Source of the DNA: a virus
Lineage: Duplodnaviria; Caudoviricetes
Virus record (IMG/VR): IMGVR_UViG_3300038345_000144
Direction: 5' to 3' (one strand)
DNA: 64,000 nucleotides
The position numbers were made by a program, and so were the translations under genes. The notes under the pieces are model-generated. The model was given only the letters and a program-made list of their open reading frames with translations. It was not told where the DNA came from and searched no databases. Of this stretch, positions 1 through 64,000 are shown piece after piece (the first letter of the stretch is position 1; each line of letters begins with the position of its first letter).

Positions 1-1103
1 GAAACGCTCTGACCGTCTGCAAGGTCAATCTTGAATGTGAAGGTGTAAGGTGCTCCACCGTTTTCAGTCTTTCTGACTGCGATGATTGTCTGAACACCTC
101 TGGTGTCAATGGACTTTGCTCTAACGAGGATTTCGTTAGGGTCATTGTCATCATCAACTCTAATTCTCCAAGCAGGAGTAGGGTCTTCAGCAATTGCACC
201 CTCACTATCATCAGAAAGGAGAGCCATTCTTGCTTCGGAGAAAGCGGCGATGAAACTCTTTGTAACGGCTCCACCTGTCAACTTTGCATAGAGTTCTGCC
301 TTAAATGCTTCAGGTGTAGAACTTACGAGGTTGCGGGCAAGTACATCAACGAAAGCAAAGAGGTGGTCAGTATTAAGAGCCTTACCCTTAATAGCGTCCT
401 CAACAGTACCCTTACGGCTGAAGGAGATAGTTGTGTATGTTTCCTGCGGGCAAGCATCAGAGTTCTTCCACTCTGTTGTGTCATTTACAGGGATAGCATA
501 CTTCTTATCAAGTTCTGCCTTGATTTTGTTGTGCTTATCCTCAAACTCTTTTCTTGAGAACAACTTAATCATAGGCTTAACAGATGCCTGTGTAGGTGTT
601 CCAACTACAAGTCTTGCGGGGTCTGCCTTACCATACTTCGCACAGCAAGCGTTTGCGGCGAGAAAGTGACCAAAAGCGTCATCAAGGCTTGTAAAGGTGA
701 TTTCAGGACGGCAGTGTGAGAGGTATCTGTTCTGGTCCTCATTACCAGTAGGGAAAGCCTCCTGCGTCTCGAACTCATCAGGGTGGTCTGCCTGATACTG
801 CTTCCACTCAACCCTCTTCTTCTCAAGAGCCTCTGCGTTCTCTGCCTTGTAAGAGAGTTTGTGTTGCTCAACTTCCCACGGGTCAGGTCTTGTCTTTTCC
901 TTTGACTCAACAGTGTACTGTCTCTGTGTGTCAAGTGCGAAGATGGCTTCCTTTGCCTTGTCCCTTACCGACATAGCGACTGTGTAAACGAACAGGTCTG
1001 TCGGAGAGTAAGAACCATCACCGTTCTGCTCAAAGTACCTTGAGTCGATGTTAGCATCGTTCTTGAAATAAAACTTCTCGTTCTTTAATGTTTCGAAATC
1101 CAT
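1..1103 (-). CDS. hypothetical protein (partial, runs off window start; missed by ORF track)
   Basis: ATG at 1103 after a GAGGAGG RBS. Manual translation MDFETLKNEKFYFKNDANIDSRYFEQ... stays open to position 1. Confidence 0.85.
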   Translation of the reverse strand, partial: MDFETLKNEKFYFKNDANIDSRYFEQNGDGSYSPTDLFVYTVAMSVRDKAKEAIFALDTQRQYTVESKEKTRPDPWEVEQHKLSYKAENAEALEKKRVEWKQYQADHPDEFETQEAFPTGNEDQNRYLSHCRPEITFTSLDDAFGHFLAANACCAKYGKADPARLVVGTPTQASVKPMIKLFSRKEFEDKHNKIKAELDKKYAIPVNDTTEWKNSDACPQETYTTISFSRKGTVEDAIKGKALNTDHLFAFVDVLARNLVSSTPEAFKAELYAKLTGGAVTKSFIAAFSEARMALLSDDSEGAIAEDPTPAWRIRVDDDNDPNEILVRAKSIDTRGVQTIIAVRKTENGGAPYTFTFKIDLADGQSV

Positions 1104-1137
1104 TTGATTTCCTCCTCTTAATAGAATTTGTATTGTG

Positions 1138-1166
1138 ATATTAGCACGACATTTTTGAGGTGTCAA
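1138..1166 (-). promoter_or_regulatory. sigma70/sigmaA-type promoter
   Basis: TTGACA-17 nt-TAATAT with TGn extended -10, upstream of the ORF starting at 1103. Confidence 0.7.
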
Positions 1167-1239
1167 GGCTATTTCAAACACTTTTTTAGTTTAGCCCCTA
1201 AACTGTCCGTTTATTGGGACTTTTGTTATTTTTTCGTAA

Positions 1240-1662
1240 TCAAAAACAGGTCTTTTTGTCTCTGGAAACCATTATTGTAATACAGTCGGTCATCTCACCG
1301 CCTATATTATTAGCCAAATCGCCTCCGACAAAATACTCAATAGAGTAGGCTGTTTTAATGTCCCTTTCAGGATAGTCTCTCTGTAATTCTTTAAGGTAAT
1401 CATCGTCTTCCATATATATACCTATATTAAGGGCTTCTTCATTGTCCTTTTCTAAACATATATAATATTCAGACCATTGACCTTTGGGAATATCATCTAA
1501 ATCGGGGAACATCTCCTTGAGCATCTCATACGAAATTGCACTTGTTCTCTTGATAGCGTAATCCGTATCAGGAACACCGTCTTTCATATTGCGGTAAATG
1601 TCATCGAAGTAAGTCTTCAATGCCGTGGTATAATTACCCTCTAATTTTACTATATCGCTCAT
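1240..1662 (-). CDS. hypothetical protein
   Basis: 140-aa ORF, translationally coupled to the upstream ORF. Confidence 0.75.
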   Translation of the reverse strand: MSDIVKLEGNYTTALKTYFDDIYRNMKDGVPDTDYAIKRTSAISYEMLKEMFPDLDDIPKGQWSEYYICLEKDNEEALNIGIYMEDDDYLKELQRDYPERDIKTAYSIEYFVGGDLANNIGGEMTDCITIMVSRDKKTCF

Positions 1663-1847
1663 TAGTCTTCCCCTACATTCTTTGCATTTTCTTTCTTGTA
1701 TCTATGTACCCAATCTTCAGGCATAGCCCCAAGAGAACATAATTTCTCATCACCGTGAGTAAATATACACTCATCACAACCAGTAGCCATACAATACTCG
1801 GCTACTTTACACATAGCCTCAAATGCTTCTTTGTTTGTAACTGCCAT
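1662..1847 (-). CDS. small Cys-rich hypothetical protein
   Basis: AGGAG RBS; YC-x3-GCDEC-x8-C pattern. Confidence 0.7.
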   Translation of the reverse strand: MAVTNKEAFEAMCKVAEYCMATGCDECIFTHGDEKLCSLGAMPEDWVHRYKKENAKNVGED

Positions 1848-1871
1848 AATGTTTCTCCTTAAATATCAATA

Positions 1872-2132
1872 TCAAAGGTGTACTACAATGGTGGTTTCGT
1901 CCTTAATTCCTACACTGATTACTTCCATATCGCCCAATGCCCCATCATCACCACAATGATAAATTGAAAATCCTGCTCCTGATGTTACAGGCTTATAACC
2001 GCCTTCAGTTACAGGGTTATTCTTTGATAGTTCTTTTTGAGCCTCCGATGTTTCGGCTTCTACCAATACAGTCTCAATACGGTGGTCTCCAAAGTTATTA
2101 CGGCAAGCCCTTGTCAATTCTCTGTATTTCAT
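1872..2132 (-). CDS. hypothetical protein
   Basis: AAGGAG RBS, 86 aa. Confidence 0.75.
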   Translation of the reverse strand: MKYRELTRACRNNFGDHRIETVLVEAETSEAQKELSKNNPVTEGGYKPVTSGAGFSIYHCGDDGALGDMEVISVGIKDETTIVVHL

Positions 2133-2151
2133 TTCTGTATCTCCTTTACAT

Positions 2152-2211
2152 AAAAAAGCGAATACGCCGTAGGTAGTGCTTTCTAAAAACTTCCATACAC
2201 GGCATATTCGC
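2152..2211 (-). terminator. intrinsic terminator-like hairpin
   Basis: Stem 2158-2170/2199-2211 followed by T6 on the minus strand. Confidence 0.6.
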
Positions 2212-2223
2212 CTAAATCTTATT

Positions 2224-2240
2224 ATTATATATAAATAGTC
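2224..2240 (-). repeat. oriented 17-bp motif GACTATTTATATATAAT (one of about 10 copies)
   Basis: Identical copies at 10185, 48520 and 58888; variants at 11326, 26533, 35858, 58511, 61453 and 63204. Confidence 0.85.
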
Positions 2241-2242
2241 CT

Positions 2243-2536
2243 TTATTTCGGGGTTCCGAGGTATCTATCCAACAGTTCATCAATGTTCTTGTCGTTAGCG
2301 GGAACCAGTCCATACTTGAACCATTCACCATTTATGATTGTATAAAACAACTCAAATTTATTCTCTGCCAAAGTCTCTTCTGTCAAAAGAACATCATCAC
2401 CAGTGTCAAGAGTTACATAATATTTTTTGCCACCCTTACACTTTGCAAGGAAATAGTCCTTAATATAAGCCTTTGCCTCATCTGTAAACTGTCTGTTGTT
2501 AAAAATAACCATAAAACTGTGTCTCCTTTTATCCAT
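2243..2536 (-). CDS. hypothetical protein
   Basis: 97-aa ORF overlapping the upstream stop. Confidence 0.7.
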   Translation of the reverse strand: MDKRRHSFMVIFNNRQFTDEAKAYIKDYFLAKCKGGKKYYVTLDTGDDVLLTEETLAENKFELFYTIINGEWFKYGLVPANDKNIDELLDRYLGTPK

Positions 2537-3260
2537 TTACCATTTGTAATAGTTGTCTTCTGTACTTACGCAATATTTTGCGGATGCAGTCCATTTGTTT
2601 CTGGGAAAGCGGGTTATTTGGTAGTGAAACACCTCTTTCACCTGCTTTTAGTCTGGTACGGGCTTTTCTAACCTCTGTCAAATAAGTCTTAATGCCCATT
2701 CTTTGTCCCCTATCTGTGACTGTATCTTTCCACCATTTCGTAAGAAAGCCTGCGTCATATCCGTTCAATCCCTTGTTATTACGCTCAATAGCCTGTCCCG
2801 TAGCAATTTCTTCAGCAGTTTGACACTCAAACAATCTTTCGAGGGCTAATAGTGCTTGAAGGTCGTTATTGTCTATCTTCTCGTACAACTCTTCCTCGGA
2901 CCATAAATGCCTTCTGTAAAAAATCGTAGTAAGTATAAACCACTCACGGGTGTCCATATTTACGCAGTAACAAATAGCCCATTGTCTATTATCAGGGGTT
3001 TCAGCGTATTGTTGACAGATTTTTTCGAGCCGTCCTGGTATTTCCTTATCGCCTTTTATGGCTTCCTCATCATACAAGAAGAAGCCAAAGGCATATATAC
3101 CAAACTTATCACGACATAACTCGTAAAATGGGAATATTTTGGTCTGAAATTCGCTCTCATTTTTGCAAATGATGGTGCTTTCACACTCACATTGAGGGTA
3201 TTTCGCTATGAACTGCTCTCGTAATTCTTCATTCATAGACTTATCCTCCTTTTTACCCAT
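2529..3260 (-). CDS. hypothetical protein (phage-type QT..E...N..G.N..DA domain)
   Basis: C-terminal CQTAEE...NNKGLNGYDA...LRKYRRQL motif shared with 8995-9651. Confidence 0.8.
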   Translation of the reverse strand: MGKKEDKSMNEELREQFIAKYPQCECESTIICKNESEFQTKIFPFYELCRDKFGIYAFGFFLYDEEAIKGDKEIPGRLEKICQQYAETPDNRQWAICYCVNMDTREWFILTTIFYRRHLWSEEELYEKIDNNDLQALLALERLFECQTAEEIATGQAIERNNKGLNGYDAGFLTKWWKDTVTDRGQRMGIKTYLTEVRKARTRLKAGERGVSLPNNPLSQKQMDCIRKILRKYRRQLLQMVNG

Positions 3261-3562
3261 TATTCTTCTAACAGTGGCAAGATATTCTCCTTGAGGTTGT
3301 TCAATAACTCCTCTAAATCAATATCCTTGTCGTACTCACACTCGTAGATTTCGATACGGTCAGTGTCGGTATTCCACTCAAATCTAAATGGCTCATTTGT
3401 ACCATTACTGGACTCGTAATCTGCTTGTGTCTTGTAGTACAATACATCACCGTCTCCAGCGACATACTTACCTACTTTTTTAACTGAAGGGACGATTACA
3501 CCAGTCTCGATGTAGTAGAATTTCTCGCCCTTACTTTCATAAGTACCATATTCTCTAAACAT
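3260..3562 (-). CDS. hypothetical protein
   Basis: GGAGG RBS, 100 aa. Confidence 0.75.
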   Translation of the reverse strand: MFREYGTYESKGEKFYYIETGVIVPSVKKVGKYVAGDGDVLYYKTQADYESSNGTNEPFRFEWNTDTDRIEIYECEYDKDIDLEELLNNLKENILPLLEE

Positions 3563-3577
3563 TTTTCACTTCCTCCG

Positions 3578-3937
3578 TTATGAATATGTGTCTGTTTTGA
3601 CAAATATAACTGGTGGGTTCATCTCCATATTTGCTCTTTGCACTATGACATTATCCCACTGGTCAACTATTGTGTATCTTGGGGTAGATATGTACCAAGT
3701 TCCGTTGGAACAAACCATATTGATGTCTTTTTTGCCTGCTCTTTCGAAGGCGGTCTGTAACTTCATTGAGAGTTCAGCCATATCTTCGCAAACATTACCA
3801 ACATCGTCAACTTCCATACTAACCCTATAACGAGATAGCATATCTATCAGCATAGGTCGAGTAACCTCTATAAAGGTTCTGAAATTGACATTACCCATAA
3901 ATATTAAATCTCTGAATTGGTTAAGTGTTAATTCCAT
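3578..3937 (-). CDS. hypothetical protein
   Basis: 119 aa, tightly packed in operon. Confidence 0.75.
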   Translation of the reverse strand: MELTLNQFRDLIFMGNVNFRTFIEVTRPMLIDMLSRYRVSMEVDDVGNVCEDMAELSMKLQTAFERAGKKDINMVCSNGTWYISTPRYTIVDQWDNVIVQRANMEMNPPVIFVKTDTYS

Positions 3938-3942
3938 AGACT

Positions 3943-4350
3943 TTACTCCATTTCATCAAGCATTGTGGCATCAATAACTGCCCACTTGTACCCGCCTTCT
4001 TTCCAGACATAAAGGTACTCAATATCCTCCCTGAAGCACTCTCGGAGGTTCTTATACACCGTAGGCTGTCCTGTACCACACTCAATATAGCAACCGTTAG
4101 ATAGTGGGGTAAGGTCTTCGTCTTTACAGAAATTCTTAATCTTCTTTCTGTGGTCATCAAGATATTCCTGTGTGAAAATTGCCTCACAACTCTCAAATTT
4201 AACCAATTCCTCGGCTAAATCTTCTTCAGCAAATCTGCCGTGGTCATTTAATAAAGGTAACATAAAGGCAGGGTTTCCGTCCCAGTGCTTCCACATACCT
4301 AAAACTGTACCATCTTTTCTCTTGATTGCTACCATTGACCTTGTACTCAT
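3943..4350 (-). CDS. hypothetical protein, MSTR-x-xAI/HWDG family paralog 1
   Basis: MSTRSMVAIK...KHWDGNP...IEYLYVW; paralog of 4885 and 5305. Confidence 0.85.
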   Translation of the reverse strand: MSTRSMVAIKRKDGTVLGMWKHWDGNPAFMLPLLNDHGRFAEEDLAEELVKFESCEAIFTQEYLDDHRKKIKNFCKDEDLTPLSNGCYIECGTGQPTVYKNLRECFREDIEYLYVWKEGGYKWAVIDATMLDEME

Positions 4351-4362
4351 ATGTATTCTCCT

Positions 4363-4548
4363 TTAATCAACATCTGGAGGCATTTGCATAGCATACCACT
4401 CGCTTAATGCCTGCTTTCTTGCACATTCTTTCAAATCTTCTTTTAACTGCTCCTCATCCTCTTCAAAGGCTTGGCTTATACCTTTAGCCTCTTCTGGAGA
4501 TAAAAGGGCTTCAAACTCTGATAAGTCATATCTTTCTACTGTTAACAT
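4363..4548 (-). CDS. hypothetical protein
   Basis: 61 aa with RBS. Confidence 0.6.
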   Translation of the reverse strand: MLTVERYDLSEFEALLSPEEAKGISQAFEEDEEQLKEDLKECARKQALSEWYAMQMPPDVD

Positions 4549-4560
4549 AAATTTCTTCCT

Positions 4561-4875
4561 TTATTCGTATGGTATTGCCTCAAAAACGGTGTCTAAATAC
4601 TTCATTCGAAGTTCATCAAAAACACCCTCATCAATACCGTTTTCCAAACCCCAATCTTTTGCCGTTTGGTCAAAATCTGCGGGGTTAATTTCTCTTACCC
4701 TTTTCCAAAACCACTGGGTAGCAAGTGTTTCTGATACGCCTTGTTCGTCCATTATATCTTGGATAACAATGTCCATACCACACCAATCATAATAGGTTCG
4801 TGTGATAGTCTCACCTTTAAGCGTAGTTCCTGACCAGTCTTTTGTTTCTGGGTCTTGCTGGATAATTCTACTCAT
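4561..4875 (-). CDS. hypothetical protein
   Basis: GAGGT RBS, 104 aa. Confidence 0.75.
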   Translation of the reverse strand: MSRIIQQDPETKDWSGTTLKGETITRTYYDWCGMDIVIQDIMDEQGVSETLATQWFWKRVREINPADFDQTAKDWGLENGIDEGVFDELRMKYLDTVFEAIPYE

Positions 4876-4884
4876 AGTTACCTC

Positions 4885-5289
4885 TTATTTATAAGTTGTC
4901 CACTTACCGTCCTCAAATACATAGACATAGTTAAGGTCTTGTCCCAACATCTCATCTATGGTCTTGAAAAAGCCGTTTGGTTCAGCACCAGCAACAACAT
5001 TTCCGTTGTGGGTCCACATAAGAGCATACCTATTGTTTGATAATTTAACAAACTTGCCTGCTTTTTCACCCTCATACTGTTGTGGGAACTCGGTCATTAG
5101 CTCTTTCTTGAGTTTCTCACCGCAAACAGTAGAAAAACTGTGTAAGTCAAGCAACTCCTGAATAGAAGCCTTGTCCATAAAGTATGTGCGGAGTTCTCTA
5201 CCTAAACTATCAGGCATACCATCATTCCAACACCAAGCCGTTACATAACCACCCTTTTGTGGGATTGCTATAATTGCTCTTGTACTCAT
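4885..5289 (-). CDS. hypothetical protein, MSTR family paralog 2
   Basis: MSTRAIIAI...WNDGMP...LNYVYVF. Confidence 0.85.
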   Translation of the reverse strand: MSTRAIIAIPQKGGYVTAWCWNDGMPDSLGRELRTYFMDKASIQELLDLHSFSTVCGEKLKKELMTEFPQQYEGEKAGKFVKLSNNRYALMWTHNGNVVAGAEPNGFFKTIDEMLGQDLNYVYVFEDGKWTTYK

Positions 5290-5304
5290 AATTCACCTCA
5301 ATCA

Positions 5305-5703
5305 TTAAAAAGCATCAGCGTCAGGGTCAATAACAACCCACTTATATCCATTCCATATATAGACATATTCTATGGCGAAGTTATTAGGGTCACTCCAAAG
5401 TGCCTTCAGGTTTTTATACTCTTTTGGACTATCATATCCGTCAAAGATGTAATTGCCATTAGAACACTTAAAAAACTTTTCTTCTGGGTATTGTTCAGGA
5501 TATTGTGTTTGATATTTTTCTTTATCTTCAGGGGTTTGAAAACAATCACAATATCCAAACCTAACTAACTCATTAGCGAGTTCGTCAGAATTAAAGTTCT
5601 CTAAAAAAGGCATCATATAACTGGGATAACCGTCCCAATGCTTAAACATCGCCTTTAAGGAACCGTCAGCCTGCTTTATTGCCACCATTGACCTTGTGCT
5701 CAT
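5305..5703 (-). CDS. hypothetical protein, MSTR family paralog 3
   Basis: MSTRSMVAIK...KHWDGYP...IEYVYIW. Confidence 0.85.
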   Translation of the reverse strand: MSTRSMVAIKQADGSLKAMFKHWDGYPSYMMPFLENFNSDELANELVRFGYCDCFQTPEDKEKYQTQYPEQYPEEKFFKCSNGNYIFDGYDSPKEYKNLKALWSDPNNFAIEYVYIWNGYKWVVIDPDADAF

Positions 5704-5725
5704 ACTTTAATCCTCCTGCTCATCA

Positions 5726-6142
5726 TTAGATAATACCTTCAGCCTGCATAAACTCGATAACCTTTCGGTTAGCCTCTGGATTTTCCTTGATAGGCTCATT
5801 TCTCCAGTAGCAAGCCTCTGCCTCTACTCTTGAAATGCCACTAACCTCACAGAATTTGATTAGCCAACTGCTATTTCCATCAGGAGCAAATTCTTCTTTA
5901 TGCTCATCGTGGATGTAGTTAAATAACTGGGTTGTGGTCATTTTTCTTACATCCGTAGTGAATGTAGTGGCTGGAGTGTACTCCAAATTACCTGAAAAAT
6001 AATCTTTCAACAGATTAAGGGCAGTTACATCAATATCAATTGTGTGGCTACCACCTGCGGTCAGTTTAGCACAATAGCACTCTTCCTGTTCAATACGGGA
6101 AAGCATATCGTCAATAACTTTTACCTTGTAATCATCAATCAT
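5726..6142 (-). CDS. hypothetical protein
   Basis: AAGGAG RBS, 138 aa. Confidence 0.75.
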   Translation of the reverse strand: MIDDYKVKVIDDMLSRIEQEECYCAKLTAGGSHTIDIDVTALNLLKDYFSGNLEYTPATTFTTDVRKMTTTQLFNYIHDEHKEEFAPDGNSSWLIKFCEVSGISRVEAEACYWRNEPIKENPEANRKVIEFMQAEGII

Positions 6143-6144
6143 AT

Positions 6145-6591
6145 TTATTTCTCCTTACATTTAGAAGTATCAAAACCTATCGGTTTTTGTGCTGTTTCCA
6201 AGTATCTCTTCTTAATATTTGCAGTTTCTTCGCTCTTACCAAACTTATCGTTGGAGTGTTCGTCCTCCGAATAGTAATAAGATACCTTATTTGCCTTCAA
6301 AAAGTCAATCTCATCTTTTAAGAAAGCGTCGGCAACATCTAACATAACCATTGACAGTGATGTAAAGATATTCCAGTTATACTTACCTCTTAATATCAGA
6401 GGAGGGGCTAAATAAGTTTTCTCCAACTCATCGGAGGTCGTTCTTCGGAACACATAATACTCAACTAACTGCTCGCAAAACTTGACATTGTACTTGTCCA
6501 TTACATCTTGTGAGAGCATTAAGCCTGCATTACCCTTACGCCATCTTTTAACAAATTCGTCTGGTAAACTGATTAAAATGATATTACTCAT
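6145..6591 (-). CDS. hypothetical protein
   Basis: 148 aa with RBS. Confidence 0.75.
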   Translation of the reverse strand: MSNIILISLPDEFVKRWRKGNAGLMLSQDVMDKYNVKFCEQLVEYYVFRRTTSDELEKTYLAPPLILRGKYNWNIFTSLSMVMLDVADAFLKDEIDFLKANKVSYYYSEDEHSNDKFGKSEETANIKKRYLETAQKPIGFDTSKCKEK

Positions 6592-6615
6592 ATTAAATTT
6601 CCTTTCAACTTGGGA

Positions 6616-6993
6616 TTATATAGTGTATATAGGCTCGCCGTAGTCGTCGAACATATATAATTCGGTTTCTTTGTAAACTTTATCGGGAATGGTCTTGTTT
6701 GCCCACTCCATAAGCCTTTTAATGTTGGATAACTCTGATTTGCAGTTAATGTATATTTTTGACGGGTCTGACACATCAACAGCAGTCATAGAACCGCCTA
6801 CTTCTGCATCACCAACTCCGCTACTACCTACCTGAATAGAGTCAAAGGCTATATCTGTAACGGTCAACTTGTGTTCTTCTGTTATCTTGATTAAAGCGTC
6901 AATAACGATATTAGGCACTTTATTTAATCTTTCAACATAGTCTGGGCTACTGCTCCAGTCCATAAGACAAGTGATGATGTAATTCTCTAACAT
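6616..6993 (-). CDS. hypothetical protein
   Basis: Likely start at ATG 6993 (MLENY) after AGGAG. Confidence 0.75.
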   Translation of the reverse strand: MLENYIITCLMDWSSSPDYVERLNKVPNIVIDALIKITEEHKLTVTDIAFDSIQVGSSGVGDAEVGGSMTAVDVSDPSKIYINCKSELSNIKRLMEWANKTIPDKVYKETELYMFDDYGEPIYTI

Positions 6994-6995
6994 AA

Positions 6996-7280
6996 TTACT
7001 CTCCTACATAAGCACAACCGTATTTATCAAGGCACTTCTCGACATCAATACTCAATTCCTCGGCTTCCTCATTTGTAATGATAGGCTTTGTGCTGAATTC
7101 TTCGAGTAATGACGCTGATGAGCCATCGTACTTCATAGCATACCAACCATCTACCTTAAAACAGGTCTCTGGGTCAGCATACATATAATCTATCTCCAAC
7201 TCACAATCGCTTGGGATATAGGCATCTGCCTTTCTCAACTTCTCCATAAACTCTTCTTCGTGTGCATTTAGTTTAGCCAT
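6996..7280 (-). CDS. hypothetical protein
   Basis: AGGAG RBS, 94 aa. Confidence 0.75.
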   Translation of the reverse strand: MAKLNAHEEEFMEKLRKADAYIPSDCELEIDYMYADPETCFKVDGWYAMKYDGSSASLLEEFSTKPIITNEEAEELSIDVEKCLDKYGCAYVGE

Positions 7281-7301
7281 AGTCGTATTCTCCTGTAATT
7301 T

Positions 7302-7339
7302 AATAAATAAGGAGGCAGTTGATAATAACTACCTCCTTA
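7302..7339 (-). terminator. intrinsic terminator after FtsK C-extein gene
   Basis: Stem 7308-7320/7327-7339 then a T-rich tail on the minus strand. Confidence 0.65.
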
Positions 7340-7347
7340 CATTATCT

Positions 7348-8922
7348 TTAAGTATCTTGACCTCTGGACTTGAGATTTAACTTAATCTTATTTTTCTGTT
7401 CCGTAGGGTCAACATTCAACTTGATTTTAGGCTTACCTGTTGGAGCCGTACCGAGTGCAGACTCAACCTTATCCCTTGTAGGAGTAGGGTTAATGCCTGC
7501 TATCATCTCTGCGGTTGCTTCCGTCATCTCGTTAGGTTCTTCAGAGTTTTCGGAGGTCGGCTCTTCGGTTGTTGTACCCCAAATACTATTGAGTTCTTCC
7601 ATACTGATTTTAGGTGCAGTAACGCTTTCAGTTGCTCCTACCTCACCCATATTGAAATCCATATTCAAAGGGTCATTCTCACCCTCATTAGGGTCAAACT
7701 CATCAGGGTCCTTTTCAGGCTTCTTTGCCTCTTCAGGAGCGTTAGGTGTTTCAGGGGGATTGCCACCGTTCTCATCATCGTCTCCGTCATCAGGCTCATC
7801 AAGTCTGTGCTGTTTTACCCAACCAGTATTGAGTTCATCAAACTTAAGTCCACGAACCTTACACTGTTCCTCAAAGACAGGGTTCTGATATGTTAATCTC
7901 TGGTTAGTATCAAATTCCCAGTCCTTTTCAGGCTGTGTGTAATATGTCTGTGTTTCAATGATTTCGTTACCTGAACCAATAAATCCACGACCTTTGATTT
8001 CAGGCTTTGCGAGGTTAGAAATATCCTTCTCAAACATCAACTGTGAAGCACCATCATCGAAGCCACCCAAGAGGACGGACATCTGGATATTGTTCTTCAA
8101 GTCTGTTGAAATGGTGGAACCAGAGGCTCTCTGACAAGCAAGAGCAAGGTGGACACCAGCCGCACGACCAAGACGGGCAATAGAACCTAACGCACCTTTA
8201 ACCGTATCAACGGATTGGTAATCGTCTGAAGTCATCAACTCGTTCAACTCGTCGGCAAGGAATACTAACGCTTTAGGAACATAAATACCTTTAGTCATAC
8301 GGAGACTTTCGGTACTTATATATGAGTTATATCCCTTATATTCAGGCAACTGTGGGTGTTTTCCATCCCATCTACCTTCCTGCATACCGTCATAGATTTC
8401 CTGTGCGGTAAGAATGATAGGCTGTCTGCCTTCGGGATAAATTAACTTCAATTTTGCATATTTTCTGTCATTTTCGTCAAGGTCAACCGTCAACTCGAAC
8501 ATCTCATCAAACTGAACCTTCATACCGAAAATTTCAAAGTAATTAACTTCCTTTTCTTTGATTTTATAGACATTATTGACCTTCATCTGCTCCATAAACT
8601 TGAAGCGGTCCATCATAATCTTCTGGAAGTTGGCGACAGTCGCCGCCGCAGTTGGTACATCAAGAGCAACACCCTTGACACCCTTAACACCTCTCAAGAG
8701 GTTAAATTCAACTCGTTTACAGTCAACGCCGACTAATTGGAACCTGTCTTCGTTTCTGGAAACGTGACCTACGATTGACTGCTCCATAACGGATTTACCT
8801 GAATTATGGAACTCTGTACCATTAGGCATAAGGTGTATTGGATTTTGTTCCAATGTAAACCCGTAATAATTATCCTTTTTGTGTAGAGGAGTAATGGAGA
8901 AGTCTGATTGAGTAATAATCAT
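7348..8922 (-). CDS. split FtsK/TcpA-like ATPase, C-terminal precursor (40-aa IntC fused to C-extein)
   Basis: N-terminal ...FSITPL..DNYYGFTLEQN..HLMPNGTEFHN|SGKS (intein blocks F/G, His-Asn, +1 Ser). Then VDCKRVEF, Walker B LVFLADE and ARLGRAAGVHLALACQR, typical of FtsK/SpoIIIE. Acidic disordered tail. Confidence 0.92.
   Translation of the reverse strand: MIITQSDFSITPLHKKDNYYGFTLEQNPIHLMPNGTEFHNSGKSVMEQSIVGHVSRNEDRFQLVGVDCKRVEFNLLRGVKGVKGVALDVPTAAATVANFQKIMMDRFKFMEQMKVNNVYKIKEKEVNYFEIFGMKVQFDEMFELTVDLDENDRKYAKLKLIYPEGRQPIILTAQEIYDGMQEGRWDGKHPQLPEYKGYNSYISTESLRMTKGIYVPKALVFLADELNELMTSDDYQSVDTVKGALGSIARLGRAAGVHLALACQRASGSTISTDLKNNIQMSVLLGGFDDGASQLMFEKDISNLAKPEIKGRGFIGSGNEIIETQTYYTQPEKDWEFDTNQRLTYQNPVFEEQCKVRGLKFDELNTGWVKQHRLDEPDDGDDDENGGNPPETPNAPEEAKKPEKDPDEFDPNEGENDPLNMDFNMGEVGATESVTAPKISMEELNSIWGTTTEEPTSENSEEPNEMTEATAEMIAGINPTPTRDKVESALGTAPTGKPKIKLNVDPTEQKNKIKLNLKSRGQDT
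8803..8922 (-). other. split intein C-fragment (IntC, 40 aa)
   Basis: YYGFTL block F, terminal HN, followed by Ser codon at 8800-8802. Confidence 0.9.
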
Positions 8923-8994
8923 AATTTCCTCCTAAAAAATTGCTTTCAAATAAGTTGGGGAGTACCCATTAAGATACCCCCCAATCAATAAAAC

Positions 8995-9651
8995 TTAACC
9001 GTTCTGATAGTTAAGATACATTCTCTGAAGTTCCGAAGTTCTGTCGCAGAATGTCATATAGTCTCTGATTGTGCAACAAGTTGTATCAGGAGTCTTTACG
9101 GCAACATCACTCTTGGAAATTCTAATGCCGTGGAGTTCTTCTGCCTCCATAGCGTCTGTATCTTCGACAATCAATCCATTGATAAATGCGTCAAGGTCTC
9201 TGGTGTCGTGTCTACCAACCTCGATAGAACGAATAGAATATCTGGTGAGGTCAGCATAAACAAGGTCACGATACTCCATAGGTGCTGTTCCACCCTCTTC
9301 CCATACCCAAGTAGGACACTGGAAGCCCTTGAACCTTGCCATATTCTTGATGAAGGCAATCTGACGAGGATATTTCTTCAATCTCTTCTGAATGAAGATA
9401 AACAAATCCTCTGGGATATGGTTATCGTTCTTCTTTATCTCACCATAGATTTCAACTACCTTTGCACTGTCAGGAAAGTTAAAACCTTGAGCATTGTTGT
9501 AGAGTGCTACTCTCTCAATCTGCTCCTGATAGGTCTGCTTACCCATAAGGCAGTCGAGATACTCAATCAATGTCTCTTCTGGACAATACTTGTCGTTAAT
9601 GTTGTCCTCGATTGTTTTGATACGGTTAGGAATGTAGTCTCCAATTCTCAT
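8995..9651 (-). CDS. hypothetical protein (paralogous domain to 2529-3260)
   Basis: Likely start ATG 9651 after AAGGAG; KQTYQEQ...NNAQGFNFPDS...RLKKYPRQI. Confidence 0.8.
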   Translation of the reverse strand: MRIGDYIPNRIKTIEDNINDKYCPEETLIEYLDCLMGKQTYQEQIERVALYNNAQGFNFPDSAKVVEIYGEIKKNDNHIPEDLFIFIQKRLKKYPRQIAFIKNMARFKGFQCPTWVWEEGGTAPMEYRDLVYADLTRYSIRSIEVGRHDTRDLDAFINGLIVEDTDAMEAEELHGIRISKSDVAVKTPDTTCCTIRDYMTFCDRTSELQRMYLNYQNG

Positions 9652-9812
9652 AGTGTTTCTCCTTTTTCTTTGCATAATAAAACCTCCCACTTTTCGCAGG
9701 AGGTTCTATTTCTTTCGGAGGACCTGTTCTGGACCTTTGAAAGAGTTATTAAAGTAATATCGTATTAAACCCTATTCCAGAAGGTTTAATCGCATAAGTT
9801 GTGGACAGGTGA

Positions 9813-10016
9813 TTACCAAGTAGCAGGCTCAATGACCTTAAAGTAACCTCTGTCAATGTTCTTCTGAAGAAACTCACGCCAATCGCTGGTATAACGAGGG
9901 GGCTGAATAGATTTGACATACTCTTCAAAAGTACCCTCGAAAGTGATTTCTTCAACTTCCCAATTTTCTGAATTCAAATCATCTCTGGTCGCTGTTACAA
10001 TACGCATAAATAACAA
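9813..10016 (-). CDS. hypothetical protein
   Basis: About 65 aa, downstream of a promoter and RBS. Confidence 0.65.
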   Translation of the reverse strand: MLFMRIVTATRDDLNSENWEVEEITFEGTFEEYVKSIQPPRYTSDWREFLQKNIDRGYFKVIEPATW

Positions 10017-10049
10017 GTTCCTTTCGCTCTCATATCGAGAATTTATACC

Positions 10050-10078
10050 ATAATACTATAAATTTTTGAGGTTGTAAA
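10050..10078 (-). promoter_or_regulatory. sigma70-type promoter related to the one at 1138-1166
   Basis: TTTACA-17 nt-TATTAT; shares spacer CCTCAAAAAT and an upstream box. Confidence 0.6.
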
Positions 10079-10203
10079 GTCCGAACATTCACAACTTTTC
10101 AATTTTGTCAACCCCTAAACTGTACGAATAACGGTACTCTTTCTCACTTTTCGTTACTTTTCTCGATTAACTTATCGAACCTTTATTATATATAAATAGT
10201 CGT

Positions 10204-10488
10204 TCATCGGAGGATTTTCTCAATGGTCATCTCGTCGATTAGACGGCTATCATATACATTTTTCCCCGTGATTTCTTCCAATTTATCACAAAAGTCCTTA
10301 AAATTGACAGGGACAGTGTTGCGATACTTATAAATTCCGTCACTTTCTTTAATCAAGTAAAGAAAATCGCCACCCTTAATCTTCTTGGGGGACTTAATGC
10401 TGAATATACAGCGTGTTCCCTCTGCTATAAAACTGCCAAGAGCGTCGGCATCTTCTCGTCCTAAAACTGTACCAACAGGAAATATCAT
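10204..10488 (-). CDS. hypothetical protein
   Basis: 94 aa, coupled overlap. Confidence 0.7.
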   Translation of the reverse strand: MIFPVGTVLGREDADALGSFIAEGTRCIFSIKSPKKIKGGDFLYLIKESDGIYKYRNTVPVNFKDFCDKLEEITGKNVYDSRLIDEMTIEKILR

Positions 10489-10871
10489 AATTCGCCTCTT
10501 CCTTCCAAATCTGCTAAAATCTGTATCTGACTATCAGGCAAGCCGTCCATAGACGGATGCGGGTTCTTCTCGTAATATCTCTGATAGAGATACTCGCACA
10601 TAGCCACTAAAACCTTACGGTCATATTTTTCTCTCGGTACATAGTTGAAATAATCGCAGAATTTCCACAAAGAACGGGGAATAACTCCGTGTGTATAGTC
10701 GTAGCGTACCGAAATAAAGCAATACTCCGAACCCGTACCTGCGGCTCTGTGGATAGGGATAGTTCCCTTGTAGAGATAGCCCTCAAATCTTGTTCCATCA
10801 TCAGAAAAATCCAATGAAGGCTCTCTTGCGATGTCCGTACCTGTAATTCTGGTGTGCTGTTGCTGTGCCAT
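10485..10871 (-). CDS. hypothetical protein
   Basis: AGGAGGAG RBS, 128 aa. Confidence 0.75.
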   Translation of the reverse strand: MAQQQHTRITGTDIAREPSLDFSDDGTRFEGYLYKGTIPIHRAAGTGSEYCFISVRYDYTHGVIPRSLWKFCDYFNYVPREKYDRKVLVAMCEYLYQRYYEKNPHPSMDGLPDSQIQILADLEGRGEL

Positions 10872-10893
10872 AGGTGTTCTCCTCCTACACTTG

Positions 10894-11253
10894 TTATACA
10901 GTTATAATCTGTTCGTAAACCAACTGTAATACTCTCTCGGCTTCATTCTTGTCAACATCTACTCTCTCCCACTTCTTTGTGTCTGGGTTCTGAACAAATG
11001 TCTTAAAATGAACCTCTCTAATGTTACCCTGTAAGTCCAAATCGAACTGAAGTTCTTGGTCTTTAGCGTCAATCTCGACCTTCGGGTAGATTTCTCCCCT
11101 CTCAAAAGCCTTTATCCATATAATCACGGTATCGTCTTTGATGGGAATGTCGGCATCATCAATCTTTCTGGCTATCTTACGAGCCGTATTGATGAGATTG
11201 CTCATAACTTCAGGGTCAAAATAACTTTCTTTCCTAATTGCTAACTTAATCAT
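10894..11253 (-). CDS. hypothetical protein
   Basis: 119 aa with RBS. Confidence 0.75.
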   Translation of the reverse strand: MIKLAIRKESYFDPEVMSNLINTARKIARKIDDADIPIKDDTVIIWIKAFERGEIYPKVEIDAKDQELQFDLDLQGNIREVHFKTFVQNPDTKKWERVDVDKNEAERVLQLVYEQIITV

Positions 11254-11276
11254 CTAATTTCCCCCTAAAAATTACT

Positions 11277-11321
11277 AAAAAATAGGAGGAAAACACCATT
11301 ATTTAACGATATTTTCCTCTT
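11277..11321 (-). terminator. terminator-like hairpin
   Basis: GAGGAAAA...TTTTCCTC stem then a T-run on the minus strand. Confidence 0.55.
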
Positions 11322-11344
11322 TTCTATTATAATTAAATAGTCTT

Positions 11345-12229
11345 TTATTGTGAAGTGCCTCCGAAATGTTTTAACAAGAACTTCGGTATTTTCTCTGATT
11401 TAGGCGTAGGCGGTACAATCTGTGATTTGTGGGCAACATAGTCCTCACTCCTCTTAATTGTATCAAGAAAGTCCTGTGGCAGTCTGGAAGTACACTCGGT
11501 AATCCAGCCTTTAGGAACGCCTCCCCAGAACGCTTCAGCAATCGCACCTGCAATACAAGCCATTGTATCAGCGTCACCGTTTAAGAATACGGCATTACGA
11601 ATGACATCTTCAAAGTCTTTACCCTCTAAAAAGCAGATAATTGACTCTGGGACCGTCTTTTGACACGACTCGTTAAAGCCATAGCCACTTTGTTTAATCT
11701 GTTTGCAGGTTCTAATTAAATCATAACCATACTTCTTCTCGATGTAGTCCTTGATTTCTTTTTTCGAGTGACCCGTTCTGGCTAAAAAGATAGCGGAAGC
11801 CGTTGCTTGAGCACCCTTAATTCCCTCTGGGTGATTGTGGGTAACTTCAGCCGTCCACTTGGCTCTTTCTTCTGTTTCCTCCAGCGTGTCATAAAACCAG
11901 CCAACTGATGAAACTCTCATAGCGGAGCCATTTCCCCAAGAACCATAAGGCTTTGGGTCTTTTTGATAAATCCAGCCACCAAATCCTGCTCCATATCCCG
12001 CACCAGGATATTTCTTACCGTATTTCTGCATTTGCTCTACAATAACAGGCAAGGCATCTTCTTCAGAATATCCGTGTGTCATTATCATCGCCTCGGCAAT
12101 AGCCATTGTCATTACACTATCGTCTGAATAGCGTGTATAAGGCGTAAATATCGGGAAATTTCGTATCGTACAAGGTAAAAACTCAAAAGGGACACCAATC
12201 ATATCCCCTAAAAATGCTCCATATAACAT
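11345..12229 (-). CDS. ADP-ribosylglycohydrolase (DraG/ARH family)
   Basis: GAFLGD..G.PFEF, YSDDS, GSWGNGSAMR, THNHPEG and GDADT motifs. Confidence 0.95.
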   Translation of the reverse strand: MLYGAFLGDMIGVPFEFLPCTIRNFPIFTPYTRYSDDSVMTMAIAEAMIMTHGYSEEDALPVIVEQMQKYGKKYPGAGYGAGFGGWIYQKDPKPYGSWGNGSAMRVSSVGWFYDTLEETEERAKWTAEVTHNHPEGIKGAQATASAIFLARTGHSKKEIKDYIEKKYGYDLIRTCKQIKQSGYGFNESCQKTVPESIICFLEGKDFEDVIRNAVFLNGDADTMACIAGAIAEAFWGGVPKGWITECTSRLPQDFLDTIKRSEDYVAHKSQIVPPTPKSEKIPKFLLKHFGGTSQ

Positions 12230-12235
12230 ATAAGG

Positions 12236-13018
12236 TCAGTTTCCTTTCTCTAATTCTGCTTTAAGTCTTTCAACTTCTGCTTTTAAGGACGCAATCTCTT
12301 TGTCCTTTCTTGAAACTACACCCTCGTACTTGTTCACAAGAACCTCGGAGTTCTCTGTAAGGCTGATAATCTTTGATTTGATGTCGGTAAAAGCGTTACT
12401 GAACTCTGGGTATGCCTGCTTGCCGTATGAAGCCAAAGGATAAACAAACTGTCTGGTTTCTCTCACATATTTGTGGAGTTTATCGGTTGGCATATTATAC
12501 AGGTCCTCGACATTGTGGCTTCTATCTGCCAGTTTGACAAGGATAGCATACTTGTTCTTTTTTATCTTATTGAAATAATCAAGTAACTGTTCATCGGTAT
12601 ATCCTGCACTCTTTGTAACCAATGAAACCACCGTATAGACTTCCTTTGGGAAACCATAATTAAGGACTAACTCCTGACCGCCCAAAGGGAAGAACTGCTT
12701 GCAATCCTCTAAAGTATCGTGGAGCAAGGCACTGGTTAACAGTATGTCCAATTCCTCATTAGGCATTGTGGTTCCAACAATACTAATAAGAGTGGAACAA
12801 ACCCTCAAAACGTGCAAGATGTAAGGGGTTTTATATTCCACTCCGTCAATGTTAGTATTACCTTTACGGTATTGTCCGTTATGAAATTGTCTTGCTAATG
12901 GCAAGGCTTTAAGGGTGTTGGTTAGTTTCAAACCTGTTGCATAACCTTTTATGAAATTGAAAGGCTTGCTATACAAAAACTCTTCTTCTTTGTTGTAGTT
13001 TTCTAAAATGCCTGACAT
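12236..13018 (-). CDS. HD-domain protein, RelA/SpoT hydrolase-like (small alarmone hydrolase-like)
   Basis: H.GQYRK...PYILH...ALLHDTLED...VKLADRSHN; likely start at ATG 13018. Confidence 0.85.
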   Translation of the reverse strand: MSGILENYNKEEEFLYSKPFNFIKGYATGLKLTNTLKALPLARQFHNGQYRKGNTNIDGVEYKTPYILHVLRVCSTLISIVGTTMPNEELDILLTSALLHDTLEDCKQFFPLGGQELVLNYGFPKEVYTVVSLVTKSAGYTDEQLLDYFNKIKKNKYAILVKLADRSHNVEDLYNMPTDKLHKYVRETRQFVYPLASYGKQAYPEFSNAFTDIKSKIISLTENSEVLVNKYEGVVSRKDKEIASLKAEVERLKAELEKGN

Positions 13019-13097
13019 AACTTTGACCCCCTTATAAGATTTTATAAGGTCATTATATCTCAAATCTGACAGGCAAGTAAATTACAAAAGATGAAAA

Positions 13098-13586
13098 TTA
13101 TTCGTCCTCGTTGACGACTTCCATTGTGAAATGTGACTTAAATTCATCGTCCATCAAGATATAAATATTAACAGGCATATCCAATGGCTCTTTTGTTTCC
13201 TTATCTATGAGGTGTAAAATGTGACCACCGTTTACCGTGTAGGTACTGCCATTTACACTAATCTCATACATATCGTCAACACCCGTATGTAGTTCGGCTA
13301 CTCTTTCAGCACCGTTAACTCCCTTTACTAAATCACCCTCTTGAATGTCTTGCGACATTTTGATACGGGAACCACTGGGTATGTCTGTTTCATAGTTTTT
13401 CTCAATGGAGAAAGTTCGCTTGATTTTCTTTCCGTCAACCAAGTCCAGTAAATAATATTTAGAGTAGTTCATACCCAGAAGTGTCTTAACCGTTACTCTT
13501 CTGGAGAACAACCCATAAAATACTCTTAACACATAGTCCTCGTCAGCGACGATAAAACTATGGTCTGATAGATTTATTTTATACAT
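13098..13586 (-). CDS. free-standing Hint-core protein (putative middle fragment of a three-piece intein)
   Basis: [34 protein letters not shown]...[11 protein letters not shown] (block B NxxH). No N-terminal Cys1 and no terminal HN. Confidence 0.85.
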
Positions 13587-14793
13587 CTGCCAATCCTTCC
13601 AACTTTTTCTTGCTGTAAGGTGTTTTCTTCAACTTACGCAGAGCCTTCTTCTCAATTTGTCTTACACGCTCACGGGTTACACCCAACGCAAGTCCAACAT
13701 CTTCAAGAATATAAGGATGGTCATAAGGCGGTAGGGCAAACCTCATCTTAACGACTTTCTTCTCTCTGTCAGTAAGTACCTTATCCATTGTTTCCATCAA
13801 TGTTTCTTTAAGGAACTGTCTGTTACAAGCCACTTCTGGAGACTCGATAGTATCGGAGGTTACAAAATCACCAAAGTTGCTATCACCATCTTCACCCACA
13901 GGGTCTTCAAGTGATTTATCAACTCTTGTGTAATCTTGAGCCACCTTTATCTTCTCAACAGTAATGTCCCTCATTGTCTTTGGACCGTTTTCTCTAATCC
14001 AGCCACAAAGTTGTTCATCAGTTGGCTCGTAAATGCCCTTGTCCGTTAGGATAGCCTTTGCCTTTGTAATCTGCTGTAATACCTCATTCAAGTGAACAGG
14101 AATACGGATAATCTTACTATCATCGGCAATAGACCTTGTAACTGCCTGTCTAATCCACCAAGTAGCATAAGTTGAGAACTTAAAGCCAAGTGACGGGTCA
14201 AACCTATCAACAGCCTTCATCAAGCCAATGTTACCCTCTTGAATAAGGTCGAGAAGAGGTACACCTCGGTTGACATACTTCTTTGCAATAGAAACGACAA
14301 GACGCAAGTTACTGTTGATGAGCAACTCTTTCGCATCTTCATCGCCATTGACTACTGCCATAGCAACTTCTTTTTCCTGATTTTCCTCAAGTAGAGGTAT
14401 CTTACCAATAGCCTTGAGATAATCTTTAGTAGCGTCATCGGAAATGCTACGCTCATCGAGAACTGAAGCGTCCTTCAAGTCTTTCTCGACTTCCTCTGCC
14501 TCTTCTGCTATCTGCTTAATATCACTGGCAGTAGGCTCTTTTGCTTCTTCTTCAGGGGTTTCATCCCAGAAATCGAAATTAAAGTCCAAATCCAAGTTAA
14601 ATGACGGAGTTATATTGACAATGGTAACTCCTCGATTTTCTAACTCGGTAATAGCCTCTATAAGTTGGAAGTCGGACTGTAAATCTTGGTTTTTCCAAAG
14701 TTCTGTCTTTACATCACCTTTAAGAAGCGTCATATCACACTTCTTGGCAACTTCTTCCAATTTGTCTATCTTACTTTCAAGTTTCTTATTCAT
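13579..14793 (-). CDS. RpoD/SigA-like sigma70 factor
   Basis: [46 protein letters not shown] and [10 protein letters not shown] motifs. Confidence 0.95.
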
Positions 14794-14849
14794 ATTAAAA
14801 CTCTTCCCTTACATTTGTTTATAATTTGCCTACTATACCCTATATATAG

Positions 14850-14878
14850 AGTATATCACCGAAAATATGTTTTGTGAA
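14850..14878 (-). promoter_or_regulatory. promoter upstream of the sigma/IntM gene pair
   Basis: TTCACA-17 nt-TATACT with TGn extended -10. Confidence 0.6.
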
Positions 14879-14881
14879 TGG

Positions 14882-15694
14882 TTAGGCTACTTTCTTGGCT
14901 ACAACCACGAACCTACCGTTTTCTGTATGGTAAGCACAAGTAGAAAGCGTAATGAATACATCGCCGTACTGTAACTGACTATCCGCAGTAAATACTGATT
15001 TACTTGAGATATGGTTCCAAATGGTACTAAACTCGCTTTCGTTGTGTAACCAAACACAATCGTAGATTTGGTCATCAGCAGTTGTGTAGTAAGCACCCAC
15101 TACCTCATACAAGCCGTCACCCCAAATAGTATTAAACTTGATGAACTTATGCTCACTATAAGCGTCATAGTTCTTATAATACTTCTGAAGGCTACCGAAC
15201 ATTGTACCTGCCTGCATATGGTGTCCAAAGATTATGATATTAGTTGTCGGAATTCTTGCATCGGACCCAGCGTTCATAAAGAGCGTTCCCGAATTACTGT
15301 AATCTCCGTAGAAATCTCGGTGAATATAGTATTCTTCGTCCACCCTTGTCTGCATAACAGGGTAATCAATTACCGTATCGTCGATTGTAAGCCAACCAAC
15401 GAAATCTCTGTTCTGGTTATACAAATCCGCAAAACCATTATAGTTGTAGTCCTCTGGAACAGGCTGGTCGGGCGGTATATAAGTCCAATCGTCCTTTCTG
15501 TTTTTAGCGTCATCGTACTGCTGTCGCCAGATTTGGTTCTTCAACTGCTGGTTCTTCATTTCATCTTCCCAGATATTTTTGAAGTACCAACCCATAATGC
15601 CTAACGGAACTATGATAAGCAGTATGAAGAAAATGACTAAAGCAACACTTCCACCTGAACTTCTCAACTGTGCTTTAATTCTGTGCCAACTCAT
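14882..15694 (-). CDS. srtB: class B sortase
   Basis: N-terminal TM; GWL.I..T.IDYPVMQ, IIFGHHM..GTMFGSL, TLSTC and GRFVV motifs. Confidence 0.93.
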   Translation of the reverse strand: MSWHRIKAQLRSSGGSVALVIFFILLIIVPLGIMGWYFKNIWEDEMKNQQLKNQIWRQQYDDAKNRKDDWTYIPPDQPVPEDYNYNGFADLYNQNRDFVGWLTIDDTVIDYPVMQTRVDEEYYIHRDFYGDYSNSGTLFMNAGSDARIPTTNIIIFGHHMQAGTMFGSLQKYYKNYDAYSEHKFIKFNTIWGDGLYEVVGAYYTTADDQIYDCVWLHNESEFSTIWNHISSKSVFTADSQLQYGDVFITLSTCAYHTENGRFVVVAKKVA

Positions 15695-15726
15695 TCACAT
15701 AAACTTCCTTTCATATATAATAACGA

Positions 15727-16524
15727 TTAGTACACTAAAGTATCTTCCATAAGTACGGGCTGGTCTACACCCAAGCAACCTGTACCACCACAAATAAGGA
15801 TAGATGTGGAAGGAACAGTAGGGTACAACTCCTCCGACTTATTCTGGTCGTTTAAGTACCAACCGATAGCAGAAATCTGCTGTGTGTTAGGGTTGATTGT
15901 CAAACCCATAGGAACGATATTCCAATAAGGGTCGTCTTTTGGTGAGAATGAAGCCTTATTAGGAATAGGCTGTCTTTTCTTACACTCGACCATAATTACA
16001 CCCTGGTCGATAAAGGTCTTGATATAGTAGTAAGAGTAGTGGATAGACTTATCAGACATTTCCGTTACAAACTCTTTCTTATCAACTTCTTTACCACCTC
16101 TATCATAGTTAATATAAATATACTTACTATCATAGAAGATGATTGAAGTACCCAAACGCTTTTCAGCAATTTCGAATACCCAGTCATCAAACGGTGCTTT
16201 TCTCAAGAATATCATCTTGTCGAGCAATCCTATGAGCAAGATACCCAAAGAGATTACTCCCAAGCCACCACATACATAGAAACGATAGATGTGGTTAGCC
16301 GTTAATTTGATAAACATAGGGTTGCCTGTTTTTGGGGCTACAATTGCGGCGACAATTACTAATACCGTAAATACAAACCCGAATATAGCCAAAAACTTAC
16401 ATACTTTATAGAACTTATAGCATTTTTGGTGTTTGGGCTGTATGCCCTTCAACACCTGCTCGTCGTCCTTACTGTCGGCAACACTCTTTTCATCAAGGAA
16501 TGATTTGCCTTTGTTTTCCGACAT
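15727..16524 (-). CDS. split FtsK/TcpA-like ATPase, N-terminal precursor (membrane N-extein fused to 16-aa IntN)
   Basis: Two TM segments; VPMGL..W.LN; ends ILICGGTG|CLGVDQPVLMEDTLVY* (half Walker A followed by intein block A). Confidence 0.9.
   Translation of the reverse strand: MSENKGKSFLDEKSVADSKDDEQVLKGIQPKHQKCYKFYKVCKFLAIFGFVFTVLVIVAAIVAPKTGNPMFIKLTANHIYRFYVCGGLGVISLGILLIGLLDKMIFLRKAPFDDWVFEIAEKRLGTSIIFYDSKYIYINYDRGGKEVDKKEFVTEMSDKSIHYSYYYIKTFIDQGVIMVECKKRQPIPNKASFSPKDDPYWNIVPMGLTINPNTQQISAIGWYLNDQNKSEELYPTVPSTSILICGGTGCLGVDQPVLMEDTLVY
15730..15777 (-). other. split intein N-fragment (IntN, 16 aa)
   Basis: Cys1 codon at 15775-15777; C-h-x-x-D-x-P-V-L-M-x-D block A pattern. Confidence 0.85.
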
Positions 16525-16568
16525 AAGTTTACCTCCTAAACATTTCCTTTCTTATATGTAGCGTTCCT

Positions 16569-18905
16569 TTAGAATTGTAAACCCTTTTTGTTTAGATTTA
16601 ACTTAATCTTCGGTTTCGCTACAATATCCTCGCCTGTGAGAATAAATTTATTCTCTTCGGTATAGTTATTGATATGGTTCTTCTTGGCAGTGTTATAAAG
16701 GCTAACAATGTCCTGCTCCTTCATACTGTCAGTTACTACCATATTGAGTTTATCAAGTGCTGACTGGTCTAATGAGAAACCGTCTGCCTTTGACTGTATC
16801 ATAAATATCTGGCACAACTGTTGCTTGTTATATACAGGCAACTCATAAATGATAGTAAAGTTAGACTGAATTGAACTGATAAACTGTGATGAAGTATCAG
16901 CAATAACTACTGTTACATCGGGATTGTCTGTCAAAGCAGTCATAATAGCGGAAAGAGCCTCCGAACTATATGAGTCCTGACTGTTGTTCAACATATTCAA
17001 GTTTCTGACAAGTAAAACACCGCCACTGGCATAGGCAACGATAGCCTCGGCTCTCTTGGCAGTATGTCCGACATAAGAACCTTTAAGGAATTCTGCCTGC
17101 AAGTCAAGATACTTGTTTTCTGTGATATAGCCCAACTGGTGTAAATAACCAGTAAGAACCTTAACATAATTGGAGCAATCGTTCTCACCGAGCAACAAAA
17201 TCTTCTGTCTTTCGGTCTTACCATAGAACTCCTTTTGGTTCTTGAGCATATCCATTTCTGCCTTAAATGTCTCTGCACCAATCATATTAGCAATATCGTT
17301 ATCAGGGTTTTCAGAACCGTTCTTTAATCTTGATTTAAGTTCTGCCTGTCTTACGATACTCTCGTCTAACTGGTTAGAAGCACCTGCGTTCTTGAGTTCG
17401 TGCTGTAAGGCTACCTTACGGCTTGCTGTGTATTTCTGGACATCTTCCAAGATAATAGAATTAGCGTTGTTATGTGTAGCACTACATCTATCGGCATAGT
17501 TATCCATAATACTATCAACAGCGTTTCTTACTGTACGAGCGTTACCAAAGGACTTTGACTTCTTTTCAAGTGCAAAAGTTTTAAGTAACTCTTCTTGAGC
17601 GTCGGGCGTAAGAACATACTTCTTGCCACTATAATCACCAATGAAGTAATTAAAGATATTGAGCATTTCGTCAACTGTATAGTCGGGGAAATAGATTGTA
17701 TGCTTGATACGGGACTGGAAACCTTCGTTTGATGCAATCAACTTGGTCATCTGTTCCTCATATCCAGCCAAAATAACGACAAACTCACTTCTACGGTCTT
17801 CCATAGCCTTCAAAAGAACACCAGTAGCATCGGCTCCTCGACCATTCTTATCATACAAGAGATAAGCCTCGTCGATAAACAATACGCCACCAATAGCATA
17901 ATCGAGAATAGCAGAGGCTCTCGCTGTATCACCAGCACGGAGATAGTCACCTGAAATCTCAACATATTGGTTCTTCTGAATAACCTTTAAGTCGTATAGG
18001 ATTTTAGTTACGATACGGGCAACAGTTGTTTTACCTGTGCCTGCACCACCCATAAACGCCATATGATTACCGTTATTGGATTGTCCAAAGAATTGAACTC
18101 TGTTTCTAATCTTCTGAACCTGCTCTTTAACCGAGTCAAGACCAATCATAGCCTGTAAGTCTTTTTCACTATCGGAAGAGCCTTCATAGGTCTTACTTTC
18201 AATATCAGCAGGAAGATACGGATTTACTGGCTTATTTTCAGCCTTTTCTTCTCCGTCATCTTCCATATCGTCTGCTTCAGAGTATATGCCCCCGTCCTTA
18301 ATGCCTTCCAAAACATCATTCTTATAAGGAATGTCAAACATTACCGCAGAAATTCTCATAGGCTTTTCCATAGAAATTTCCGAGCAAGTCTGGAAGATTA
18401 CATCAGGCGAAGCGTCTGGTCTGGCACAATACATTTCGTATATCATCTTCAATTTTGTGGAACTTCTGAAATTAGAAGGCACTGTTTTTATGAAGTTATA
18501 CAATTCTTGTTCTTGTGTGTCCAACTTCTTAATAAGGGACTTTCGGCTTGCAGATGCCAACATAATTGAAGCCGTAACTATAATAGCACAAAGCACCAAA
18601 CCAAGAATGGCTCCCGCAATCAAAGCACTGGACCAATTCTCCTTGACCGCCCCAATTAAGTCTCCGTTGTTTTTGTTAATAATAACCGCAATAAAAGTTC
18701 CTAAAACAGCAATAAAGGTCAAAACCAATGTTGGCACGACCTTTACTGATTTAATATAACTAAATTTTTCCTTTTTGTAGAAACCTGTTTGGAATGTTGA
18801 ATTGGGACGGAGGTTGTGGTGATAGAACTTCGAAATGTTATTTTCGTAAGCCTCAATCGCTCTGGCATTATCGTCAAGCGACATATACCAACTCTTTATC
18901 GTCAT
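16569..18905 (-). CDS. membrane-anchored SpoVK/CbbX/EccA-type AAA+ ATPase (second AAA domain degenerate)
   Basis: Two TMs; MIGLDSVK, GGAGTGKTTVAR, GGVLFIDEAY and FGNARTVRN. The second repeat keeps GSYVGHTA but lacks Walker A and B. Confidence 0.9.
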   Translation of the reverse strand: MTIKSWYMSLDDNARAIEAYENNISKFYHHNLRPNSTFQTGFYKKEKFSYIKSVKVVPTLVLTFIAVLGTFIAVIINKNNGDLIGAVKENWSSALIAGAILGLVLCAIIVTASIMLASASRKSLIKKLDTQEQELYNFIKTVPSNFRSSTKLKMIYEMYCARPDASPDVIFQTCSEISMEKPMRISAVMFDIPYKNDVLEGIKDGGIYSEADDMEDDGEEKAENKPVNPYLPADIESKTYEGSSDSEKDLQAMIGLDSVKEQVQKIRNRVQFFGQSNNGNHMAFMGGAGTGKTTVARIVTKILYDLKVIQKNQYVEISGDYLRAGDTARASAILDYAIGGVLFIDEAYLLYDKNGRGADATGVLLKAMEDRRSEFVVILAGYEEQMTKLIASNEGFQSRIKHTIYFPDYTVDEMLNIFNYFIGDYSGKKYVLTPDAQEELLKTFALEKKSKSFGNARTVRNAVDSIMDNYADRCSATHNNANSIILEDVQKYTASRKVALQHELKNAGASNQLDESIVRQAELKSRLKNGSENPDNDIANMIGAETFKAEMDMLKNQKEFYGKTERQKILLLGENDCSNYVKVLTGYLHQLGYITENKYLDLQAEFLKGSYVGHTAKRAEAIVAYASGGVLLVRNLNMLNNSQDSYSSEALSAIMTALTDNPDVTVVIADTSSQFISSIQSNFTIIYELPVYNKQQLCQIFMIQSKADGFSLDQSALDKLNMVVTDSMKEQDIVSLYNTAKKNHINNYTEENKFILTGEDIVAKPKIKLNLNKKGLQF

Positions 18906-18926
18906 AAATTACCTCCGATATTTACA

Positions 18927-19469
18927 TCAATTAGTTTCCCTCGTCGCATCAATTTCGTCCTGTCTTGCCTGTGCTTCAGGGGATAGGGTAAATGCGTCTG
19001 GATTAGGTGTAGGAACATAAGGAGCAGGGTAATATGTTAAAGTACCGTCCTGATTTGTTCTTACATCAATATACTGGTTGTCTCCGATAAGACTATAAAT
19101 CAACTGTCCTAACTGGGAGTCACCACTTACCTTATAGTAGTTGTCCTGCTGATTGTAAATGTAGGAATTTACAATAATTTCTCCCTTTACAGTAACAAGA
19201 TATGTTGTACCTGTTCTATCAACATCTTCGTTAACATTGATTAACGCCTGATAGTCGTCTGTAAACGGCTGATAATTCACGGGAGCGTTTGTTGATAACT
19301 CTGTTTTGGTGTAATTGTATAACTGGGTATTCTGTTCTTCTGTAAGTGTTACACGCTGTCCATTATCTCCATAAGTCAGCGTCCAAGTCAACTTCTTTTC
19401 TTCAGCCTTGTTACAACCTGTGAGCAACATCACTCCTACGAGGATTGCACCTACTATCTTTTTATTCAT
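18927..19469 (-). CDS. lipoprotein
   Basis: MNKK, hydrophobic core, LTGC lipobox. Confidence 0.85.
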   Translation of the reverse strand: MNKKIVGAILVGVMLLTGCNKAEEKKLTWTLTYGDNGQRVTLTEEQNTQLYNYTKTELSTNAPVNYQPFTDDYQALINVNEDVDRTGTTYLVTVKGEIIVNSYIYNQQDNYYKVSGDSQLGQLIYSLIGDNQYIDVRTNQDGTLTYYPAPYVPTPNPDAFTLSPEAQARQDEIDATRETN

Positions 19470-19489
19470 ATCTTAAGTTCCTTTCTTAT

Positions 19490-19750
19490 TATAAATGCGA
19501 GCGTACCGTTTAGTATCTCGCATATAATAGTTTTATTGGGTGCGGTTCTCCACCTAATCACCGCAAGGTTCCTCGTTACATTCAACCGTCTTGATAAGGA
19601 AACCGTTTTACAGAGCCTATAACGAGTCAATTTGGCTCTAACCTTATCTCAATAGTGACTGCTCACCATTTCTGGCTTCTTTGTGTTTTTACTCATCTGT
19701 CCCACTATCGACTTCAGAAACCTATGAACATAGGAACTCATAGTAACCTT
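19490..19750 (-). ncRNA. candidate structured ncRNA or leader RNA (family not recognised)
   Basis: ORF-free region directly below a TTGACA-18-TATAAT promoter, with many complementary segments and two possible pseudoknots. Confidence 0.55.
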
Positions 19751-19755
19751 TAGGT

Positions 19756-19785
19756 ATTATAACAAAATAATAAAATAGTTGTCAA
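19756..19785 (-). promoter_or_regulatory. consensus sigma70 promoter
   Basis: TTGACA (19780-19785), 18 nt, TATAAT (19756-19761). Confidence 0.8.
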
Positions 19786-20153
19786 GTAACCATCGGTACT
19801 AATTCAAAATCATTTTTCGACCTGACGCAAGAAACCTCAAAGTCCTCATCTGCAAAACAAGAACCCTCGGCAAAACCTACCGAGAAGCGATTTGCAAATG
19901 CCTGTCTTTCAAAAATTCTACCAAAGCCCTCAAAGAACTCGTCTTTAAGAGTACCCTTGATGTCCTCTTTGTCTTTCTCGCTCAACTCACCGTCGGAGGT
20001 AAAGTATATTTTACCACCGTTTTCGTCAGCAACCTCAATCTTAAAAGTCTTGATAGATGCTGGAAGTATTGGGTCGAACCTGTCTAAAAATTCTTGTGCG
20101 TCCCAATAAGTGTAAATTGGTGATGTGAAATAAAATTCAACTACATAGTTCAT
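19782..20153 (-). CDS. hypothetical protein
   Basis: 123 aa, coupled overlap. Confidence 0.75.
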   Translation of the reverse strand: MNYVVEFYFTSPIYTYWDAQEFLDRFDPILPASIKTFKIEVADENGGKIYFTSDGELSEKDKEDIKGTLKDEFFEGFGRIFERQAFANRFSVGFAEGSCFADEDFEVSCVRSKNDFELVPMVT

Positions 20154-20407
20154 AAGTCCGTCCCTCCTTCCTGATTGTTGAACGGTACAATGATTTCTTC
20201 AAATCGGTATTTCTGCTTAACTTCGGGATATTTCTCCTTATCAACCTCACCCATAAACATATCAAGGGGTCTTGCCCAAACATCAGAGTCGTGTCGATAG
20301 ATAACCAGTCTTTCGTTGGTTTCTGTATGCACGGCAGTAGCAATTATTTGCACGGTAAGTCCCTTAAAGTGTCTATAAGTCTGACCTGCTTTCGGAATTG
20401 GTCGCAT
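20150..20407 (-). CDS. DUF1653-family protein
   Basis: YRHFKG...A.HTET.E.LVIY...WARPLDMF..EVDKEKYP...QKYRF. Confidence 0.9.
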   Translation of the reverse strand: MRPIPKAGQTYRHFKGLTVQIIATAVHTETNERLVIYRHDSDVWARPLDMFMGEVDKEKYPEVKQKYRFEEIIVPFNNQEGGTDL

Positions 20408-20419
20408 AAGATACCTTCC

Positions 20420-20755
20420 TTAATCATCAATTTTTACATAAATATCATTTTCACGGTTCAAAGGGAAGTTTCCCCAAGTACCGTAATAATTTATTATACC
20501 ATTTTCTTGCTTTATGTCTACTACCTCACCCTTAACCCAACTACCGTCATCGTCAAGGTTCTTTGAGTATAGTATCATAATTATATCGCCAATATTTATA
20601 GGTGGTTTATCGTGTTTGGCTAATAACGCCCTTGCTGTCAATACCTTGATGGTATAACACATATTACAGCAACGGACATTTTCCTCTTCGCCACATAAAG
20701 GGCGGGGGTCAAAACTTTCGCCAACTATTTCACTCCCGCAGATGCAACATCTCAT
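20420..20755 (-). CDS. Zn-finger + DUF4314-like protein
   Basis: CCICG...PL...CCNMC, then G.V..I...YGTWGNFPL; paralog of 21127. Confidence 0.75.
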   Translation of the reverse strand: MRCCICGSEIVGESFDPRPLCGEEENVRCCNMCYTIKVLTARALLAKHDKPPINIGDIIMILYSKNLDDDGSWVKGEVVDIKQENGIINYYGTWGNFPLNRENDIYVKIDD

Positions 20756-21111
20756 TCGGCTGTACTCCCTTTCTTCTCCTTCAGTTTTGCTAACTCTTTC
20801 TTAATATGAGGGTGATTGTCTGGTTCTCGGATAATCTGTCTAATCAACCCCATTCTGCCATACTTAATCTTTGAGGATTTGTAGTTTTGGTCGGTCCAAA
20901 TGGGGTGCTGACACATAGAAAAGTACGGACAATCTTTCTCAACGCATTGGTGTCCAGCCAACAATTCAGGAGTAATAAAGCCCCTGTGACTTTTGTTGTG
21001 ACAATAACCAACATAGGATTGGCTCTTCGCTTTTACTTTTCCTATTCTTTTACGGGCTAAAGACTTTTCGTATTCTTTTTCCCTTTTTCGGTGTCTATTT
21101 CTCATAGGCAC
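20752..21111 (-). CDS. basic Cys/His-motif hypothetical protein
   Basis: GYCHNKSHRGF...HQCVEKDCPYF. Confidence 0.75.
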   Translation of the reverse strand: MPMRNRHRKREKEYEKSLARKRIGKVKAKSQSYVGYCHNKSHRGFITPELLAGHQCVEKDCPYFSMCQHPIWTDQNYKSSKIKYGRMGLIRQIIREPDNHPHIKKELAKLKEKKGSTAE

Positions 21112-21126
21112 AATACCTCATAATTA

Positions 21127-21528
21127 TCAGTAGTCGTTACCCAAGTTGATAAAGGAGTCGGAAAGCCTTACAGGGAAACTGCCCCAACTTCCACGATATA
21201 TCATATCTCCGTCAACAGAGGATAAGGATTGGTTGATACTCTCTACTTTACCTGTAAGGAACATTTCGCCCTCACCAGACATCAATTTATCGAGTATTCT
21301 ATTTTCTCCTGCTTCGTCTTTAACATAAAACAGGATTAACTTATCGCCTTCCATCGGTTCTCTGTAAGTAACAGCACTTGTGCTACCCATAACCCTATTT
21401 GCTGGTCTTACATAGTTTTCTACACAAGACTCACAGCAGTTTGCTTTGAAGTTATCTTTAGCACAAAGAGGGTTAGCCAAGAACTTCTCTTCTTCAGCGA
21501 TGTCTCTGCCACACAATACACATCTCAT
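21127..21528 (-). CDS. Zn-finger + DUF4314-like protein
   Basis: Likely start at 21528 (MRCVLCG); PLC..CCESC; GKVESI...RGSWGSFPV. Confidence 0.75.
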   Translation of the reverse strand: MRCVLCGRDIAEEEKFLANPLCAKDNFKANCCESCVENYVRPANRVMGSTSAVTYREPMEGDKLILFYVKDEAGENRILDKLMSGEGEMFLTGKVESINQSLSSVDGDMIYRGSWGSFPVRLSDSFINLGNDY

Positions 21529-21563
21529 AATTTCGGCTCCTTTCATAGTAACTTTTCCCTTTA

Positions 21564-21980
21564 TTAAAGAGTCCACATTTTACCATCAACAAAGGTCTTT
21601 TGCATTTTTGAAGTGGTTTTTTGTATGTTTTTCCTAATTTCATCATCGTAAGATAAAAAGTCAGGAACACTAATGATTACTTTGGCTTTACATCCCATAA
21701 AACCAAACCACGGCGACTCAAAGCCTCCCTGATTATCAAATTCAATATTGGTTCCTTTATCAACCATTAGCCTAATAACTTTATTTGGAGAAGAGTTAGC
21801 CAGTTCTATTTTTAAGTATTCCCAATCTAAAGTGTCCTCGCCTGGTTCTAATGAAACACTAACTTCAAAGTCATAATGATTTTCTACTAAATTATCCTCG
21901 CAATCAGATGAAACATCAGTATAACTGTATTTATAAAAGGCTCCATTATTGGTCGCATATTTATTTTTAAGCATTAACAT
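21564..21980 (-). CDS. hypothetical protein
   Basis: 138 aa in operon. Confidence 0.7.
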   Translation of the reverse strand: MLMLKNKYATNNGAFYKYSYTDVSSDCEDNLVENHYDFEVSVSLEPGEDTLDWEYLKIELANSSPNKVIRLMVDKGTNIEFDNQGGFESPWFGFMGCKAKVIISVPDFLSYDDEIRKNIQKTTSKMQKTFVDGKMWTL

Positions 21981-21983
21981 AAG

Positions 21984-22463
21984 TTATCTACCTCTCAAAA
22001 TCAATTGTTCTGCCCAGAGCAGACCCCCAAATAAGTCAATCACAGCATAAAGCAGTACCCAAATAACCGCAACATTCATAAAGGTATAACCAAATTTGAA
22101 ATTATCTTCACTTTCCCCACTCCACTTGTTTATTTCAGGGTGGTCAGGGTCAATGTATATTTCTTCTGTTGTTTGGTAATTATAATACGAGGTTGTATCT
22201 GAATAATGAACACCATTGTAGTCGTATTCATACTGGGCTTTCCAATAAGAAAATCCCTTATCATCGTGATATTTTTTCGCAGAAGTAATATAGGCAGTTA
22301 CCTTTTGGGTACAGGGTTCAAGGACTTTTGCTTTATGAACAGAAGCCATACCTATACCCATAAAGATAAACGGAACCAAAATCAAACCTATGAAGATAAG
22401 AATATTAGTCTTACGAGAGTGCTTATCTGCTTGTAATATATGTCCTATAAGAAACCATATCAT
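21984..22463 (-). CDS. membrane protein, DUF3592-like
   Basis: TM - YEYDYNGVHY...IYIDPDHPE - TM. Confidence 0.65.
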   Translation of the reverse strand: MIWFLIGHILQADKHSRKTNILIFIGLILVPFIFMGIGMASVHKAKVLEPCTQKVTAYITSAKKYHDDKGFSYWKAQYEYDYNGVHYSDTTSYYNYQTTEEIYIDPDHPEINKWSGESEDNFKFGYTFMNVAVIWVLLYAVIDLFGGLLWAEQLILRGR

Positions 22464-22465
22464 AA

Positions 22466-23623
22466 TTAAGAAGCCCCATAAAGATACTCATAAATTTCAA
22501 GGGCGGTCATTTCTTGTTCCTGACCGTCTTTAGTTCTTACCTTAATCTTGTCGTCCTTATCAAACTCTCTACCTGTAATCCAGATTTTACCTGTCCAGTC
22601 GGTAGGTTTATAATCTGCCACATCGTTAAGTCCAATCTTCTGCATCTTCTTGTTTCGAGAATACATAACGACACGGGCAATTCTTAACAATTCCGCACCT
22701 TCCTGAACCGAGTTAGCAACAGCAACGACACCGTTCATACCCTTAAAAGGATAGAATTCAGTTTGCTTAATATCAATCAAACCTACGGAAATCTTATTGT
22801 TATGCTCGATACAATGGAAGATAACATTTCTTAAAGTAACGGACTTACCACCACCAGTAGAACCTACGCACAATGCCTGTGGAGCCGATGGTGTCTCAAC
22901 TGTTTGAGCAATCTTACCGTCTTCATAGAAGTAGAGGGAACGACCCTCATTTTTGATAGAGTTAAGGTTCCAAGAAACCTCTCCAAGTCCTGAAAGACCA
23001 ATAGGTACAAATTCAGCAGGTCTCAACCACGAACCAGGATATTTTGCAATATGTGGTGGAAGTGGAGCACCTACGAATGAACATTTACGAGCAGGAAGGT
23101 CAGGTTCAGGCAACCACTCATAGTTAGGCAAATACAAATTAAGTGTCATACAGAGAGTTGCCGCTTGCTCTAACTTGAACCTATCAGGGTTAACCTTAAT
23201 GGTAATTCTGTTAACCTGATTTTTTTCGTAACCAAGTTCAATGTTATATTCTTCCCACTTATTAGGGTCGAACTCATCTTCACCTTTCTTGAGACCAAGA
23301 GTAGGCTTAATAACCTCAAATATCTTTTCTCTTTCTTCATTTTGCTTCTCTACGATAACCTTTTTAATGGTAGCAAGGATAATCATTGTGAGTATCAAAG
23401 CACCACCGTAAGAAGCCAGCAATATCAATAGGGTTGGTGTCTTCAGCGTAAAGAAGTGCTGGATAAGTTGAAGGATAATTCCCACACCCAAGAAGCCTAT
23501 AAGTATTAAACTGTCTCTTTTTGTGTAGGAGTAACCTACTTTATTTTCCATACTGATATGCAGTATCTTGTTAGTAGCAAACTGTCCGAGTGCCACTAAT
23601 AGTACAAATACGAAAATAAACAT
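22466..23623 (-). CDS. FtsK/TcpA-like membrane ATPase, intact Walker A, truncated before Walker B
   Basis: N-terminal TMs; QALCVGSTGGGKS; LIDIKQTEF; ends at TALEIYEYLYGAS with no hhhhDE or LAR.GR. Confidence 0.85.
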   Translation of the reverse strand: MFIFVFVLLVALGQFATNKILHISMENKVGYSYTKRDSLILIGFLGVGIILQLIQHFFTLKTPTLLILLASYGGALILTMIILATIKKVIVEKQNEEREKIFEVIKPTLGLKKGEDEFDPNKWEEYNIELGYEKNQVNRITIKVNPDRFKLEQAATLCMTLNLYLPNYEWLPEPDLPARKCSFVGAPLPPHIAKYPGSWLRPAEFVPIGLSGLGEVSWNLNSIKNEGRSLYFYEDGKIAQTVETPSAPQALCVGSTGGGKSVTLRNVIFHCIEHNNKISVGLIDIKQTEFYPFKGMNGVVAVANSVQEGAELLRIARVVMYSRNKKMQKIGLNDVADYKPTDWTGKIWITGREFDKDDKIKVRTKDGQEQEMTALEIYEYLYGAS

Positions 23624-23656
23624 AAATTTCCCTCCGAAATGAAAGGAATTACTCCC

Positions 23657-24124
23657 TTACATTTTGATTTCTTTATTCTTACGAACATCAATTATTCTCT
23701 GATTTTTTGAACCTCTGAACGCCAATGTAGTATCTCTCTGTGCCAAGATAAATTGTCCGTCAACTACCACATCGACATATTTCATTACTTCCAAGTCCTT
23801 GACATCTTCGAACTTTGAGCCTGTATAAAGCCAAATGTTCTTATCTGGGAACCTTTCCTTATATTCTTTACAAAGGTCTGTTACATCTTCGATGTTTGCT
23901 GAATATAGCGGGTCCCCACCTGACAGGGTTAATCCGTCCGTTTTTTCACAGATTTCAAACAATACTTCCTTTGTCTTTTCAGTAAAAGGTGTTCCAGCGT
24001 TCTTGTTCCAACTTTCTCGGTTATGGCAACCCTTACAATGGTGGTCGCACCCCGATACAAAAAGAACTGTTCGCCAGCCTAATCCATCAGCGAGACTTGT
24101 CTTGTAGATGGTCATATAGTTCAT
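23657..24124 (-). CDS. nrdG: anaerobic ribonucleotide reductase activating protein
   Basis: DGLGWRTVLFVSGCDHHCKGCHN radical-SAM motif; TLSGGDP; FRGSKNQR. Confidence 0.96.
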   Translation of the reverse strand: MNYMTIYKTSLADGLGWRTVLFVSGCDHHCKGCHNRESWNKNAGTPFTEKTKEVLFEICEKTDGLTLSGGDPLYSANIEDVTDLCKEYKERFPDKNIWLYTGSKFEDVKDLEVMKYVDVVVDGQFILAQRDTTLAFRGSKNQRIIDVRKNKEIKM

Positions 24125-24166
24125 AAGTTACCTCCAAAAATATTTTTTATCGTTTATCGTTAAATT

Positions 24167-24580
24167 TTAGAATAAGTAAGTTGGTACTGTAAAAGTACAA
24201 ATCATCTTGAATGACGGAGAAATTTCAATCTCTCCACCTATTAAATTGTAATCAGACGGATTAACTGAATTGGTCTTTGATAAGTAATCAAGGAAAGCAA
24301 TAAAGTCATCATTTGACTCACCAATCTCATCAACCAAGTATGTACCGCCATTACGCATAGCATAAATGAATTCTTCGTTAAGCAAATCACGGGCAGTAAC
24401 AGAAGTTGAGCACTGGTAAATACCTGACGACATACCACCTGCTACCTGTGACTTACCATTACAATACGGACCAGCCCAAATATCAAGTCTGCCATTATAC
24501 TTCTCTTTATAAGTATCTTCCCCAAGTTGACCGTCATTTGCCATCTTATTGATTTCAATAAGTCGTTCCTTTAACAACAT
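24167..24580 (-). CDS. degenerate MoxR/AAA_5-like fragment
   Basis: AMRNGGTYLVDEI...ISPSFKMICT resembles Walker B and sensor region; no Walker A. Confidence 0.5.
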   Translation of the reverse strand: MLLKERLIEINKMANDGQLGEDTYKEKYNGRLDIWAGPYCNGKSQVAGGMSSGIYQCSTSVTARDLLNEEFIYAMRNGGTYLVDEIGESNDDFIAFLDYLSKTNSVNPSDYNLIGGEIEISPSFKMICTFTVPTYLF

Positions 24581-24897
24581 TGTTCAAGTTCCTCCAATTT
24601 CTTTATTAACTCTTTGACCTCTTCCTCTACTACATAAATAAAGTTTATGCCGTTAAGCGGTTCGTGGACAAATAGTATATTGCCTGATTTATAAACTTTG
24701 CCGAACTTCAAGTCCTTGATGAACTCAAATGCTTCGGCATCAAAGTAATCTTCCGTGATAATACACACAGCATCTTCGGTATTCAGGACATAGTTGATTT
24801 TTGCAAATCGCTTAATATCTCTGTCCAACTCATTGTCGGGCATATTATCTATATCACCATATATTAAATCAGAGATAGTGCGTGTAGAATAGGTCAT
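24571..24897 (-). CDS. hypothetical protein
   Basis: 108 aa in operon. Confidence 0.7.
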   Translation of the reverse strand: MTYSTRTISDLIYGDIDNMPDNELDRDIKRFAKINYVLNTEDAVCIITEDYFDAEAFEFIKDLKFGKVYKSGNILFVHEPLNGINFIYVVEEEVKELIKKLEELEQCC

Positions 24898-24900
24898 AGA

Positions 24901-25281
24901 TTACTCCCTTCCAAATTCTCGTTCAAGTTCCCTGAAAACCTTATTAGGGAACTCTCGGAGGCTACAAAAGTGGTTCATACCACCGTGATAGTCCCTTTCG
25001 TGCTTTGCTGTTCTAAACAATACACCGCCTGTACCCCATTCGTCAATATCAATCGGTACATCACGGGGAATTTCATAACTAAAATAGATGAATTTCTCGT
25101 CCTGCTTGAAAAAGCCTGATACCGTAGAATAGTTCAAATGACAGTCTAAAAGTTCCCAACCATTACTGTCGGCAATCTTTTTAGCCCAGTTCTTAAACTT
25201 TCTACCAAAAGATTTGGCACATTCTGGGGTCTCACCGTTGAAGCCTGACATTACTTTACGATTAACTTCTTCTGGAAACAT
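24901..25281 (-). CDS. phage-type hypothetical protein
   Basis: SGFF...FIYFS...LFRTAKHERDYHGGMN. Confidence 0.75.
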   Translation of the reverse strand: MFPEEVNRKVMSGFNGETPECAKSFGRKFKNWAKKIADSNGWELLDCHLNYSTVSGFFKQDEKFIYFSYEIPRDVPIDIDEWGTGGVLFRTAKHERDYHGGMNHFCSLREFPNKVFRELEREFGRE

Positions 25282-25296
25282 AGTCTTTTCTCCTTT

Positions 25297-25704
25297 TTAT
25301 TCTTCTGTAAATACCTTTAATAAACTTGCGTACAGGCTCTCTGAAGCATCACCCGAAATCAACTGCGGGGTAATATTCGTTAACTCGTACTCTGGCTCAT
25401 CATCAGCGAACTCACCACAACGGACCAGACCTACTTCCTTAATCCAGTCGGCAATCTTCTCGCTGTATATACGGTAAAATCCTGAAAAATCACAGACCAT
25501 ATAAGCCGAGTTGTTCTCCGTTTGAGGTACAAACTTGGTAACGATGACATTATTACAGAGTAATTCTAAAAACTTATCCATAGAGTCATTTGTGTCTCCG
25601 AGCGTATGGCATAAACAGACCGCCATATCAATATCCGTATCACTGACATCAATATCAATCTCTTCTCCCAAATACTCTTCTGCGGTTTCTCTGATTGTAG
25701 GCAT
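25297..25704 (-). CDS. hypothetical protein
   Basis: AAGGAG RBS, 135 aa. Confidence 0.75.
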   Translation of the reverse strand: MPTIRETAEEYLGEEIDIDVSDTDIDMAVCLCHTLGDTNDSMDKFLELLCNNVIVTKFVPQTENNSAYMVCDFSGFYRIYSEKIADWIKEVGLVRCGEFADDEPEYELTNITPQLISGDASESLYASLLKVFTEE

Positions 25705-25814
25705 AGCGTTTTCTCCTTTGCTATAAAATATAAACCTCCGAACTATCGGAGAACATAATGCGTGTCCTTCCTAAAACGGCTTTGCGATAGAAAAACCCCC
25801 ACAAATGGGGAAAA

Positions 25815-26024
25815 TTATTCATCAAGTTCGTCGTAAGCCGACAATACCCACTTTTTAGCAGTAGTAAGACTTTCTAACATAAGGTCTATCTGATGCTCCA
25901 ATGATTGTAGGCTATCAAAAGTAAGAGCCTCTGATAGTTCTTCCTGTTCAACCATACCTATTCTGTTCTTAACATCTTCAAAGTTAGTCTTAATGTTGTC
26001 TTCAAAATACTTGGGTAATGCCAT
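25815..26024 (-). CDS. hypothetical protein
   Basis: AAGGAG RBS, 69 aa. Confidence 0.7.
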   Translation of the reverse strand: MALPKYFEDNIKTNFEDVKNRIGMVEQEELSEALTFDSLQSLEHQIDLMLESLTTAKKWVLSAYDELDE

Positions 26025-26232
26025 AATTAGTCTCCTTTATACTTAACACGAACCCTCAAGGTCTCTACAACATACATCTACGGGCGAGAAACCTCCGATA
26101 ACGGAGAAGAGCAACTTGTTTGTCCAACTTGAACATACAAGTTTCGAGAAACCTCCGATTTATCCTATTTTAATAATAAAAGACGGGCAAGTGCTGTCCG
26201 TCCTTTACTTGATTATTAAATTGTAATTGACC

Positions 26233-26517
26233 TTATACCCTGCACATATTCTCTATGGCATTATAAAGGTGATTATCCTCATTAAAGTTAACTTCTTGGC
26301 AGAATTTCTGTGGTTGCATATCAAAGACTTGACCTACGCAATCACTACAATAGCCTATGGTAAAGATACCTTTATAAAATATAGGGTAATGGTCATCAAA
26401 TATGTCCGTGGCTCGTTGCTGTTGTGCTACTAATTGCTTGTACTTATCTCTTTCGACATAGGTAATGTACTCTTTTCCGCAATTCGGACATACGAAACTA
26501 TAACGCATCAATTCCAT
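26233..26517 (-). CDS. Zn-ribbon hypothetical protein
   Basis: CPNCG...YCSDC. Confidence 0.75.
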   Translation of the reverse strand: MELMRYSFVCPNCGKEYITYVERDKYKQLVAQQQRATDIFDDHYPIFYKGIFTIGYCSDCVGQVFDMQPQKFCQEVNFNEDNHLYNAIENMCRV

Positions 26518-26539
26518 ATAGAATGTTCCTTTATTATTA

Positions 26540-26941
26540 TTAAATAGTCCTTCGCTTAATCAAAACGCTGATATTATTATCACTTGCGGTAACTGTGAAA
26601 TCAAAGTTCCGATTAAAAAACTGATTTTCTTCCGATTTCTCTCGGTATTTTTGTGTGAGTTCCTCGATTAAGGTGTCCTTATATTGAGAAAACACACTTG
26701 GAGTGTTTGGTATGTTGAAGATACTAATAGCGTCATAACAGTTAAATACCAGTTCTCGTATGTCCCCTTTATCGACATATACCATTAAAACGCCACTAAT
26801 ACTACAAAACATCACTTCTGTAACCGTATAAACATATAAATCGGGTTGTATCTGCTTTTGGGGATAATTTTTGAGAACTTCCAGCAGATTGTCCTCATCG
26901 AGATATATGTGGCTGTTAGTTACAGACAACTGGTGTATCAC
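26540..26941 (-). CDS. hypothetical protein
   Basis: 133 aa, GTGA overlap. Confidence 0.65.
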   Translation of the reverse strand: MIHQLSVTNSHIYLDEDNLLEVLKNYPQKQIQPDLYVYTVTEVMFCSISGVLMVYVDKGDIRELVFNCYDAISIFNIPNTPSVFSQYKDTLIEELTQKYREKSEENQFFNRNFDFTVTASDNNISVLIKRRTI

Positions 26942-27141
26942 GCAACCACAAGTTCGAAGATGTTATTATCGCCTTCACCAAACTCTATTAGGCGTGATAT
27001 TGCTTTTTGAGCGTTGCTTTCGGTCTTAAAGACTTTAGCCTCTGATTGCTCCCAAGTATTGATAAAATGTTTTTCTTTTGAGTCAATGGATTTTACATAT
27101 CCTTGTTCTCCACTAAACTTGTTCGTCCATTTAATCGCCAT
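26938..27141 (-). CDS. hypothetical protein
   Basis: GGGAGG RBS, 67 aa. Confidence 0.7.
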   Translation of the reverse strand: MAIKWTNKFSGEQGYVKSIDSKEKHFINTWEQSEAKVFKTESNAQKAISRLIEFGEGDNNIFELVVA

Positions 27142-27273
27142 TTTGAATTTTTCCTCCCTTGAACAAATTGCATAAATGAAGAGGGTTATTTACCTCCCCT
27201 CTTCAACATTATACCATATTTGTTTTATTTTATAAAATTAGTTATTTTTTATATATTTTGGTGGTAGAATTCG

Positions 27274-27720
27274 TCAATCCTCACCGTACCAATGTATTGA
27301 AAAGTGGTACGGAGATATATCAGCGTCTTCCAACTGTCTCATAGAGTAAATGAGGTCGTGTTCAGCCACTACATCTGACGCAATCTCGTCAATATCACAC
27401 TTCGACGCATCAAACGGGAAGTATGTTACTGTTTCCGCACCCTCTCTGATATAAGGCTTAAGCATTTCAACCGTAAGTCCGTCAATGAGTTCAAAGTCCT
27501 CATCTGCGATGTCAAATTCATCCTCATAGACCTTACCGTTAATCGTAAAATCTTCGTCCTCAAAGTTATATCCGATGACATAGACATCATCACCAATAAT
27601 GAAACTGCCTCTGGAAAGGTCAATAACGCTGGCAAGTCCAAAATGGTCAACAAAAGCATTTCTCCAGATATTGTCACCAATTACCTGCTCTGCCTTAAAA
27701 TGTTCCCAATAATAGTGCAT
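27274..27720 (-). CDS. acidic hypothetical protein
   Basis: GGAGG RBS, 148 aa. Confidence 0.75.
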   Translation of the reverse strand: MHYYWEHFKAEQVIGDNIWRNAFVDHFGLASVIDLSRGSFIIGDDVYVIGYNFEDEDFTINGKVYEDEFDIADEDFELIDGLTVEMLKPYIREGAETVTYFPFDASKCDIDEIASDVVAEHDLIYSMRQLEDADISPYHFSIHWYGED

Positions 27721-27796
27721 ATAAGTACCTCCAAATCAATGATATAAGTAGCATATCAGTAAATTCCCCACTCGTCAATCCCAATAATGGGACAGA

Positions 27797-27826
27797 TTAA
27801 AGGGGAAGGAAAAATCTCCTTCCCCT
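27797..27826 (-). terminator. terminator after nrdD
   Basis: Perfect 10-bp stem AGGGGAAGGA/TCCTTCCCCT. Confidence 0.65.
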
Positions 27827-27833
27827 CTATTAG

Positions 27834-30401
27834 TTAAATACCTGAAATCTGTCCGATATGACGAACTCTGTGCTGAACTTCGTCAACCTTACCAGCGTTG
27901 AATGTAGTAAGGTAGTCATTTGTTAAATATCCTGTAACTCTACGGAGACGGCAAATCTCGTCTGAACCGCAAGCAGGACACTTATCGTTGATTTCACCAA
28001 TCCAACCGCACTCCTGACAAGTATCGTTAGGAAGATTGAGTCCAAGATAAGGAATATCGTGTTCCATAGCGTAAACTACAAACTCTTCCAAAGCGTCAAT
28101 GTTATGACTTGCTGTGCTATCCATTTCAACATAGGTAATACAGCCTGCATTTGAATATCCTGTCAACTGGCTTTCAAGGTCAATCTTCTCGAAAGGTGTA
28201 ATGTCCTTCCATACAGGAATGTGAATAGAGTTGGTAAAGAACTTCTTATCGGAAACATTAGGAATTTCACCATACTTCTTCTTGAACTTTTCGCAAGCAG
28301 TGTGGCAAAGCGACTCTGCTGGTGTGAAATAGTTACCAAAGTTGAGGTGAATTTTGTGTACGGAGCCGTCCTTGAGAGTAATCTCGTACTCTTCAGCCTT
28401 GAACTCTGCACAACGCTTGTTAAGGTGCTCTTCAATCTTTTTAGCGAGTTCCATACCCTTTTCGGAGGTCTGGTCATCACCAATGAGGATTTGCAAGCAC
28501 TCTGCCATACCCAAGTGACCGATAACAGTTGTTCCGTGCTTCAATGCAGAAATAATGCCCTCTTCAGGGATATATCCCTTCATTGTGTTATTGATATACA
28601 TAAAAGGTGCTGATGCAGGCGACTGACTTGCGATGTGAGTAAATCTCTCAATTAACTGGTCTCTTGCCTCAAATATCTTCTTATCAAGACGAGCCATAAA
28701 GTCATCGAAGTTCTTTTCGCCCAACTGTCCTTTGGACTGCATAGCAATAGTAGGAAGAATGATTGTGTTAGGGCAGATGTTACCTCTACCGTCCTTCTGG
28801 TTGCCTGAATAGAAGTAGTTTTCAGGAGCCTTGCCTGTCTTAAAGATTGTCTTTAAGATATAGCCAAAGTCAAAGTTAGCGTCCCAACCGTTGTATGTTC
28901 TACAACCCATTGTAGACATAATCTCGACAGGGATAATAACCTTCTCGTTAATAACAACCTTGTCACCCTTAACTTCCATTCTGTATTTAAGGGCTTCTTC
29001 CTTATTTTCTGATACCCACTTAACCAGTTTTTCCATATTTTCAGGGGAAAGTTTCTCCAATGCCTGCTTCTTGGTATCAATATCCTTCTGTCTGAACTTG
29101 AGGTCAACTGACCAGTCAACATTCGCATAGTTAGGATAGAGCCTCTTTGCAGTACACATAAGAGACTTTCTAAACAAATCATAGTTAGGAGTACCCTTAT
29201 ATCCGTTAATCTCTTTGCTGAACTGGAAGATACAGCAAGGGAAAATAGGTGTCTTGTGTAACGGACCTGTTCCGTCTAATTCTGCGTCAAGAATAGCGTT
29301 AGTTACCATTCTACCCTCAACTAAAGTACAAGTACCATAGTTGATAGAACTGAAAGGCAACTGTGAGCCACTTCTGGACTGCAAGGAGTTGAGATTGTGG
29401 ATAAGTCCCTCTGCACCCTGATGAGCCTCTCTCAAGGTCATATCAAGAGCATACTCATAACAAGGGTCATTTACATAGTTCTCAATAGAAGTACCTACAA
29501 TATTTGAAGGTAACTTAAATCTCTTAAATGCGTTCTTTTCTTTCTCAATCAACTCTGTTAAACGCTTGATGAAGTCTTCATCACAACCGTCAGCCTTTGC
29601 TCTCTCAATCAAGTTATTCGAAAATTTCGAAATAGTCTGGGCGTGGTATTTATGGGCAAATCTCAAATGTCGGAAGAATGAATATCTGACATAAGGAACC
29701 AATGTCCAGTCAATATGGGTTGCGGCGACACCACCAAACTGCATAAGGGACTGTATCTGCATAATTACAGCAATCAACTGGAACGCTGTATTGAGTGAGT
29801 GAGCCTCTCTGATGTCAGTCTGACGGGTCTTAATGCCCTGCTTCAAAGTATCATCAAACGGAATTGACAAGCAGTTATGTGAACCACCTGCATAGTTATC
29901 CAAATCGTGAATATATATGATGTTGTTGTTATGGTTGTCTCTGGCAATCTTTGTCATCATATTAAGGGCTTCGTCCTTGTAGATGACCCTTGCCGCCTCG
30001 AACATTCTACCGCTAAAAGAACCCTCGTCCATATTAGCATTAGCGTTCTCGATGTTTGTACCATACAACTTCTTGCGGAAAGCCTTAATCAACTCGGAGT
30101 TACGGGTAATTCTGGCTTCCTTCTCAAAATGATAGGTAATATAAGCATAAGCAGTATCTTTATACTGTGTGTCCATCAACTTATTCTCGACCATTGTGGA
30201 AATGTCTTGAATAGTAACTATCTTTGTATCTTTAGCCAACAGTTCGTCTTCAACTGCCTGTGCAATTTTCTTTATCTTTGTTTCAGGAATATCCTCTGCG
30301 GAACCCCTGCTTCGTGCCTCTTCAGCCGACTTCTGAATGGCAACCTCAATCTTTGTTTTATCAAAATCCTGTAATTTGTTGTTATACTTTCTTACCTTCA
30401 T
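27834..30401 (-). CDS. nrdD: class III anaerobic ribonucleoside-triphosphate reductase with ATP-cone
   Basis: ENANAN, IYIHDLD, HNCLSI, SMGCRT-like TMGCRT, TPAESL, CQECG..CPACG and RVTGYL glycyl-radical motif. Confidence 0.97.
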   Translation of the reverse strand: MKVRKYNNKLQDFDKTKIEVAIQKSAEEARSRGSAEDIPETKIKKIAQAVEDELLAKDTKIVTIQDISTMVENKLMDTQYKDTAYAYITYHFEKEARITRNSELIKAFRKKLYGTNIENANANMDEGSFSGRMFEAARVIYKDEALNMMTKIARDNHNNNIIYIHDLDNYAGGSHNCLSIPFDDTLKQGIKTRQTDIREAHSLNTAFQLIAVIMQIQSLMQFGGVAATHIDWTLVPYVRYSFFRHLRFAHKYHAQTISKFSNNLIERAKADGCDEDFIKRLTELIEKEKNAFKRFKLPSNIVGTSIENYVNDPCYEYALDMTLREAHQGAEGLIHNLNSLQSRSGSQLPFSSINYGTCTLVEGRMVTNAILDAELDGTGPLHKTPIFPCCIFQFSKEINGYKGTPNYDLFRKSLMCTAKRLYPNYANVDWSVDLKFRQKDIDTKKQALEKLSPENMEKLVKWVSENKEEALKYRMEVKGDKVVINEKVIIPVEIMSTMGCRTYNGWDANFDFGYILKTIFKTGKAPENYFYSGNQKDGRGNICPNTIILPTIAMQSKGQLGEKNFDDFMARLDKKIFEARDQLIERFTHIASQSPASAPFMYINNTMKGYIPEEGIISALKHGTTVIGHLGMAECLQILIGDDQTSEKGMELAKKIEEHLNKRCAEFKAEEYEITLKDGSVHKIHLNFGNYFTPAESLCHTACEKFKKKYGEIPNVSDKKFFTNSIHIPVWKDITPFEKIDLESQLTGYSNAGCITYVEMDSTASHNIDALEEFVVYAMEHDIPYLGLNLPNDTCQECGWIGEINDKCPACGSDEICRLRRVTGYLTNDYLTTFNAGKVDEVQHRVRHIGQISGI

Positions 30402-30975
30402 CGTTTGACCTCTTTGCTTTCTTTTGTATTTTCTCCCAATCCTTACGCAGTATCTCCATCTGCATAAGGTCTCTATAACTACCTTCGAAGTAACTGCACT
30501 GATGCTTTACTCCGCATTTTTTGAACCCGCATTTGGTATAGCATTTAATTGCTCGCTCGTTGTCGGTAAATACGCTCAACTCAACTCTATGTGTATTGAG
30601 TTCCTCAAAACAGAACTTAAGCAATAAATTTATGGCTTCTGTACCATAACCCTTGCCGTGTTCCTCTCCTAAATAAATCCCTAAAGAACCATTACGAGCA
30701 TTACCCCAAACTCCACAGGTACAAGTGCCAATAGCCTTCCGAGCCGTCTTTTCTACAATAGTGAAAGCAAAACTGTTATTATCCTTATTAGTGCTTTCTG
30801 CCCACTCTCTTGTACTCTCAATCGACTGTACTTGGTCATTAGCGTGTACCCATTTGTTTATTTCTGGGTTAGCATACCATTTTGCGTATTGTTCAAGGCT
30901 ATCGGGGTCGGTAGCCAATACGCACAAATCTACCTTTGCCCCCGACAACCGTGGAATATAACTTCCAATTTTCAT
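30382..30975 (-). CDS. GNAT acetyltransferase (RimJ/RimL type)
   Basis: GKGYGTEA...CFEELNTHRVEL.V...NERAIKCYTKCGF. Confidence 0.92.
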   Translation of the reverse strand: MKIGSYIPRLSGAKVDLCVLATDPDSLEQYAKWYANPEINKWVHANDQVQSIESTREWAESTNKDNNSFAFTIVEKTARKAIGTCTCGVWGNARNGSLGIYLGEEHGKGYGTEAINLLLKFCFEELNTHRVELSVFTDNERAIKCYTKCGFKKCGVKHQCSYFEGSYRDLMQMEILRKDWEKIQKKAKRSNDEGKKV

Positions 30976-30997
30976 TTAATTTACCTCCTTATTACCA

Positions 30998-32650
30998 TTA
31001 AATATAGTCTTCCCAATTATCAATCGGTCTGCTTAAATCCAAATCATCAGGAATTTTCTTCTTGCCGTCTTCATCATAATCATCATAAGTAGGTGATGTG
31101 ATTTCGTCTTCAATCGGCTTGTAGTTTTCCTCGTCATCATCATCTGGCTTGGAGAACAATCCTACCAATTTAGAAGTATCTATACCTTTTCCGTTAGTTT
31201 TCTTCAACACCTGCGAATAAGGTATCATACGGTAAACTTCCTGATTACCCTTCTTTGAGAAGATAGGGTATTTTGAAATGAACAAAGCAGTAGGCTTCTT
31301 ACCCTTGTAAGGCTTTCTCAAACTCATAATATCGAATGACTTATCGAATTTCTGAACGCCTGCGAGCAATTCTGCCGTAGTTTGTGTGGCTCCTGCGTGG
31401 ATGATATAGTTATTGATAGTACCAAGAATGGCATTAACAAAATACTCACCACTGTTCATAGCGATTTGGTTGACATCAAGGATAGAGAATATAGTCTGAA
31501 CACCACCAGAACGACCCTTTTCAAGCAAGTCTTTAATAAGAGTAGAACTGTCCAAAGTACCGAACTCGTCTACACAAAGTAAGAGTTTGTCTGGATAATG
31601 TCTTCTTGTACCTCTGTCCATAAGGTCAGTAAATACGAATGAACTTAAATTATTAGCCAACTGCTTATTTGCACTGGTAAATGAGAAGCAGATAACATAA
31701 GGTTCATCACGCTCAAAAGTGAAGTCGGGGTCATCACCAAAGAGGTCTTTAGCCCTTGAAGTAAGGAGAATTTCCAAAGACTTCTTTAAGTTGTTGAAAC
31801 CATCACGCTCATTCATTTCTGGGTGATAATTCTCTGCAAAGGCATACAAACCAACGATGTAGTTACATACCTCTGAATTATCTTCTCTATATTTGTCATA
31901 GGCTCTAACAAGGTTCTGAATAGCCAACTGCATAGATGTCTTATAGTGTTCATCTGCACCGTCAGTTGACCATCTTCTTGTGTTCATAAGAGCCTCAACC
32001 TTACCTGTTTCATTAAGGTTAGTGAACGGGTCATACTTGAAAGTACAAGCCCTTGCTGAAAATTCGTAGTAAGGCAACCCTGCTTGATTTGCATAGGACT
32101 TCAAATCGTCAAGAATATCATCCTCACCTTTATAGTCTACGAATACAACAGGTCTTTTCTCGTCAATTCTCTGCTTAATAACGGCTTTCATTGTGGTTGA
32201 CTTACCTGAACCAGTAGAACCAGTAATCAGGGTTGCACCACTCAAAATGACATCATCAAGGTCAAGACAACGCATATTGTACTTTAACTCGTTATGATTG
32301 ACGGGTAAAATCCTACCCATACAGATATTTTTAGGCTTAATTAAGAACTTATTGACAGGAGCGAGAAGACTGAATATTCTATCGGAATAGTCCAAATCAG
32401 CCCCCTCGCCTTGATGAATTTTTACCTTAATAAAGCATAGGAAAGCAAATAAAGCGACACAAGCCACTCCAATGATAATTTTGTACTTGGTTTCAGGGGC
32501 AAATTTAGAAACTGCCCAAAAAGCACCTAAACTTATCACCACTTGGTCCAAGAAAACTACGGGCATAGTTTTCTTCTTAATCAAAATCAAGTTCTCAAAA
32601 GCAACCAAGATAGGTAAGATTAGGCATATTAAGAAAATCTTACCTGCCAT
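30998..32650 (-). CDS. VirD4/TraG-like type IV coupling ATPase
   Basis: N-terminal TMs; LITGSTGSGKST, VFVDYKG, YDPF, Walker B LLCVDEFG, KGRSGG. Confidence 0.85.
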   Translation of the reverse strand: MAGKIFLICLILPILVAFENLILIKKKTMPVVFLDQVVISLGAFWAVSKFAPETKYKIIIGVACVALFAFLCFIKVKIHQGEGADLDYSDRIFSLLAPVNKFLIKPKNICMGRILPVNHNELKYNMRCLDLDDVILSGATLITGSTGSGKSTTMKAVIKQRIDEKRPVVFVDYKGEDDILDDLKSYANQAGLPYYEFSARACTFKYDPFTNLNETGKVEALMNTRRWSTDGADEHYKTSMQLAIQNLVRAYDKYREDNSEVCNYIVGLYAFAENYHPEMNERDGFNNLKKSLEILLTSRAKDLFGDDPDFTFERDEPYVICFSFTSANKQLANNLSSFVFTDLMDRGTRRHYPDKLLLCVDEFGTLDSSTLIKDLLEKGRSGGVQTIFSILDVNQIAMNSGEYFVNAILGTINNYIIHAGATQTTAELLAGVQKFDKSFDIMSLRKPYKGKKPTALFISKYPIFSKKGNQEVYRMIPYSQVLKKTNGKGIDTSKLVGLFSKPDDDDEENYKPIEDEITSPTYDDYDEDGKKKIPDDLDLSRPIDNWEDYI

Positions 32651-32657
32651 AGTCTAT

Positions 32658-33071
32658 TTAGTCCTTTCCTGCGTCATCCTCTGTCGCTGTGTCTGTGTTT
32701 GTATCGGCAACTGTTGTAGAGGCAGTATCACCACCGCCATTATCGGAGGAGGTATCACCATCGGAGCCACCGCTACCAGGCTTGTAATAAATACCGTCAT
32801 CATTAACAACAATATCATCAGGGTTGAACCAAGAGTCCACGGTATCACCAATTCGTCTGCCGAATTCCATAAACCATTCAACAGCCTTTCTCTGATTGAT
32901 ACCACCCATAAGTACAAACAAGAGGACACCAACGGCTAAAAGAATTCCAATGGCTTTCCACAAGTCGTTATAGGTCTCCCTACCTTGAGCCATTTCATTT
33001 CTGTGCTTGACCGACTGCCACGCTTTAGGTAACTTTATCTCGGTCTTTTCCTTTTTCTTCTTCTCTGCCAT
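32658..33071 (-). CDS. single-pass membrane protein
   Basis: TM segment and acidic tail. Confidence 0.75.
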   Translation of the reverse strand: MAEKKKKEKTEIKLPKAWQSVKHRNEMAQGRETYNDLWKAIGILLAVGVLLFVLMGGINQRKAVEWFMEFGRRIGDTVDSWFNPDDIVVNDDGIYYKPGSGGSDGDTSSDNGGGDTASTTVADTNTDTATEDDAGKD

Positions 33072-33086
33072 TACCTTTCTCCTTTC

Positions 33087-33527
33087 TTAACAAACTTCCG
33101 TTATTATCTGGTCTGTGGTAAATGTACCAAAGTATCTGGAGTCTTTAGAGTCCTGTCTGTTATCTCCCATAACGAAGTATTCATTCGGACCTAAAGTTAC
33201 TTCAAAATCTTCGGTAGTAGTGTTATAAGGGTCAATAACCTCTTCCCCATTGATATATAAGACATTATTCTCATACTTAATGGTCTCATTAGGCATACCA
33301 ATCACCCTTTTTACGATGATTTCACCCTTACTAATCGTTACCACATCAAATCGTTCAATCGTGTAATTTCGGGCGGTCAATAAGAACTGCCCGTCGTGAT
33401 ATGTCGGGTACATTGAGTCCCCAATCACGAACGCAATTGAGAAAAATAGGTTGAATATAAACATAGCCACAAATAATGCACCTACTATACAACCTATAAT
33501 CAATTTCTTTTTCTTTTGTTTATTCAT
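33087..33527 (-). CDS. lepB: signal peptidase I
   Basis: GDSMYPT, IVKRVIG, MGDNR..S.DSR.FG. Confidence 0.95.
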   Translation of the reverse strand: MNKQKKKKLIIGCIVGALFVAMFIFNLFFSIAFVIGDSMYPTYHDGQFLLTARNYTIERFDVVTISKGEIIVKRVIGMPNETIKYENNVLYINGEEVIDPYNTTTEDFEVTLGPNEYFVMGDNRQDSKDSRYFGTFTTDQIITEVC

Positions 33528-33538
33528 ATAAGTTCCCT

Positions 33539-34621
33539 TTATGTAGGCTTGGTCGCCTGTGTTGTTAATTTAATCATTGTTTTCTGTGTCTGTTCATCCT
33601 GAATATTGTAGTTACTCAACCTCTGGGCTGGGGCTACATAAGGCACGATAAACAAACGACAACTGCCTAATCCACCAATGTTCTTATAGGCAGATGTTAC
33701 CAAATCGGCAATACGGCTGTTACCACAAAGATAGAATAACTTACCAAAGACAATGTTATTCTTATAATTTCGCATTATCTGGTCGTACTTCTCTGGGTTT
33801 TTAGCCGTCAACTCCAATTCAATAGAGCAACTCTGGGCTTGTCCGTTAACCCTCGGAATAGGGATAACAACATCGGGTTTCTGCGTACTCATCTTGTTGT
33901 CCTCTGTATAGCCAACCAGCGTAAAGTACGGGAAGTTGCCCTTCTCGTCAGCCTGAAACTCTATTGTATATGGGTTATTAGGATTTTCCCTTACGGACCT
34001 GATTAACAAGTCCTGTTTTTCTTCCAGTTCCTTCTGCTTGAAGTGATTTACCTTAAAATGTTCCTCACGAATGACAATAGTACCCTTATCTTCGGGTACT
34101 TGCAATTTGAGAGGGTGATAGCAAGGCAACAGTTTGCTCTGACTGATGTTGTACCATAGTTCTGACTTGGGGTTTCCCATCATAACATCAAAGACAATCT
34201 GCTCTTCCGCACAAGTATGGTTTAACAGACCAAAAGGAATATCTACATAATCCTTGTTATCTACGGTCATAAGGTCAAGCAAAAACTTTGTAGGACGGAT
34301 AAACACGCCCATTGAGGACGCTTCAGCCCAACAAATACCTGTCTTTATCCAATTCTGAACCACATCATATCCATTTCGTCCAAAATCTTCATACCACTGT
34401 TGAATAAGCCAAATAGGAGCAAACTTGAAGTCGGAGATAATATAAAGCACTACCTCGTCAATCTTATATAAGTCTGCCTTATCGTCAATGGTTTTTATCT
34501 CTAAATGGTCGGTGAATTTGTTGATGTGAGGGGTTATTCTTGGATAACGATAGAAGGTGTTTTTGACTTCTTCACTGTTTTGAATAGCAAGAATATCTAA
34601 ATCACTCATTCCATTCACCAT
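33539..34621 (-). CDS. Replic_Relax / MOBC-like relaxase (PD-(D/E)xK)
   Basis: LNHT; KPD...IELELTAK..KYDQI..NY; located near the coupling ATPase. Confidence 0.65.
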   Translation of the reverse strand: MVNGMSDLDILAIQNSEEVKNTFYRYPRITPHINKFTDHLEIKTIDDKADLYKIDEVVLYIISDFKFAPIWLIQQWYEDFGRNGYDVVQNWIKTGICWAEASSMGVFIRPTKFLLDLMTVDNKDYVDIPFGLLNHTCAEEQIVFDVMMGNPKSELWYNISQSKLLPCYHPLKLQVPEDKGTIVIREEHFKVNHFKQKELEEKQDLLIRSVRENPNNPYTIEFQADEKGNFPYFTLVGYTEDNKMSTQKPDVVIPIPRVNGQAQSCSIELELTAKNPEKYDQIMRNYKNNIVFGKLFYLCGNSRIADLVTSAYKNIGGLGSCRLFIVPYVAPAQRLSNYNIQDEQTQKTMIKLTTQATKPT

Positions 34622-34630
34622 TCCCTTCGA

Positions 34631-35263
34631 TTATCTTCTTTTCTTCTTATTAGCAGGACGCTTTTTGTTACCAGACCTTCTTATAGGCGTAACCTTTGTA
34701 TTAGTCTCTTGTGCCTTTGGAGTTACCTTAACCTTTTCCAACTTGTAGGTCTCTCCGTTGATTGTCCACAAGGTACTTAACGCAAATACCACATAAGGCA
34801 ATACTGGGCAAATCGTCCAACCAACAATCCACCACGGATTTTTCTTTTCATACTTAATAAGTTGCCACATCATTATATCCCAGAGAATAATAGCCATCAA
34901 AACTACTGCAAGGAACATATAGTTCATTATCATCATCTTGGTCGCCAAATCAGCAGGGACATAGACTACCTCCGACATTGTATAGGAGCCGTCGGCAAGC
35001 ATCTTGAATTGTGGGTCATACTGTTGTGCTATGCTCAACGATAAAGAATAGTAAAACAGCATAAAAATATAGGTAAATGGTAAGAAGAAAGCATTTAAGC
35101 CTCCGTACAACTTATGCCCTGTCATCTTACCGAGAATATACTTGTTATAAATCGGAACAAATGAATACCACCATTTAATTCCACTTCTATGAAACAGCAC
35201 CGCACGGGCTATTACACAAATACATAAGAACACCAGCAGTGTTCCACCGTTAAGAATATCCAT
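34631..35263 (-). CDS. polytopic membrane protein (DUF5684-like)
   Basis: LF.RSG..WWYSFVPIYN.Y. Confidence 0.75.
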   Translation of the reverse strand: MDILNGGTLLVFLCICVIARAVLFHRSGIKWWYSFVPIYNKYILGKMTGHKLYGGLNAFFLPFTYIFMLFYYSLSLSIAQQYDPQFKMLADGSYTMSEVVYVPADLATKMMIMNYMFLAVVLMAIILWDIMMWQLIKYEKKNPWWIVGWTICPVLPYVVFALSTLWTINGETYKLEKVKVTPKAQETNTKVTPIRRSGNKKRPANKKKRR

Positions 35264-35290
35264 TTAATTAAATTCCTTTCTATATGTCGG

Positions 35291-35734
35291 TTACTCCTTG
35301 AGGATTTTGATAGCCTTCTTGTATCTATCATCAATGAGTTTTATCATCTTTTCCTGCTCTTCCTGTGGAAGCGTGAGTAATCTGGACTTGTCGCTATTAT
35401 GCTTCAAGTCTGCTAATTTAACAATCTTTGCCAAGTCATTTGCCTTGACACGCTTGATATAATCAAAATACTGCTCGTCCTTTTTACGAGTCATAGCAAC
35501 AACCGCCTCGACCTGCGTAGGAGTAAACCCTAACTTTCGGAGGTCCGATGCGTTAAAATCAGTATCTTCAATTACATCGTGAAGTAGAGCCACAACGGTT
35601 AAGTCCTCGTCGGGCATACCTTCTGCTATATGGAGAGGGTGCAGGATGTATGGAGCACCCGCCTTGTCTTTCCGACCAAAGTGGGCTGAAAACGCCACAT
35701 CCATCGCTTTAATTGTCATTTTAGTATAAATCAT
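35291..35734 (-). CDS. small HD hydrolase (RelA/SpoT hydrolase-like)
   Basis: AH...KDKAGAPYILHP...ALLHDVIEDT...VKLADLKHN. Confidence 0.9.
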   Translation of the reverse strand: MIYTKMTIKAMDVAFSAHFGRKDKAGAPYILHPLHIAEGMPDEDLTVVALLHDVIEDTDFNASDLRKLGFTPTQVEAVVAMTRKKDEQYFDYIKRVKANDLAKIVKLADLKHNSDKSRLLTLPQEEQEKMIKLIDDRYKKAIKILKE

Positions 35735-35767
35735 TAAAGTAAATTCCTTTCCAAAGGTTATTATATT

Positions 35768-35827
35768 AAAAATAATGGGATTTGTGAAGATGTTAGTTGA
35801 GAAAAACTTTCAATCAACCAAATCCCA
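35768..35827 (-). terminator. terminator-like long hairpin
   Basis: TGGGATTTG/CAAATCCCA stem then TTATTTTT on the minus strand. Confidence 0.55.
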
Positions 35828-35876
35828 GAAGGCTCATCATTTTCTTTATTTCTTCTCTATATAATTAAATAGTCTC

Positions 35877-36527
35877 TCATTTTTGGGTTGGGCGAGCCGA
35901 AATATGGTTAAATTTAGGCTTATAAGAGTCAATCATCGCTTGTTCTGCATATGTCAATAACTCTTTATATTCCCTTTCGTTCTTTAACTTGGGGACAGCC
36001 ATAAGTTTCTTGAATTTTAAGTCCGATAGTTTATAGGCATTGGCAAGTTGATAATATTTATATTCAACCTTGTGCTTTATTTTGTCAAGGTTTACCCTCT
36101 TCTTACGAATTCTGATACCCTGAAGTTGCTTTTGAGCCTTAATAAAGTTGTCCTTGTGCTGTTGGACACGGGTTGAAATATCTACGCTCTGACCTACATA
36201 AAGGCAGGTATTACCGTAGAATATGCCATAAATCCCTGAACTATGGGAAATTCGCTGTATGTATTTTCTTTGATATGCACGGGTTTTATGAGTGAGCCTA
36301 TTAAGATAAGGATAGAGGTAATGCTCCTTGTCGATAACATTACCCCTTCTATCCTTCTTATCTTTAATAACATACAAAGGCTGTTTTAACTCGGCACATT
36401 TCTGGCACTGCCTACCAATAAACCAGGTATTGCCGTGTATTTTACATTTACCCTTGTATTTAGTGTTGCGGTGTTTGTAGCAAACTACGAATTTGCCACT
36501 ATCCTTACCGCAGACCCTACATCTCAT
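35877..36527 (-). CDS. GIY-YIG endonuclease with N-terminal Cys/His cluster
   Basis: SGIYGI...LYVGQS..I..R..QH...EQ..I...KPKFN. Confidence 0.88.
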   Translation of the reverse strand: MRCRVCGKDSGKFVVCYKHRNTKYKGKCKIHGNTWFIGRQCQKCAELKQPLYVIKDKKDRRGNVIDKEHYLYPYLNRLTHKTRAYQRKYIQRISHSSGIYGIFYGNTCLYVGQSVDISTRVQQHKDNFIKAQKQLQGIRIRKKRVNLDKIKHKVEYKYYQLANAYKLSDLKFKKLMAVPKLKNEREYKELLTYAEQAMIDSYKPKFNHISARPTQK

Positions 36528-36718
36528 TCTTTGTCCATCTTTACAGCACTATTATAGACTTGTGGCAAATACTCATACATCATACCGTACTTATTTGCCA
36601 CCTGAATTCCAGTAAGGGATTTAATCTTATCTGAAAAATCGAGTAACAAATCAATATCATTAGAAATACATTTGAAGTTCTCGTCAAAGAGAACCTTTCT
36701 TTGCTCCTGTAATGTCAT
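36524..36718 (-). CDS. hypothetical protein
   Basis: AGGAGG RBS, 64 aa. Confidence 0.65.
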   Translation of the reverse strand: MTLQEQRKVLFDENFKCISNDIDLLLDFSDKIKSLTGIQVANKYGMMYEYLPQVYNSAVKMDKE

Positions 36719-36733
36719 TAAGTTACCTCCTGT

Positions 36734-37915
36734 TTATTCATCTGTAACAGTGACCGTTGCGGTCTTCGTTACACCATCATCCGACTCAAAGTAAACCTTA
36801 TAACTGCCTGCGACAGTTGTGTTTACATTAGAGCAGTCTAACCAAATTTGACCTGAACCAGAAACACCTTTCATAAGTTGTTTCATAATAGTACCCTGTG
36901 ATGTACCAACTGGTACGGAGATATTATGAACACCATTGATATATGCCTTTGGCTTCGGTTTTGGTGTAGGCGTATTAGTAGGCTTTGGTGTAGGTGTGTT
37001 AGTGTCCTTCGGCTTTGGAGTAGGCGTGTTAGTAGAGCCACCACCATTATCCTTCGGAGCCGATGTAGGCTTCGGTGTGGATGTTGCCGTATTCTTTGGC
37101 TTTGGTTTAGGTGTGGCAGTTGCCTTTGGCTTGGAAGGTGCCGTAGTAGGTTTAGGTGCGGAAGTATTCTTTGGAGCCTCGGTTGGCTTGTTCTTCGCCG
37201 CTTCCTCTTCTTGTCTCTTTCTCTCTGCCTCTTCTGCCTGTCTTCTCTGTTCTTCAGAAGCCATAACACCAACATTGAGAACTTTAACAGAAGAATTACC
37301 TACCTCATCGGTAGCCTTATATTCTACTTGTAAAGTGTCTTCAGTCCAATTAAAATTTGTAGGATATTCAACTTTTATATTCTTTTCTTGAGAATAGTTG
37401 TCCTTTATAGCCTTGATAAAGTATTTAGGGTTAAATGAGTTTGTCTCTGAACCCCTAACCAACAAGACTAAATCTTTCTTCAACTCGATTTCTGGGGGTG
37501 TATTATCTACAACCTCAACCACAAGGGTCTTATTATGAGTTCTGGCTCTATTCTTTACAACATACTTGACCTCATAGCGAGATAGTACCTTTGTCATTTT
37601 GTCAATAACCTTTCCTTCGGTAGAAGTATCTACGAGGTCAGCACCTATGACTTCATAAGGCACATTCTCTGTATTGATGACATACTGTTTTGCATCAAAA
37701 GTAGAACCAATGTCTAATTGCACTGTATCATTCACCAAAATGATATTAGGGTCGGCAATATAGTCATATATATATCCCCTGTAATAAAAGGCAACTCCTC
37801 CAGTTACCGCTAATATACTCAAAAGAGTTATCAGTAACACTTTAGCCGTCTGACTTATGTGTTTTTCACCGATTGTAATATCGGCATCGTGGGCATAATG
37901 CCATTCCATTATCAT
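36734..37915 (-). CDS. membrane-anchored Ig-like (HYR/DUF5011-type) surface protein
   Basis: TM; VVDNTPPEI..Y.ATDEVGN; Pro/Thr/Lys linker; C-terminal VNTTVAGSYKV. Confidence 0.8.
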   Translation of the reverse strand: MIMEWHYAHDADITIGEKHISQTAKVLLITLLSILAVTGGVAFYYRGYIYDYIADPNIILVNDTVQLDIGSTFDAKQYVINTENVPYEVIGADLVDTSTEGKVIDKMTKVLSRYEVKYVVKNRARTHNKTLVVEVVDNTPPEIELKKDLVLLVRGSETNSFNPKYFIKAIKDNYSQEKNIKVEYPTNFNWTEDTLQVEYKATDEVGNSSVKVLNVGVMASEEQRRQAEEAERKRQEEEAAKNKPTEAPKNTSAPKPTTAPSKPKATATPKPKPKNTATSTPKPTSAPKDNGGGSTNTPTPKPKDTNTPTPKPTNTPTPKPKPKAYINGVHNISVPVGTSQGTIMKQLMKGVSGSGQIWLDCSNVNTTVAGSYKVYFESDDGVTKTATVTVTDE

Positions 37916-37933
37916 ATTAAGTAAGTTCCCCCG

Positions 37934-39157
37934 TTAATCAGTGAAGTAAACGTGGCTTGTACCGACTTGCACTCCCGCCGAGTCAACCCAACAAATGGTC
38001 CAAGTACCACCTGGCACGGCTTGTTCATTTGGGAACTGCGGGCTACAATAACCAGTACCCGTATAGGAAACTACGGAATAGGCAACGGCTGTATATACTC
38101 CATCTAATCCATCTGACAATGACCAAGTAATATCACTTGCTTTGAAAGTTACTGTATCAGGAGAAGGATTTTCAGGTGTATAGTCATCATCACCGCCTGA
38201 CGAACCACCACCGCCACCACCAGAAGTAGGGGCTGGAGCCTCTGTTTCAGGGGGAGGTGCTTCCGTAGGTTCAGGTGTAGGAGTAGGTGTGGGGCTTGGT
38301 GTAGGAGTAGGTGTTGCTCTACCCTCTGCAACGGCTCTTTCTGCCTGCTCTTGCTCGAACTGGTCTCTTAATTCCTCATTCTCGAAAATATAAACTGTAA
38401 GTGTAGCAGTTGCTACATTTCCAGCCTCATCGGTTGCCGTATAAATTACTTCCAGAGTTCCAATTCCTGTTTGTGGGTTAAGTGGAGTATTCCAGTTACC
38501 CTCTGCAAAAGAACTCTCGATATTTTCTGTGAGCGTGTAATTATCCGTAATGCTCTCTACATAATCTAAAGCCTTGAAGTATTCACCTGTCTGAACACCC
38601 TGTACCAAAAAGGCACTTTCAGATGTGAGTGCAATAACAGGTGCAGTAGTATCAACAATGTTGACTACCAAGACCTTATCTGTTGTTTGAGCCTCATTTT
38701 GAGATAGATAATGTACCTCGTAAGATTTAATTATTTTTGTGTTTCTATCAATAGTTACTGGCGTGTACCAATCATACTTTGGAGCCACATAAGTCATCCA
38801 CCAATCCTCTGTACGAGCATAGGGGTTAACCGCACTACCACCTCTGATTTCGCATACAAATACCTTATTTTGAATATCTGCCATACTATCAGGGATAATG
38901 TAGTTCTTTGCGTCAAATTCTGTACCATATTCCAGATTTACATTGTCACTAACCAACATAACTGATGGGTTAGCAATAAGGTCAAAGAAATATGACCAGT
39001 TAAGTAAAATCAGTGTTAATGCCGAAACTAAAGTAACCACAACGCAAATTAAAGTTATCTTTGCGACATTACTTTGGTGTTGCTCATATAATACTAAATC
39101 CGCTTCACCAGAGTAATTCCACGATTGAATATTAGACACCTTTTTGTCTTTATTCAT
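37934..39157 (-). CDS. membrane-anchored Ig-like surface protein (paralog of 36734)
   Basis: TM; IVDTTAPVI..DNY..YTATDEAGN; PT linker. Confidence 0.8.
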   Translation of the reverse strand: MNKDKKVSNIQSWNYSGEADLVLYEQHQSNVAKITLICVVVTLVSALTLILLNWSYFFDLIANPSVMLVSDNVNLEYGTEFDAKNYIIPDSMADIQNKVFVCEIRGGSAVNPYARTEDWWMTYVAPKYDWYTPVTIDRNTKIIKSYEVHYLSQNEAQTTDKVLVVNIVDTTAPVIALTSESAFLVQGVQTGEYFKALDYVESITDNYTLTENIESSFAEGNWNTPLNPQTGIGTLEVIYTATDEAGNVATATLTVYIFENEELRDQFEQEQAERAVAEGRATPTPTPSPTPTPTPEPTEAPPPETEAPAPTSGGGGGGSSGGDDDYTPENPSPDTVTFKASDITWSLSDGLDGVYTAVAYSVVSYTGTGYCSPQFPNEQAVPGGTWTICWVDSAGVQVGTSHVYFTD

Positions 39158-40011
39158 ACGAAGTTACCTCCTCCGACAAATATTAAAGCGATTAAAACTA
39201 TATCAACTACTAAAATTGCTACATCAAGTAGCGTATTTGTTAAAGAGCCTGTTTTGATTGTAACAGGCGATAATTGTACCCTAAACCACATCTGTCCTTT
39301 GATTGGGAAAGGAAACAACAACGGACAACCGCTATCTGCGAAACAATCCTCTATCAAATGGTAGATATAGCCAAGTCCCAAGAGAATACCCAAGATATGA
39401 AGATGGGTATAATCAAGGAAAAACATATAGACAGTGGCAATAACAGGTAAAATATAACTCAACAGTTTAGGCAGTTTGAAGAACTTAATGATTTTTGAGA
39501 AAACCATATCAGAGCCTACCAAGACTGCCATAAACAGCATAAACATAAAGAATAGCATTACGGAGTTATTTTCCAAGAAACCCATAAAGGTCTGCTCTTT
39601 AATTGCTCCTATAATCGTTGAGTCATTGTCGGGTATTCCAAAGAAAAACATACAGAATATGCCGACACCTGATATTAAAGTATGCCAAAAATATCTATGT
39701 GGAAAATATGGGGACTGGCTATCCCTTCTCATATGACATAGTTGATATACTATCGTTGCCGTTGATTGCATAAAGATGGTGCAAATGCTACCCATAAACC
39801 CTAAAGTAGAGCCTGCACAACTTTGAGCATTGTCCAAATCAGGTAACAATGCACCACCTATCAATACAACCAAGCCTACTATAAAGAATAAAATATCCTT
39901 TTTAAGTAGTCCAAACATTTGTTGAAGGAACTCAATGGGTATAAGTAGAACTATGCTTAAAAGCATAACACTTAATAATGCGTGGGTTTTGCCCATAAAT
40001 CCCTTAATCAT
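39154..40011 (-). CDS. YdjM/DUF457-family metal-dependent membrane hydrolase
   Basis: GKTH, GALLPDLD, HR.FWH, GY..HL..D...SG.PLLFP. Confidence 0.85.
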   Translation of the reverse strand: MIKGFMGKTHALLSVMLLSIVLLIPIEFLQQMFGLLKKDILFFIVGLVVLIGGALLPDLDNAQSCAGSTLGFMGSICTIFMQSTATIVYQLCHMRRDSQSPYFPHRYFWHTLISGVGIFCMFFFGIPDNDSTIIGAIKEQTFMGFLENNSVMLFFMFMLFMAVLVGSDMVFSKIIKFFKLPKLLSYILPVIATVYMFFLDYTHLHILGILLGLGYIYHLIEDCFADSGCPLLFPFPIKGQMWFRVQLSPVTIKTGSLTNTLLDVAILVVDIVLIALIFVGGGNFV

Positions 40012-40043
40012 TTACTTAAGTTCCTTTCATCACTTATTTTTTG

Positions 40044-43000
40044 TTACATTTGAGCGTCGTGTCTGTTAGCGGTTGCTTCCCATTCATCACGGTCATAACC
40101 TGATTTTCCACGCTCTGCTCTTTCAGAAGATGTCCTACCGCCTCTGCCCATAATGTTGAAGTCCATTCTGTCGAGTTGCTCGGTTTCTCTCTTCTGTTCC
40201 TTCGGATTGACTGGAGCACTTGCCTTACCCATAATGTTCTCCTGTAACTGGGACATCATTCTGGTAGACTGTAATGCCTCTCTGTCTCTTGCGTAATCAG
40301 TCTTGGTTCCACCGTAATCACCATACGCATCGTCCCTTTGAGCCTTTGCGTCCTTACGGTTCTGTTTAGCCTCGGCTTTAGCCTGTTCTACCTTTGCTTT
40401 CGCACTGGCAATTGACTCGGCTTTTCTACGCTTCTCATCAGCATTTTTAGCCTTCATAGACTTTGCTCTTGCCAATTCTTCTTGTGCCTTTGTTACACTC
40501 TGCGTCTTATTGACAGAAGGAGTATGAACATTAGCAGTTTCACCAAATTCAACGGCTTTTCTTACCGCATCTTCAGTCTTCTTCTTGGCTTCGGCTTCAG
40601 TAGACATCTTAACACCCCTGTCAAGTTCAGACAACTGTTGCATATAAACTGCGGCTTGTTCAACTCTTGTAGTGTCAACCGTGTTTCTACCACCAACCTT
40701 GTTGTTAGCCTTAATTACATTATCGCCAGCACCATCGGTCTTGACTGTGGCATCAATAGCAGTCTGTAATGCTGTCTGCATCTCTGCCTTGTGAGCATTT
40801 TGAGCCTTGAGTGTAATAGCATTACGAGCCTTTTCTTCTAATGAGTTACCATCAGCCTTATCGAGTTCGGTCTGTGAAACAACTCCAGTAGAAGCAACAA
40901 CGCTTGCCACTGCATTTTCTCTAATCTGTTTAGCAAGTGCAGATTTCTTGTTAGACGCATCAAGATTTGCTTTACTAATGTTCTTATCCAATTCAGCCAT
41001 AGCATCGGAAAGAGCCTTTGCATTATCTTTGATTTGCTTAAGTTGAGCGTCTGTCTGAATAGCCTGCTCATCAACTCCAGCATCCTTGAGTGCTTGAATA
41101 CGCTTTGCATATTCTTTCTGTTGTTCTGCTACCTGATGAGACATAGCCATCTTCTGTTCAGTTCCGACTCTTGCTTGAGTCTTGAGGTTCTCAATTTCAG
41201 CAACAGAAGCCTTTTCTGCATCAGAGAGTTTATCAATATTGAAAATACCCTCTTTCTCGTTATACTTTTCATTAACTTGTGCAGTAACAGCACTGGTAAG
41301 TTTAGAGGTCTCTTCAGCAGTATCAGCCTTAATCTTGTTGTCAACAGCAGTAACTTGTGCCTTTGCCGCCTTTCTCAAATCACCAGCAACTTTTCTATCG
41401 TCTTTAAGTCTATCTTCTCTCAATTGAGCACCAATTTTAAGTGAGGACTGGTGAGATTGAGGGTCTACCAAGAAAGTATTGTTTGCTTGGTGCATAAGTT
41501 GTGACAAAGCATTACCTCTGTTAGACTTCTCAATAGCCTTACCGTTTTCATCATATCCAACAATCTTGGTTTTCTTGTCATAGTTGGTCATAGCATTGTT
41601 CATACCAGTTCTTGCATATTGCTTAATTCTGTTCTTTGCAGTAGCGAAAGAAGGTGAGATATTACGAGTAGTATTGTCTAACAATTCCTTAATCTTTTGC
41701 TGAATATAAGGGTTAAACTTAAGCATTAACAACAAAACGCCAAGAACTACGAGAAGTTGTAATACATTGGTTGATAACAAGGAAGATACCAAGAACAGTA
41801 TAAAGTCGAACAATACGCCATAGAAGAAAATCTCTATGATGGCAACCGCAACCATTCCCATAATGGTCCTACCTGTCTTAACCAACTTTTCTTTACCTGA
41901 AAGTATCATTGGTCCTGCAAAGGCAAAGCCTATCAAACCAAAGAATAATTCAAGTTTACCTATCAATACACCGAGGGCATATTTCCAAGTAACCATCATC
42001 AACAATATAAGAATTGCTGTGTATAGCAACATTGTCAACATACCAGCCCAACCGTTAGGGTGAGCCAAAGATAAGATAACACCCTTGATATTATCCTTCT
42101 TTGCTTGGTCGGAGGTAGCATTATAGGAAATTTGGAGTAAGGTAATCATAGAATTCAACTTCTGTTCAGCCGCCGCCGTGTTGGTTTCTGGATATTCCTT
42201 ATTTCTATAAGGTTTATTACCAGAAGCACCAGAGTCAGCATACCAGAAATAATAACCGAGGTTATTATCAAATTCATAGTAAGTATTAGCCCCACCATAA
42301 TTTATGCCGTACAAGTGTGAACAAACATTATTATCAGTTGAAGCACCGTAAGGCGAAATACCCAAGTTGGTAAATCTCAAATCATTGATGTCATCAACAC
42401 CAAACTGGGTACAAATCTGAAGGTCAATATAACCCTTATTTACGAGAGCCATTTCCTTCATTTGAGCGATTTTATTCTCATTGGCACTATCTGAAATTTG
42501 GTTAGTAAAACTGTTCGAACCACTCATAGCGTCTGCAATAGTTGACATTATGTTTGTTACACCGTTTGAGAGGGAAGAACCCAAACTTGCGATGTTACCT
42601 GTCAAACACATACCGATAATTAACATACCAACGAGGGCAGTAACTACGATACTTAAAACGCTCTGTTCTTTCTGTCCACCTTTAACATACTTCCATACGA
42701 AAGAAACAATACCAAATATAAAGAGGATAATCGCCGCACCCATAAAGATAGATAACTTACTGGTTTCAGAGTCCCAAATCATTACTGATGTGACCTTTGT
42801 CATTAAGTCGTCCAAGTGGAGTGCTGTGAGGATAAATCCTGTATCAATGTTCTTTGCGGAAACAATCAATGACAAAATCCAGATAACGAACTTTGCCAAG
42901 TAGTTCATACCCATATAGAAGAAGTTGGAGAAACCAATGCTTCCTGAACCTGAATTAGAGAGTGCATAAAGTCTTAATGACTTTACATTATCCTTATTGA

Positions 43001-43592
43001 CATTTTCAAGGTCGGCTAAAGTAACCATACCTGTATCTGTTGATGAAATGTCAGAACTATTTGATGATTTTGTACCATTTGAGGAACTACTAACTCCTGT
43101 GAAGTTAATAGGATTTATTCCCCAGAAGTTCTTACAACTTTCCATAATACCGCCAGATACATTATTTCTATCACCTGCTAAAGTCCAACCACTTGTTTCA
43201 CTGTGGTGTAAACCAGTACCTCTTTGAGCATAAATACCCTCGAAGGCATCAGTAGCGTAACCACCAGAGTAACAAGAGTCATAAGGAACCTCTCCATAAT
43301 ATTGAACAAGACCTCTTGTAGTACCATAAGCAATATCCATACTTACAGCAGTTACATTGGCTGTTTCACTATTATATGGGTAGGTATCGGCTTTACGATT
43401 ATCCATACCAGCATTTACATTGTACCAAGCCGAAGTGTGACTTGAAAAACCTTGTGATGCTGATACTTGGACTACGGAATAAACGCTTCCCGTAAGCAAA
43501 ATCAACACAACAAAAGCAATAGAACAATAGGTATTAAACTTTTGAAATGCCGTTTTCTGCTTTTGTCTTTTAACTTTTCTTAAAAGTCGCAT
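40044..43592 (-). CDS. large VirB6/TcpH-like polytopic conjugation membrane protein
   Basis: Signal/TM, multiple central TMs, long coiled-coil C-terminus; conjugation-gene context. Confidence 0.6.
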   Translation of the reverse strand: MRLLRKVKRQKQKTAFQKFNTYCSIAFVVLILLTGSVYSVVQVSASQGFSSHTSAWYNVNAGMDNRKADTYPYNSETANVTAVSMDIAYGTTRGLVQYYGEVPYDSCYSGGYATDAFEGIYAQRGTGLHHSETSGWTLAGDRNNVSGGIMESCKNFWGINPINFTGVSSSSNGTKSSNSSDISSTDTGMVTLADLENVNKDNVKSLRLYALSNSGSGSIGFSNFFYMGMNYLAKFVIWILSLIVSAKNIDTGFILTALHLDDLMTKVTSVMIWDSETSKLSIFMGAAIILFIFGIVSFVWKYVKGGQKEQSVLSIVVTALVGMLIIGMCLTGNIASLGSSLSNGVTNIMSTIADAMSGSNSFTNQISDSANENKIAQMKEMALVNKGYIDLQICTQFGVDDINDLRFTNLGISPYGASTDNNVCSHLYGINYGGANTYYEFDNNLGYYFWYADSGASGNKPYRNKEYPETNTAAAEQKLNSMITLLQISYNATSDQAKKDNIKGVILSLAHPNGWAGMLTMLLYTAILILLMMVTWKYALGVLIGKLELFFGLIGFAFAGPMILSGKEKLVKTGRTIMGMVAVAIIEIFFYGVLFDFILFLVSSLLSTNVLQLLVVLGVLLLMLKFNPYIQQKIKELLDNTTRNISPSFATAKNRIKQYARTGMNNAMTNYDKKTKIVGYDENGKAIEKSNRGNALSQLMHQANNTFLVDPQSHQSSLKIGAQLREDRLKDDRKVAGDLRKAAKAQVTAVDNKIKADTAEETSKLTSAVTAQVNEKYNEKEGIFNIDKLSDAEKASVAEIENLKTQARVGTEQKMAMSHQVAEQQKEYAKRIQALKDAGVDEQAIQTDAQLKQIKDNAKALSDAMAELDKNISKANLDASNKKSALAKQIRENAVASVVASTGVVSQTELDKADGNSLEEKARNAITLKAQNAHKAEMQTALQTAIDATVKTDGAGDNVIKANNKVGGRNTVDTTRVEQAAVYMQQLSELDRGVKMSTEAEAKKKTEDAVRKAVEFGETANVHTPSVNKTQSVTKAQEELARAKSMKAKNADEKRRKAESIASAKAKVEQAKAEAKQNRKDAKAQRDDAYGDYGGTKTDYARDREALQSTRMMSQLQENIMGKASAPVNPKEQKRETEQLDRMDFNIMGRGGRTSSERAERGKSGYDRDEWEATANRHDAQM

Positions 43593-43606
43593 AGCCTCTC
43601 CTTTCT

Positions 43607-44152
43607 TTAATTTGTACCTTCTGTGTAATCAGGTGTCCAAGCATTGGCTCCAGAGTCAATATAGTCAACATATTCTTTAGACGCACATCTCATATAGTTA
43701 TGGGTTGTATATGCGTCATAAGAAGCAACCATTTCTTCAGTATGTCCGTCCTCATAAGTAACAACTAAATAAGTACGGTCTTCATTTGAAGTAGGTAAGA
43801 TGCTTATGGTCTGTGCTGGAGAGTCAGTATAAATTTGACCTGCACATAGCGAGGAAATGTCGTACAAGTGGATTTTAACTTGGTCAGCCTTTTGTTCAGG
43901 GGTCAGATAGTTCAATCCAGACCAAGTAACTTCTTTATACTTGTAGGTTTCAATAATGACATTTCCAGACTCGTCCGTAGGCATCGCTGTTGACTCCGTA
44001 GGCGGGTGATAACCAACATAGTTATCTGCCGCATACTTGTCGGGAACAATAGGAGGAGCCTCCTTTGGTCTGTTACACATAACAAAAATAAAGACGGTTA
44101 TAAATATGGAAAATATAACCGCCAAAATAATAAGTATTCTTTTCTTTGACAT
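43607..44152 (-). CDS. membrane-anchored hypothetical protein
   Basis: N-terminal TM. Confidence 0.75.
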   Translation of the reverse strand: MSKKRILIILAVIFSIFITVFIFVMCNRPKEAPPIVPDKYAADNYVGYHPPTESTAMPTDESGNVIIETYKYKEVTWSGLNYLTPEQKADQVKIHLYDISSLCAGQIYTDSPAQTISILPTSNEDRTYLVVTYEDGHTEEMVASYDAYTTHNYMRCASKEYVDYIDSGANAWTPDYTEGTN

Positions 44153-44169
44153 AATTTCCCTCCGAGTGA

Positions 44170-45777
44170 TTATGATGTCGGGGTATTAACATCTTCTTCG
44201 ATGTACCAATAACCGTTCCAATCCTGCATATTTATCATTGACTGATAATACTGTGAAGCAATACAGAAACTACTGTTATCAGCAGGTCCCTCAAATCCTC
44301 CCCAACGACCTAAACCACTATCAACGATATAGAAAGTACCGTCTTCGTATTTAGTCCATAACATACCGTGAGCCATATCACCATTACTTAATACAAAACC
44401 TACCCCAGAAGGGTGAGTTTGGAGTAAGGAGATTAACTCTTGTTGAGAGGATGGAGCACCACTCTTAACCACCAAAGTTGCAGTAACACCGTCAATCGTA
44501 ATTGACCTTGTGTAACTACCGCAATTTACATACCATCTTGCCCATTTTCCAGGTCCAAGACAACCGTAACCAAAGACATCATAAACCCATTCAGTATTAT
44601 AGAAACGGCTCGCACCGTAACCTGAAGTACCCATATCATAGACATCTTCAGAGTAGTAGTAACCCCAGTTAGGAATATTACCCCAAGTTGATGTCATTTT
44701 TGTTCTTGAGTAGTGCGAAGTCGCAAACTGATACCAAGAACCTGTTTCGCTCATATGTCGCCTGTTTCCCGTACTACCACCATCGGTATTATCGCCTGTT
44801 TCATAGTAACTTGTCGTTACGCAGGAGATATAGTGATACCAGTCCTGTGCAGATTGGCTGTTTTCAGGGAATGAACCTGAAGCCAATTCTCCATTATCGT
44901 CCCACAAATAATCAAAGAAATTGACACCATTTGCGGTGAAATAACGCATATACAGGTTTAATGTAGCACACGAAGTACAAGGACCAGAACCGTCCTGAAT
45001 GATATAGTGTCCATTAAGTTCCTCAAGGTTCAGACCGCCAGATTGACAGTATTGCTTATAAAGAGGGCTGTTTTTCATACCTCTTGTGGCTTCCAACTCA
45101 CAATAATAGTGAGGTGTCTGTCCAACAATCGAGAAAACTCCCTTAAAGAACAAAAATGCGTTCCATAGTAAAGTAACTACTGCCGTGATAATAAGCACCC
45201 ACTTGAGAATAGGCAAAAGTGCCTTGATTTTTTCCTTAATGGCTGTAACTCGGCTCTTAATACGCTGAACAACCTTCATATTGTTCAAGCCTTCTTTTGC
45301 CTTCTCTTTAGTGAGTGTCTTTTTGGCTTCCCTAATCTTTTTGAGTTGCTCTTTTTTCTCGGCATCGTTCAGTACATCAGTGTTATTGATGGCATCACGC
45401 CTGCGATTAAGGTCTTTTCTTCCGTTATTCCACTCTTTAATGGTTTTACCCTGTTTATAAGTAGTGGTGTCCTCAATCTCTGCCTTTTTGGTTTCGATTT
45501 TCTGTGAAATTTGACCTTTAAGACCACCTTGAGTAGGGTTGTTGTCTGTATTGAGTTTTTCCTGAATAGGAGCAGTATTGGCTTTAGACGCTATAATTTC
45601 TTGAGCCTTTAACTGCTCATTCTTATTAGCAGATTTCAAAGCCTCAACCTGTTTCTGGTATTCAGCCTCAATTTCCTTTGTCTTTTTAGCCCTTAACTGC
45701 TTTTCCTTTTCTCTTACGGCTTTAACATAATCGGAGTGGCTGTCAAATACTTGGTCATCCAAATAATATCTTGCCAT
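44170..45777 (-). CDS. membrane-anchored C39/papain-like peptidase (possible VirB1 analogue)
   Basis: Coiled coil, TM, then Q..GPC, AHG and IVDS catalytic pattern. Confidence 0.65.
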   Translation of the reverse strand: MARYYLDDQVFDSHSDYVKAVREKEKQLRAKKTKEIEAEYQKQVEALKSANKNEQLKAQEIIASKANTAPIQEKLNTDNNPTQGGLKGQISQKIETKKAEIEDTTTYKQGKTIKEWNNGRKDLNRRRDAINNTDVLNDAEKKEQLKKIREAKKTLTKEKAKEGLNNMKVVQRIKSRVTAIKEKIKALLPILKWVLIITAVVTLLWNAFLFFKGVFSIVGQTPHYYCELEATRGMKNSPLYKQYCQSGGLNLEELNGHYIIQDGSGPCTSCATLNLYMRYFTANGVNFFDYLWDDNGELASGSFPENSQSAQDWYHYISCVTTSYYETGDNTDGGSTGNRRHMSETGSWYQFATSHYSRTKMTSTWGNIPNWGYYYSEDVYDMGTSGYGASRFYNTEWVYDVFGYGCLGPGKWARWYVNCGSYTRSITIDGVTATLVVKSGAPSSQQELISLLQTHPSGVGFVLSNGDMAHGMLWTKYEDGTFYIVDSGLGRWGGFEGPADNSSFCIASQYYQSMINMQDWNGYWYIEEDVNTPTS

Positions 45778-45795
45778 AGGTTATACCTCAATCAA

Positions 45796-46086
45796 TTATG
45801 CGTTTCTGCAAAACTCGTCGTAACTCTTCTTTTCTTTGGTACTCAATCCTTCAGAAAGAGAGTCCATAATCTTTCTAATCTTTGCAGAAGTCGCCTTTAC
45901 AGAGACATCAATATTTGTGTCTTTTTCATCATAGCCAGAAATATCAATGAACTTTGTGCTTCCTTCTTTTCTTATCTGAAAGGATGCCCCCTCCATAGTG
46001 TGGCAACACTTTCTCTTGCCCACATTTTCAGGCTTTGCCCTACATTCAGAGCATCCATTTCCATCTTTTCTTGGTCTAATCGGCAT
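45796..46086 (-). CDS. small protein with C-x-A-x-PEN-x-G-x3-CCH motif
   Basis: Motif shared with the N-terminus of 59628-60845. Confidence 0.75.
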   Translation of the reverse strand: MPIRPRKDGNGCSECRAKPENVGKRKCCHTMEGASFQIRKEGSTKFIDISGYDEKDTNIDVSVKATSAKIRKIMDSLSEGLSTKEKKSYDEFCRNA

Positions 46087-46102
46087 AAGATTTCTCCTTT
46101 CA

Positions 46103-47695
46103 TTAGAGTATTGATGTTATCTTATAGTTACCGCTACCCATATCTTCAAGTTTCATATACATATAGATTTCGTATGAGAAACCTTGAGGGGTAGTAATTG
46201 AGTAAACACAATAAGCGTTAAATCCTAATGCGTTTGCCTCTGTATAGTAATAGAACTCGTCTATACCATTAAATGTTGCACCCCAAGTCTCAAATTGTCT
46301 GTAATTTGCAAAGACATTGGTTGTTGCTGTTCCAGTATAAAGTTGTGTCAAGATATTAGAAACTTTCGCTCTAATGTCCAAAGCACCTTCTTGGTCGCCT
46401 AACAACTTATTCTTATCAAACTTAAGATTATCAGAAGGAATTGTCGTATTGAAGTCCTGTCTAATTCTACTAAAGTCTGTCATATCCATTTCCTGTAAGG
46501 AGTACATAGCCATCTGACCACAAGCCTCGTAAGCACTTACGGCAGTTGTATATTCACTTGCATAGTGTCCTTCAGGAATTTCTTTTGTAAGTTTACCGTC
46601 AATATCGTAATACTTAACATATTCAACAGGAAGAGTAAATGCGTATCTAACTCTGATGACCTGACCTCTCTGGTAGATATTACCATTAGCAGTCATATAA
46701 TACTCAACAGTTGTACCATCATTACCCTGTTGCTGTGCTTCTGTAACAGGAGCATTAGGTTCAGGTGTAGGGGTAGGTGCAGGAGTATTTACGGGTTCAA
46801 GTGTAGGCTGTTCAGCCATAACAATCATACCGCCTTCGCCATCGAGTTTAGGCATCCAGTTCTCATCGAATTCTGCAACTTGAGCGTGGTTAGCACTGTC
46901 TAATTTCAATGTGCCATCTTCGTTTACTGCATAGTAATACATATGCCCTTCGGCATCAGTAGCAGGGCTACCATCTGTATTCTGTGCATAAACGAGGAAG
47001 TGTCCTACGCTGTCGGTCTTATTTGTACCATCTTCATTGAGTTGATAGAACAAAAATCTTCCGTCAACTGTGACAATAGGAGCACCGTTAGCCATCTTGA
47101 TACAGTTAGCAGGAGCAGTATTTGTCTGACCCTGTTCAACTGGTGCGTCAGGCTCTTGTTGTGCATTAAGACCACTCTTCATTAACTGGTTGATTAACTC
47201 TTCATCAGTAATTCTGATGTCTTTTTCAACCATAACAACATCTGCACTGAAGAATACCTCGACCATAGTATTTGAATACTTCTTAATCTTGGAAACTTCT
47301 ACTGTATCAGGGTCAATATTTGCTGATACATAAGTATTTCTGTTGTATTGAACATACTGCTGGAATAATGAGTCAGCATTATCTCTTACATAGTTCGGAA
47401 TACCCTCACAAGGGAACTTGTTACCAACACTATTAGCAATCGCTCTGACCTCTTCCTGTGTCAAAGGGTGCTTAAAGAATGTGTTATAAGTACCAAATGT
47501 GAGTAAAGCAACACCAAATATCGTCAATAATGAAATAACGATAAATTTACTGGTCTTTTGCTTCTTGTGAAGGGCAAGTATCTTTCTCTGCCTCTCCATT
47601 TGGCTCTGCTGAATAGCCTCTTCGATTTCTCTCTGCTTTTGTGCCTCTTCAGCCTGTACCTGTTCTGGAGTTTTGGATAGGTTTAACTTTGCCAT
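46103..47695 (-). CDS. TcpC/VirB8-like bitopic conjugation protein
   Basis: Cytoplasmic N-terminus, one TM, large extracellular region with Y..N.DG(T/S) repeats; context. Confidence 0.5.
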   Translation of the reverse strand: MAKLNLSKTPEQVQAEEAQKQREIEEAIQQSQMERQRKILALHKKQKTSKFIVISLLTIFGVALLTFGTYNTFFKHPLTQEEVRAIANSVGNKFPCEGIPNYVRDNADSLFQQYVQYNRNTYVSANIDPDTVEVSKIKKYSNTMVEVFFSADVVMVEKDIRITDEELINQLMKSGLNAQQEPDAPVEQGQTNTAPANCIKMANGAPIVTVDGRFLFYQLNEDGTNKTDSVGHFLVYAQNTDGSPATDAEGHMYYYAVNEDGTLKLDSANHAQVAEFDENWMPKLDGEGGMIVMAEQPTLEPVNTPAPTPTPEPNAPVTEAQQQGNDGTTVEYYMTANGNIYQRGQVIRVRYAFTLPVEYVKYYDIDGKLTKEIPEGHYASEYTTAVSAYEACGQMAMYSLQEMDMTDFSRIRQDFNTTIPSDNLKFDKNKLLGDQEGALDIRAKVSNILTQLYTGTATTNVFANYRQFETWGATFNGIDEFYYYTEANALGFNAYCVYSITTPQGFSYEIYMYMKLEDMGSGNYKITSIL

Positions 47696-47722
47696 ATATA
47701 AAAATTACCTCCAATTCAAAAG

Positions 47723-48085
47723 TTAAATGGTTATTTTTCCAGCGACAATATCATCTAAATATTGTCCTGCTTCGTCCTCTGACATAGATAAACTATCAGC
47801 GTCAAAGGAACTTGTTTGCTCAAATAAGCACTCGGCTACTATCTGTTCCTCTTCGTTTGGAGCGACTAACTCTCTCATTTCGGCAAGGCTACTGTAATAA
47901 GTAGCAATAATGCTTTGAGCCTCTTTATTCCACTCTCCGTCACTATCTTTCCAATCTCGAATGTCAATAGTATCAGTTGAGGAAATCATAAGGTCATCGG
48001 CTTGATTAAACTCGATGAATTCATAGGTGAATTTGTCTAACTTACGACAAATCTGAAAATCGTCAGTTGCGAACCAATCTTCCAT
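47723..48085 (-). CDS. hypothetical protein
   Basis: 120 aa acidic ORF. Confidence 0.75.
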   Translation of the reverse strand: MEDWFATDDFQICRKLDKFTYEFIEFNQADDLMISSTDTIDIRDWKDSDGEWNKEAQSIIATYYSSLAEMRELVAPNEEEQIVAECLFEQTSSFDADSLSMSEDEAGQYLDDIVAGKITI

Positions 48086-48086
48086 A

Positions 48087-48476
48087 TTATTTTCCCTTTC
48101 TCTGTAAAAATATCAAATATCCTTTATCTATATCATCATCGTCTATCGGGATAATATCAGCAGGGTTTTCGGGATTAGGACGGAGCCACACTCGATATTC
48201 AGTATCGTCTAAAGCCTTTTCCTGCTCTACCAGATATTTCATCATATCCGTAGCCTGAATGAAGTGTCTGTTGTCAATAAGGTCGATGATTTCATTGATT
48301 ATATCCATCTGACTACCAGCCAAATGCTCATCCCTGTCATCATTGTACCCGTCTTCCAGTGATACCAGACATTCTTCTCTCAAATCGTCATCTATCTCGC
48401 TTACACCACGATTACGGAAATCTTCAAAAATATCGTACAAAAGTTCGATAATCAAATCAGCATTAACATTAGCCAT
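48087..48476 (-). CDS. hypothetical protein
   Basis: AAGGAG RBS, 129 aa. Confidence 0.75.
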   Translation of the reverse strand: MANVNADLIIELLYDIFEDFRNRGVSEIDDDLREECLVSLEDGYNDDRDEHLAGSQMDIINEIIDLIDNRHFIQATDMMKYLVEQEKALDDTEYRVWLRPNPENPADIIPIDDDDIDKGYLIFLQRKGK

Positions 48477-48610
48477 ATCCGTATGTGTTCTCCTTTGCTG
48501 TTTATCTTCTCATAATTCTATTATATATAAATAGTCGTTCATTTTAATCAAAATGACATATTGCCAGACCGCCCGTAGCGTATCTGTAACATTCGACTCA
48601 TTGTATTCAA

Positions 48611-48651
48611 AGTAAAAGGGGAACTACACTTTTTACGGTGTAATTCCCCTT
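48611..48651 (-). terminator. terminator after giant adhesin gene
   Basis: AAGGGGAACTACAC/GTGTAATTCCCCTT stem and T-run. Confidence 0.7.
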
Positions 48652-48690
48652 CTTTTAACCTAATTTATGCGATTTCTCGCTTAATTTTGG

Positions 48691-51600
48691 TCATTCTTCG
48701 GGATTTTCGTTAGAATTTCCCTCGATTGAGGCAGAATTAGCCTCGATAGCACTCTTTTTTTTGCCTTTTACGACAAATACCGTTGTAAGTCCAACAGCAC
48801 CTACTATGATGAGTGCTACAAGAGCCATAATAGGCATTGAGTCACCAGTCTTCGGTGTCGGAGGAATAATGATTGCTCTATCAAATACGCTGATAGGGAT
48901 AATCTCTTCCTTACCGTAGTCTGTTGTAGAAACAGGCTTAATCTGGTGCTTATCAGTGTTGAGGTTATAGCCAGCAGGGGCTTTGGTCTCCATAGCGTAA
49001 TATGTCTGACCCTCAACATATCTGATAACGAACTCAATCTTACCTTCGCTATTTGTTAAGCCTACGCAATCGTTACCGTTAACATCCTTTGCAACCTTAC
49101 CGTCGCCTGTGTAAACAGTGATTTCAGCGTTTGCAAGATAATACTTGACATTATCACGGTCCATCTTTGCAATAGAAACTCTCAAATAGTGAGGTCTATG
49201 GATTGTCTGATTTTCGTCATTCAAATCCTTGTGCATATCGAATACGAAGCCAGTCTTGGAAGTCAATGTCTCGAAAGCAACAATCTGGTTAGGCTTTACG
49301 AATTCCTGTTCACCAGTCTCTTCGTTAGTCCTGTAATAACCGAATGTGCCAGAGTCAACATCCTTGAACTCAACTACATAATCGCCGTCTGCGGTTTCAG
49401 GTACATAAGTGAGTGTCTGGGTGAGTGCTTCACCGCCCTCGCTTCTATACAACTGTGAACCTGTCTCTTGGTCAACGAGAGAAGCAGTTACATTGTAAGT
49501 CTCGCCAACTACGAGGTCGTGGTGATGAACTGTATCAGCATAAGTCTGTACTGTGTTATCAAGTACCAACTTGTTGTCGAAGTCGTCACCATCGTTCTCA
49601 CCCTTGACTACAAGGAGAGTTGTCTCAAGTTCAGGCTTGAAATCAATGTTCTGGTTCTGGTCGGTTACATCTTCGTGAGACGAAATCTGAATTTCCTTCT
49701 CAACCATAGGTGTAGTATCGTCGTTATCGTCGTCAACCATAGCCTTGCAGTACATATACTCGAAACATACAATCCTTACGGGCTGTCCGTCATTACAGAG
49801 TTTTGTACTGTCGATGTCAGAGAAGTAGACATATTCAGTGCCTTCTCTGGAAGTTGCTGTGAAAGTAGTATCGGAGTCACCGTCAAATAACTTCTCTCCA
49901 AGTGTACCGTCAGCCTTAACTTCCCAAATCTGACCTCTGAATGTGTACTCTGTTCCCTCGCTTGCGTTCTCGTAGTCCACCTTATCACGAATGACAACGG
50001 CTGTACCCAAAGAACCTCTGTGAGAGTTAGATGCTACATCAATGAGTGTTGTGTGAAGTGTAGGAGGTACGATAGTAACCGTCTGGTTCTCGTCCTTCAA
50101 ATCTTCGTGAACAGCAATCAAAGTGCCATCTGAAGCGTAAATTCTCTCGAAACATACAATCTTGATAGTTTCAAGTTTATTCTCGCTTGCGTTCCACTTA
50201 ACGAAGTCTACTGTATCTACCTCGAAAGGTACATTAGCAACACATTCGTTATGGTTCTCGGCAGTAGGTACGAACGATACTCTATTTGTGTAAGGCTTGT
50301 TAGTATCTCTGTCGATAAGTTTCTCACCAGTTTCGCCGTTAACAAGGACTGCTTCGGCGTAGTAAGTCTCACCAACATTGAGGTTAGTAGTCTTAACAGC
50401 ATCATTCATAGGAACATTCTCACCGATAGGTGTAAGGTGTGAACCAGAAACCGTATCAACGAATGTTGTAGTTACTGTCGGAGGTACGATTGTTACAGTT
50501 TCTAATGTGTCTGCAACATCGCAGTGGTCTGCTCTCTGTCCATCATAGATGTCAAAGTCGCTATCCCAGTCACAATATACATAAACTACAAGGTCTTTTG
50601 CAGTAAATGTTACTGTACCGTCTGCGTTCTCAACACCCTCAACGAGTTTAGCAGAGTTAACATTCTCGAAAGTTACCTTTGTTGTACCGTCTTTTGCTTC
50701 AGGTACGACGCTTACAGTTGCATTAGAGAGAACTGTATTGAGGTCATCCTTTGCATACAACTCTGCACGGAAAGTATATCTTCCAGTAGGAGCAAGGTTG
50801 TAATACTTGATAGTATCATCAAGACTTACTATATTACCTACTTCAAGAGTATGATTACCGTTATGAATTGATAATGCTTCGGTCTCAATCTTAATAGGAG
50901 CATTATACATAACAAAGTTCTGTACTTTTACTTCTACTACATTCTCAACAGGCTGTAACTGGTAGTCATCATCCATATAGAGTTCTGCCTTACCACTTGC
51001 GTCAACCTGCATATCAGGATATTCGATTGCGAAAATTGCTTGGTCGGGCTTAACCGTAGGCTCACCATTTGCATCTGCGAATGAGTAACCATAAGGAAGT
51101 TTAGACTCAACTACAACATAATTTCTATGCTCGAACTGTCCTGTTGTGCTATTCCAAACGTGATATGCTCTCAACGGGTCGGAAACATACTTACCCTGTG
51201 CATCGTCCCACCATACTCTTGCCTGACGATATGTGCCAAGTGGCTTACCGTCAACATAGACTTGGTTGCCGTTTGCATCGAGTTGGTTCTGCCAGTTACC
51301 ATCGACATCATAGTAGCCGAGGGCAATCTGCTCGAACATCTGCTTGCCGTTTGCATCGAGTTGAGGCTCGAATGTCATAGCGATTTCATCCTGCTCGTCC
51401 CACTCACCTTCTACTGAACCATTATCATAGTAGATAGTAAATTCAGCGTTCTTGATAGGCTCCTTTGTTTCAGAGTCTAACTTCTCGATTGTGATAGGTG
51501 CAGAATATGGTTCGTCATACAACTTAACTTCAAAGATGTCATCTGTAATAGAACCGTTATTGTTGAGGTCATAAATAGTAACAAATCTATAACCTGTGTC

Positions 51601-54600
51601 AAGATAGTAACCGTCAGCAGTGATGATTTCTCTTACTGCATACTGTCCAGACTTCAAGCCGTTGAAAGCAACGATACCAGAATGAGGACGGTCAACGATA
51701 GTTCTTACATTATCCTTCTCTGCTCCAGTGATTTTACCATCTTTGTTGGTATCACTATAAAGTTCGAAGCGGATAGCATAATTACCCTCGTAAGGTCTCT
51801 TTTCGCCTGTGAACGGGTCAATGACGATAGGCTCGCCTGTCCAAGTATCATACTTGTTAGCATATACAGGGACATCCATTACATTAACGACATAGAATAC
51901 CTCTTCTGTCTGGTCAACTAACTTAACAGTTGCTCTTGCTTGAGGGTCGGCTCCTCTATTAGAGTGGAAACGAACCTCCATATTATTAGTGTTCTCGCTG
52001 ATACGATACCAACCAGCAGGAATATCCTCAAGGTGAATGTTACCGTTTATATCAGTAAGTCTAATAATATAAGTATGTGGCATTTCGTTATAGGCAGGCA
52101 TACCGATTGCTTCCATTTCGGAAGAGTCCATATCCCAATAAGCCTTATCGAGATTTCCACCGTACTCGAACAAGAACTCATAACCTGCAAGGCTGTTTCT
52201 GTCATCGGTGTTATCCTCTGACCATACCTTGTTAAGGTCAATGTCTCCATACATTAAGTGGTTCTGTACTGCGTAAGTTACGCTGTCCTCACCAACAGCC
52301 ATCTTATGTGCTGTATCTTCAGGTGAGTCAAAGTGCATTTCCCACATAGTATTGAAGTAACTGCTCTGTGTCCAAGAACTGCTGTTGTAAATCTGTGCAG
52401 TTGTTGAAGTAGCAACATTCGGATAAGGAATACTGCTTGCAGTACGAGGTGTGTTTACACGGCTTGTTGTACCATTCTGTGCTGTGACAATCTCGTAAAT
52501 CTCGCCTGCGATGTCATAAACACCGTTAGATGCAGGAGGGTTAGAGTCATTATCATTGTCATAAGCATATTCAGGTACTTCGAAGATTTCATAGATATAG
52601 TATGTCTTATCATATACTAATCCATAAAGTCTATCCCAACCGTCAGGAAGAGCGTTTCCTGCACTGTCGTACCACTGGTCTTCACCAAACTCATAGTAAC
52701 CAACGAGGTTAGTTTGAGCCTTCATATAGTCTTTCAAGAGGTTCTGACCATTCTTCTTTGCTTCCTTCAACTGTGCCATTGTGAATGTCGGATAACCACC
52801 AGCAAGAGGACCACTTGTGATAAAGAAAGTCGTTGTATTGATGTCAAAGTGATAATCCGTAGAGTCATTCTGACCGTTGTTGTTAACATCGAGGAAAGGT
52901 GTATCAGTAGACTTGAAGACCTTGCCACTCATCGAGTCTTCATAATAGAAGTTATCAATGTTATTAGAAATAACAATGTTCTTGCCCTCATACTGTGCCT
53001 GTCCGTCGTCAGAGTAGTTGTGACTCTGATGAGCGTGGTAGTTAGTAATTTGAACACTATAAGGTGTTGCAATCTGACCACCAGACATTGTGTATGTGAG
53101 TGTACCGATGTGTGTTGTCTGTGAAACATTTGTCAAATCAATCTGGACTGTGTAAACACTTTCAGTATCTAACAATTCAGTCTGGTTCTGTTCAGGAATG
53201 TTCCATTCGTTACCGTTGTTGTCCCTCAAGATTGTAGGGGCTTTTGTTTCCTTTACATAAACCTTCTCATTGTAGTTGAATAAGAGGTCTCCACTCTCAC
53301 TTACAGTGTAACTTGTAGGAGAGAATGTGAGGTAATCACGCAAATTACCTGCCTGTGTAGAAACATAGTGACCATCATTATTGTCGGTTAATGTCATAAT
53401 AGGCTGTGTGCAAGCCTCATCATAATAGAGAGTGAACTCTGCACCAATATATGTCCAACCATTATAAGCCTTCTTATTGAGATAGAAGTCAAACTCGGCA
53501 TTTGATGGATAGTCGGTTGCTTGAACCTTTACGATTTCTACATCAGTTGGCTCTTCGCCAGAAGCGACATCCAATTCGTGACAAGCAGTTACAGTAAAGT
53601 TCAACTTTTCACCCTGTACGCCAGAAGTGAAGTTATAGTACATACCACCGTAGAACATAGACTGGTTAACTGTCTGTCCTACAAACTGTGTGATAAGTGT
53701 ACCAGAGTTTGTTGTACCGTCAGGGTAAGTACCAGCGTTAGCAATATCGTTAGTCTCCGTAGGTCTAATTTCCGTTGCATAGAAATCACCAGTAGGAAGT
53801 CTGAAATACTGTGAACCGCCTGTAAGTCTTACAATAGGTGCAACATTCTCATCAGGCTTGATGTCATCAGGATAAGTAACAGACTTCATTTTACCATATT
53901 CGTCAAGGACTACAACAGCATAAAGTTTGTTCTCTGCCTGTGAGTAAATACCATAAACAGTATTATCAATAGAAGTTCCTTGTTTATAACCGTTAAGAGG
54001 TGCATTTACACCAGTAGGAAGGATATTTTCCTTCTCAATTGCGGCATAACCATAAACTACCTTATCGTTGAATGTTACACAAAGACTATCTGCCTGTGCA
54101 GGGTACTGACGAACATAGAGAGTGTTTCCCATAGGACCATTATTAGTCTCGTTATTATAGAAATACAACTGCTCTAAAGGTTCATCAGGCTGTCCATTTA
54201 CTGCCTGTGAAACTACCATACCAAACAAAGGTGTGTTGTTGAGATAATAGAACTCATTTGTAGAAGTTTCTCTAACAATATAAGTACCAAATCTCATAGG
54301 AGGTTGACCTTGAGTAAGGGCAAATTTAGGGCAAGTAAGTCCGTTAATTGTGACCATACCATAGTCTTTTGTTCCCTGACCTGTGCAAGTAAGTGTAGTA
54401 GTGTCAGTAGGTGTATGTGTGTCAAAGTATTCCTTTAATGCAGTAGAGTCATTATAAACTCTAATATTCTCTGTTACAGAATTTGCATCATAGAAATAAT
54501 CATCATAATAGTAAACAGTAAACTGAATACCATCAGTAGTTGCGGCAGAAGGAGCGTTTACTTCGTCCCACTGCTCATCGTCTTCCTTCTTAACCTTCTG

Positions 54601-57600
54601 CTGGATAGGGTCTCCATCAGGGTCATCCTTTACTAATACGCAGATAACAGCACCATCGTCAGCAACTCCACCGCCCTGAACAGGGTAAGTAGGGTCGTAG
54701 AACGCAGTTGTATAGTCTACTGCGTGTGGGTTAAAGTCATAAAGATAACCACTGTTGTAGTTATAACCATTAAAGTTACGAACAGGAAGAGTTCCATCGT
54801 TCTCATAAACATTCCAGTTATTAGCAACAATATCATCTACTGTTAACTTAATAGCCTGTGTCTGACCACCAGTTTGACCCATAGGCTGTGTAAACTGATA
54901 TGTCTTGTTGTTACCTTCCATACGGAAAGTAAGACCTTCCATAGAGTAACAATTTGTGTAAGAACGGCTGTTTGCAGACTCTTTTGCTACATAAACATAG
55001 AGGTTAGTGATTACAGGAATGTCAAGACCGTTAACGTGGTATTGAGCATTGTATCTCTTAAACTGACCTTCAATCTGGTTCTGCTGGTTGCTATGAGAAT
55101 ATACCCAAACTTGATAATCATACCACTGTGAGTATGGAGTACCACTCGGATAAGTAAATGTGTTATCTACTGCCTGACCACCACCAAATGTGATAGTAGC
55201 ACCAGCACCAAGCACACCAAAGTTAATTGCACTTATGTTAGTTGCATCAATTGTGATGTTCCAATCACTATAAGTAACACGAAGTCCTGTATTAGCAGTA
55301 TTGATAGTATCAATATACTGAATAAGTGCCTTCTGTGCATCAGGAGCAACATCATCAGAATTAACAACCTTATTACCTGTGTGCTTATCAATAACACTTA
55401 CAGGAAGTGTATAAGTCTGACCAGGAATGATAAGAAGTTTACCATCAACAAGTGTCTGACCAGTATAGTCAATAGCAATATCATAGGTAACCTTTGTATC
55501 AAAAGTACCAGAATTGCTAAAACTACTTTCATTAGGAACACCTACTTCGGTTCCCCTAACAGAAATACCAGCACCATCACATAAGTATTCCCAAACCCAA
55601 GCCTGTTTTTCATCGTTATCATAAGAAGAATAACCTAAAACAAGTGAGATGTCGTGAACATTATCGTGATTATTAGCAGTATCATAAGGCAAATAAGAAA
55701 CCTTTGTACTCTTTGCATCAGGTTCAGCATATTCAGCAAAACCCATAACTCTATAAGGGTGTTCAGTGTGTCCATTTACTGTGGCAGTAGGATATGTTTC
55801 GTGCGGTTGAGCACAATATGTTCTATTTGTGTGATTTCCAGAACTATTGAAACCATTACCATATCCATCGTACCAACCACTACCATCTACACGAACAGCA
55901 TAACCATTTCTTTGCTTATTACCAATGATTGACTCATTAAGATTATCGGCAATAGTCTGATAATTAACTGTTTCAGTAGAAGATGATACACCTTCACCAA
56001 CGAACTTGTACGACTTTGTTCCTAAGTTATACAAGCCTCTTAAAGTCTGGTTGGCTCCCTGTGTAGTTAATCCGTGGTTAGTATCACTTACCGTTGCGTG
56101 GAACTGAATATTCCACTTATGCTCCATCTTATAATCCCAAGTCATAAAGACATTGTAAACATCTCCATATTCTTGAGCATAAATAGTACCGTGAGATATA
56201 TTGAAATCATATGTTGCTTTATGACTGTCTACAACAATACCTGTTATATCATCAATATCATTAGCAACATCATTAGTTCTACTCTGGTTAACAGATTGAG
56301 CACTATCACAAATATCCTTAAATACATCGCTAATATGGTTATAGTCTGCCATAATGGAATTACGCTCAATATCAATAGCGATGGCTCTATCGGAGTACGA
56401 TGCTGGAATATTATTCTGTCTTCGATACTCATTTATTTGGGCTTTAGTAACTTGGTGTGTATAAGGATTACCTGTGGATTGACCTGAACGACCAATAACA
56501 CCATCACCACTATTATCAAGTGAACCTGAAATAGTAACTTTAGTGCCATTATATGTTGTTTTATTTATTCCTAAAACATCTTCATCTTCTGGCTCGTAGG
56601 TATATTGAGTACCTGTGCTATAAAAAGTATTTCTATTTGCACAGCCAAGTCCCCAATAATCTGTATTATAGTCATCAGGAATTTCTGGCTCATCATCAAC
56701 AATAGGTGTGAGTGAGAAATTTTCCCAATAAGATACAGTATTTGAAATCTTACCTGCAATAAAAAGTGAAGCCGCATCTGAAGTAGAGTCAGCAACTACA
56801 TAATAATTAGCGTCAAAGTTAGACAATACATTCTTTGTACGGTCTGCATTAACAGCACCAATTGAATATGTAGCACAATTAGCAGGAATATACTCGCTTG
56901 CAGACTTATTGTTGTTACCTGCGGAAGCGACTACTGTAATGCCCTGTGTCTTACATTCCTCAATAAGAGACTTAAATGCGTCATATTCACCATTATCTCT
57001 TACAGAAATAGCAAGGAGAATATAATCTACATTCATTTCCTTTGCGAACTGAACAGCATTGTAAACATCAGAAATATTACCGTGACCGTCATCGCCAATG
57101 GCTTTGATTGAAATAATATAAGCGTCACTTGTATTGTTAAGAATGTTATTTACCATTCTTGTACCGTGACCGTTTCTATCATATCCATCATCACCATCAA
57201 GAATACAATAAGCCTCATTTGCAAGGTCGGAACCTGTATCAATAACGGCAACCTTAACAGTAGCGTCAGGGTTGATTTCAGCGTTACCATAACCAACAGA
57301 ACCAGTACCACAAACGGCTACATCACCGTCGATAGAATACTCATAACCCTTGTTTGCACAATAAGTAATGGCATTAAGATACTGTGACTGGTCAACAAAA
57401 CTAATTACATAAGTACCGTCAAAGTAAACACCAAAATCAGGATTAAGGTCCTTACTAATATCAGCCTTTGTGTTGATGATAAGTTTTGTACCAGACATTC
57501 CTGTGATATAGGTTACAAACTCTTCAAAAGATGTTGCAAGAACAATATTTGAAGGCTTGACCGCCTCTATCTTTGTAAACTCATATTCGTTAGATGTGAG

Positions 57601-58302
57601 ATAAGTAACAGCGTTGTTGAAAGCCTCTTCTGTGTTGAAGCAGAAGCAGTATTCACCATTAAAATATCTACCATCATCAAATGTGAGTTCTGTGAGGTCA
57701 TCTGTTGTAACAACATAAATCTTCCAAACATCGGAACCAATGGAAGCGATAAAAGCGTCATATTCGCTACCAGTCTCACAAACAGGAACACAAGTAATCT
57801 CTACTTCAGGTGTTTCCGTAGGAGTAGGTGTAGGAGTCTCGGAAGGCTCTGTTGTTTCAGAAGGCTCTGTGGTCTCTGATGTTTCGGAACTTTCAGTAGG
57901 CTCTGTTGCTTCAGTTGTTTCTGAAGGCTCTACTGTTGTAGGCTCCTCTGTATCAGAAGGCTCTGTTGCCTCTGTATTATCAGATGCCTCTGTTCCCTCT
58001 GTTGTAGGGGGAGCAGTCGAGTCGATACTATCTGAAGGTTCAGTAGTATCAATAACTGTTTCAGGTGTGGTCTCGTCAACAGGCTCCGAATACTCGGTTT
58101 CAGCCCCGTGTACTGGAGTGGTTTCAACAACAACCGTAGCCTGTGTACCGTCATCTGAATTTGCATTACTCTCAACAATCTGTGTCTCTGAAGGAGGAGT
58201 TATCTCATCGGCAATTACCTTTACTTCAGGGGCAATAGGAGCAAGTGCAATAACGGTAGCAAGAATACCTGATGTTATCTTCTTTCTAAAGTTTAATTGC
58301 AT
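48691..58302 (-). CDS. 3203-aa sortase-anchored adhesin: S8-like domain, thioester domain, SpaA-like domains, T-Q ester-bond (VaFE) repeats
   Basis: Signal peptide; TEPS linker; IDTG/HGT/SAGN/STS; YC..QAWVW; AEFTLY..ETKAP; HxDxxDxxQ x3; TPKTG-TM-KKK. Confidence 0.9.
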   Translation of the reverse strand: MQLNFRKKITSGILATVIALAPIAPEVKVIADEITPPSETQIVESNANSDDGTQATVVVETTPVHGAETEYSEPVDETTPETVIDTTEPSDSIDSTAPPTTEGTEASDNTEATEPSDTEEPTTVEPSETTEATEPTESSETSETTEPSETTEPSETPTPTPTETPEVEITCVPVCETGSEYDAFIASIGSDVWKIYVVTTDDLTELTFDDGRYFNGEYCFCFNTEEAFNNAVTYLTSNEYEFTKIEAVKPSNIVLATSFEEFVTYITGMSGTKLIINTKADISKDLNPDFGVYFDGTYVISFVDQSQYLNAITYCANKGYEYSIDGDVAVCGTGSVGYGNAEINPDATVKVAVIDTGSDLANEAYCILDGDDGYDRNGHGTRMVNNILNNTSDAYIISIKAIGDDGHGNISDVYNAVQFAKEMNVDYILLAISVRDNGEYDAFKSLIEECKTQGITVVASAGNNNKSASEYIPANCATYSIGAVNADRTKNVLSNFDANYYVVADSTSDAASLFIAGKISNTVSYWENFSLTPIVDDEPEIPDDYNTDYWGLGCANRNTFYSTGTQYTYEPEDEDVLGINKTTYNGTKVTISGSLDNSGDGVIGRSGQSTGNPYTHQVTKAQINEYRRQNNIPASYSDRAIAIDIERNSIMADYNHISDVFKDICDSAQSVNQSRTNDVANDIDDITGIVVDSHKATYDFNISHGTIYAQEYGDVYNVFMTWDYKMEHKWNIQFHATVSDTNHGLTTQGANQTLRGLYNLGTKSYKFVGEGVSSSTETVNYQTIADNLNESIIGNKQRNGYAVRVDGSGWYDGYGNGFNSSGNHTNRTYCAQPHETYPTATVNGHTEHPYRVMGFAEYAEPDAKSTKVSYLPYDTANNHDNVHDISLVLGYSSYDNDEKQAWVWEYLCDGAGISVRGTEVGVPNESSFSNSGTFDTKVTYDIAIDYTGQTLVDGKLLIIPGQTYTLPVSVIDKHTGNKVVNSDDVAPDAQKALIQYIDTINTANTGLRVTYSDWNITIDATNISAINFGVLGAGATITFGGGQAVDNTFTYPSGTPYSQWYDYQVWVYSHSNQQNQIEGQFKRYNAQYHVNGLDIPVITNLYVYVAKESANSRSYTNCYSMEGLTFRMEGNNKTYQFTQPMGQTGGQTQAIKLTVDDIVANNWNVYENDGTLPVRNFNGYNYNSGYLYDFNPHAVDYTTAFYDPTYPVQGGGVADDGAVICVLVKDDPDGDPIQQKVKKEDDEQWDEVNAPSAATTDGIQFTVYYYDDYFYDANSVTENIRVYNDSTALKEYFDTHTPTDTTTLTCTGQGTKDYGMVTINGLTCPKFALTQGQPPMRFGTYIVRETSTNEFYYLNNTPLFGMVVSQAVNGQPDEPLEQLYFYNNETNNGPMGNTLYVRQYPAQADSLCVTFNDKVVYGYAAIEKENILPTGVNAPLNGYKQGTSIDNTVYGIYSQAENKLYAVVVLDEYGKMKSVTYPDDIKPDENVAPIVRLTGGSQYFRLPTGDFYATEIRPTETNDIANAGTYPDGTTNSGTLITQFVGQTVNQSMFYGGMYYNFTSGVQGEKLNFTVTACHELDVASGEEPTDVEIVKVQATDYPSNAEFDFYLNKKAYNGWTYIGAEFTLYYDEACTQPIMTLTDNNDGHYVSTQAGNLRDYLTFSPTSYTVSESGDLLFNYNEKVYVKETKAPTILRDNNGNEWNIPEQNQTELLDTESVYTVQIDLTNVSQTTHIGTLTYTMSGGQIATPYSVQITNYHAHQSHNYSDDGQAQYEGKNIVISNNIDNFYYEDSMSGKVFKSTDTPFLDVNNNGQNDSTDYHFDINTTTFFITSGPLAGGYPTFTMAQLKEAKKNGQNLLKDYMKAQTNLVGYYEFGEDQWYDSAGNALPDGWDRLYGLVYDKTYYIYEIFEVPEYAYDNDNDSNPPASNGVYDIAGEIYEIVTAQNGTTSRVNTPRTASSIPYPNVATSTTAQIYNSSSWTQSSYFNTMWEMHFDSPEDTAHKMAVGEDSVTYAVQNHLMYGDIDLNKVWSEDNTDDRNSLAGYEFLFEYGGNLDKAYWDMDSSEMEAIGMPAYNEMPHTYIIRLTDINGNIHLEDIPAGWYRISENTNNMEVRFHSNRGADPQARATVKLVDQTEEVFYVVNVMDVPVYANKYDTWTGEPIVIDPFTGEKRPYEGNYAIRFELYSDTNKDGKITGAEKDNVRTIVDRPHSGIVAFNGLKSGQYAVREIITADGYYLDTGYRFVTIYDLNNNGSITDDIFEVKLYDEPYSAPITIEKLDSETKEPIKNAEFTIYYDNGSVEGEWDEQDEIAMTFEPQLDANGKQMFEQIALGYYDVDGNWQNQLDANGNQVYVDGKPLGTYRQARVWWDDAQGKYVSDPLRAYHVWNSTTGQFEHRNYVVVESKLPYGYSFADANGEPTVKPDQAIFAIEYPDMQVDASGKAELYMDDDYQLQPVENVVEVKVQNFVMYNAPIKIETEALSIHNGNHTLEVGNIVSLDDTIKYYNLAPTGRYTFRAELYAKDDLNTVLSNATVSVVPEAKDGTTKVTFENVNSAKLVEGVENADGTVTFTAKDLVVYVYCDWDSDFDIYDGQRADHCDVADTLETVTIVPPTVTTTFVDTVSGSHLTPIGENVPMNDAVKTTNLNVGETYYAEAVLVNGETGEKLIDRDTNKPYTNRVSFVPTAENHNECVANVPFEVDTVDFVKWNASENKLETIKIVCFERIYASDGTLIAVHEDLKDENQTVTIVPPTLHTTLIDVASNSHRGSLGTAVVIRDKVDYENASEGTEYTFRGQIWEVKADGTLGEKLFDGDSDTTFTATSREGTEYVYFSDIDSTKLCNDGQPVRIVCFEYMYCKAMVDDDNDDTTPMVEKEIQISSHEDVTDQNQNIDFKPELETTLLVVKGENDGDDFDNKLVLDNTVQTYADTVHHHDLVVGETYNVTASLVDQETGSQLYRSEGGEALTQTLTYVPETADGDYVVEFKDVDSGTFGYYRTNEETGEQEFVKPNQIVAFETLTSKTGFVFDMHKDLNDENQTIHRPHYLRVSIAKMDRDNVKYYLANAEITVYTGDGKVAKDVNGNDCVGLTNSEGKIEFVIRYVEGQTYYAMETKAPAGYNLNTDKHQIKPVSTTDYGKEEIIPISVFDRAIIIPPTPKTGDSMPIMALVALIIVGAVGLTTVFVVKGKKKSAIEANSASIEGNSNENPEE

Positions 58303-58796
58303 TTCGAAATTACCTCAATTCTTTCTTTAATCTTTGCAAAAATTAAAAAGTATTAGTAGTTCTTTCGTTAGTGTCTTATAAAATCCTCGCTCAAATGGTT
58401 TGTATTGGTCTTACCACTAACTATAAGTTACTTGCCATCGAACTCTCTACTGCATTATGCCTACATTAGTAAACATTCATTATCACTTCCTTTCAAATGC
58501 TCTTTACATTCACATATATAAATAGCCTTTCATTTATAACATAACTATATCTCTATTGTAAACCCATAGAGCGAACATTTTTAGAGATTTTTGTATGATA
58601 TATGTCAAAAGGCTATAAAAAGTTAAGATTTTGGGTTGGGATTTGTCCCCCAACACACAATTTGTTTGTCGGCTGTAATTTCAGGCAGGGTCAGAGAAAA
58701 TAGGCTTTCAATAAATCCTTTGTCAGAACAACCTCCGTAATACGGAGGAAAACGACCCACCGTGAAACTACATATTTCTCTACCAAAATCTTAAGC

Positions 58797-58830
58797 AAGA
58801 AAAAGCCCTTGAGGAAATCTCTCAAGGGCT
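58797..58830 (-). terminator. intrinsic terminator
   Basis: Perfect 10-bp stem AGCCCTTGAG/CTCAAGGGCT then TTTTCTT. Confidence 0.75.
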
Positions 58831-58915
58831 GTTGTTTCAGTCAAGTATTATTATGTGAGATTACCTAAACAATAAGTATATAAACTTATTATATATAAAT
58901 AGTCGTTAATTCGTA

Positions 58916-59536
58916 TTAAGCACAACGAACAGCAATATGATACATTACTGTGCTTCCAGATGTTGCATTAGTTAAAGTAACTAAATAATAGTAACCTGTT
59001 TCAACCAATTCTGAAGGAATAGTCATTGTATATGTGCCATCACTATTTTCAAGAGTACACTTATCAGTAATGCCTTCTACACCTTCCAATTCAAGACGAT
59101 TAGCAACCTTAAGAGCAATCTCGTCATTCATTAAAGTAGAACCTGTGGCTTCTGTAAACTTTGCTACTGCATAAAGCGTATAAGTTTCAGAGGACTTGAA
59201 GGAGAATGTGATATTCTGACCTGCCTCATAAATAGGTCTGTCAGGATATTCAAAACCATTATCCTCGGCTACTGTCAAACGAGCAGAACCCCAATCAAAA
59301 TTAGAAGCACCTTCTACCTCTGCATAATTATCAGGAGTAAACGGATTTTCCTTTGTTGTTTCTACTGTGGTCTCTGAAGGAGTTGTCTCCGACTCTGAAG
59401 GAGTGGTTTCTGTTTCAGTAACCGTTGTAGTAGGCTCTGTTGTAACTGTTGTAGGTGTGGGCTGACCACAAGCCGTAACTCCAAATACCATAGCACCGAT
59501 AAGTGCTGTTGCTGTTAACATTCTAAACTTTCTCAT
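58916..59536 (-). CDS. lipoprotein with Thr/Glu-rich linker
   Basis: VTAC lipobox. Confidence 0.85.
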   Translation of the reverse strand: MRKFRMLTATALIGAMVFGVTACGQPTPTTVTTEPTTTVTETETTPSESETTPSETTVETTKENPFTPDNYAEVEGASNFDWGSARLTVAEDNGFEYPDRPIYEAGQNITFSFKSSETYTLYAVAKFTEATGSTLMNDEIALKVANRLELEGVEGITDKCTLENSDGTYTMTIPSELVETGYYYLVTLTNATSGSTVMYHIAVRCA

Positions 59537-59627
59537 TTTTATTTCCTTTCTCTATGCCCCAGTTGGGCTAACACCAATGGTGTTTTTAACTTTTGTTTGC
59601 AACCCCCGTAATACGGGGAACTTTCTT

Positions 59628-60845
59628 TTATGCTGGCTTCTTTGTGCCATCGCTATATATAGCATAAGTTGAGTAAGAACCAGGTTCATATCCGTGGTTA
59701 TCACAATATGTGTAATACTGGTCAATACAGTTTGAAGAGGAACTACCTGTTATTACAATTCCTGTAACCTTATTGCCGTCACCGTCATAAGCCGAACCTC
59801 TTAACTCATAACCTGTGATTGTAGGTGCAGGCTTCGGCGTAGGTGTCGGAGGTACAGGTGTAGGAGTAGGAGCCTGTGTCTCTGCTGTTGTAGGAGCAGG
59901 TTCAGTAGGTGCAGGCTCGGTAGGAGCAGGCTGTGTAGGTGCAGGTGCGGTTGTCTCCGTAGGTGCGGGCTGTGTAGGCTGTGTTGAACCACCATTTCCG
60001 CTACCAGATGAACCACTACCAGAACCACTGCTTCCAGAACCAGAAGAACCACTACCAGAACTGCTGGAACCTGAACCAGATGAGCCACTTCCTGAAGAAC
60101 CACTGCCAGATGAACCAGAGCCAGATGAACTTCCACTACCAGAAGAACCTGAACCAGAGGAACCGCTACCAGAAGAGGAACTTCCGCTACCAGAACTTGT
60201 AGAGCCTGATGTAGAAGAACCTGTACCAGAAGGTGTACCCTGTGGTGCTTCATAGGCTCTCTGACCAGATGCGTAATCTGCTCTTACCCAGTCAACCATA
60301 AACTGTGCGGCACTGTCATTGTTTTCATAACCAGTGTTAATAAGGGCTTCTTTGATTTCCGCATCGGACTTGCCTTGAGCAACCATATCCCAAGCCATAT
60401 TGTAGTCATATGCACATCGTTCATCTTCAGTCATTTCAGTACCACTGGAATAACCTGCCGACTGTGCCTCTGAAAGTGTCATAGCAGTAAGACCTGACTT
60501 ACCTTCGATAGCAGGGTCTCCTGCTGAATAATAACGACCACCATAGATGTAAACTACTTCTTCGGTGGTTTCATTTGTTGTTGCTGTTGTTGCTTCGGTA
60601 GACTCCGTAGGAACGGTATCTACTGTAAAAGTACCATCAGGAACAGATGACTCAACAGGTGAGGTTTCTGTCGGAACGGTATCTGCACCTGTGCTACAAG
60701 CAGTTAAGGCAATAGCAGTAAGAACAGCGATTGATGCCTTTGTAGCCATATCACCAATATGACAGCATCTTTTTCTGCCTATATTTTCGGGTGTTGCGGA
60801 GCAAAGGCTCTCACCACCGTCAATTCTTGCTCGTCTAATTTTCAT
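59628..60845 (-). CDS. lipoprotein with Ser/Gly and Pro/Thr low-complexity linkers and N-terminal Cys/His motif
   Basis: LTAC lipobox after a 32-aa Cys/His extension; long SGSG tract. Confidence 0.85.
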   Translation of the reverse strand: MKIRRARIDGGESLCSATPENIGRKRCCHIGDMATKASIAVLTAIALTACSTGADTVPTETSPVESSVPDGTFTVDTVPTESTEATTATTNETTEEVVYIYGGRYYSAGDPAIEGKSGLTAMTLSEAQSAGYSSGTEMTEDERCAYDYNMAWDMVAQGKSDAEIKEALINTGYENNDSAAQFMVDWVRADYASGQRAYEAPQGTPSGTGSSTSGSTSSGSGSSSSGSGSSGSGSSGSGSSSGSGSSGSGSSGSGSSGSGSSSSGSGSSGSGSSGSGSGSSGSGNGGSTQPTQPAPTETTAPAPTQPAPTEPAPTEPAPTTAETQAPTPTPVPPTPTPKPAPTITGYELRGSAYDGDGNKVTGIVITGSSSSNCIDQYYTYCDNHGYEPGSYSTYAIYSDGTKKPA

Positions 60846-60920
60846 TTATATCTCCTTCCGCATCAAATGAAATGTAATTTTCTTTCATTTGAGTGTAAAT
60901 GATTTTCATTTGATAATTTC

Positions 60921-60949
60921 CTTATAGCATATTTTTACTTCTTTGTAAA
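60921..60949 (-). promoter_or_regulatory. sigma70-type promoter
   Basis: TTTACA-17 nt-TATAAG with TGn. Confidence 0.6.
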
Positions 60950-61021
60950 GGGTTACAATACCCTTTTTCATATAAAATATCAGATTTTTATTATAAATAT
61001 TAGATTTATTGTTAAAAATCA

Positions 61022-61360
61022 CTATTTCATATGAAAATGGAGCCTTGAATTCACTCCATACAACTTCTTATCGTAATCTACGCTTTCAAGTGTTTTCATT
61101 TGCTGTTGGAGTTTTCGTTTCTTTTTGTTTGTTATGGCTTTCATTCTGGAAAAATACTTCTGTTGTAACTTCAAAGCGACAATATCTTTGCCAGTTTGAA
61201 TGTCAAAAGTATCTAATTCAAGACAAGTAGCCATAGCAGTAAAGGTATGGAGCGTGTCATCTATATAAATGTCGAATTTACCCAGCGTCAATTTACTTTC
61301 AGGCATAAATACAAATGTCATTTTTCCACCCAAAATATCCATTGTTTGAACCGTTTTCAT
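61022..61360 (-). CDS. phage-type hypothetical protein
   Basis: A.C...D.FD...G..I motif followed by coiled coil. Confidence 0.75.
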   Translation of the reverse strand: MKTVQTMDILGGKMTFVFMPESKLTLGKFDIYIDDTLHTFTAMATCLELDTFDIQTGKDIVALKLQQKYFSRMKAITNKKKRKLQQQMKTLESVDYDKKLYGVNSRLHFHMK

Positions 61361-61382
61361 ATATTAAAAGATATTCCTTTCT

Positions 61383-61420
61383 AAAAAAGTGTAGGGGCTA
61401 ACGCAAGCGTCAACCCCTAC
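61383..61420 (-). terminator. intrinsic terminator
   Basis: GTAGGGG..ACGC/GCGT..CCCCTAC stem then a T6 run. Confidence 0.7.
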
Positions 61421-61537
61421 TATTGGTAAATGTGGATTATACAAAAATTATGAAAATTATAAAATAGTCCAAATATGCTTATAAAGCCACCAGGCACACA
61501 CTTGGCTGATAGTATAATCCACAAAGCATTAAGCCAG

Positions 61538-62200
61538 TTAGAACCACTGTTCTTTAAGGACTTTATCGGGGTCTTTACCTACAATATTGTAGTCTGGGAG
61601 TACCAAAGGCTTATTATCATCAGTAACGATGAATTTGCCTTTTTTCATACGCTCGACCATCGGATGTACTTTGTTGCTCGCTTTCGCTCTCCTATACATT
61701 TCCAACCAGATAGCCTTTTTCCCGATTTCCGTACCACTATCAAGAAAGAGTTGGTCTTCTTCACTAATCTTTGGTGCGTCATCAGCATCGACCTGTGATT
61801 TAATAACAGGGATATTTTCGACGGGTGAAGTCGGCGTAGATACATCAACAGCAACGGACTCCGCAGTTTCCTGTGGTTGAACGACCTCTTCCTTAACGGG
61901 TTCAGTATCTTGAACCTGTGTAGGAGTTTCTTGAGGTGGTTGCGGAGGACTTTCTGCTTGAGTCGGAGTTGGAGGTATCGTATTCTCTTCTCCATTTGGT
62001 TTTGTGTTTACCGATACATTCACCTGTTTTATCTTTAACTTGATAACAGTAGGTTTCTTGACCTCATCTTCGGTCCTTTCAGGTGGTATAACTTTAGTAA
62101 CCGCTTTTTCAGGTGGAATAACTTGTATTGACGGTTCTGGCGGGGTGCTAAACACAATATCTTGTGTTTGTAACTCCTGCATAAAGTCAACTAAAGACAT
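61538..62200 (-). CDS. hypothetical protein (Pro/Glu-rich)
   Basis: AGAGG RBS, 220 aa. Confidence 0.75.
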   Translation of the reverse strand: MSLVDFMQELQTQDIVFSTPPEPSIQVIPPEKAVTKVIPPERTEDEVKKPTVIKLKIKQVNVSVNTKPNGEENTIPPTPTQAESPPQPPQETPTQVQDTEPVKEEVVQPQETAESVAVDVSTPTSPVENIPVIKSQVDADDAPKISEEDQLFLDSGTEIGKKAIWLEMYRRAKASNKVHPMVERMKKGKFIVTDDNKPLVLPDYNIVGKDPDKVLKEQWF

Positions 62201-62245
62201 TTATTATTCCTCCTTTAATATATAAGTTCCCTAATCAATCTGTTT

Positions 62246-62608
62246 TTACTGTTGAGCCATAAGGTTCTCGACATTAGCGTGTACCGTATAAACCGTCTGA
62301 ATTCTTGAAATGATGGTCTTGAGTTGGTCTATCAGTTCAGGGGCTTCTAACTCCTGACCACGATACTTGACCAACCCTTGCTCATCAATAGAAAATACAA
62401 CAGATGGTTGACCGTCCTTGTCGAGACAGATGGCTTGATAGTCACAACATTCATCTTGGTAATTGTCGTTTGTAACAAGAACATCGTCTTCTGATATAGG
62501 TTCAATTATTTCAGACCAATCAGGGGAAGAGATGTTACGCATAGTAATTACCTGATTATCTAACTTTGAGAGCATCAAAGTTAATTCTTGGGCTAAATTA
62601 TTATACAT
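62246..62608 (-). CDS. hypothetical protein
   Basis: GAGGAG RBS, 120 aa. Confidence 0.75.
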   Translation of the reverse strand: MYNNLAQELTLMLSKLDNQVITMRNISSPDWSEIIEPISEDDVLVTNDNYQDECCDYQAICLDKDGQPSVVFSIDEQGLVKYRGQELEAPELIDQLKTIISRIQTVYTVHANVENLMAQQ

Positions 62609-62627
62609 AACGAATTCTCCTCTCTAA

Positions 62628-62969
62628 TTACTGACCGTCGATAATTTCACCAACATTATCATTAACGGCATCGACACCCTTCTGTCCGAGGTCCTTTGCA
62701 GTATTACCAAGTGTCTGATAGTTCTGTGCCAAGAAGATAATACCAATCATAAGGATGAGGAAAAGAGCCTTACCGATAATACCGAGTACGGAACCTGAAC
62801 CTGAACCCTTTGCGAAGGCAATACCTTCCTTAACGATTGCATAGATGAGGAAAGCCGCAACCAGACCACCACCGATAGTAGCCGCCCACTTAACAAGGTT
62901 TTGGACAATCTCTGAACCTTCTGCAAAAACTACCATAAAAGGTAAAAGTTTTGATAAAATTGCTTCCAT
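62628..62969 (-). CDS. pilin/TcpD-like small two-TM protein
   Basis: Short leader and two hydrophobic helices separated by KEGIAFAKGSG. Confidence 0.55.
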   Translation of the reverse strand: MEAILSKLLPFMVVFAEGSEIVQNLVKWAATIGGGLVAAFLIYAIVKEGIAFAKGSGSGSVLGIIGKALFLILMIGIIFLAQNYQTLGNTAKDLGQKGVDAVNDNVGEIIDGQ

Positions 62970-62984
62970 TTTTCAATTCCTCCT

Positions 62985-63518
62985 TTAGAATTTGTCCTGC
63001 ATATAGTCGAATACTATCTGCATTTGATTTTTGTTGAAACCGTATAATGAATATCCTGACTTACGCAAATCATCAATGATGTCGTTTGCCAGTTTACTCA
63101 TAATCGGGTCATACTGTTTCGTAGAAGAGTTGTCCTGCTGTGGAGCCGACTCCTTCTGTACTGTCGTTTCTTTTCTCGGTCTACCCGCACGACTCTTCTT
63201 CTTATTATTATTAAATAGTCCTTCCTGTGACGGTTGTGTTACAGACGGTGCTTCTGGTACTTTGGTATCTACCGCAACCGCTTCTCCCTCCGTCGCAAGG
63301 GGGGCTACTTCTGACTCTGGAGTATCAAGAGTAATCTCCTGAATTCCTGTGCTTGAAAGCAGTGCATCTTTGGACTCTGCTGACATTTCAGAGAAAATAT
63401 CCTCATTTTCCTGTGCTGATGTCATCTGCTCCTCTAAAGTATAAGTTGACTTTGGGGTATCGTCCAAAGCCTCTTGAGCGATACCTTCAAGTCTTGAAAG
63501 TGCATCTTCTCTACCCAT
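62985..63518 (-). CDS. hypothetical protein with AT-hook-like GRP motif
   Basis: KKKSRAGRPRK. Confidence 0.7.
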   Translation of the reverse strand: MGREDALSRLEGIAQEALDDTPKSTYTLEEQMTSAQENEDIFSEMSAESKDALLSSTGIQEITLDTPESEVAPLATEGEAVAVDTKVPEAPSVTQPSQEGLFNNNKKKSRAGRPRKETTVQKESAPQQDNSSTKQYDPIMSKLANDIIDDLRKSGYSLYGFNKNQMQIVFDYMQDKF

Positions 63519-63524
63519 AATAAT

Positions 63525-64000
63525 TTACTCTCCTTTGTTCTTATTGCGTGGTTTAATAAGATTGCTAAATGTTGTAGGTTCGTCCTTTTGTGGAGGATTA
63601 TCTCCACCTGCAACCTTTAACTTCAAAGGTGTAGAAATCTTATTCGGTTTAGGTACAGGGACATTAGAACCGCCTGACGGGTCTCTACCACTTAAGGTAG
63701 GAACTCTATCGAATATAGCCGAAGCCTGTTCCATAGAAGCATCTGGATATTCTGCAAGAGACATCTGCATCTTGAGTGCCTGATACTCTGTCTGAAGGGA
63801 CATTTCGTTGGCTTTCGCCTTGTTGTACTCTTCCTTCAACTTCATATTATCTTTGGTAAGATTACTGATTTCATCTTCCAAACCCAAGATAATCTTATCG
63901 ACATCTTCAGGGTAATATCCATAAGGGGCTGATACACGAATACCAAGCCTTTTTGCTACTTCAGATAATTCCTGCTCGAATTTTTCAGCCAATTTACGAG
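63525..64000 (-). CDS. DivIVA-domain-containing protein (5'-partial)
   Basis: GYYPEDVDKII..LE.EI..L..DN.KLKEE; frame remains open past the window end. Confidence 0.65.
   Translation of the reverse strand, partial: RKLAEKFEQELSEVAKRLGIRVSAPYGYYPEDVDKIILGLEDEISNLTKDNMKLKEEYNKAKANEMSLQTEYQALKMQMSLAEYPDASMEQASAIFDRVPTLSGRDPSGGSNVPVPKPNKISTPLKLKVAGGDNPPQKDEPTTFSNLIKPRNKNKGE

Follow-up and report, generated by a model that had tools for sequence, protein, structure and literature searches.

Inteins known from nature have so far been encoded in one gene or in two (2023 preprint, bioRxiv 10.1101/2023.01.30.526203). Versions in three pieces have been engineered in the laboratory, from the Ssp DnaB and Rma DnaB inteins (Sun, Yang and Liu 2004, cited by PMC11923092 and PMC13014065) and from Npu DnaE and gp41-1 (Weis et al., bioRxiv 10.1101/2023.01.30.526203). 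Two kinds of natural system are also relevant here. VidaL (described in PMC13014065) occurs naturally as an atypical split intein; it is of viral metagenomic origin, depends on cysteine and is split at the S1 site, which leaves an IntN of 16 aa. In fractured genes, the gene is broken into two intein-bearing halves with an endonuclease gene in the gap between them (2009, PMC2677866).

Here, we describe a phage locus in which the Walker A loop of an ATPase is interrupted and three dispersed genes, called N, M and C, each carry part of an intein. It is quite probable, judging from the sequences, that these parts constitute one class-1 intein encoded in three pieces, whose splicing would rebuild an ATPase of 733 residues. 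Such a natural three-piece split intein would have a layout described before, as far as we have found, only for laboratory-made inteins; a literature search for a published natural example returned engineered ones only.

Gene layout and the interrupted ATPase

The window, by which we mean the entire 64-kb stretch of DNA that was analysed, contains N, M and C as separate ORFs, each with a ribosome-binding site and a TAA stop (Table 1); the site 5' of the IntC segment and the C gene is a strong one. The ORFs and coordinates given by the initial annotation, together with its half Walker A and 16-aa tail beginning with Cys on one gene and its 40-aa head ending in His-Asn on the other, agree exactly with the ORF list. 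N and C are separated by 6.8 kb and nine ORFs, M among them, and a Pfam search of the ORFs between N and C recognised no homing endonuclease, as had been claimed. The same layout is present in independent contigs from other studies, one of 40.9 kb (run X2) and the other of 6.3 kb (run X3), and is therefore not an assembly artefact. Contigs from RNA libraries cover M and parts of C, with DNA carry-over being possible in such libraries; the N gene lacks coverage in these contigs, which is not evidence of its silence.

Table 1. Features of the three-gene locus in the 64-kb window
Feature	Coordinates	Strand	Description
C gene	7348-8922	-	524 aa
C-extein	7351..8802	-	C residues 41-524; rest of Walker A (SGKS) and FtsK/SpoIIIE ATPase core; first residue Ser41 (+1 nucleophile), codon 8800-8802
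IntC	8803..8922	-	40-residue head of the C gene, blocks F and G, ends HN then SGKS; His39 8806-8808, Asn40 8803-8805
M gene	13098-13586	-	162 aa
IntM	13101..13373	-	M residues 72-162, middle of the Hint fold with block B (N-x-x-H); Asn119 13230-13232, His122 13221-13223
M N-terminal domain	13374..13586	-	M residues 1-71; duplicated block-B segment of the Hint domain
Sigma-70-family gene	13579..14793	-	Pfam Sigma70 r1.2, r2, r3, r4; overlaps M, not part of the intein
N gene	15727-16524	-	265 aa; stop TAA, 15727-15729
IntN	15730..15777	-	16-residue tail on the N gene, Cys first, directly after GGTG; Cys1 is Cys250 of the N protein, codon TGC 15775-15777
N-extein	15778..16524	-	N residues 1-249; ends GGTG, the first half of Walker A

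The protein interrupted in this way is, by its predicted domains, a membrane-anchored P-loop ATPase of the FtsK/SpoIIIE family, resembling a membrane DNA pump. The N-extein contains the ATPase domain up to the half Walker A plus two predicted membrane helices, and its end is invariant among the five relatives compared. The C protein matches PF01580 (FtsK_SpoIIIE, Pfam) with an E-value of 8.7e-15 and 55 bits, against a cut-off of 24, and has weak matches to TraB, EccC and FtsK besides; its residues S41, G42, K43 and S44 are invariant in 13 homologues. An NCBIfam search with the M and N proteins gave no match. The break lies in a conserved loop for which intein-free alleles exist: in at least 25 contiguous homologues, GGTGSGKS runs uninterrupted over the break site, with P0029, P0036, P0040 and 20 or more others reading GGTGSGKSV there, and the contiguous P0036 scores 71 bits with PF01580. 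The joined length claimed at the outset (249 + 484 = 733 aa) is arithmetically right and fits the contiguous homologues, which are 654-725 aa long. In relatives, the C gene is split into still more pieces, and some strains carry a 1473-bp insertion within it.

What kind of element carries these genes? It comes from cattle gut, and its IMG/VR relatives, which are 250-467 kb long and have terminal repeats, indicate a huge phage. A tblastn search with the C protein found no match in a phage collection, and in a plasmid collection it found only distant Clostridium FtsK/SpoIIIE (TcpA-like) matches, at about 28-36% identity. A known plasmid or ICE was rejected as the identity of the element on the grounds that these plasmid matches are only distant. 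The FtsK/TcpA-like label of the initial annotation needs one correction: the relatives point to a huge phage rather than to a TcpA-type conjugative element.

Three pieces as probable parts of one intein

The middle piece is the most readily recognised of the three. Residues 75-150 of M align with nodes 15-99 of a profile that we built from one-piece inteins (E-value of 1e-15), and residues 72-160 used as a query return 3,695 matches, mostly inteins, in agreement with the earlier claim that the Hint core is a separate gene. No second Hint core was found in the window. Against Pfam Hom_end_hint, residues 74-126 of M fall on model positions 14-77 with an E-value of 0.004 and 17.5 bits, a score that lies below the cut-off of 32.1, as one would expect of a fragment. 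Asn119-x-x-His122 aligns with the block-B motif of one-piece inteins; N119, G121 and H122 are invariant in 12 sequences, and His122 in 32. M has neither splice-junction block, starting where the tail stops (Pfam model position 14) and terminating where its one-piece relatives insert a LAGLIDADG endonuclease domain.

The two outer pieces are small. The 16-aa tail aligns with columns 1-16 of the one-piece inteins but is too short to give a significant match to their profile by itself, and it resembles the beginning of related inteins to a modest degree, with 11 of the 25,150 16-mers in the window scoring equally high; the tail is convincing because it is placed exactly at the break in the P-loop. 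Tails of 15-17 aa, beginning with Cys after a GGTG-type half loop, are found in about 81 of the 120 N-protein clusters listed (exactly 16 aa in 62 of them), and Cys1 is retained by all of the approximately 90 short-tailed clusters. Stop-codon recoding was considered as the origin of the short tail and rejected, since ORFs of up to 3,203 aa are open in table 11, the stop is TAA, and the 15-17-aa tails recur across those 81 clusters. At the other end, residues 16-40 of the C protein align with nodes 316-340 of the intein profile, its last 25 nodes, and H39, N40 and S41 do not vary among 13 homologues.

Taken together, the pieces add up to 16 + 91 + 40 = 147 aa, the size of one mini-intein, and they match consecutive parts of one-piece phage-helicase inteins, in order. 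When the tail, M(72-162) and the head are concatenated, a check proposed with the initial annotation, the product scores 51.4 bits against the one-piece intein profile (E-value of 1e-17), compared to 7.6 bits for the tail and head without M. A second proposed check, a model of the three chains as a complex, supports binding as far as a prediction can. The model passed its controls with a score of 0.90 versus 0.70 for the best of them, the one that left M in place and exchanged the C chain alone, a margin exactly at the threshold; 58 of 80 solved complexes and 2 of 110 mismatched pairs reach this mark. Its runs share at least 80% of contacts, with a partner pLDDT of at least 86, and the interface is formed by N 246-265, C 1-42 and, for the most part, M 68-161. 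Inteins are well represented among solved structures, and the score may therefore partly reflect likeness to them.

How would three such pieces splice? In the pathway that we propose, the tail and head would dock onto M and produce one complete Hint horseshoe. The intein is divided once behind its first two strands, at the S1 site, and once at the homing-endonuclease insertion site, which is the canonical split site. Cys1 would form a thioester, aided by the block-B His of M, and Ser41 of the C protein would attack it. Asn40 would then cyclise and release the head, and an acyl shift would generate a normal peptide bond, yielding the 733-residue ATPase with an intact GGTGSGKS. We infer from the sequences both that splicing takes place and that M is needed for it.

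Split intein fragments are known to bind tightly before they react, and the complex model bears on assembly rather than chemistry. Perhaps, then, the three intein-derived pieces are only a non-covalent, heterotrimeric docking module, and the ATPase acts as a complex in which no peptide bond is ever made. This seems unlikely. Docking alone needs no Cys1, block-B Asn and His, terminal His-Asn or Ser+1, and yet all of these are invariant at 43-78% overall identity. Moreover, an unspliced Walker A would bring 16 + 40 foreign residues into the nucleotide-binding site.

Related intein states and the probable role of M

At the same insertion site, relatives have no intein, a canonical two-piece intein, an M-C fusion or the three-piece arrangement. 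A free M and a C head accompany the short-tailed N gene in all five of the IMG/VR records that carry one, and metagenome contig L063 has the same three; the proposed co-occurrence check thus found that short-tailed-N relatives do not lose M. Two other IMG/VR records, G001 and G002, have tail and middle joined on the N gene (342-aa frame) into a single IntN of about 98 aa, which scores 36.1 bits against the Pfam cut-off of 32.1; the C gene of these records has a 40-aa head, and neither of the two has a free M. This score of 36.1 bits with Hom_end_hint, above the cut-off, is that of the intein in its fused form, L057. In still other relatives (P0079-P0091, P0096 and P0153), M is fused to the head and C-extein. 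An N partner of this fused M-C form was sought with the N-family profile in L005 and L065, across roughly 18 kb of upstream and 10 kb of downstream sequence, and was not found; a weak 269-aa N homologue there ends just past a complete P-loop, with no obvious intein tail. For the fused form, an AlphaFold model of P0080:1-240 made from the single sequence had a pLDDT of 41 and was uninformative.

M is under strong purifying selection (dN/dS of about 0.09, compared to 0.085 for N), and its Hint part has a pN of 0.019 versus a pS of 0.362 (dN/dS of about 0.05). When the M family is clustered at 50%, at least 17 of its representatives are free-standing, with lengths of 158-220 aa. These values argue against a decaying relic, in which insertions broke up an intein-bearing gene, its pieces have ceased to work together, and the ATPase either is dead or has had its halves turned to other roles. 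The nine ORFs interposed between N and C would fit such a history, as would the further fragmentation of the C gene and the insertion in it, but the three ORFs are intact across many lineages, the catalytic residues are invariant, the tail keeps its length, and M is widespread as a free gene; with dN/dS values this low for M and N, we regard decay as very unlikely. It is likewise very unlikely that M is an independent Hint-domain protein with a job of its own, such as a sigma-linked regulator or a self-processing module, with the N and C tags using another factor: M does always adjoin the sigma-factor gene instead of N or C, and its extra N-terminal domain has no counterpart in the canonical two-piece N form, but it begins exactly at the tail end without either splice-junction block, some relatives have it joined to the tail and others to the head, the long-IntN records lack a free M, and the window contains no other Hint core. 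Intein-free homologues, fused states, co-occurrence and selection together support the tripartite reading with which the initial annotation began, and which the sequences continue to favour.

The initial annotation used residues 72-162 of M as the intein core, and that part stands. Residues 1-71, however, turn out to be related to the intein as well: they derive from a duplicated intein segment (a half-Hint) that has since decayed, which is a new finding. The duplication is visible only by profile-profile comparison: hhalign of the N-terminal domain against M 106-162 gives a probability of 80% and an E-value of 1.3e-5, whereas BLASTP of the domain against the C-half of M gives no significant match (E-value of 0.49). 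An exhaustive structure aligner was required after a Foldseek search of the M model against the PDB returned nothing at an E-value of 0.001 or below (best, the Prp8 intein at 0.14); with the exhaustive aligner, model residues 1-70 match intein chains with Z scores of 8.6, 7.5 and 7.0. The domain lacks the catalytic His position. We infer that this duplicate may shield the incomplete fold until its partners arrive.

The start codon of M overlaps the stop of the sigma-70-family gene lying upstream, and this adjacency is repeated in contigs L001, L004 and L063. Because the sigma gene consistently adjoins M, it may set the timing of M expression. One could go further and imagine M as a regulated, trans-acting splicing cofactor, translationally coupled to the sigma gene, such that the ATPase is completed only under a given transcription programme (a natural three-input AND gate at the protein level), with the N-terminal domain serving as an inbuilt chaperone and holding the incomplete fold in solution until both tags come. 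We offer this scheme tentatively, as a possibility that is open to considerable doubt. If it were true, the chaperone domain could explain the natural tolerance of tags of only 16 and 40 residues.

Comparison with known systems

The closest sequence relatives of all three pieces are one-piece LAGLIDADG inteins in the P-loop of phage SF2 (ResIII/DEAD-type) helicases (L011, L012, L016, L018, L019, L021 and L024), which pass the Pfam Hom_end_hint cut-off. They share the context ...TG followed by SGK[ST] and the same block sequences, but they are contiguous, contain an endonuclease domain and reside in a different host protein family. Like the fractured genes (PMC2677866), the phage gene is broken at the intein, with its halves on the same strand and in the original order, other genes between them, and purifying selection acting; it differs in having three intein pieces, a gap of 6.8 kb and no endonuclease gene recognised by Pfam.

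VidaL, as described (PMC13014065), shares with the phage intein a natural split after the first two strands and a 16-residue N tag. VidaL is a two-piece intein, however, with the rest in a large C fragment, whereas the phage has this fragment divided once more, at the canonical site. A VidaL-type state of the same intein is what the M-C fused relatives (P0079-P0096) resemble. If the three-piece reading is right, a single insertion site would offer an evolutionary series from no intein, through the canonical two-piece form and the fusion of middle plus C, to three pieces.

The engineered three-piece inteins have in common a short N piece, a middle piece free of exteins and a short C piece, all three completing one Hint fold; in the phage, one cut is close to the S1 position and the other coincides with the endonuclease-insertion (canonical) position. 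Unlike the laboratory-made pieces, those of the phage are natural, lie kilobases and other genes apart, and are conserved in many phage lineages. If the three-piece reading is right, a free protein can serve as a catalytic cofactor on which protein splicing depends, and the locus would provide ligation parts, tags of 16 and 40 residues plus a soluble helper, that were shaped by natural selection and not by design. The phage middle piece also differs from the engineered versions in bearing the extra, duplicated half-Hint domain, and if the same reading holds, that domain on the helper offers a testable idea against the aggregation of split-intein fragments, a problem discussed in PMC11923092.

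Three genes proposed to yield one ATPase

The three minus-strand ORFs that the initial annotation had assigned to a natural three-piece split intein are present in the ORF listing of the window (see the table below). They encode an N-extein with an IntN tail (N), a free intein middle (M), and an IntC head with its C-extein (C), and the C protein is an FtsK/SpoIIIE ATPase (Pfam, E 8.7e-15). Lying between N and C are genes for a sortase, a sigma-70-family factor, an HD-domain protein, an ADP-ribosylglycohydrolase and five products that match no Pfam family; as also claimed, no homing endonuclease is recognisable by Pfam among these intervening ORFs. M matches Hom_end_hint below the Pfam threshold, with residues 74-126 on model positions 14-77. 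Because this alignment starts at position 14, M begins approximately where a 16-residue tail would end.

Intein genes of the window and the N-terminal domain of M
Feature	Window coordinates	Strand	Description
N gene	15727-16524	minus	265 aa; ends in GGTG plus a 16-residue tail starting with Cys, then a TAA stop
M gene	13098-13586	minus	162 aa; free-standing
C gene	7348-8922	minus	524 aa; first 40 residues end in His-Asn, followed by SGKS
M N-terminal domain	13374-13586		M residues 1-71; intein-like structure and internal alignment

The layout is reproduced in independent contigs of 40.9 kb and 6.3 kb from sequencing runs of other studies (X2 and X3, respectively), and metatranscriptome contigs cover almost all of M and parts of C, with DNA carry-over a possible source. 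At window 13579-13586, M and the sigma-factor gene overlap, the start codon of the former with the stop of the latter. M directly follows a sigma-70-family gene in the window and in the metagenome loci L001 (8844-10507) and L063 (13196-15100), often with overlapping stop and start, while in locus L004 (8556-10504) it follows an unannotated 482-aa ORF that adjoins such a gene. This adjacency is kept in distant relatives and, together with the overlap, suggests coupled expression. Immediately before the ribosome-binding site of the C gene, a GC-rich hairpin is followed by a T-rich run (window 8945-8990, minus strand), which may be a terminator that sets C apart from the preceding genes.

Consecutive parts of one intein

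A scan of viral contigs with the M family uncovered one-piece LAGLIDADG inteins inserted in the P-loop of SF2 helicases from phages, which pass the Pfam thresholds for Hom_end_hint, ResIII and Helicase_C. Seven of these inteins were used for a profile of 340 positions. M 75-150 falls on profile positions 15-99 (E 1e-15), which upholds the Hint similarity on which the three-piece proposal had been made to depend, and C 16-40 matches the final 25; in the one-piece inteins, the endonuclease domain starts at the point where M ends. The 16-residue N tail aligns to the first 16 columns of the one-piece inteins, a modest match when taken alone (11 of the 25,150 16-mers of the window score as high). 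When tail, M(72-162) and head are joined in silico, as the initial annotation had envisaged, the product has the size of a mini-intein (147 aa) and scores 51.4 bits against the profile, compared to 7.6 bits for tail and head without M. An M-family profile run against 1.84 billion representatives gave 3,695 matches; those outside the M family are mostly long proteins aligned over M 72-160 only, which is the pattern of inteins, and the family itself has 17 or more free-standing members when clustered at 50%. The common descent of the three pieces from one intein is close to certain.

Do the pieces still work together? Among the aligned homologues, Cys1, M Asn119 and His122, and C His39, Asn40 and Ser41 are invariant. 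The N family carries Cys plus 15-17 terminal residues in 81 of the 120 listed clusters by a strict pattern, with a tail of exactly 16 residues in 62 of those 81, and about nine more clusters are Cys-tailed by eye. A comparison of two related phages gives dN/dS values of 0.09 (M) and 0.085 (N), and the Hint part of M shows a pN of 0.019 versus a pS of 0.362. Judged from their sequences, N, M and C are working genes and not debris.

Whole M was modelled together with N 221-265 and C 1-90, with an alignment supplied for each chain. The predicted three-chain complex scores 0.90 versus 0.70 for the best control, a score that may partly reflect likeness to solved inteins and that bears on assembly, not on chemistry. 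A residual control score is expected, because this control swapped the C chain alone and retained M and the N tail. In the benchmark for the model mark, 58 of 80 solved complexes reach the mark, as do 2 of 110 mismatched pairs. The model runs share at least 80% of their contacts, with a partner pLDDT of at least 86. The modelled interface is formed by N 246-265 and C 1-42, with M contributing mainly residues 68-161; these are the parts needed for a reassembled Hint fold, as anticipated for such a model. The best-supported reading of the sequence and model evidence, and one that we consider probable, is that the pieces would remain able to splice and that M would be required as the third partner.

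The N-terminal domain of M also appears to derive from an intein. In the AlphaFold model of M (pLDDT 87.6), residues 1-70 match the Prp8 intein with Z 8.6 (rmsd 2.2, 68 aligned), the PolII mini-intein with Z 7.5 and NrdJ-1 with Z 7.0; the first 26 structural-match rows for the M model are all inteins or Hint modules. In a profile-profile comparison, M 1-54 aligns to M 106-162 (probability 80%, E 1.3e-5). These matches therefore identify M 1-71 as a tandem copy of the block-B segment that has decayed and lacks the catalytic His. This origin is new relative to the initial annotation, and the domain is not an unrelated appendage. It occurs in free M and in M-C fusions and is absent from the N gene of the canonical two-piece form, and thus goes with the short-tail split; we infer a putative role as a shield of the incomplete fold.

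Four states of one insertion site

At least 25 contiguous homologues (~600-725 aa) show ...GGTGSGKSV... across the break, and this is exactly the GGTGSGKS junction expected if N residue 249 were linked to C residue 41. The N/C break is the intein insertion site. Two fused forms occupy it in relatives. In the viral records G001 and G002, the N gene is a 342-aa frame in which the N-extein, up to and including GGTG, is continued by one IntN of ~98 aa; this IntN scores above the Pfam cut-off (36.1 versus 32.1 bits). The C genes of both records begin with the 40-aa head (P0064/P0065 type), and a search of the whole records found no free M; this arrangement is the canonical two-piece state. In a second set of proteins (P0079-P0091, P0096 and P0153; ~550-600 aa), an M-like start that includes the M N-terminal domain leads directly into head and C-extein. 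Together with the intein-free and three-piece forms, this gives four states for the same intein at the same site: absent, canonical two-piece, M-C fused, and three-piece.

In all five IMG/VR records with a short-tailed N gene, a free M and a C head are present as well, so that none lacks M, which agrees with the expected co-occurrence. L063, a metagenome contig of 180 kb, keeps the window's gene order of N, sigma, M and C. N and M are seen in L001, L003 and L004, and M and C in L006, with the third gene outside the flanks examined. In L005 (3514-4323), a 269-aa weak N homologue lies ~5.7 kb upstream of a fused M-C gene and ends shortly past a complete GKTGSGKA loop.

Other breaks are found in these and further FtsK-like genes. 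Some N-family proteins of 236-240 aa (P0331, P0334, P0344, P0364, P0367 and others) end a few residues before GGTG and have no Cys tail; here the gene family is broken at another point. Inside the C gene (window 8603-8608, ~codon 106), the strain of run X2 has 1473 extra bases, and it is here too that the X3 contigs break. The insertion is polymorphic and may be an additional intein, an intron or an endonuclease gene. Related phages have the C gene split into several more pieces (L008 15705-19392; L030 13817-19366; G005 268066-268595), and since the G005 head ORF, with the 40-aa head and a few residues of extein, is no longer than 72 aa, some exteins are tiny. A second FtsK-like gene (window 22466-23623, minus strand) matches Pfam FtsK_SpoIIIE positions 35-135 only, stopping mid-domain, and is probably another split gene with its partner elsewhere. 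In L044-L048 (~locus position 10001), distant huge-phage FtsK-like genes start with intein-C-like heads ending in HN and followed by SV.QRN, which suggests split inteins at a second site directly past Walker A.

The source element and known inteins

The source element is a huge phage from the gut of ruminants. One strand carries every gene of the window, including those for NrdD and a 3,203-aa protein. A tblastn search of phage and plasmid collections with the C protein found no close plasmid or cultured phage; its near relatives among the IMG/VR viral contigs span 250-467 kb, and three of these have direct terminal repeats and are rated complete. Gut metagenomes of cattle and sheep from more than 10 studies contain near-identical DNA. 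A related 177-kb contig (L006 1-5512) has cas genes (Cas3, Cas1, Cas5 and Cas6-type families) that lie ~1 kb upstream of M.

According to a 2023 preprint (bioRxiv 10.1101/2023.01.30.526203), inteins in nature are encoded by either one gene or two. The three-piece inteins reported in the literature are engineered; a full-text literature search found no published case of a natural three-piece intein. Known natural splits include atypical ones, at the S1 site after the first two intein strands, and canonical ones, at the site where endonuclease domains insert (PMC13014065). The atypical VidaL has a 16-aa IntN split at S1, and the N tail of the window likewise has 16 residues. The 'fractured genes' described earlier have two intein pieces, and an endonuclease gene separates their halves (PMC2677866), whereas the window has three pieces and no endonuclease recognisable by Pfam between N and C.
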